A program made the translations under genes and the position numbers. This document shows positions 1 through 12,073 of a DNA stretch of 12,073 nucleotides, one piece after another (positions within the stretch are counted from its first letter, which is position 1; each line of letters starts with the position of its first letter). A model generated the notes under the pieces. It was not told the origin of the DNA. It did not search any database and was given only the letters and a program-made list of their open reading frames with translations. Location of the stretch: IMG/VR virus record IMGVR_UViG_3300045988_125741, positions 1 to 12,073 of that record; one strand, 5' to 3'. Source of the stretch: a virus.

Positions 1-286
1 GGTACAGTAAATATTTCCATGGAAATCGAGTAAATAAATCCCAATTCCTAGCCACTTCCTGCCAATTCCCAACACTTACAATAATATTCCAGCAATGCCA
101 ATCACTACCATTTCATTTCCATCCAACTACCAATTTATAACAATTACAATAACTTACACATATTCCAGTAGCTTACAATTTGATGTAATTTATTGTAATT
201 GACTGAATTTTACAATTACCACTCTTTCCCATATACAAAGAGTATACTGGCATATTATATAATTATATTTGTGCAAGTTGACTATT
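1..286. repeat. Left inverted terminal repeat (ITR)
   Basis: I compared 1..286 block by block with the reverse complement of 11788..12073 and found no mismatch. Identity ends at 287 (g versus a in the right-end copy). Confidence 0.97.
13..26. repeat. 14-bp perfect palindrome ATTTCCATGGAAAT near the genome end (mirrored at 12048..12061)
   Basis: Self-complementary by inspection. It is flanked by direct AGTAAATA repeats at 6..13 and 29..36. Confidence 0.9.
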
Positions 287-313
287 GACTTTTTGAAAAT
301 TTTCATTTATAAT
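285..313 (+). promoter_or_regulatory. SigmaA/sigma70-type promoter of the rightward (virion/lysis) operon
   Basis: TTGACT (285..290), a 17-nt spacer, then TATAAT (308..313). A second TTGACT lies 7 nt upstream (278..283) inside the ITR. The first gene starts at 347. Confidence 0.75.
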
Positions 314-346
314 GCAAGTAGAAAATAAAAGAAAGGTATGTAATTT

Positions 347-508
347 ATGGATGCTATTATGACAGCGGTTTCTACAGTAGGTTTTCCAATTGCAATTTCC
401 TGCTATTTGCTGTACACACAAACTAAATATATGCAGGCTATCAAATCCGCCCTGGAAAACAACACCAAAGCAATTACAGATTTGGCTGAAAAATTGGAAA
501 AGAGTTGA
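347..508 (+). CDS. Small single-pass membrane protein, YvrJ-like; holin candidate (53 aa, not in the ORF track)
   Basis: ATG at 347 lies 10 nt after GAAAGG (331..336), and the stop TGA is at 506..508. The translation is MDAIMTAVSTVGFPIAISCYLLYTQTKYMQAIKSALENNTKAITDLAEKLEKS. It has one hydrophobic helix with the GFPIA..YLL signature I associate with the YvrJ family, followed by an amphipathic tail. It is the first gene of the late operon. Confidence 0.6.
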   Translation: MDAIMTAVSTVGFPIAISCYLLYTQTKYMQAIKSALENNTKAITDLAEKLEKS

Positions 509-514
509 TAATTA

Positions 515-1492
515 ATGTTGTTCAGACCGTTTGACTACTGGCGTGGCGGTGTTTTTTCCTATAATGATTATGACCCCAAGGCAAAAGGCATTCGTGACAA
601 GCCCCGGAATTTTGAAACACACATGTCGGAATTTTTCAATACTACTGCCATTATGTTTCAATGGGATACTAGGGAATTAGAAATTCCAATTTTTAGGTTG
701 GAACAGTATTTACAGTGCTATGGTTGGGCTGCTGTAATTACCAAGAACGGCAAAAAGCTAGTTGTATCTGGAAATTGTGCCGGATGGCTGGGCGAATGGA
801 CAGAGTATTACATGCCAGCCGGAATTATAGTAACAAACCCATACGCACAAGAATTTAACGGACAGTATTATTTTTCAGATGATAATTGCATTCTTATTCG
901 CAATGATTCCGAATTTTTAGGGTTATATCCAATGTTTGCAAGGGCGTGTGAAATGTTGGTTGAAAATGATATTACAATTCTGAATGCATTGGAAAATTTG
1001 CGAATTATGAATATTTACTATGCAGAAGATTCCAATACAGCGAATGCATTTACTCAAATGCAAAAAAATCTGAAATGGGGCAAGTTGTCAACAGTTTTAC
1101 AGACTGTAAAATCATGGATGAACGGCGAGACAAAACCGTTAGGCGTTTTGCCTGTAAATGGAGTATGCACTACATATATGCAACAGTTAATTGAAATTGC
1201 AACATATATTAAGGGGCAGTTATACAATTCAATTGGGCTACAATCTAATTGGAATATGAAACGGCAATCATTATCAGAAAATGAAATCGGCGCTAATGAT
1301 GATATTTTAAAACCGTTAGTACAAAATATGTTATTGTGTAGACAGGATGCCGCAAAAAAATTGGGATGGACTGTAAAACTTAATGACATATGGGAACATA
1401 TAGAAGAAAAGGGTGTGGCTAATGAATCTGTTGAAACTGTATCCGACAATGACCGGGATATTTACGAAAATGCCGGGGATTCCATGGAGTGA
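515..1492 (+). CDS. Portal (connector / upper collar) protein, phi29 gp10-like
   Basis: 325 aa, compared with about 309 aa for gp10. Several blocks are collinear with remembered gp10 segments. [28 protein letters not shown] resembles [58 protein letters not shown] resembles [42 protein letters not shown] resembles KKERMVTDEVSSNDE. The C-terminal tail is acidic. Confidence 0.85.
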   Translation: [325 protein letters not shown]

Positions 1493-2051
1493 CAGCCTGA
1501 ATATTACAGCAGAACAGGCAGACAACTCCTTTTTTGTCCAGTGGGGTGCAATTTGTCCTTCATGGTATCTTTTGCAAAAAGTTTCCAGCAATGGTATTAT
1601 TGAAGATTCTGTAAAAACACAAATAGCAAATGCAATTTATTCAATGTATTCTAACGAGTGGAAAAAACTTTCAAAAGTTTTTTCGTTAAACTATGAAATT
1701 CTGAATAGTGCTAACGAAAAAACTATTACAGAAATTGCAGATAATGAGCAATTCAGACATGGACATTCAGTGAATACTACAAGTAGCGGAAATTCCAGTT
1801 TGTGGGGGTTTAACTCATCATCTGGAATTCCAAGCGATTCAGATAGTAATGAATCAAATACTACTAATTCCGGGGTTGATACCAACACCAGGGATAATGT
1901 TCGCATCACCACTAGAACAGGGCAAACGATTCCGGCTCAAGATTTAATTTCCAAAGAGTGGGAAGTCTGGAAGAAAAACTATTTTGCAATTGTTTACAAT
2001 GATATATTAAAGGTGATTGCATCGCCTATTTATGAAATGGAGGAAATTTGA
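1422..2051 (+). CDS. Virion-module protein of unknown function (candidate lower collar/head-tail adaptor or scaffold)
   Basis: The ORF is open from 1413 (GTG). I prefer the ATG at 1422, which lies 8-9 nt after AAAGGG (1408..1413). That start gives a 71-nt overlap with the portal ORF; 1449 and 1470 are alternative ATGs. The middle of the protein is Ser/Asn/Thr-rich (SSGNSS..SSSGIPSDSDSNESNTTNSG). The stop TGA at 2049..2051 lies just before the capsid start. Function is inferred from position only. Confidence 0.6.
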   Translation: MNLLKLYPTMTGIFTKMPGIPWSDSLNITAEQADNSFFVQWGAICPSWYLLQKVSSNGIIEDSVKTQIANAIYSMYSNEWKKLSKVFSLNYEILNSANEKTITEIADNEQFRHGHSVNTTSSGNSSLWGFNSSSGIPSDSDSNESNTTNSGVDTNTRDNVRITTRTGQTIPAQDLISKEWEVWKKNYFAIVYNDILKVIASPIYEMEEI

Positions 2052-2052
2052 A

Positions 2053-3357
2053 ATGAAAGTAAAACAGGTAGCCACACTTCTAAATACTGTATACAATGAA
2101 ATTATTGGCGAATCCGCTCTTGTAAAAGAGGATTTGTCAAATATTGTAGACGTTGGCAGAGAAATCACCAGTTCTACCCAGTGGGGTGATAATTTCGACA
2201 AGTTTGTGGGAAAGTTAATTGACCAGGTGGGCAGAGTAATTTTTGTTGACAGAACATATCAGCCGGACGATTTGGGGCTGCTCCGGGATTCCTGGACATA
2301 TGGCAGTATTTTGCAGAAAGTTCGCTGTGATGTAGGTGACTACGTTGACAATAAAGCATGGCAGTTGGCAGATACACAGAAACCGGATTTTTCCGATTTG
2401 TTTGATTTTGACAGTGCACCCACTGTAATGGCAAAATATTTCAATATGAAAACCACATTCAGAGAAAAGATTTGCATTACACGGGAACAGGCAGAATCTG
2501 CATTCCGTTCGGCAGAGGACATGAACCGATTTATTTCTATGATTGAAAACCGAATTCAGATGAAAATGAATTTGGCAACAGAAGCATTGGCGTACCGAAC
2601 CGAAGCAAATTTGATTGCTGAAAAGCTGTGGAGTGGTAACAATGTTGTAAATCTTTTGCATGATTACCACGTAGAAACAAGCGACAATTCAGTAACTGCC
2701 GATAATTGGAAAACAAAGCCCGATTTTCTACGATTTGTTTCCAATAAGCTGCAGATGTACAAAAAGCTGATTGCAAAAGCATCCATGCTGTTCAATGATG
2801 CCGGATATACCACATTCACGCCCCCGGAAAAATTGAGAATGTACGCACTTACAGATTTTGCTAGCGCAATGCGCACACATCTCTATGGCAACACATACCA
2901 TACCGAATTTGTGGAGGTTGACGGATATCATGAAGTGCCCTATTGGCAAGGAATGGGTACAAATGCAAAATATTCCGATAGGTCTATGCTGAACGTAATT
3001 CCGGCGTCGCAAGTAGGAAATGCCACAGCACAGATTGTACAGGATGGAATTATTTTTGTGATGCAGGACGATGAAGCGGCTCTTATTTGTTGTGAACAGA
3101 ATCCAGTTGACAGTCTTTACAACCCAGAGGGACGTTTTTACAAGTATTTCTATTCTGCTGATGCAAGTTATTACAATGACCTTGCAGAAAATGTAATTGT
3201 ATTTACGGTATCAGAATATTATTACGTTCCCTTGACTGTTCAGCCTGCTGATTGGACAACCGATTATGCGAATTACTATGTTCTTACAAATGGAGCATAT
3301 GTACAGAATTCCTCGGATACATTCGATGCAAACACCAGATATTACAAAAAGGCATAG
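2053..3357 (+). CDS. Major capsid protein (phi29 gp8-like size and position)
   Basis: The track ORF starts at 2017, but the ATG at 2053 (MKVKQV...) has GGAGG (2039..2043) 9 nt upstream and follows the previous stop. At 434 aa it is close to the 448 aa of gp8. It is followed immediately by a hairpin terminator/attenuator, as is common after capsid genes. Similarity to gp8 is only loose (FVGKLIDQVGRVIF versus FITSLVDRIGLVVI). Confidence 0.7.
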   Translation: MKVKQVATLLNTVYNEIIGESALVKEDLSNIVDVGREITSSTQWGDNFDKFVGKLIDQVGRVIFVDRTYQPDDLGLLRDSWTYGSILQKVRCDVGDYVDNKAWQLADTQKPDFSDLFDFDSAPTVMAKYFNMKTTFREKICITREQAESAFRSAEDMNRFISMIENRIQMKMNLATEALAYRTEANLIAEKLWSGNNVVNLLHDYHVETSDNSVTADNWKTKPDFLRFVSNKLQMYKKLIAKASMLFNDAGYTTFTPPEKLRMYALTDFASAMRTHLYGNTYHTEFVEVDGYHEVPYWQGMGTNAKYSDRSMLNVIPASQVGNATAQIVQDGIIFVMQDDEAALICCEQNPVDSLYNPEGRFYKYFYSADASYYNDLAENVIVFTVSEYYYVPLTVQPADWTTDYANYYVLTNGAYVQNSSDTFDANTRYYKKA

Positions 3358-3362
3358 TAGAA

Positions 3363-3390
3363 AATAGGCGGATAATCCGCCTATTTCCTT
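3363..3390 (+). terminator. Hairpin terminator/attenuator after the capsid gene
   Basis: AATAGGCGGA (3363..3372), loop TAA, TCCGCCTATT (3376..3385), then TTCCTT. The stem is 10 bp but the U-tract is only moderate, so it is probably leaky because downstream late genes must still be expressed. Confidence 0.5.
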
Positions 3391-3402
3391 ATGGAGGTAA
3401 AT

Positions 3403-3834
3403 ATGAACATTAAACTTTTATCATATTCACAACCTAAAAACAGTGTTAAGAAATCCTATACCACATGGGCAAATTTAACAGGTTCAATGCGTGATACACT
3501 AAATATTGTAAACCCTGTATTTTTAGTTCAAGCAACAGAGCAATATGACAAGGCTAACGCTGTTTATTGTGAAGAGTTGGATAGATACTATTTTATCACA
3601 GGGAAAGAGTGGGTAAGAACCGGACTTTTGGCAATTTCATGTCATGTTGATGTATTAGTGACATATCAGGGAGACATCTGGAACAATTCCGGCATTATAT
3701 CAAGAAATTCAAATCTATTTAATGGATATTTGCCCGACAATAAACAAAAGATTTTTCAATATGACAAGACACAAATTAAAGTATTTCCAAGGGAAATCCT
3801 AGTTGATACCAATATTTTGATTACTGTGGGGTGA
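3403..3834 (+). CDS. Tail protein resembling the N-terminal domain of the phi29 gp9 tail knob
   Basis: ATG at 3403 lies 5 nt after GGAGG (3393..3397); the track start at 3391 sits on the SD. The product is 143 aa. The pattern NAVYCEELDRYYFITGKEW..LLAISCHVDVLVTY matches the remembered gp9 N-terminal pattern ASYIMFQNADYGNKWFYAFVTEL..VHFEIDVLQTW. Confidence 0.6.
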   Translation: MNIKLLSYSQPKNSVKKSYTTWANLTGSMRDTLNIVNPVFLVQATEQYDKANAVYCEELDRYYFITGKEWVRTGLLAISCHVDVLVTYQGDIWNNSGIISRNSNLFNGYLPDNKQKIFQYDKTQIKVFPREILVDTNILITVG

Positions 3835-3838
3835 CTAT

Positions 3839-5440
3839 ATGAATATCATACGATTAGGAATTTTTGACGAAACAGGCGTAAAATTTGTAAAAAAGGTAGA
3901 TGCAGGTTTTTTTAATCCTAACGGTGCTCTTGCATCTGCTCTTTTATTGAAGCCGCTTGTAAATACCCAGATAGATGCTATAGAATATTCAACCGTTCTT
4001 GTAAATCATATAGGACATATGGAAAATATAAATGACACTTTTTCGGGCGGTAGTAATATTTCTGATTTATTTAATGATAATTCCAATAAAATTTTTGTTA
4101 TGAAAAATGAAAAGGAAAAGACAGAAAATTTTTTGCAAGTTATAACAACGGAGACACAATATTCAGGGATTACATATTTTATTGGTGATAATAGGATTAA
4201 TCAAGAAGCTACACTAACATTGCCTGTTGCTAATAGTATAATAAAAATGTGTTACTATTACAGAATTGTTAATAATGTTTTAAAAGAGTTTATTGGTTGG
4301 TTATATCTAGCACCTACTGGGCAAATAGACACATCAGGCCTGCCAACATATAGAATATCTGGGGTTCTTGTTGATTTAAATTTTTGGGAAAAAGGCAAAG
4401 TGCCCCCATTTGGAGACCCCACACCGGGGGGTGCAATTGGAGGATATGGTACATATGACGATACAAGCGACAATTTCCCAATTCCGCCCAATAGATTGAA
4501 TGATGTATATGGTAGCATTTTATCAAACCAAAACGGAAAAATACAAATGTATACGCTTGATTCTGGTGCGTATGGGGCTTTCCTTGGCAAAATTTACACA
4601 AATGATTTTTGGCAATATTGGAAAAATACAATGTTTAATCCTCTGGAGGGCATATACAGTTGCATCCGTGTTCCATTTAGTGAACTTGAACTAACACGGT
4701 CTGCCGTTGCTAAAATTAATGTATCAAATACAGAACTTGAAATTTTGGCAGGCGCGTACAAAGTTACAAATAATTACGTTAAAGACCAATTAATTACCTC
4801 CAATTATGTAATTGATGAATATTTTGGTAGTTTTCTTGATTATTCCCCGTACACTACATGCGAATTATATATCCCTTTTTATGGAACAGTAAACATAGAT
4901 ATAAACGAAATTATGGGTGGAAATATTTCCATCACTAGAAGAAATAACTATGTAAATGGGGATTTTGTGGTGTTCGTTCAATGTGTGAATAGATTTGGGA
5001 TTGCTGTCACGCATGCATATGCTGGAAATGCCGCTATCACATTACCAATTACAGCCGGAAATGACGGTTCCCCTAACAGAATACTTGACCTGGTTCAGGG
5101 TGTAGCCAATTTAGCAATGGGAAATTATGTTGGTGCTGGGACATCAGCGGTAAATGCTTTGACAGAAAAAGGAAATACTTCAACGGTTCAAAAATTATCA
5201 GGAGGATCCGGATGGAATGCAAGTCACGATTTTGCATTAATTTTCCGGCGTTCATGCCCCAGCAATCCAGAAAATTACACCAAGGAAAACGGCAGACAAG
5301 CAGACGAATTTGTAAATTTTTCAGATTTACAAGGATATACAGAAGTATCTGCTGTAGATTTGAAATTTACATCTGGTAAAATTACATCGGCAGAAATTGA
5401 CGAAATTAACAATTTATTGAAACAGGGGGTATTTTTCTAA
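3839..5440 (+). CDS. Tail protein; C-terminal half resembles the C-terminal part of the phi29 gp9 tail knob
   Basis: 533 aa. SPYTTCELYIPFYGTVNIDINEI resembles gp9 [23 protein letters not shown]. A Gly/Ala-rich segment (VQGVANLAMGNYVGAGTSAVNAL) resembles GMIGGGISAGASAAGGSALGM. The C-terminal GKITSAEIDEINNLLKQGVFF resembles GDINNNDLQEIRTIFDNGITLW. The N-terminal ~300 aa are not recognisable. The ATG at 3839 lies 4 nt after the stop of the preceding ORF. Confidence 0.6.
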   Translation: MNIIRLGIFDETGVKFVKKVDAGFFNPNGALASALLLKPLVNTQIDAIEYSTVLVNHIGHMENINDTFSGGSNISDLFNDNSNKIFVMKNEKEKTENFLQVITTETQYSGITYFIGDNRINQEATLTLPVANSIIKMCYYYRIVNNVLKEFIGWLYLAPTGQIDTSGLPTYRISGVLVDLNFWEKGKVPPFGDPTPGGAIGGYGTYDDTSDNFPIPPNRLNDVYGSILSNQNGKIQMYTLDSGAYGAFLGKIYTNDFWQYWKNTMFNPLEGIYSCIRVPFSELELTRSAVAKINVSNTELEILAGAYKVTNNYVKDQLITSNYVIDEYFGSFLDYSPYTTCELYIPFYGTVNIDINEIMGGNISITRRNNYVNGDFVVFVQCVNRFGIAVTHAYAGNAAITLPITAGNDGSPNRILDLVQGVANLAMGNYVGAGTSAVNALTEKGNTSTVQKLSGGSGWNASHDFALIFRRSCPSNPENYTKENGRQADEFVNFSDLQGYTEVSAVDLKFTSGKITSAEIDEINNLLKQGVFF

Positions 5441-6120
5441 TGTTTAAAGAGCGAACAAGTAAACCAGAAAAAGGAAACAAGTACTACACCACAAAAGACT
5501 GCGGGGGCTGGAGCCCGTGCATCAAGGGCAAACCTACTGATACCGATTGTAATGTACTGTCAAATTGTGTCGGGTATGCTGTAGGCAGATTCAATGAGAT
5601 ACATAACCGGAATTCATGCGACCTGTTGGGTAGTAGGAATGCAGGCCTATTGACAGAATTTTGTAAAACACAAGGGCTGATGCTAGATTCTTACATGCCC
5701 CATGTGGGTGCTGTAATGGTTTGGCAAAAAAAGAATGGTGCAGGTCATTGTGCCATAGTAGAAAAAGTTGTAAATGAACATACTGTAATTACCAGTGAAA
5801 GCGGGTACAATTCAAGAATACCATGGTGGCGGAAAGAACGGTGCCGTGGTTCTGGTAGATGGGGGTGTGGTTCTGCCTACACTTTCATAGGATTTATTTA
5901 CAAGGAGGAAATAAAAAATATGGTAAAAATGGGTTCAGTTGGTGCAGATGTCACGAAAATACAGGTGCGTTTAAGAGCATTGGGGTATTTTGATAGTCTG
6001 TGTGATGGTCACTTTGGCAAAAAGACCCTTGGTGCAGTTCTTTCTTTCCAGAAATTGAACGGGCTTGCAGTAGATGGTATTGTGGGGATTAAAACCCTTA
6101 CAGCATTAGGACTAAAATAA
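5440..6120 (+). CDS. Endolysin: CHAP/NlpC-P60-type cysteine peptidoglycan hydrolase + C-terminal PG_binding_1 domain
   Basis: The start overlaps the upstream stop (TAATG), and GGGGG lies about 9 nt upstream. The candidate catalytic Cys is in SNCVGYAVGRF and the candidate His in GAGHCAIVEKV. The C-terminus GADVTKIQVRLRALGYF..GHFGKKTLGAVLSFQKLNGLAVDGIVGIKTLTAL is a textbook PG_binding_1 repeat. Confidence 0.85.
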   Translation: MFKERTSKPEKGNKYYTTKDCGGWSPCIKGKPTDTDCNVLSNCVGYAVGRFNEIHNRNSCDLLGSRNAGLLTEFCKTQGLMLDSYMPHVGAVMVWQKKNGAGHCAIVEKVVNEHTVITSESGYNSRIPWWRKERCRGSGRWGCGSAYTFIGFIYKEEIKNMVKMGSVGADVTKIQVRLRALGYFDSLCDGHFGKKTLGAVLSFQKLNGLAVDGIVGIKTLTALGLK

Positions 6121-6124
6121 AAAT

Positions 6125-6154
6125 AGCCGGGATTTACTCCCGGCTGTTTTTTTT
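6125..6154. terminator. Bidirectional rho-independent terminator between the convergent operons
   Basis: AGCCGGGA (6125..6132), loop TTTAC, TCCCGGCT (6138..6145). It is followed by G+T8 on the + strand and preceded by AAAATAAAAAT, which reads as a U-rich tail on the - strand. Confidence 0.85.
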
Positions 6155-7316
6155 AATCATTTTTTACAGGCATCCCACACCACATTAAATAATTGCGCAA
6201 TGTTTCACCAGTCATATTGTCGGAATAGTATAAATTATCCTTTTTGAAAATTTCTACTATTTTTCTTTGTACTGGTAAAAATGGCTGATTGATTCTCTTA
6301 AACCAGTTGGGTTTGGCAATTGGTTTATCGCTGTATATCAGGTCGTTGTCAATATCTTTCAATGGCGATGTTTTCGGATTTATGTCAATAAATGTCATTC
6401 CGTCAATATATACCACATTGCATTGCAATACTTCTTCATCAAATACTATAAAAAACCGGAACTTTACATCACTGGAATAATAAGTATATGGACAAGTTGG
6501 ATATGTGGAGGTTTCAAAGTCGCCGGATGTAATCATTTTTGCATGCGGATTATCAAACTGAAAATATTCGTTTGATGCTTTTTCTTCAACAGGGCTGTCC
6601 GCCCACAAAGCGGAAATAAAAGGCTTTTCTTTGTTGTTTTTGTAAATTGTGATTTTTCCTTTTTCTTGCTTTGTGATGTGTTTCATTCCCATATTACGGA
6701 AATATGGGCAACTGGTAGATACTGTATTTCCAAGGAGGAAAATTTTTGCAAAATTATTCAATCGTACAAGCGTTGAAATAGCGTTCAAAAATAGTGCAAA
6801 TTCTCCTGGAACATATCCTATTCTGGAAATAAATTCATCAAATACAACAAGGCCTATATTTTCTGGATACACACCGCCTTTGTCGTGTTCCATATCCGTT
6901 AGTGCGAAACCATAACAGAACGGGTCATTTTCATGCTCTATTTCACCCTTTGAATTTTCGTACGCAAGATAAAACATTTTAGATTTATACAATACTCTGT
7001 CATATTGCCCACCTGTTAATTTAGATATAATTCCTCTGTTTGTCAATCCGCCGAAAAATTGGGACGCCGTTTTTACGGTGAAGTCTGTTTTCCATCTCCT
7101 AATGATTGACATTTTTTCACCGTATAATACATATCTTAACAGTCCCGTGGTAAACATGCCGTAACTTTTGCCGTTTGACCGTTCTCCCCACGCCAAATTA
7201 TACAACGTATCGCATTTCAATTGGGGGATGGGGTTATAAAAACCCTTATCCCCAATTAATTCCTGTAGCATTTTCAAAAATTCTTTTTCTTGGAAACGTT
7301 TTTCTTGTTTAATCAA
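6153..7316 (-). CDS. DNA packaging (encapsidation) ATPase, phi29 gp16-like
   Basis: The Walker A segment WGERSNGKSYGM resembles gp16 GARGIGKSYAM. It is followed by GEKMSIIRRWKTDF, which resembles GEQFIYVRRYKPEL. The Walker B segment LVVFDEFISR resembles TIVFDEFIRE, and FLLGNTVSTSCPYF resembles CLSNAVSVVNPYF. The start codon is TTG at 7316, 8 nt after a strong AGGAGG (rc of 7325..7330) embedded in the 3' end of the pol gene. The first in-frame ATG (7271) lacks an SD. Confidence 0.9.
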   Translation of the reverse strand: MIKQEKRFQEKEFLKMLQELIGDKGFYNPIPQLKCDTLYNLAWGERSNGKSYGMFTTGLLRYVLYGEKMSIIRRWKTDFTVKTASQFFGGLTNRGIISKLTGGQYDRVLYKSKMFYLAYENSKGEIEHENDPFCYGFALTDMEHDKGGVYPENIGLVVFDEFISRIGYVPGEFALFLNAISTLVRLNNFAKIFLLGNTVSTSCPYFRNMGMKHITKQEKGKITIYKNNKEKPFISALWADSPVEEKASNEYFQFDNPHAKMITSGDFETSTYPTCPYTYYSSDVKFRFFIVFDEEVLQCNVVYIDGMTFIDINPKTSPLKDIDNDLIYSDKPIAKPNWFKRINQPFLPVQRKIVEIFKKDNLYYSDNMTGETLRNYLMWCGMPVKND

Positions 7317-9498
7317 TTGTAATCCCTCCTATTTTATAAAGAAAATCTATGAAATTTTCTGCAAGGTTCATATTGTAGAATCCATTTTCTAGGTGAACGC
7401 TGGATAATTCACAATACTTTCCTGCATTACCTGTATAGTCGGTTACATATCCGGTTTGCGATTCATCCAAATATGTATGGGTCAATTTCCCACATTCACC
7501 AACAGGAAATATCAATTTATTAGTAAAATGTATAATTGCTTTCCTGCCGTATTTTTTTTTCAAATATTCAGCACCTGCTTTTTTCCCAACCCCGGCACAT
7601 GTCAAAATAATTTTATAACGTTTATCACCTATTGTCTTAAAATTATTAAACTGGTCAATTGCTTTCTTTACATATGCTTTTTTCAAATAATTTGTACTTT
7701 CTTTTTTTTCAACCCTCGCACATGCAAACTTAAAATTAACTTTATTTTCCGTAATGTATCGCTTTGCGCCTAATGTTTTGAACCTGTCATAAACGCCCTC
7801 AAAATCCCAAACGCCTATTAAATGTTTTTTTCCTTTTATGTCAATGGGTTCAAAGTCTTCAAAATCAAATTTATACCATTCACATACTTTTTTTATCAAA
7901 TCAATGCAACGTGCATTGTACTTTTCAATATAATCCATATGCTTTTCATAATTTGTAATTTTTATACTATCAGTATCGCTGTACTTGTAATCATTTCCAC
8001 AAGCTAAAATTCCAGTCCATAAATTTCTTCTGGCGTGCGCTGTAACGTAAACACCCCAGGGGTAATATAAAAATCTTCCATACTGATTATTATACGATTT
8101 GATTGCTTTTTCAATATCTGGAAATTCTGGCTCTTCCCAGTCATCGCTATACTTGTTTTCCTCTCTGATAATATTTGTAACCGCCATTCCGTATAGACTA
8201 TTCAACATACCTTTTGCTTTCAAATATTCTTCTTCTTTACCAATAATTCCTTTTAATTCCGTTTTTTTCTTATACAGTTCAAGTATAATTTCCATAAATT
8301 CTTTTGGTAGATACCCCCTATTGTATATGTAAAAATCTGAAAACTGAACACTGTCAAAAGTGTACGTCTTACAAATAATGTCAAAATCAATTTCAGTGAT
8401 GCAAACAGTAGCTTGTGGTGCGCTGTATATTCTACCATTATTCAGGATAGTATCATCTGTAATTTTTTCTTCTATTTTACTGAACGATAGATAATTATCA
8501 GACATACCTTGTCTCGCTCTTAAATTGTTAAATCTACATCTAAAAATACAACAATATTCTTTTAGATACTCTTTTGCTTGTTCTAGACTTTCAATTTTTA
8601 CCTTAACACCCTTTGACATTGGGAAATATTGTGTGAGCATTACGAACGGATAACTACTTGTGAAGTCAAAACTTGCCACGTTTTCATATATTTTGCCAAT
8701 TGCCCTAAAAGATGCATGTGTAAATCCGCCTATAAATGCTCTGCGGACGATAGCATATTCTTTCGGTTCAAGTGTAAGACTTCTTATTTTTTTCAAATAT
8801 TTCTTATTCTTTGTTAGAATTTCCTTGCAATGACGCCGCACAAACCCTGTTGCTGTCATAGGTATTTTCGTGATGCTACCCTCTTTTTCCATTAACTCCC
8901 ATATATAAGCCACTACGATACGCACATCATTCACCATGTACGGCAATTCAGATGTTTTTATTTCGGTTTCAGAATGTCTTATTTTGGAATAATCTAAATC
9001 ACCCACCAATTTTTGTATTTTGTGTTGTGTTAAATTTTCTGCTACTTTTTCCAAACTCAACCCAGACAAAATATAACTACATTTAAATTGAATGCCATCC
9101 GTAGTCAATGCTGTTAATGGGGTTCTTCTTTTGATGGCAAATACTTTTTTCCATTCAAACCACTTTCGCATAAACTGGAATTCAAATGATAAATTATGCA
9201 CATAGATTGTCAAAATACGCTTGCTTGAAATTTTGAATATTCTTTGCAATATTTGTAATACGTCAAAAAAATCTTTCCATGTTCTTCCTATTATTGTATT
9301 TTCCTTTATTTGCAACTGCCAAATATACATAATTGCAGTTTTTTCATTGTTCTTATTGTAAAAACTGGATGTCTCGATATCAAAACTACATGGCAATTCA
9401 ATATATTCTATGTGTTTTTTTTCGGTGCATTCATACTGTGGTATTGGCATTTTATGTAGTGTATGTATGGTATATACTACATCCGAAAATTTCAACAT
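7309..9498 (-). CDS. Family-B DNA polymerase, protein-primed type (phi29 gp2-like)
   Basis: Motifs present: ExoI FDIETSS, ExoII VHNLSFEFQF, ExoIII YMVNDVRIV, YxGG-like AFIGGFT, motif A DFTSSYPFV, motif B KGMLNSLYGM, motif C YSDTDSI and KxY KTLGAKRY (plus a second copy, KTIGDKRY). The track start at 9513 is TTG. The ATG at 9498 (MLKFSD...) lies 7 nt after GAGGTGG and is preferred, giving 729 aa. Confidence 0.95.
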   Translation of the reverse strand: MLKFSDVVYTIHTLHKMPIPQYECTEKKHIEYIELPCSFDIETSSFYNKNNEKTAIMYIWQLQIKENTIIGRTWKDFFDVLQILQRIFKISSKRILTIYVHNLSFEFQFMRKWFEWKKVFAIKRRTPLTALTTDGIQFKCSYILSGLSLEKVAENLTQHKIQKLVGDLDYSKIRHSETEIKTSELPYMVNDVRIVVAYIWELMEKEGSITKIPMTATGFVRRHCKEILTKNKKYLKKIRSLTLEPKEYAIVRRAFIGGFTHASFRAIGKIYENVASFDFTSSYPFVMLTQYFPMSKGVKVKIESLEQAKEYLKEYCCIFRCRFNNLRARQGMSDNYLSFSKIEEKITDDTILNNGRIYSAPQATVCITEIDFDIICKTYTFDSVQFSDFYIYNRGYLPKEFMEIILELYKKKTELKGIIGKEEEYLKAKGMLNSLYGMAVTNIIREENKYSDDWEEPEFPDIEKAIKSYNNQYGRFLYYPWGVYVTAHARRNLWTGILACGNDYKYSDTDSIKITNYEKHMDYIEKYNARCIDLIKKVCEWYKFDFEDFEPIDIKGKKHLIGVWDFEGVYDRFKTLGAKRYITENKVNFKFACARVEKKESTNYLKKAYVKKAIDQFNNFKTIGDKRYKIILTCAGVGKKAGAEYLKKKYGRKAIIHFTNKLIFPVGECGKLTHTYLDESQTGYVTDYTGNAGKYCELSSVHLENGFYNMNLAENFIDFLYKIGGITID
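7519..7782 (-). repeat. Tandem in-frame duplication inside the polymerase gene (KxY motif plus start of thumb)
   Basis: Copy 1 (7642..7782) is FKTLGAKRYITENKVNFKFACARVEKKESTNYLKKAYVKKAIDQFNN. Copy 2 (7519..7641) is FKTIGDKRYKIILTCAGVGKKAGAEYLKKKYGRKAIIHFTN. Similarity is also visible at DNA level (AATTGCTTTC, TTTTTTCAAATA and GCACATG occur in both). Confidence 0.8.
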
Positions 9499-9509
9499 AA
9501 AATACCACC

Positions 9510-10058
9510 TCAATCAAACCACTCAAAAGGATTTGAAAAACTTTCTGCCATTTTTCTTTCTTCTTCCTCTGCTTCAAAACGTTTTTTTACAAAAGCCATT
9601 TCAACCATATTATATAATTCTTCTACTGTTTTAACCCGATGTAATGACATTGTTCGTTGAACAATTTTCACCGCTTCTTTGTAGGGCAAAACATCGTAGT
9701 ATTCTGATTTATAATAAATATCATATAGTACTTTTTTCAATAATGCGTCGTCAATTGCATTGAATTGCTTTCTGCCTTTGTAACCACCTAAAATTTGCTT
9801 TTCCTTTTGTTTCTGGTTTTTCTTTAGTGCTTGTTGTAATTTCTTCTCTTCCCTGTCTTTTTTTCGTAACTCTGATGCATATTTGTCTTTCTTTACTTGT
9901 TTTGCTAATTGCCGTATTTGCTGTTGCGCTTTCCTCTTTTCTTTTGCCTGTTGTTTCCTTATTTGTCGTTTCTTTTCTTTTACTGATAGTTTATCGGCAG
10001 TAGCACCCCTCTTGGGGGGTGCTTTCCTGGTGCTGTTTTTCTTTTTTGGTTTAGCCAT
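9510..10058 (-). CDS. Putative terminal protein (priming protein); extremely basic N-terminal half
   Basis: 182 aa, immediately upstream of pol as in phi29 (gene 3 then gene 2). Its stop TGA (9512..9510) lies inside the pol SD. The start ATG at 10058 overlaps the upstream stop (ATGGCTAA). The N-terminal ~97 aa are K/R/Q/E-rich (MAKPKKKNSTRKAPPKRG...KEKRKAQQQIRQLAKQVKKDK...). The C-terminal half is Tyr-rich (LYDIYYKSEYYDVLPYK) with an acidic tail. I recognise no sequence signature; the call rests on synteny and composition. Confidence 0.5.
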   Translation of the reverse strand: MAKPKKKNSTRKAPPKRGATADKLSVKEKKRQIRKQQAKEKRKAQQQIRQLAKQVKKDKYASELRKKDREEKKLQQALKKNQKQKEKQILGGYKGRKQFNAIDDALLKKVLYDIYYKSEYYDVLPYKEAVKIVQRTMSLHRVKTVEELYNMVEMAFVKKRFEAEEEERKMAESFSNPFEWFD

Positions 10059-10293
10059 CGTCTTTCTTCCTCATAAATTCCATATACGTGAAATTCAGTC
10101 CCTCAATAATTCGGACTACCTTATATCCGAAAAACTTGCAAAGTTTTACAAAATCGTTTTGTGTTGGGTAAAGTCCTAAATCCTGGTATTTTCTGATGCA
10201 TAAATAATTAGCCGCTTGGACGGAATCAGTTGTCAAAAACACTTGGAAACGTTTGCCATCACTGTGCCCAACTGCTATATATTGCTTGCTCAT
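10051..10293 (-). CDS. Hypothetical early protein (80 aa)
   Basis: The track start at 10314 is TTG and lies inside a hairpin. The ATG at 10293 (MSKQYIAVGH...) follows AAGGAGG with a 4-nt spacer. It occupies the position of phi29 gene 4, but I see no similarity. Confidence 0.65.
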   Translation of the reverse strand: MSKQYIAVGHSDGKRFQVFLTTDSVQAANYLCIRKYQDLGLYPTQNDFVKLCKFFGYKVVRIIEGLNFTYMEFMRKKDDG

Positions 10294-10305
10294 AAAACCT
10301 CCTTT

Positions 10306-10322
10306 CCGGGGCAAAGCCCCGG
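10306..10322 (-). promoter_or_regulatory. GC-rich stem-loop between the SSB-like gene and the next gene
   Basis: CCGGGGC-AAA-GCCCCGG on the + strand, a 7-bp stem. On the mRNA it sits 7 nt after the upstream stop and directly abuts the AAAGGAGG SD of the next gene. There is no U-tract. Confidence 0.6.
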
Positions 10323-10329
10323 AATAATT

Positions 10330-10746
10330 TTACTTTTCAATTACTGCCTGCAACGTCAAGAATGATACATCCGCTGATTTGTTCACCTGTTTAATACGGA
10401 ATTTTCTGGGATGTTCCCATGTATCCGGCATGCCGAACGCCTGAACAATATTACGCAATGCATTGAACACCCCGACAGATGTGCATGCATACCCGTTGCC
10501 CTTGCTGTCAATTAATGTAACATGCGGTGCGTTCGTCACCTCGCCTGTTTCTTTGTTTGTTACCTCAACCATAGAAATAGCAAAATGTGCTAGTTCAATT
10601 TCCTGGTTTATACAGTCCTTAATTCTGAATTCTGGTGCGGTGGTTGCGTTGTACACAATTGCTTTGTTTTCCTCTGTTACAACAGGCATTGTGCAGAAAC
10701 TTCCTACTTCTTCCATGTTCTTGATTGTCAATGCAAATTTTTCCAT
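10330..10746 (-). CDS. Single-stranded DNA-binding protein candidate (phi29 p5-like)
   Basis: 138 aa, with ATG at 10746. The C-terminal two thirds line up with remembered phi29 p5. VTLIDSKGNGYACTSVGVFNALRNIVQAF resembles TTIFAADGSLYSAISKTVAEAASDLIDLV, and FRIKQVNKSADVSFLTLQAV resembles FKVKVVQGTSSKGNVFFSLQL. Its position upstream of TP/pol is consistent. Confidence 0.55.
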   Translation of the reverse strand: MEKFALTIKNMEEVGSFCTMPVVTEENKAIVYNATTAPEFRIKDCINQEIELAHFAISMVEVTNKETGEVTNAPHVTLIDSKGNGYACTSVGVFNALRNIVQAFGMPDTWEHPRKFRIKQVNKSADVSFLTLQAVIEK

Positions 10747-10865
10747 ATTTTTCTTTCTGCCCCTGTCACCCTGGGGCGCAAGGTATTTGCGAAAATGTGG
10801 GTGTATGTATATTGATGTTTATTTTAATTTGTGGGGTTGCGACCACAATTCCGCATTACCCCGGC
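10747..10865 (-). other. 119-nt structured intergenic region inside the early operon (hairpins; possible terminator, internal promoter or leader RNA)
   Basis: Stems on the + strand: GCCCC/GGGGC (10759..10763 with 10773..10777), CGCAA/TTGCG (10777..10781 with 10787..10791), TTGTGG/CCACAA (10829..10834 with 10843..10848) and CCCGGC/GCCGGG (10860..10865 with 10870..10875). The last stem encloses the upstream stop codon in its loop. A weak - strand promoter candidate, TTGTGG-16-TAAAAT, is present. Confidence 0.5.
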
Positions 10866-11117
10866 TTATGCCGGGTCGCTCTGCGCATTAAAATAACCGT
10901 CTGGCATCTGCCTAATTTCTCCGTTTTCGACTATGTAGTCACCTACATGAACCAAATACATGATATTCATAGTCTCATACACACATTCATGCAACACAAA
11001 CCCTCCGGGATGTTTTTCCAGTTTCCACCACTTACACCAATGGCGAAATGGATATTGACACGGTTTTTCATATTCTGCTAAAATCTTTTTAGCGAAAACG
11101 GTAGAAATGTTTTTCAT
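10866..11117 (-). CDS. Hypothetical early protein (83 aa), Cys/His/Trp-rich
   Basis: The track start at 11126 is TTG. The ATG at 11117 lies 9 nt after GAAAGGGG. The sequence CQYPFRHWCKWWKLEKHPGGFVLHEC could be a metal-binding site. It overlaps the upstream gene by 29 nt. Confidence 0.6.
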   Translation of the reverse strand: MKNISTVFAKKILAEYEKPCQYPFRHWCKWWKLEKHPGGFVLHECVYETMNIMYLVHVGDYIVENGEIRQMPDGYFNAQSDPA

Positions 11118-11406
11118 TAGGTTCAACCCCTTTCAAATAATAATCCATGCCGCCTGTATGTGTAACAATATACCCATCACCGTATTTGCCTGAATACGGA
11201 TATACCCCAAATGGCATGCCTGGAAATTTGCGCTTGTACCGGGCTGCCCTGTGGTGGAATCCACATTTTTCCATTGCCATAAATGAACACAGTACGTCGT
11301 TGAAATCGACATCATCGGGGTTCTTTGTCTCACCAACTATCATTGCCGCCTGGAATAAAACATCGTGAATGTCGTGCACATTTACAAAACTTAACTCTTT
11401 GAACAT
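11089..11406 (-). CDS. Hypothetical early protein (105 aa)
   Basis: The track ORF extends to 11463 and overlaps the previous gene. The ATG at 11406 (MFKELSF...) follows AAGGA, which overlaps the upstream stop (TGAAAGGA), with an 8-nt spacer. I recognise no family. Confidence 0.6.
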   Translation of the reverse strand: MFKELSFVNVHDIHDVLFQAAMIVGETKNPDDVDFNDVLCSFMAMEKCGFHHRAARYKRKFPGMPFGVYPYSGKYGDGYIVTHTGGMDYYLKGVEPNEKHFYRFR

Positions 11407-11419
11407 AAACAACATCCTT

Positions 11420-11662
11420 TCAATTAAATGCAATTTTTCTAGTTGCATTCGGCAATTTGTCATGACATCTACTTGTACTTACTGCCATTAACTCGCTCTT
11501 ATCCCAATGTTTGCCATATGTCACGAATTTACCTGAACTGGTGTAAATTCTAACATGTTTACCGCCTGTTACTTTTAGCCATTTCCGTGCGTTCCGGTGA
11601 CCAACACCCCGAATAATGTTAAATACGTTTACACCATCGTCGTAAATTACCACATATTTCAT
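11420..11662 (-). CDS. Hypothetical first early protein (80 aa), basic
   Basis: ATG at 11662 lies 5 nt after AAGGAGG. It is the first ORF downstream of the right-end promoter. I recognise no family. Confidence 0.7.
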   Translation of the reverse strand: MKYVVIYDDGVNVFNIIRGVGHRNARKWLKVTGGKHVRIYTSSGKFVTYGKHWDKSELMAVSTSRCHDKLPNATRKIAFN

Positions 11663-11709
11663 ATTTTCCTCCTTGCCTTTCGGCTGTTCTTTTCTTATCT
11701 TCTGTTTAT

Positions 11710-11738
11710 ATTATAACACGAAAATTCTCGATTGTCAA
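11710..11738 (-). promoter_or_regulatory. SigmaA/sigma70-type promoter of the leftward (early/replication) operon
   Basis: On the - strand: TTGACA (rc of 11733..11738), a 17-nt spacer ending in TGT, then TATAAT (rc of 11710..11715). This is a consensus -35/-10 with a TG-extended -10. Upstream is an A/T-tract region (AAAAAATTTTGAGAAAATTTCAAAAAGG) that resembles an UP element. Confidence 0.8.
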
Positions 11739-11787
11739 TACCTTTTTGAAATTTTCTCAAAATTTTTTGATTTTACTAAAATTCATT

Positions 11788-12073
11788 AATAGTCAACTTG
11801 CACAAATATAATTATATAATATGCCAGTATACTCTTTGTATATGGGAAAGAGTGGTAATTGTAAAATTCAGTCAATTACAATAAATTACATCAAATTGTA
11901 AGCTACTGGAATATGTGTAAGTTATTGTAATTGTTATAAATTGGTAGTTGGATGGAAATGAAATGGTAGTGATTGGCATTGCTGGAATATTATTGTAAGT
12001 GTTGGGAATTGGCAGGAAGTGGCTAGGAATTGGGATTTATTTACTCGATTTCCATGGAAATATTTACTGTACC
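11788..12073. repeat. Right inverted terminal repeat (ITR)
   Basis: Exact reverse complement of 1..286. Each position p in the left copy maps to 12074-p. Confidence 0.97.

Follow-up and report, generated by a model that had tools for sequence, protein, structure and literature searches.

Small relatives of Bacillus phage phi29 form a large and already described assemblage: a recent review catalogued 2115 phi29-related genomes together with clusters of their major capsid proteins (MCPs) (Evseev et al. 2024, PMC11476376). The Astrithrvirus-like phages, which infect Gammaproteobacteria, have genomes of 10.4-11.9 kb with long inverted terminal repeats (ITRs) and share a core composed of an open reading frame (ORF) in the terminal-protein (TP) position, a protein-primed family-B DNA polymerase (pPolB), a gp16-type ATPase, a portal, a conserved protein of ~190 aa, a Phi29-type MCP, a tail knob encoded by one gene of ~145 aa and a second, large one, and a lysin. 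The Amedibacillus phages AD70P2 and AD70P3 (filed under Guelinviridae) are cultured phi29-like phages of 12.3 kb from a gut Bacillota host, and gut metagenomes contain thousands of relatives of 11-14 kb (IMG/VR UViGs and MAGs named 'Podoviridae sp. ct...'). An earlier note on the DNA analysed here had treated tailed phages of about 12 kb as a great rarity, usually exemplified by Mycoplasma phage P1; these isolates, their metagenomic relatives and the review contradict this view.

We analysed the whole of a 12,073-nt stretch, hereafter the window (IMGVR_UViG_3300045988_125741). It is very probably the near-complete linear dsDNA genome, of ~12 kb, of a virulent, phi29-like podophage belonging to a gut community. 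There was no nucleotide-level match to deposited phages, and comparison of the proteins with those of classified phages, a check the earlier note had proposed, gave no near-identical match, the best identities being 30-43%. These two results make "unclassified genus" a fair description, and we are confident that this genus lies within the described assemblage of 11-14 kb phages and is not a new kind of phage. The suggestion of an undescribed genus- or family-level lineage thus stands at the genus level only, within a known group, and a genome 93% identical to the window is already present in IMG/VR (IMGVR_UViG_3300045988_112988), with five more contigs at 82-91%.

Judged by their proteins, the Astrithrvirus-like phages are the closest cultured relatives of the window (identities of 39-43% for the polymerase, 38-39% for the ATPase, 34-37% for the MCP and 30% for the portal), but they have no nucleotide similarity to it and their TP-position protein is not homologous. 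They are mostly collinear, whereas the replication and packaging block of the window is inverted, such that its two operons converge. The window is further set apart by a Pfam-recognisable p5-like single-stranded DNA-binding protein (SSB), a YvrJ-like holin, a lysin with CHAP and PG_binding_1 domains, and a twister ribozyme. The uncultured gut phages share the size class, ITRs, here 50-417 nt long, and core genes, and often the convergent layout; outside the genus of the window, their identities reach at most 72% for the MCP and about 44-48% for the polymerase. The Amedibacillus phages are more distant (polymerase 36%, MCP 28%): their tail protein aligns with the C-terminal part of the large tail-knob protein of the window, but they have a single fused tail-knob gene, a collinear order, a GC content of 27%, and a TP-position protein of a common family that the window lacks. 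Phi29 itself (Salasmaviridae) shares the pPolB motif set, p5-like SSB, gp16-type ATPase, gp10-type portal, Phi29-type MCP, gp9-type tail knob, and early and late operons that lie on opposite strands. It differs in genome size (19.3 kb), ITR length (6 nt, against 286 nt), polymerase sequence (only about 26% identity) and an unsplit tail knob, and the window has no recognisable p6, p4, gp12 appendages, gp8.5 head fibres, gp13, gp7 or pRNA, the last of which was specifically searched for in the window.

The host is probably a member of Bacillota; the low-GC Gram-positive proposed in the earlier note is made plausible by the GGAGG Shine-Dalgarno sites, the sigma-70-type promoters, the YvrJ-like holin and the domain order of the lysin, although the nearest cultured relatives infect Gammaproteobacteria.

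Genome termini

The two ITR arms (positions 1-286 and 11788-12073) are 100% complementary over 286 nt and flush with the window ends, just as the earlier note had described. They are the presumed replication origins; the left arm contains iteron-like repeats at 59-84 and 127-152 and five copies of TTACAAT. The assemblies of two relatives, L005 (93% nucleotide identity) and L120 (82%), terminate at offsets of -3 and 0 nt from the window, and because independent assemblies end at the same nucleotide (within 3 nt) we regard these ends as real. About 3 terminal nucleotides (AAA) are probably missing from each end, so that the claim of a complete ITR-to-ITR genome holds for its linear, ITR-bounded structure, on which the ends of the relatives agree, but probably not to the last nucleotide. 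In three other relatives (L106, L107 and L071), the ends are marked as physical ones by adjoining Illumina adapter remnants, beside a conserved 5'-AAAG(G)TAC, which resembles the phi29 terminus AAAGTA.

Long ITRs are general in related phages: perfect terminal repeats of 40-417 nt were found on 56 related contigs, including the isolate DU_PP_III. The repeats are identical within each genome, yet those of the window and of L005 are only 87% identical to each other, which indicates concerted evolution.

Gene content and transcription units

The window encodes 15 ORFs in two convergent blocks, and coding sequence makes up 91.6% of the whole and 96.2% of the DNA between the ITRs, in line with the nearly gap-free set of about 15 genes and the reduced phi29-like phage reported before. 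Six ORFs end in TGA and the genetic code is therefore not code 4, as had also been proposed; the phage uses the standard code. A promoter-like site (TTGACT-17-TATAAT; 285-313, plus strand; 11/12 matches), kept in relatives, precedes the left, structural and lysis operon. A consensus promoter with an extended -10 element (TTGACA-17-(TG)TATAAT; 11710-11738, minus strand; 12/12 matches) precedes the right operon, which carries the early, replication and packaging genes. Between the two lies a bidirectional intrinsic terminator hairpin (6125-6145) consisting of an A-run, AGCCGGGA-TTTAC-TCCCGGCT and a T-run.

The left operon, on the plus strand, starts with g01 (347-508; 53 aa), a small YvrJ-like membrane protein assigned to the holins (PHROG 4898, E 3.6e-9; Pfam YvrJ 27.7 bits, slightly below the cut-off). 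It is followed by the portal, or upper collar connector, g02 (515-1492; 325 aa; PHROG 2038, E 3.4e-15), which is 30% identical to the connector of Astrithr and DU_PP_III, and by g03 (1470-2051; 193 aa), a conserved protein of the virion module whose family has members at 104 loci, Astrithr gp07 and Phanie gp7 among them. Searches with g03 gave no PDB or phi29 match (AF2 model pLDDT 36); by elimination, using PMC11476376, it is probably the small lower collar, but it may alternatively be a scaffold. The MCP, g04 (2053-3357; 434 aa), has the HK97 fold of the Phi29 type (Pfam PF25622, Phi29_MCP, E 2.3e-42) and 4940 relatives at E<=1e-10.

The tail knob had been reported as one gene; it is present but occupies two. 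The first, g05 (3403-3834; 143 aa), corresponds to the N-terminal, tube part: in the PDB, the profile of its family matches best to two tail knobs, those of phage C1 (4EO2, E 0.012) and phi29 gp9 (5FB4, E 0.024), and the family includes Phanie gp9 and is fused to g06 homologues in Amedibacillus AD70P2 and in the relative L004. The major, C-terminal part is g06 (3839-5440; 533 aa), whose AF2 model (pLDDT 70) has phi29 gp9 as all of its top four Foldseek matches in the PDB, which are weak (E 6e-3), and matches a 568-aa protein of Astrid in BFVD (E 1.3e-9). At its N-terminus, aa 1-185 form a beta domain, and a Gly/Ala-rich loop at aa 403-460 is of low confidence. Between relatives, the N-terminal domain is 22-24% identical where the C-terminal part is 92-95% identical; the domain is exchangeable, and it is the likely specificity determinant. 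The start of the last gene, g07 (5440-6120; 226 aa), overlaps the stop of g06. It encodes a peptidoglycan hydrolase with the Pfam domains CHAP and PG_binding_1, which may serve as endolysin, tail-associated lysin or both.

The right operon is read on the minus strand. Its first gene, g15 (11420-11662; 80 aa; GGAGG Shine-Dalgarno), and g14 (11089-11463; up to 124 aa) encode variable early proteins, with only 44% and 50% identity, respectively, in the 93%-identical relative L005. Two more early proteins, g13 (10866-11117; 83 aa) and g11 (10051-10293; 80 aa), gave no family match in Pfam or PHROG; g11 has an AGGAGG Shine-Dalgarno site adjoined by a hairpin (10304-10324). Between them lies g12 (10330-10746; 138 aa), the phi29 p5-like SSB (Pfam PF17427, Phi29_Phage_SSB, 33.2 bits for a cut-off of 25, E 7e-8; PHROG 6243, E 8e-18).

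Next to the polymerase start, g10 (9510-10058; 182 aa; pI 10) is the candidate terminal protein. ORFs at this position in 89 related loci have a median length of 202 aa and a pI of 9.3, and g10 agrees with the earlier assignment in position, size and charge, on which its candidacy is based. Homology did not add to this: g10 has no detectable similarity to the common TP-position family or to phi29 gp3, and is an orphan among the 1.84e9 proteins searched.

The pPolB, g09 (7309-9498; 729 aa), starts with the ATG at 9498 (DNA_pol_B_2, E 4e-17; PHROG DNA polymerase, E 1.6e-73). Alignment with phi29 gp2 recovered all the motifs that had been listed, namely ExoI (FDIET), ExoII (HNLSFE), ExoIII (YMVND), the YxGG-like FIGG, A (DFTSSYP), B (KGMLNSLYG), C (YSDTDS) and KxY (KRY), and placed inserts at the TPR1 and TPR2 positions. 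The gene contains an in-frame tandem duplication of 123 nt, or 41 aa (7519-7738, minus strand), which repeats the KxY motif region (97 nt at 72% identity, spacing 123). It is an insertion relative to L119 and L120, present in L005 and absent from L119-L123. The operon ends with the gp16-type packaging ATPase, g08 (6153-7316; 387 aa; Pfam PF05894, Podovirus_Gp16, E 7.5e-14; PHROG 2150, E 1.4e-21), 38-39% identical to its Astrithr-like counterparts. Pfam and PHROG matches thus corroborate the SSB, ATPase, portal, capsid protein and lysin named in the earlier note, which had overlooked the holin and the ribozyme.

This ribozyme, a self-cleaving Twister-P5 in the early transcript (10831-10885, minus strand), shares sequence with the final codons and the stop codon of g13, upstream of the SSB gene. 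It matches Rfam RF02684 over its full length (55.8 bits; the gathering score is 37.6), with all helices and both pseudoknots drawable, and is predicted to cut at the U-A step 10858/10857, by analogy with the U-A cleavage site of twister ribozymes (PMC6154101). Five of the six genus-level relatives keep it, with 98.8% of pair cells paired in the alignment and one compensatory pseudoknot pair. The fold z-score is -3.3, and in the copy of the window one pseudoknot pair is an A.C mismatch. It was not found in the 42 other genomes scanned in the 11-14 kb group, outside its own genus. Twister and hammerhead ribozymes are known in association with phage genes (PMC4604425), but this one is part of the polycistronic early operon in a protein-primed mini-phage, where it overlaps a stop codon. 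In a shallow literature search, twisters were not found reported for any phi29-like phage.

Alternative readings and proposed life cycle

Terminal palindromes can arise from metagenome assemblers, and several "ITRs" of relatives match assembler k-mer sizes (55, 77, 99, 119, 127, 141). The 286-nt ITR could then be a fold-back or chimeric artefact, or the contig a piece of a larger or circular genome, but this is highly improbable. The length of 286 is not among these k-mer sizes, and the k-mer-sized repeats are better explained by truncation of longer true ITRs. Moreover, L005 independently carries a 286-nt ITR, 13% diverged from that of the window and internally perfect, L120 ends in the same register, a 219-bp terminal repeat is annotated in the isolate DU_PP_III, and the gene set is syntenic with isolates and complete by comparison. 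We give just as little credence to a non-viral or plasmid-like protein-primed element, be it a linear plasmid or a phage-plasmid similar to the pBE-type elements of Enterococcus. Plasmid annotations do occur among phi29-related sequences (PMC11476376) and linear plasmids can also have ITRs with a pPolB, but the window encodes a complete set of virion and lysis functions, namely portal, MCP, tail knob, packaging ATPase, holin and lysin, family searches of the window found no partition, toxin-antitoxin, repressor or integrase gene, and 12 kb is far below the ~29-35 kb of phage-plasmids. Integration was never seen: all 57 matches in 185,579 species genomes were on contigs of at most 14.8 kb.

Family searches recognised no scaffold, tail fibre, spike or appendage gene in the window, and the gene set called self-sufficient in the earlier note may not yield an autonomous virion. 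The phage might be a helper-dependent satellite, making its own replication proteins and capsids but infectious only once docked on the tail of an unrelated helper, as the Acinetobacter phage Phanie is reported to need the tail of a helper myophage, a trait that is possibly wider (PMC11476376). The exchangeable domain of g06 would then be an adaptor to the helper tail and not a host receptor binder. This reading, which is compatible with a near-complete virulent podophage genome and departs from it solely on autonomy, seems unlikely to us but much less so than the previous two. Phanie belongs to the Astrithr-like group of closest cultured relatives and has the same virion order (portal, small conserved protein, MCP, small and large tail-knob genes, CHAP lysin), g06 and Astrid's large tail-knob protein are structurally homologous, and co-isolation is suggested by the names under which some relatives are recorded (Vibrio phage K58 'g2'; the multi-contig S.Ent 1-35-3 entries). 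However, the MCP and polymerase are only 37-41% identical to those of Phanie, whose large tail-knob protein has 854 aa and different extra domains; shuffling of the N-terminal domain is equally typical of a host receptor-binding domain; Astrid is described as a non-satellite (preprint 10.1101/2025.06.18.659913); and this lineage has no known helper.

For a virulent podophage, family knowledge suggests that g10, most likely, primes synthesis by the g09 polymerase at both ends, the ITRs acting as origins and the displaced strand being coated by the SSB g12. The two sigma-70-type promoters just inside the ITRs would drive the convergent operons towards their common terminator. The right operon, from g15 to g08, would supply the small early proteins, SSB, g10, polymerase and packaging ATPase, with Twister-P5 cleaving the early mRNA 8 nt past the g13 stop. 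The left one, from g01 to g07, would supply the holin, portal, g03, capsid protein, two-piece tail knob and CHAP lysin, and the ATPase would thread unit-length, protein-capped DNA via the portal into a small Phi29-type capsid. To this group of phages, the window adds three new observations: a conserved Twister-P5 ribozyme, a polymerase with a tandem duplication of 41 aa, and a tail knob whose N-terminal domain shuffles.

Genome ends and relatives

The earlier note described the window as bounded by a perfect 286-bp inverted repeat, and this holds: the two arms (1-286 and 11788-12073) are 286 nt long, 100% complementary and flush with the window ends. Fifteen ORFs lie between these inverted terminal repeats (ITRs), with coding sequence taking up 96.2% of the inter-ITR DNA and 91.6% of the window. 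The overall GC content is 36%, no tRNA genes were found in the window, and the GC skew changes sign near 6.1 kb, the point at which the coding strand switches. The two converging gene blocks are parted by a hairpin (6125-6145) with an A-run on one side and a T-run on the other. A consensus promoter with an extended -10 element is present at 11738-11710 on the minus strand (12/12 match), and a second promoter at 285-313 on the plus strand (11/12 match).

The ends of the ITR recur in independent assemblies. The related contig L005 (also L070; IMGVR_UViG_3300045988_112988), which is 93% identical to the window, carries its own perfect 286-nt ITR starting 3 nt inside the window's end, and the end of L120 (82% identical) is in precise register with that of the window. 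The ITR of L005 is perfect internally yet only 87% identical to that of the window, which indicates concerted evolution of the two arms in each genome. Of the related contigs, 56 end in perfect repeats of 40-417 nt. Some of the lengths among related contigs (55, 77, 99, 119, 127 and 141 nt) are assembler k-mer sizes, and these repeats are probably longer ones that were truncated.

In three related contigs (L106, L107 and L071), an Illumina adapter remnant (...GATCT) directly adjoins AAAGGTAC or AAAGTCCCCC, and the first bases of a fourth, L008, are AAAGGTAC. The adapter tails or terminal motifs occupy L106:1-13, L107:1-13, L071:1-16, L091:1-10, L008:1-8 and positions 1-5 of the window. The adapter junctions mark physical DNA ends and show a conserved terminal motif that resembles the AAAGTA ends of phi29. 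Since the first bases of the window are GGTACAG, the terminal AAA is most likely missing at each of its ends. Sliding-back initiation, known from phi29, requires a reiterated end, and the AAA would provide one. Long ITRs that evolve in concert, like the terminal motif AAAG(G)TAC, characterise the 11-14 kb phi29-related group in general.

Within the ITR, iteron-like units (59-84 and 127-152, spacing 68) make up the sequence, and repeats of the CCACTTCCTGCCAATTCCCA type differ in copy number among relatives. The motif TTACAAT is present in five copies per ITR arm, with 10 of the 17 copies in the window falling in 4.7% of the sequence. These elements are possibly binding sites of a replication or nucleoid protein. 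In the search for a prohead pRNA, the ITR proved no more structured than shuffled sequence (z -1.5 and -1.0).

A megablast search of 50,697 phage records gave no nucleotide match to the window. At the protein level, the highest-ranking matches come from Astrithrvirus-like phages (10.4-11.9 kb) that infect Gammaproteobacteria, with identities of 39-43% for the polymerase, 38-39% for the ATPase, 34-37% for the major capsid protein (MCP) and 30% for the portal. The next best are Clostridium phage HM2, the 12.3-kb Amedibacillus phages and gut 'Bacteriophage sp.' contigs. The genus Astrithrvirus (ICTV) is delimited by about 70% or more nucleotide identity across the genome with the type species; the window lacks this level of identity, its protein identities being 30-43%. 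It is nevertheless like this genus and MCP cluster 23 (PMC11476376) in its split tail knob, its small size (12,073 nt) and its lack of fibre genes. It also resembles the phi29-like protein-primed podophages in having a linear, ITR-bounded dsDNA genome with a protein-primed polymerase (pPolB), a gp16-type ATPase, a gp10-type portal, a Phi29-type HK97 capsid protein and a gp9-type knob. It differs from Salasmaviridae sensu stricto, to which the prohead pRNA (no Rfam match at E ≤ 1 in the window) and the gp12 appendages, gp8.5 head fibres, p6 and p4 (no Pfam or PHROG match among the 15 ORFs) belong; a divergent pRNA may nonetheless be present.

The genome had been taken for a rare outlier, a view that has to be abandoned. 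At E ≤ 1e-10 the MCP has 4940 metagenomic relatives, usually on contigs 11-14 kb long, and a catalogue by Evseev et al. 2024 (PMC11476376) already covers 2115 phi29-related genomes grouped into 30 MCP clusters; among these are clusters of 11-14 kb in which the tail knob is split, fibres are lacking and the lysins are of the CHAP type. Given these relatives, this catalogue and the lack of any nucleotide match among deposited phages, the window is a genus-level newcomer to a known group of phages. Among species-representative genomes, 57/57 matches were on contigs of at most 14.8 kb; as none of these relatives turned up on a longer contig, a prophage or integrated element was rejected.

Replication proteins and the early operon

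The polymerase gene, g09, encodes a DNA_pol_B_2 protein (Pfam PF03175, E 4e-17; PHROG 1907 DNA polymerase, E 1.6e-73). Its alignment with phi29 gp2 contains ExoI (FDIET), ExoII (HNLSFE), ExoIII (YMVND), FIGG at the YxGG position, and the motifs A (DFTSSYP), B (KGMLNSLYG), C (YSDTDS) and KxY, with inserts at the TPR1 and TPR2 positions. The product of g12 matches Phi29_Phage_SSB with 33.2 bits (cut-off 25). The profile matches and the alignment thus bear out the earlier reading of a pPolB with all these motifs and of a p5-like SSB. Comparison with relatives places the start of the polymerase at ATG 9498, giving a product of 729 aa; the TTG at 9513 is not its start.

Two peculiarities of the polymerase are worth recording. 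In ExoII (9199-9225, minus strand), a glutamate stands in place of the catalytic D66 of phi29, and this substitution is common to 4/4 aligned mini-phage polymerases (those of L119, L120, Astrithr and AD70P2). Further along, a 123-nt in-frame tandem duplication (41 aa; 7519-7738, minus strand) doubles the region of the KxY motif (FKTLGAKRY... and FKTIGDKRY...). The window and L005 have this duplication, the genus-level relatives L119-L123 lack it, and the inner halves of both copies have diverged. The polymerase tolerates this doubling of 41 aa across a catalytic-site motif.

The ORF adjoining the polymerase start, g10 (9510-10058), encodes a basic protein of 182 aa with a pI of 10. ORFs in this terminal-protein (TP) position have a median length of 202 aa and a median pI of 9.3 across 89 related loci, and outside the window's own genus a single protein family fills the position in 71 of 82 loci. 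The g10 family showed no homology (hhalign) to either phi29 gp3 or this common family (probability 0.3% and 4.0%), the HMM of the common family had no match in any of the six frames of the window, and a phmmer search of 1.84e9 representative proteins returned only two clusters of g10 relatives, both from the window's own genus. The abutting basic ORF of the earlier note stands; g10 is a candidate terminal protein by position only, since it matches neither phi29 gp3 nor the common family. In phi29-like podophages such a protein is bound covalently to the 5' ends of the virion DNA. The TP-position protein of this lineage has been either replaced or diverged past recognition. Its C-terminus, ESFSNPFEWFD, is near-invariant in the genus, with N replaced by S or R in 4/6 relatives.

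The early operon contains an element that the earlier note did not mention: a Twister-P5 ribozyme (RF02684) at 10885-10831 on the minus strand, i.e., the sense strand of the operon, scoring 55.8 bits against an Rfam gathering score of 37.6. Its sequence includes the final six codons of g13 together with the TAA stop, and the SSB start codon follows 85 nt downstream. Base pairing is kept in every helix and in both pseudoknots, with 98.8% of pair cells paired, and the region has a stronger fold than shuffled sequence (z -3.3). One pseudoknot pair changes from C-G to U-A, a covariation that is thin in resting on only 5 distinct sequences, and in the second pseudoknot the window has an A.C mismatch (nt 10849/10835) where relatives have A-U. 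The ribozyme is kept in 5 of the 6 genus-level relatives; L121 lacks it, with no alternative ribozyme found there either, and it is absent from 42 scanned, more distant genomes of the mini-phage group. Self-cleavage by such a ribozyme would be site-specific and leave 2',3'-cyclic phosphate and 5'-OH ends. The U-A step at which twister ribozymes cut (PMC6154101) would, in the window, be 10858/10857. Twister and hammerhead ribozymes are already known to associate with phage genes (PMC4604425); here, the early operon that holds the conserved, predicted self-cleaving ribozyme is that of a protein-primed phage.

Other elements of this operon are conserved or variable to different degrees. Ribozyme and SSB start are separated by an 85-nt leader (10747-10830, minus strand) that is highly conserved, with hairpins CGCAA..TTGCG and CCCC..GGGG, and parts of it are kept even in the twister-less L121; it may act as an operator in translation or as a stability element. 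A GC-rich hairpin (10304-10324; TTCCGGGGC-TTT-GCCCCGGAA) immediately follows the SSB stop codon, and its 3' arm adjoins the AGGAGG Shine-Dalgarno sequence of the next gene, g11. As no clean T-run comes after this hairpin, its function may be attenuation or stabilisation of the mRNA. Nowhere does the genome vary more than in the right-end early genes g14 and g15 (11227-11644): their proteins are 44-50% identical in a relative that is otherwise 93% identical in nucleotides, and the region has extra or different small ORFs in L005, L119 and L123.

Virion and lysis proteins

The gp16-like ATPase, gp10-like portal, capsid and lysin proposed in the earlier note were all recovered by profile matches: g08 is a Podovirus_Gp16 packaging ATPase (PF05894, E 7.5e-14), g02 an upper collar connector (PHROG 2038, E 3.4e-15), g04 a Phi29_MCP (PF25622, E 2e-42), and g07 has CHAP and PG_binding_1 domains. 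The first small ORF, g01, is a YvrJ-like holin (PHROG 4898, E 3.6e-9). The MCP ends in a Tyr-rich extension of about 45 aa (3220-3357) common to the closest relatives only; other MCPs of the clade end at about 389 aa or bear an Ig-like (Big_2) domain. g03 has family members in 104 loci, among them Astrithr gp07 and Phanie gp7. It matched neither phi29 gp7 nor gp11 (hhalign), its profile had no match among PDB sequences, and its AF2 model has a pLDDT of 36, the input homologues all being at least 78% identical. It is the only candidate for a gp11-type lower collar.

The tail knob had been expected and is present, split over two genes (g05 and g06) rather than encoded by one. The g05 family occurs in 102 related loci, including gp9 of the Acinetobacter phage Phanie, and a PDB search with its profile ranks the tail knobs of phages C1 (4EO2, E 0.012) and phi29 (5FB4, E 0.024) first and second. 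In the AlphaFold model of g06 (pLDDT 70), a Gly/Pro linker joins a confidently modelled N-terminal beta domain (aa 1-180) to a C-terminal body, in which a Gly/Ala-rich loop (aa 403-460) is of low confidence. The top four PDB matches of this model in Foldseek are all phi29 gp9, at weak E-values (6e-3 to 2e-2). In BFVD it matches a 568-aa protein of Salmonella phage Astrid (large tail-knob, E 1.3e-9) and several gut 'Podoviridae sp.' proteins. Parts resembling g05 and g06 are fused into one ORF in Amedibacillus phage AD70P2 and in contig L004. These matches are singly weak but concordant, and on sequence and model together g05 and g06 are the predicted gp9-type tail knob.

The N-terminal domain of g06 is only 22-24% identical in relatives of which the C-terminal part is 92-95% identical. 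The exchanged segment (aa 1-185; 3839-4393) swaps independently of the remaining protein, as would fit a specificity module, and the domain is probably a receptor-binding or adaptor module.

Host and autonomy

The use of Shine-Dalgarno sites, the sigma-70-type promoters, the YvrJ-like holin and the domain order of the lysin (catalytic domain N-terminal, binding domain C-terminal) favour a Bacillota host. The PG_binding_1 domain is uninformative in this respect, because it matches lysins of phages of Gram-negative hosts and of Bacillus alike. The gut MAG bins of distant relatives (57 matches) are inconsistent in their taxonomy: mini-phage genomes of 11-14 kb (L013-L069) were binned as archaeon, Methanobrevibacter, Bacteroidales, Treponema, Elusimicrobia, Clostridia and others. 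Such labels are evidently mis-binning and carry no host evidence. A Bacteroidales host was rejected given the GGAGG-type Shine-Dalgarno sites before most genes and the TTGACA/TATAAT-type promoters. Genetic code 4 was rejected as well, TGA serving as a stop, in agreement with the earlier note.

The phage might also depend on a helper. Phanie needs the tail of a helper myophage, according to the account relayed in PMC11476376, and this precedent, the virion-gene architecture common to the window and the Phanie type, and the lack of a recognisable fibre gene in the window all leave room for such a lifestyle; we nevertheless consider it unlikely. The swappable g06 domain, probably a receptor-binding or adaptor module, bears on the choice between autonomy and helper dependence in mini-phages. 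A more elaborate version, which we regard as more doubtful still, would make the window a tail-hijacking satellite like Phanie in Gram-positive anaerobes, with the g06 N-terminal domain acting as the adaptor to the helper tail and the twister as an early-mRNA switch releasing the SSB and replication genes. Were the satellite reading true, the exchanged N-terminal domains would match different helper tails.

None of these findings overturns current understanding. They add an end-to-end, well-delimited genome for an unclassified genus, backed by at least six sequenced relatives, among the smallest known tailed phages.

Follow-up and report, generated by a model that had tools for sequence, protein, structure and literature searches.

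A probable two-gene tail knob in a 12-kb phi29-like podophage

The window analysed here, a stretch of viral DNA of 12,073 bp, contains two adjacent open reading frames, ORF-A (3403..3834, 143 aa) and ORF-B (3839..5440, 533 aa; all coordinates refer to the plus strand). With a probability of about 0.88, these are two evolutionarily paired genes that together encode the tail knob of a 12-kb phi29-like podophage and are orthologous to gp9 and gp10 of the phage Phanie. ORF-A would build a ring of tail-tube fold, the counterpart of the N-terminal domain of phi29 gp9, and ORF-B would build the distal body of the knob, the counterpart of phi29 gp9's C-terminal portion, together with a lineage-specific N-terminal beta domain. 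By analogy with the models published for relatives, the knob would be a 6+6 hexameric assembly of both proteins. One late mRNA would carry both reading frames, with the heptamer GGGGTGA (3828-3834) acting as Shine-Dalgarno site for the ATG of ORF-B located 4 nt downstream. Since this site lies inside the end of ORF-A, a ribosome that terminates there could re-initiate at ORF-B, or a new ribosome could bind, resulting in roughly equal amounts of both subunits.

The first-pass annotation had offered three explanations for the junction, namely a homopolymer error, a real split with coupled translation and a programmed frameshift. Comparison with related genomes supports the real split and not the other two. 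The coordinates of both frames, the run of G, the junction itself and the frame of 678 aa that is obtained upon deletion of one G all hold on re-reading.

Genome and gene neighbourhood

The genome comprises 12,073 bp, flanked by perfect 286-bp inverted terminal repeats, with a GC content of 36%. Matches to Pfam and PHROG identify genes for a phi29-type capsid protein, a protein-primed PolB, a gp16 ATPase and a connector within the window; a megablast search of the whole window against GenBank phages returned no match. The gene at the lower-collar position (1470-2051) encodes 193 aa. ORF-A and ORF-B adjoin each other downstream of the capsid gene and are followed by a gene (5440..6120) for a peptidoglycan hydrolase with a CHAP domain (Pfam, 7e-10) and a PG_binding_1 domain (6e-16). 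The product is a putative endolysin or tail-associated lysin, and Phanie and its relatives harbor a lysin gene at the equivalent position. Translation of this gene is predicted to be coupled to ORF-B; the stop codon of ORF-B and the start codon of the CHAP gene overlap in TAATG (5438-5442), and the Shine-Dalgarno site AGGGGGT (5424..5430, -10.8 kcal/mol) lies within the 3' end of ORF-B. This layout is a second case of the one found between ORF-A and ORF-B. The strong Shine-Dalgarno sites, the GC content and the combination of CHAP and PG_binding_1 in the lysin suggest a host among the Bacillota.

The small subunit

ORF-A extends from the ATG at 3403 to the TGA at 3832-3834. The start at 3403 is favored over one at 3391, since homologues begin with MNIKLL, and the Shine-Dalgarno site GGAGGT (3393..3398; duplex with the anti-Shine-Dalgarno sequence of -10.7 kcal/mol) is found 5 nt upstream of it. 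On sequence grounds we assign ORF-A as the small subunit of the tail knob, the counterpart of Phanie gp9 and of the N-terminal tube-like domain of phi29 gp9; its head-proximal placement is likely by analogy. The alignment with Phanie gp9 covers the full length (hhalign probability 98.4%, E 5.7e-15), and a protein of Phanie annotated as 'putative tail knob protein' is also recovered by tblastn (E 3e-6). Direct links to phi29 gp9 are weak, for both ORFs, with hhalign probabilities of 5-40% and Foldseek E values of 0.02-0.03. In a fold search of the PDB, matches 1 to 4 of ORF-A are phi29 gp9 (probability 1.0, E 0.019); C1 gp12 and the Andhra knob rank next. The profile of ORF-A against the whole PDB likewise ranks residues 91-133 of phi29 gp9 first (E 0.011) and C1 gp12 second, and hhalign aligns residues 37-107 of ORF-A to residues 60-137 of phi29 gp9. 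No match of ORF-A to the Pfam family Caud_tail_N (PF16838) was found, and two of 57 family members match it with an E value of 0.078, which is below threshold. As single sequences, ORF-A and ORF-B returned nothing useful from Pfam, PHROG or the PDB.

The protein consists of two parts. Residues 1-95 (3403..3687) form a beta-rich domain of tail-tube fold (AlphaFold pLDDT 87-94 over residues 1-90), with which the single-gene knobs L008, L010 and P0050 of distant relatives also begin. Residues 96-143 (3688..3831) form an extended C-terminal arm modelled with no secondary structure (pLDDT ~59), whose sequence is conserved and terminates in ...LIT(V/M/A)G. The arm may dock onto ORF-B or onto adjacent subunits, and the corresponding profile positions 105-144 are absent from the fused proteins L008 and L010. 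AF3 models of the knobs of phages Astrid and DU_PP_III show beta-sheets common to both subunits (PMC11476376).

We note that the tail-tube fold is not restricted to knobs. Foldseek matches ORF-A to neck proteins of SaPI1, Pam3 and lambda as well as to SPP1 gp16 at similar E values, and together with the weak sequence similarity to phi29 gp9 this would also fit a separate ring of the tail tube or neck, similar to a stopper or terminator, that has only the fold in common, leaving ORF-B alone to form the knob. We consider this improbable. It is the knob proteins of phi29, C1 and Andhra in particular that give the best fold and profile matches, and the domain of ORF-A heads single chains whose remainder is the core of ORF-B (L008, L010, P0050). 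Moreover, ORF-A adjoins ORF-B always, whichever the order, and its homologue in Phanie is annotated and published as part of the tail knob.

The large subunit

ORF-B is assigned, again by sequence comparison, as the large (distal) subunit of the tail knob, the counterpart of Phanie gp10 and of the large subunit of Astrid, and more tentatively as the counterpart of phi29 gp9's C-terminal portion. Residues 237-533 align to residues 600-851 of Phanie gp10 (hhalign probability 97.7%, E 2.3e-12). The structural model of ORF-B (low pTM, 0.41) has fold matches in BFVD with E values of 5e-15 to 1e-9, among them Salmonella phage Astrid A0A3G8F2C2 (1.4e-9), as well as a 'Major tail protein' at 7e-4. In the fold search of the PDB phi29 gp9 is the top match, which is not significant. 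Profile searches of the PDB with two alignments of ORF-B gave noise or nothing, Pfam assigned no family to 53 diverse homologues, and a renewed search with the alignment in a word-indexed database brought in only 3 further proteins, none of them a Pfam-annotated bridge.

Five segments can be distinguished. Residues 1-185 (3839..4393) constitute an all-beta N-terminal domain (pLDDT 77-93) that varies between lineages: it is conserved at the N-terminus of homologues in the close clade (527-560 aa) and missing from distant homologues, whose matches begin near profile position 200 and whose own N-terminal extensions range from ~90 to ~650 aa. The domain may be a lateral receptor-binding add-on; Phanie gp10 carries Ig-like add-on domains (PMC11476376). 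Residues 186-215 (4394..4483) are rich in Gly and Pro, with the segment PFGDPTPGGAIGGYGTYDDTSD, which is highly conserved in the family consensus despite its predicted disorder (pLDDT ~30). The conserved core of the knob follows with residues 216-404 (4484..5050), identified from the family alignment, with a nearly invariant motif EYFGSFLDYSPYT...PFYG and the invariant residues D334, P346, G349 and G374. Alignments link it to residues 170-359 of the fused knob L008 (probability 71%) and also to Phanie gp10; the fused L008 protein itself has no match in Pfam and the PDB.

Residues 405-459 (5051..5215) are rich in Gly, Ala and Ser, mildly hydrophobic and modelled with low confidence (pLDDT 25-44). 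Residues 410-459 are placed by hhalign, with low probability, on residues 430-505 of phi29 gp9, overlapping the membrane-active L-loop described there (PMC6542822), and the segment is a candidate counterpart of this loop. The C-terminal domain (residues 460-533, 5216..5437, delimited by hhalign) ends in ...ITSAEIDEINNLLKQGVFF and is common to Phanie gp10 (...ATQREKQEIVALLKQGVFF) and, weakly, to the C-terminus of phi29 gp9. Overall, residues 410-533 are placed weakly on residues 430-583 of phi29 gp9, in the same order. The proposal that ORF-A and ORF-B resemble the N- and C-terminal parts of phi29 gp9, made at first pass, is borne out by this profile and fold evidence, with weak matches in the order of the two parts; the relationship is not readable from the sequence alone.

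Conservation of the split among relatives

The junction reads ACT GTG GGG TGA CTAT ATG AAT, with a run of four G at 3828-3831, and ORF-B lies in the +1 frame with respect to ORF-A. Removal of one G results in a single open frame of 678 aa, reading ...ITVGDYMNIIRLG..., and a hypothetical fusion of ORF-A and ORF-B would contain the junction peptide ...ILITVGDYMNIIR. The junction thus sits in a homopolymer whose shortening fuses the frames, as expected if the true sequence were GGG and a sequencing or assembly error hid a single gene. This explanation, raised at first pass, is hardly credible. Assemblies made independently from at least 7 samples, by more than one pipeline (IMG/VR, ENA human and pig gut, Logan), contain the same ORF of 142-143 aa and the same GGGG TGA junction, with the layout GGGG TGA nnnn ATG identical in 8 close loci. 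More than 100 homologue clusters show the split and these ORF lengths again; the 44 clusters of ORF-A homologues with at least 69% identity encode proteins of 142-147 aa, none of ~678 aa. In distant relatives the genes stand apart in arrangements that a single-base error could not produce. A scan of viral contigs with a single protein yielded one locus only.

In the wider family, 119 of 122 ORF-A proteins stand alone (142-180 aa), and nearly all of the 161 homologues collected have 142-165 aa. Gut metagenomes contain the pair in great number, with 12,650 representative clusters of the large subunit. ORF-A adjoins ORF-B in either order. In distant relatives with the order A then B, the genes overlap in ATGA or TAATG or lie 2, 3, 9, 22 or 27 nt apart, such that their junctions span all three relative frames, and the stops of ORF-A are TAA, TAG or overlapping ones. 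In 5 loci (L006, L007, L018, L020, L021) B precedes A. Natural fusions into a single gene occur only in distant relatives (L008, L010, P0050, P0051) and indicate that ORF-A and ORF-B belong together. The conservation of the split in independent samples, together with the variability of the junction, effectively rules out a homopolymer error as well as a conserved frameshift of prfB type.

The junction as a Shine-Dalgarno site

In ORF-A, the final Gly codon together with the stop forms the heptamer GGGGTGA (3828..3834), which is best read, from its sequence and position, as the Shine-Dalgarno site of ORF-B and would then couple the translation of both genes. Its core ends 7 nt before the ATG at 3839, and the duplex with the anti-Shine-Dalgarno sequence (-10.4 kcal/mol) is comparable to those of ORF-A (-10.7), the CHAP gene (-10.8) and the gene of the major capsid protein (-9.3 kcal/mol). 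The heptamer is invariant across the 8 close loci, and neighbouring synonymous sites vary. Distant relatives have GGAGGTTGA, GGGGGGTTAA or AAAGGAG at this position. The spacer CTAT (3835..3838) is kept in length within the close clade, not in sequence: close relatives have ctat, gaat, tttt, aact, aaat and taaa, and the base that follows TGA is accordingly C, G, T, A, A and T. A search for a promoter or terminator between ORF-A and ORF-B found none.

The geometry of the junction itself is not unusual. For successive phage genes a gap of 4 nt is normal, a +1 relation of neighbouring frames arises by chance in one of three cases, and 5 of 12 genes in the window end in TGA. As a counterpoint, the +1 relation, the spacer of 4 nt and the GGG-TGA are all invariant within the close clade, and the +1 path contains no stop codon in any of the 8 close loci. 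In this clade only, a slip of prfB type is therefore conceivable, in which the Gly-tRNA in the P site would move from GGG to GGU at the UGA and give rise to a minor knob protein of 678 aa beside the two subunits. The stop in the window is a UGA followed by C, a weak context for termination, the path GGU GAC UAU AUG is open, and the fused knobs that occur naturally elsewhere show that a fused chain is structurally conceivable. Among the Gly codons GGG is the rarest in the window (43 of 222) and is nevertheless kept at the junction, which implies selection for it on the level of nucleotides.

We regard such a slip as very unlikely. The base after UGA varies in close relatives. No Shine-Dalgarno-like stimulator precedes the slip codon at a distance of 3 nt; the sequence upstream of GGG reads ATTTTGATTACTGTG (also written AATATTTTGATTACTGTG), and the sole run of G near the junction is the slip codon itself. 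A shift from GGG to GGU would re-pair two of three positions, and a -1 slip on G_GGG, which would re-pair perfectly, encounters a stop 4 codons later. A Shine-Dalgarno site with the usual strength and spacing fully accounts for the invariant heptamer, and ORF-B has its own ATG, its own Shine-Dalgarno site and a conserved N-terminus, in line with a real split. Beyond the close clade the frame relation is -1 or 0, the genes are far apart, or their order is reversed, and the natural fusions lack the N-terminal domain of ORF-B and are hence not equivalent to the product of 678 aa. A weaker variant would have G_GGG_UGA and the 4-nt spacer of the close clade act, in addition to initiation at ORF-B, as a 'shifty stop' of low +1 efficiency that supplies a few 678-aa fusions per virion. 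It is conceivable since all 8 close loci leave the +1 path open, and we rate it as more doubtful still. A fused chain of this kind might serve to nucleate or lock the two rings during assembly, and the site would represent a rare programmed +1 frameshift in a structural gene of a phage.

Annotation and use

With the two-gene reading, ORF-A is to be named 'tail knob protein, small/N-terminal subunit' and ORF-B 'tail knob protein, large/C-terminal subunit', and the frames should be neither merged nor flagged as pseudogenes nor labelled as a frameshift. The natural split and fused variants can be used for the study of tail-tip assembly in podophages.

Comparison with known systems

Single-chain knobs are represented by phi29 gp9 (PDB 5FB4, 5FB5), C1 gp12 (4EO2) and the Andhra knob (8EGS). 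They have in common with the window the N-terminal domain of tail-tube fold (ORF-A), a motif ...E..EI...L..G(V/I).(L/F) in the C-terminal domain, a disordered Gly/Ala-rich segment before this domain, at a position that may match the L-loop of phi29 gp9, and a gene located just after the capsid gene. They differ in that one polypeptide of ~500-600 aa replaces two ORFs with a stop and 4 nt between them; sequence similarity is only marginal, Caud_tail_N is not reached, and the N-terminal domain of ORF-B is extra.

In Guelinviridae, gp20 and gp19 of Clostridium phage phiCPV4 distribute the N- and C-terminal parts of a gp9-like knob on adjacent genes after the capsid gene. phiCPV4 is a cultured phage of a gram-positive host. 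Unlike in the window, the gene of the N-terminal domain (529 aa) also encodes, in fusion, lysozyme and M23 peptidase domains. No similarity of phiCPV4 gp19 to the profile of ORF-B was detectable, and the split in Guelinviridae therefore probably reflects an independent fission.

The programmed +1 frameshift of prfB (RF2) takes place at AGG GGG UAU CUU UGA C. The window resembles this site in an in-frame UGA followed by CUA, a nearby run of G and a downstream ORF in the +1 frame. It differs in that the slip codon has no Shine-Dalgarno-like element 3 nt before it and would probably re-pair poorly; the context after the stop and the frame relation are not conserved in the family, and ORF-B has its own start and Shine-Dalgarno site.

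The closest counterpart is Acinetobacter phage Phanie (J Virol 98:e00667-24 (2024), PMC11264900, as cited in Evseev et al. 2024, PMC11476376). The two-gene knob is already described for Phanie and its relatives Astrid, DU_PP_III and 2692_55609 (PMC11476376, section 2.6 and Discussion). As in the window, an ORF-A homologue of ~145 aa precedes a large protein whose ~300 C-terminal residues are homologous to ORF-B, and the genes follow the order connector, small gene at the lower-collar position, major capsid protein, small knob, large knob and lysin. Both genomes fall within 11-14 kb, encode a protein-primed PolB and a gp16-type ATPase, have no recognisable tail-fibre gene and carry a CHAP-type lysin downstream. 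In contrast, Phanie gp10 contains ~600 aa of Ig-like domains instead of one N-terminal beta region of ~185 aa, the replication genes of the window phage are located on the opposite strand, and the junction in Phanie is an overlap of 1 nt rather than a gap of 4 nt. Phanie is a satellite that borrows the tail of a helper myophage, and the kinship raises the question whether some 12-kb gut phages do likewise. The two-gene pair is known in both gene orders and fused; the order B then A, found in relatives of the window phage, is absent from the review (PMC11476376). The review attributes the split to phages of gram-negative hosts. To regard it as a peculiarity of phi29-like phages of such hosts looks too narrow, since the pair is abundant in gut metagenomes, in genomes with strong Shine-Dalgarno sites and lysins that combine CHAP and PG_binding_1.

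Genomic context

Inverted terminal repeats of 286 bp, perfectly matched, lie at the very ends of the window (1-286 and 11788-12073), which is therefore the complete linear genome (12,073 bp) of a protein-primed phage. Nested within them are short inverted repeats (141-158 with 184-201), along with repeated CAATTACAATAA motifs. The genome is among the smallest of tailed phages (Acinetobacter phage Phanie: 11,885 bp). Its plus strand encodes a connector (PHROG upper collar, 3e-15), a protein of 193 aa in the position of the lower collar, a Phi29_MCP capsid protein (2e-42), ORF-A followed by ORF-B, and a hydrolase with CHAP and PG_binding_1 domains; a gp16-type packaging ATPase and a protein-primed family-B DNA polymerase are encoded on the minus strand. 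The phage is a miniature phi29-like podophage with no close relative among GenBank phage records, and its genome has no gene that can be recognised as encoding a tail fibre or a gp12-like appendage.

A hydrophobic ORF of 53 aa upstream of the connector (347-508, plus strand) has a sub-threshold match to YvrJ (E 2e-6; 27.7 bits, with a cut-off of 29.5) and may encode a small membrane or holin-like protein. The polymerase gene is followed directly, at the place of a terminal protein gene, by the gene for a 182-aa protein with a Lys-rich N-terminus (9510-10058, minus strand) and without any family match. Immediately behind the stop codon of the capsid gene, ahead of the ORF-A Shine-Dalgarno site, a strong hairpin with an 11-bp stem (3362-3386, AAUAGGCGGAUAAUCCGCCUAUU; -18.2 kcal/mol for the whole region, z -3.5) is followed by UUUCCUU. 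The terminator scan did not flag this hairpin, which may stabilise the mRNA or act as a leaky terminator and so lower tail-gene expression relative to the capsid gene.

Identity of the two ORFs

As single sequences, neither ORF-A (3403-3834, 143 aa) nor ORF-B (3839-5440, 533 aa, in the +1 frame relative to ORF-A) has a match in Pfam, PHROGs or PDB, and the likeness to gp9, the phi29 tail knob protein, given in the first-pass annotation was therefore a guess from gene position. That both are pieces of a phi29-type tail knob is borne out by fold and profile comparisons with gp9, Phanie and Astrid. The AlphaFold model of ORF-A (mean pLDDT 80.7) shows a confident beta domain (residues 1-95) followed by an extended arm (96-143). 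The four top PDB fold matches are all gp9 (probability 1.0, E 0.019), followed by the C1 gp12 and Andhra knobs and generic tail-tube-fold neck proteins. A profile of 57 ORF-A homologues compared with all PDB sequences finds gp9 first (residues 91-133, E 0.011) and C1 gp12 second, and hhalign aligns gp9 60-137 with ORF-A 37-107. Among GenBank phages, the top match of ORF-A is the "putative tail knob protein" of Phanie (E 3e-6), to which the ORF-A profile aligns at full length (probability 98.4%, E 5.7e-15).

The homologue P0096 (L026 905-1342) is 48% identical to ORF-A overall, yet its last ~45 residues are nearly identical to those in the window; P0063 and P0069 are 85-89% identical overall and differ near the C-terminus, where they have the block AYPH(L/S)GEKILITVG. 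The small knob subunit is a mosaic, and such sequence patterns suggest recombination inside its C-terminal arm, perhaps tracking the type of the partner ORF-B.

The model of ORF-B is weaker than that of ORF-A (pLDDT 70.6, pTM 0.41), and gp9 is again the top PDB fold match, at a non-significant level. Predicted viral structures that match ORF-B are uncharacterised podovirus proteins (E 5e-15 to 1e-9), one of which is the large knob subunit of Salmonella phage Astrid, and further a "Major tail protein" (7e-4). The ORF-B family profile places residues 237-533 on residues 600-851 of the large knob protein of Phanie, gp10 (probability 97.7%, E 2.3e-12), and both proteins end in ...LLKQGVFF. Weak alignments that keep the order of gp9 match ORF-B 410-533 with gp9 430-583, a range that takes in the Gly/Ala-rich L-loop region and the C-terminal E..EI...L..G motif. 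The C-terminal core of ORF-B (profile positions ~200-548) constitutes a very large family without Pfam annotation: 12,650 representative clusters (at 50% identity) at E<=1e-3, and 6,313 at E<=1e-30, with N-terminal extensions of ~90 to ~650 aa.

Among the most conserved stretches of the family is PFGDPTPGGAIGGYGTYDDTSDNFPIPP (4394-4483, ORF-B residues 186-215), which is modelled as disordered (pLDDT ~30) and may be an inter-subunit or collar contact. In the 13.8-kb clade of locus L016, an ORF-B homologue (L016 5828-7588) has a C-terminal Peptidase_M23 domain.

Conservation of the split

The junction reads ...ATT ACT GTG GGG TGA CTAT ATG AAT..., with the G run at 3828-3831, the ORF-A stop at 3832-3834 and the ORF-B ATG at 3839; removal of one G yields a single frame of 678 aa (...ITVGDYMNIIRLG...). 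The first-pass annotation had described junction, frames and fusion exactly, and had considered a homopolymer error, a genuine split with coupling, and a +1 frameshift of the kind known from prfB, the RF2 gene. The geometry as such is statistically unremarkable, since gaps in this operon are generally short and 5 of the 12 genes stop at TGA.

The homopolymer error is ruled out by related genomes, whose comparison had been proposed as a check: GGGG TGA, four nucleotides and ATG recur in all eight loci of the close clade, a set that spans several assembly pipelines and at least seven independent samples. ORF-A homologues (n = 161) extend down to ~30% identity, and among the 122 to which the family profile was applied, 119 stand alone, with lengths of 142-180 aa; close ORF-B homologues have 527-560 aa, none ~678 aa. 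In distant relatives the two genes are always neighbours and the junction varies, with ATGA and TAATG overlaps or gaps of 2, 3, 9, 22 and 27 nt and ORF-B in frame -1, 0 or +1. Five loci have ORF-B upstream of ORF-A (L006 1286-3435, L007 3-1630, L018 1243-3581, L020 2193-4438 and L021 2541-4474), usually with the two genes overlapping (ATGA or TAATG); L006 and L007 have a terminator hairpin downstream of the small subunit gene. Genes in this order are beyond the reach of any recoding mechanism, and the knob family as a whole therefore makes two polypeptides. The split, kept across homologues with a varying junction and in either gene order, is genuine, as in the second of the three explanations considered.

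Single-gene knobs also occur. One of 513 aa (L008 3001-4542) is found in a phi29-like context of capsid gene, knob, CHAP lysin and connector, two others (P0050 and P0051) have 527 aa, and an ORF with the same N-terminal ORF-A domain (L010 3001-4258) runs past the end of its locus. In each, the ORF-A-like N-domain leads straight into the ORF-B core, without the N-terminal domain of ORF-B. These fused forms confirm that ORF-A and ORF-B are the halves of a single knob protein, either ancestral or alternative. They also show the fission/fusion point, the break being the insertion site of the variable domain, as proposed in the section on split knobs of a review (PMC11476376). We note that P0050 belongs to the ORF-B family alignments A2 and A4, and its high scores against those profiles are partly by construction; its ORF-A match and its first detection with ORF-B alone (E 3.8e-4) are independent of this membership.

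Recoding and proposed translational coupling

The prfB site is CUU UGA CUA, as the first-pass annotation gave in part (UGA CUA). The defining features of that site are missing here: the window sequence has no Shine-Dalgarno-like stimulator upstream of the slip codon, UGA is followed by C, G, T, A, A or T among close relatives, slippage from GGG to GGU would be a poor re-pairing, and ORF-B possesses its own ATG and a conserved N-terminus. Frameshifting of the prfB kind is rejected on these grounds. Occasional +1 slippage at a low level in the close clade, where the +1 path is free of stops in all eight loci, is highly improbable. A -1 slip on G_GGG would reach a stop four codons later.

With GGG the least used of the Gly codons in the window (43 of 222), the invariant GGGGTGA does point to nucleotide-level selection. 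GGGGTGA is a good Shine-Dalgarno sequence, with an anti-SD duplex of -10.4 kcal/mol (ORF-A -10.7, CHAP gene -10.8, capsid gene -9.3 kcal/mol) and a core ending 7 nt before the ATG. The next operon junction has the same design (AGGGGGT within the end of ORF-B and a TAATG overlap), and distant relatives have GGAGGTTGA, GGGGGGTTAA or AAAGGAG in the equivalent place. No promoter or terminator was found between ORF-A and ORF-B. Translational coupling of the two cistrons at GGGGTGA/ATG is the simplest mechanism, and would suit two subunits required in equal numbers.

Within the knob, ORF-A would form a hexameric tube-fold ring adjoining the lower collar, and the sheets of ORF-B, the putative distal knob, would gain strands from its conserved, unstructured C-terminal arm. 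The variable N-terminal beta domain of ORF-B would sit at the side as a probable receptor-binding module, and the Gly/Ala-rich segment of ORF-B (residues 405-459) appears to lie where gp9 has its membrane-active L-loop. For the coupled CHAP hydrolase, the likely role is that of an endolysin or a tail lysin.

Comparison with known systems

The two-gene knob arrangement is already in the literature (Evseev et al. 2024, PMC11476376). The sections of this review on such phages describe Phanie, Astrid, DU_PP_III and gut phage 2692_55609 as phi29-like, with genomes of 11-14 kb (citing Pourcel et al. 2024), small lower collars, CHAP-like lysins and no recognisable fibre genes; reversed gene order is not mentioned in them. 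Phanie is reported there as a satellite: to become infectious, its virions must first bind a helper myophage's contractile tail (citing Pourcel 2024). Phanie is the closest characterised relative of the window phage, and the gut phage described here may likewise depend on a helper. A comparable split of a gp9-like knob is found in Clostridium phage phiCPV4 (L029 1486-4276), where gp20 combines a gp9-like N-domain with lysozyme and M23 domains and a gene of its own, gp19, encodes the gp9-like C-part; peptidoglycan hydrolase domains, as in L016 and phiCPV4, join different knob halves in different lineages. ORF-A and ORF-B are an uncultured, newly found example of an already described two-gene tail-knob architecture, which is very widespread, as the 12,650 large-subunit clusters indicate, and also occurs in genomes that look as if they belong to Bacillota phages. 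These two points, the existence of both gene orders and the comparable split in phiCPV4 are modest additions to what was described.

Follow-up and report, generated by a model that had tools for sequence, protein, structure and literature searches.

An in-frame tandem duplication at the KxY hairpin of a phi29-type DNA polymerase from a human-gut phage: a probable evolutionary relic

The protein-primed DNA polymerase encoded by the viral record IMGVR_UViG_3300045988_125741 contains a genuine in-frame tandem duplication, made of two units that lie side by side within the polymerase gene and share orientation and frame. The DNA analysed was the whole 12 073-nucleotide stretch of that record (the window). 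The full account that we favour, and hold to be probable, is that a 141-nt tandem duplication was followed by an 18-nt deletion, after which one of each structural element was kept while the inner halves of the two copies became a neutrally decaying loop. The duplication is thus regarded here as a tolerated evolutionary relic and not as a new functional module. It reveals no new enzymatic activity and no new kind of system, but provides a clean natural example of an internal duplication across a catalytic motif of an essential enzyme, in which one copy of each element would stay under selection and the redundant halves turn into a neutral loop at a permissive turn.

The polymerase and its genome

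The gene that carries the duplication is located as follows.

7309..9498, minus strand: gene of a protein-primed family B DNA polymerase, starting with the ATG at 9498 and encoding 729 aa

The open reading frame reaches further, to a TTG at 9513. The product matched the Pfam profile DNA_pol_B_2 (PF03175) with 62.7 bits (E = 4e-17), where the cut-off is 25.8, and phmmer aligned it with phi29 polymerase (1xhx) at E = 2.3e-10. Catalytic motifs were sought with the patterns DxE (ExoI), Nx2-3F/YD-like (ExoII) and YxxxD (ExoIII) for the exonuclease, and DxxSLYP (A), Kx3NSxYG (B), DTD (C) and KxY for the polymerase. All of the 3'-5' exonuclease motifs were found: FDIET (D40, E42), HNLSFEF (N102) and YMVNDV (Y187, D191), whose motif residues are invariant in 78 aligned sequences. 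The polymerase motifs are DFTSSYP (A; D278), KGMLNSLYG (B; K429, N433, G437), YSDTDS (C; D508, D510) and KRY (K579, Y581), again with every motif column invariant. An additional, degenerate KRY is present at residues 626–628.

The AF2 model of the 729-aa polymerase had an overall pLDDT of 90.8. When this model was searched with Foldseek, the nine top PDB matches were all phi29 polymerase chains (E = 1.6e-29 to 5e-27), with target-normalised TM scores of 0.73–0.76 (2ex3, 2pzs and 1xhx best), while other family B polymerases reached only about 0.3. At the level of the overall fold, the prediction agrees with the TPR1/TPR2-bearing architecture of phi29 polymerase. A phmmer search of the C-terminal 175 residues against the PDB gave no match, and the phi29 alignment was therefore built from the phi29 GenBank record.

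The window is bounded by perfect inverted terminal repeats of 286 nt, and besides the polymerase it encodes an SSB, a gp16-type ATPase and a terminal-protein candidate. The latter is a 182-aa ORF (9510–10058, minus strand) directly upstream of the polymerase gene; relatives have ORFs of 182–196 aa at the same position, without a Pfam match. The carrier is a human-gut phi29/Astrithr-like podophage with a genome of about 12 kb. A megablast search of the whole window against GenBank phages gave no match. The window also encodes a lysin with CHAP and PG_binding_1 domains, and its lineage is a human-gut one.

Two homologous copies in tandem

The two units of the repeat are the following.

7642–7782, minus strand: copy 1, FKTLGAKRYITENKVNFKFACARVEKKESTNYLKKAYVKKAIDQFNN, residues 573–619
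7519–7641, minus strand: copy 2, FKTIGDKRYKIILTCAGVGKKAGAEYLKKKYGRKAIIHFTN, residues 620–660

A first-pass annotation, made from the sequence alone, had proposed a tandem duplication of the KxY motif and thumb entry inside a protein-primed polymerase, and its coordinates, frame and peptides were exactly right. Self-alignment of the two copies gave a BLOSUM62 local score of 90, against a mean of 23.0 (SD 4.7, maximum 51) for shuffled sequences, and none of 2000 shuffles reached 90, making the homology of the copies highly significant. Identical residues number 22 of the 41 aligned, with one 6-residue gap, and 15 of 32 (47%) in the core. At the DNA level the copies are 70.7% identical across 123 nt, and their core is 72% identical. 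The repeat was not reported by Tandem Repeats Finder run on the window, because copies that are only about 70% identical are too diverged for it.

The N-terminal (A) parts of the two copies lie 47 codons apart and the C-terminal (B) parts 41 codons apart; these two offsets imply an original unit of 141 nt and a deletion of 6 codons. Relative to the single-copy contigs L001–L003, the net excess is exactly 123 nt, or 41 residues. In the phi29 polymerase, as aligned from its GenBank record, the region occurs once (KTY...KCAGM), as the annotation had stated, and the TCAG context is indeed kept in copy 2. The annotation had also attributed part of the extra length of the enzyme to the duplication. 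This holds for 41 residues, and the remainder of the 154-residue excess over phi29 is family-wide.

Relatives and carriers

The 16 protein clusters closest to the window polymerase (142 member sequences) are all 688 aa long and single-copy, and are 87–93% identical to it outside the insert. Among the 120 homologues listed, none has two K[TS]xGxKxY motifs. The single-copy polymerases of the gut clade (P0001–P0016; contigs L001–L003 and L008) share with the window the gene order and, element by element, the predicted secondary structure. They differ in being 688 aa long and in having one FKTLGAKRYITEKNDKITLTCAGV...HFTN unit, with a tight 2-residue turn where the window has its 41-residue excess. 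In the tree, the window groups with contig L004 (100% bootstrap), the single-copy P0008 is the sister of this pair (96%), and the pair is nested among single-copy sequences. This placement argues for the duplicated state being derived, the sister lineages having one unit at the same position.

Carriers of the duplication comprise three distinct sequence variants in four contigs from different collections. L004, from IMG/VR, has 94% DNA identity with the window, 97% identity in the protein sequence of the polymerase, and the same 729-aa architecture; L005 (ENA, human gut, 12.9x coverage) is essentially identical to L004. The third variant, L006 (ENA, another sample), is 84% identical to the window over 1166 nt without a gap, again with the 729-aa architecture. 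It came from a protein search that used the double unit (88 aa) as query and scored only three candidates, making that search a weak gauge of how rare the allele is. The duplication had been described as fixed; with three variants carrying it and the 16 closest clusters single-copy, it is not fixed in the lineage and instead marks a rare allele within the clade. In the literature we found no description of a duplication of the KxY/TCAG region in protein-primed polymerases.

The coverage of L006 is only 2.7x, and its polymerase has an in-frame stop at codon 525 and a change of TCAG to TWAG. Some of the L006 differences may be sequencing errors or may mark a defective genome.

Conservation is split between the copies

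The copies were divided into parts according to what has been retained.

7747..7782, minus strand: A1, N-terminal part of copy 1, retained KxY strand, FKTLGAKRYITE, residues 573–584
7615..7746, minus strand: inner unit, the degenerate halves of both copies (NKV, B1 and A2), residues 585–628
7642–7737, minus strand: B1, inside the inner unit, NFKFACARVEKKESTNYLKKAYVKKAIDQFNN
7615–7641, minus strand: A2, inside the inner unit, FKTIGDKRY
7519..7614, minus strand: B2, C-terminal part of copy 2, in which the strand and the first helix of the thumb are retained, KIILTCAGVGKKAGAEYLKKKYGRKAIIHFTN, residues 629–660

A1 is 100% identical in amino-acid sequence to every close single-copy relative. Compared with three single-copy relatives, B2 is 75–94% identical (94% to P0003/L002), A2 78% and B1 47–53%. 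The family-invariant residues are kept only in A1 (G577, K579, R580, Y581) and in B2 (T633, G636). The 44 residues of the inner unit lack them: the invariant T and G of TCAG have become A or V and R or N, and in L006 the lysine of the second KxY is replaced by T and the glycine by V. The inner unit is a net insertion with respect to the single-copy relatives and is missing from all 120 homologues listed. The copies are thus not two diverging functional units, as had been supposed. Conserved elements are split between them, with copy 1 supplying the KxY strand and copy 2 the TCAG strand and helix, and the C-terminal part of copy 1 together with the N-terminal part of copy 2 makes up a single unconstrained insert of 44 residues. 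In all three variants the inner unit has the same length and frame.

A neutral substitution pattern in the inner unit

Selection on the insert was assessed mainly between the window and L006. The inner units differ at 20 nucleotides, distributed 5/7/8 over the three codon positions, and 31 of 44 residues are identical, against 30.0 ± 1.8 in neutral simulation (P = 0.36). The two 50-codon flanks behaved differently, with differences of 2/1/19 and 3/2/15 by codon position and 48/50 and 47/50 residues identical (P < 0.0005). Omega was 0.10 for B2 and about 0.5 for the inner unit. Within the window, B1 and B2 differ with dN of 0.345 and dS of 0.383 (dN/dS ~0.9), and the inner unit shares 22 of 41 residues with its parental halves, where 19.2 ± 2.1 are expected under neutrality (P = 0.13). 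The inner unit is drifting at about the neutral rate while its flanks are strongly constrained, although these neutrality tests, on 44 codons in three carrier variants and with omega estimates of 0.4 to 0.9, have little power against weak constraint. The purifying selection that a TPR-like insertion would be expected to show on its sequence was thus not detected, the differences being spread evenly over codon positions and the identity lying at the neutral level. The allele has diverged by about 15% between carriers and occurs in different backgrounds, and is therefore not strongly deleterious.

Structure prediction and the hairpin site

In the AF2 model the sole low-confidence segment is residues 587–626 (pLDDT < 50), situated at the turn of the KxY β-hairpin. 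For the single-copy control P0004 the model reached a pLDDT of 93.7; none of its segments was low, and the turn at 586–587 is tight. A strand was predicted at 580–585 (A1), as in the control, and B2 was predicted to form a strand at 629–634 and a helix at 639–653, with counterparts at 588–593 and 598–612 in the control. In the AF2 alignment A1 and B2 are the parts matched by the homologues, and no row covers the insert. The placement of A1 and B2 is therefore partly dictated by the alignment, and a low pLDDT is expected for the insert whether it folds or not.

The hairpin site is variable in length across the family. In phi29, 26 residues separate KTY from KCAGM, and different insertions are located there in P0024, P0027 and P0030. 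The tip of the hairpin after KxY tolerates at least 41 extra residues, which could be useful for engineering phi29-type polymerases with fusions or tags.

Recombination around the insert

The flanks of L006 are more similar to those of the single-copy L002/L003 (0.90–0.94 identical) than to those of the window (0.83–0.86), and the window polymerase gene is mosaic with respect to every relative. Synonymous differences in conserved codons number 2/31 in the inner unit and 112/280 elsewhere. We considered nucleotide-level selection or an antisense gene as causes of the low window/L006 synonymous divergence in the insert, but the mosaic flanks explain this pattern and both were rejected; an antisense ORF on the plus strand (7456–7773) is interrupted by stops in L004 and L006.

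A comparison with L004 was likewise dropped as a test of constraint. The 132-nt insert has only 2 differences between the window and L004, where 17–40 are expected from the dS of the flanks, but the adjacent B2/thumb codons 629–683 have no synonymous differences either. The insert differences are few because the whole tract is young. As a genealogical marker, a private insert of this kind brings to light the intense recombination between gut phage strains that circulate together.

Proposed history of the duplication

These observations suggest the following history. In one lineage, 47 codons (141 nt) of the polymerase gene would have been tandemly duplicated, a stretch that takes in the KxY β-strand with its hairpin turn, the TCAG strand and the first helix of the thumb. 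A later 18-nt deletion would have taken the ITEKND equivalent out of the second copy, leaving a net gain of 123 nt, in frame; duplication followed by deletion is the simplest order of events. The partner of the KxY strand of copy 1 (A1) would then be the TCAG strand and helix in copy 2 (B2), an arrangement like that in single-copy relatives, while B1 and A2 (residues 585–628) would loop out of the former 2-residue β-turn. Freed from protein-level selection, except for maintenance of the frame and avoidance of stop codons, the inner unit would decay at about the neutral rate and probably has no functional role. Within a phage population that recombines strongly, the allele would persist at low frequency, its flanks having been exchanged with single-copy strains; the genealogy of the insert would therefore be younger than that of its surroundings.

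The best-surviving alternative is that the insert is a nascent functional insertion like TPR1/TPR2, a flexible, lysine-rich arm between palm and thumb that touches the terminal protein or product DNA. Selection would then act on length or charge and not on the exact sequence, a weakened form of the earlier proposal of a new subdomain for terminal-protein or DNA handling. Such an arm would fit the constant frame and length in the three variants, the strongly basic composition (of 44 residues, 11 are K, 2 are R and 4 are acidic), the helix that is still predicted at 604–620, the persistence of the allele in recombinant backgrounds, and the Lys/Arg-rich insertions that P0024, P0027 and P0030 independently have at this hairpin tip. 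However, translation of the downstream thumb already accounts for the kept frame and the absence of stops, no protein-level constraint was detected between carriers, whose identity equals the neutral expectation, the family-invariant residues are gone, pLDDT is below 50, and the allele is rare (three variants against 142 single-copy member sequences). We consider this reading unlikely. The proposed subdomain as first formulated also finds no support, given the lack of detectable constraint between carriers and a segment that is the only low-confidence part of the model. Similarly improbable, in our judgement, is a duplication relic now being co-opted as a flexible basic arm at the KxY hairpin tip, holding product DNA or the terminal protein. 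If this were true, it would be an observable first step toward TPR-like insertions, selected for length and charge instead of sequence.

It is very unlikely that the extra segment came from a distant protein-primed polymerase by illegitimate recombination instead of arising by duplication in situ. In favour of such a donor, the inner unit is only 53% identical in amino acids to its neighbour, compared with 87–93% between the carriers' polymerases and single-copy relatives, and B1 is closer to the P0004 allele (NYL, KKAI, FNN) than to the window's own B2. Against a foreign donor, the best matches of B1 among the 120 homologues are all in the close clade (scores of 69–88, compared with at most 61 in other lineages), and such an origin was rejected on this ground. 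Moreover, dS between B1 and B2 (0.38) is below the gene-wide dS of 0.58–1.25 to relatives, and neutral decay since a duplication within the clade therefore suffices. Unequal crossing-over between co-infecting strains of the clade is possible, yet would still be a tandem duplication.

We also give very little credence to the reverse assignment, in which the functional unit would be the whole of copy 1 (KxY, full-length hairpin, ACAR strand and helix), with copy 2 as an extra module before the remaining thumb. Copy 1 does have the native 47-residue hairpin length, and copy 2 is short of 6 hairpin residues. However, the invariant T and G are missing from B1, whose evolution is neutral, B2 has 94% identity with the native L002 sequence and an omega of 0.10, and AF2, albeit biased by its alignment, takes B2 as the strand and helix.

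Finally, an assembly artefact or chimera, in which reads of two strains were joined with an offset and no two-copy genome exists, is extremely unlikely: the exact 729-aa product is absent from the gene-position index, but the same architecture and junctions recur in diverged assemblies (one IMG/VR and one ENA contig at 94%, and a third ENA contig at 84%), no single-copy strain is close enough to have been the source of the stitching (B1 being 47–53% identical to the three relatives compared, with best scores against the 120 homologues far under the 123–154 of B2), and the insert length is an exact multiple of three.

Comparison with known polymerases and duplications

The preferred reading, a relic reduced to a loop, can be set against known systems. 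Phi29 DNA polymerase (gp2; PDB 1XHX, 2EX3, 2PZS, 2PYJ) shares with the window enzyme the fold, the Pfam family, and the exonuclease and polymerase motifs, and both have a KxY strand followed by a β-hairpin, a (K/T)CAG strand and the thumb. Their genomes also correspond in context, the window having a terminal-protein candidate, an SSB, a gp16-type ATPase and terminal inverted repeats. Phi29 polymerase is about 19% identical to the window enzyme and has 572–575 aa against 729, with one KxY/CAG unit where the window has a duplicated unit and a 44-residue relic at the hairpin tip.

TPR1 and TPR2 of phi29 are conserved and folded, and are needed for terminal-protein binding, processivity and strand displacement. 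Like the window insert, they are lineage-specific insertions into a family B polymerase scaffold of palm and fingers, and the annotation had in effect proposed a third TPR-type insertion. Unlike TPR1 and TPR2, the window insert exists in one allele only, is unconstrained in sequence and is predicted with low confidence.

Internal tandem duplications are known as intermediates of 'permutation by duplication', and duplicated segments can undergo complementary degeneration. The arrangement in the window, A-B-A'-B', in which decay affects one A and one B and spares the others, may be seen as analogous to complementary degeneration. It differs from permutation by duplication in that the outer A and B are kept, their order is preserved, and the inner B-A has become a loop, so that no circular permutation results.

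The closest cultured relatives are Astrithrvirus-like phages, namely Salmonella phage astrithr/Astrid, Pectobacterium phage DU_PP_III as well as Acinetobacter phage Phanie, which are related to phi29 (PMC11476376). By tblastn, their polymerases were 40–42% identical to the window polymerase, each in one alignment piece covering 95–98% of the query. Their genomes, at about 11–12 kb, are similar in size to the window, and their hosts are Gram-negative.

The polymerase and its duplicated segment

The window, ~12 kb long, probably represents a complete linear genome. Its inverted terminal repeats (286 nt, 1-286 and 11788-12073) are perfect (100% complementary) and far longer than the 6-nt terminal repeat of phi29; short tandem repeats of 10-11 nt lie within them, at 41-69 and 12005-12033. 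Related contigs come from human-gut metagenomes, and those of close relatives hold a phi29-like podophage gene set: a phi29-type SSB, a terminal-protein candidate (an ORF of 182-196 aa immediately upstream of the polymerase gene), a gp16-type packaging ATPase, a CHAP/PG_binding_1 lysin and a phi29-type major capsid protein.

The polymerase was assigned from its matches to PF03175 (62.7 bits; cut-off 25.8) and to the phi29 polymerase sequence (E = 2.3e-10), from its AF2 fold (pLDDT 90.8; top PDB matches are phi29 polymerase chains, target-normalised TM 0.74-0.76) and from a complete set of exonuclease and polymerase motifs. Its closest cultured relatives (~40% identity) belong to the Astrithrvirus-like phages, which are treated as phi29-related (PMC11476376).

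Features of the polymerase gene
7309-9498, minus: protein-primed family B DNA polymerase, 729 aa
7642-7782, minus: copy 1, residues 573-619; KxY part A1, TCAG strand and thumb helix part B1
7519-7641, minus: copy 2, residues 620-660; corresponding parts A2 and B2
7615-7746, minus: inner unit (the insert), residues 585-628; NKV, B1 and A2

The two peptides that the first-pass annotation had described as a tandem duplication were located exactly where it had placed them, and their relatedness was borne out by a local BLOSUM62 score of 90, compared with 23.0 ± 4.7 in shuffled sequences (n = 2000, maximum 51). After one 6-residue gap the copies share 22 of 41 residues, with 70.7% DNA identity; phi29, as had been noted, has the region once. 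The duplication is unusual in spanning a catalytic motif, and searches of the literature revealed no previously described case in protein-primed polymerases.

Other carriers were sought with a degenerate pattern spanning the copy-1/copy-2 junction. Contig L004 (IMG/VR UViG 3300045988_112988) has 94% DNA identity to the window and a 729-aa polymerase that is 97% identical. Between L004 and L005 (ENA ORPK01002729, human gut, 12.9x coverage) a single nucleotide differs across 11,798 nt (99.99% identity), so that the two are either one strain recovered twice or one dataset in two collections. A protein search using the double unit found L006 (ENA, different sample, 2.7x coverage), whose positions 1-1166 cover polymerase codons 343-729 and match nt 1025-2190 of the polymerase gene with 84% identity, zero gaps and the identical two-copy arrangement. 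An assembly artefact is ruled out by these three contigs, and the duplication is real and heritable. In L006, polymerase codon 525 reads TAA in frame, against GAA in the window, and an otherwise invariant strand has TWAG for TCAG; with coverage at only 2.7x these changes may be sequencing errors, or they may mark a defective genome.

Origin of the duplication

Outside the duplicated region, the 16 closest protein clusters (142 member sequences) share 87-93% identity with the window polymerase. They have one unit each (FKTLGAKRYITEKNDKITLTCAGVGKKAGANYLQKTYGEKAIEHFTN) in 688 aa; the exceptions in length are P0008, P0012, P0013 and P0015, for which a later start was called (672 aa), and P0016, represented by a fragment of 486 aa. 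In DNA, the window exceeds the single-copy contigs L001-L003 by exactly 123 nt, and a second KxY-type motif was found in none of the 120 homologues listed. In a neighbour-joining tree the carriers form one clade, sister to single-copy P0008 (96% bootstrap) and nested among single-copy sequences. This makes the duplication a derived state, confined to one allele and not fixed as had been proposed. It does supply part of the extra length relative to phi29 (41 of 154 residues), while the remaining excess is family-wide.

In all carriers, copy 1 keeps the native 47 residues and copy 2 is missing the six that correspond to ITEKND; A1 and A2 are 47 codons apart, B1 and B2 41. The simplest history has a 141-nt stretch duplicated in tandem and 18 nt then deleted, the order being inferred. 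B1 match scores were 69-88 within the close clade and at most 61 elsewhere, indicating that the duplicated DNA derived from within the clade.

Complementary retention at the KxY hairpin

Amino-acid identity to L001-L003 was 100% for A1 (residues 573-581) and 75-94% for B2 (629-660; 94% to L002), against 78% for A2 (620-628) and 47-53% for B1 (588-619). The family-invariant residues G577, K579, R580 and Y581 are kept in A1, and T633 and G636 in B2. In the inner copies the invariant T is A in the window and V in L004 and L006, the invariant G is R or N, and the second KxY of L006 has T for lysine and V for glycine. The working elements are thus split across the copies, and by these comparisons the inner 44 residues (585-628) appear to be a single redundant insert.

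In the AF2 model of the window polymerase the sole low-confidence stretch, 587-626, is flanked by strand 580-585 (A1) on one side and by strand 629-634 with helix 639-653 (B2) on the other, with a residual helix predicted at 604-620. The single-copy control P0004 (pLDDT 93.7, zero low-confidence segments) has strand 580-585, a two-residue turn, strand 588-593 and helix 598-612, and elsewhere its secondary structure elements correspond essentially one for one to those of the window polymerase. The insert is therefore located at the KxY hairpin turn. Because the MSA homologues aligned to A1 and B2, leaving the insert uninformed, the model is not independent support for copy usage or disorder; the conservation and substitution data are independent of it.

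The length of this turn differs across the family, with ~3 residues in the close clade and, in phi29, 26 between KTY and KCAGM. Other lineages, P0024, P0027 and P0030, have 8-12 extra, mostly basic residues there, at the position equivalent to 585-628 (Lys/Arg-rich, e.g. KNKKGKRKK, GDERNKSKDRGR). These insertions are independent of that in the window; the hairpin tip is a hot spot for indels, with an apparent preference for basic loops.

Evolution of the insert

For B1 against B2, dN was 0.345 and dS 0.383, compared with ~0.04 and 0.58-1.25 for the whole gene against relatives. The inner and parental halves differ at 36 nt and share 22 residues, inside the neutral expectation of 19.2 ± 2.1. 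The strongest test of constraint compared the window with L006, using neutral simulation.

Window versus L006: residues; nt differing; by codon position; identical residues (neutral expectation); P
Inner unit 585-628; 20/132; 5/7/8; 31/44 (30.0 ± 1.8); 0.36
Flank 535-584; 22/150; 2/1/19; 48/50 (34.7 ± 1.8); <0.0005
Flank 629-678; 20/150; 3/2/15; 47/50 (36.3 ± 1.8); <0.0005

This comparison detected no protein-level constraint on the insert beyond frame and absence of stops, which are kept because the thumb must be translated. The proposal of a new subdomain was not upheld; the data favour instead a relic that is tolerated and decays neutrally within a rare allele. That the basic loop has a length- or charge-dependent role is improbable. 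The chief value of the duplication is as a textbook-like example of how complementary parts are retained after a gene duplicates internally; it also marks a site in phi29-type polymerases that tolerates insertions.

If the insert is neutral, its 15% divergence between the window and L006 falls far below the synonymous divergence of the flanks; at conserved codons, synonymous changes number 2/31 in the insert and 112/280 elsewhere. An antisense gene (105-aa ORF, 7456-7773, plus, overlapping the duplication) was considered as an alternative, but stop codons break this ORF in L004 and L006 and it is most likely spurious. The difference instead arises because recombination makes the flanks mosaic. 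In its flanks, L006 resembles single-copy L002/L003 (identity 0.90-0.94) more than the window (only 0.83-0.86). Across 7309-9498, nucleotide identity of the window to L001-L004, L006 and L008 ranges over 0.75-0.99 between consecutive 150-nt blocks, and which relative is nearest switches along the gene. Such mosaic identity is indicative of frequent homologous recombination between strains that circulate together. Flanks are traded throughout the population, while the insert, for which single-copy genomes offer no partner, can descend solely from the original event and has the younger genealogy.

The polymerase 3' end overlaps the downstream gp16-type packaging ATPase ORF (6153-7316, minus) by 8 nt (7309-7316). 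The same overlap occurs in relatives, which suggests translational coupling of the two genes.
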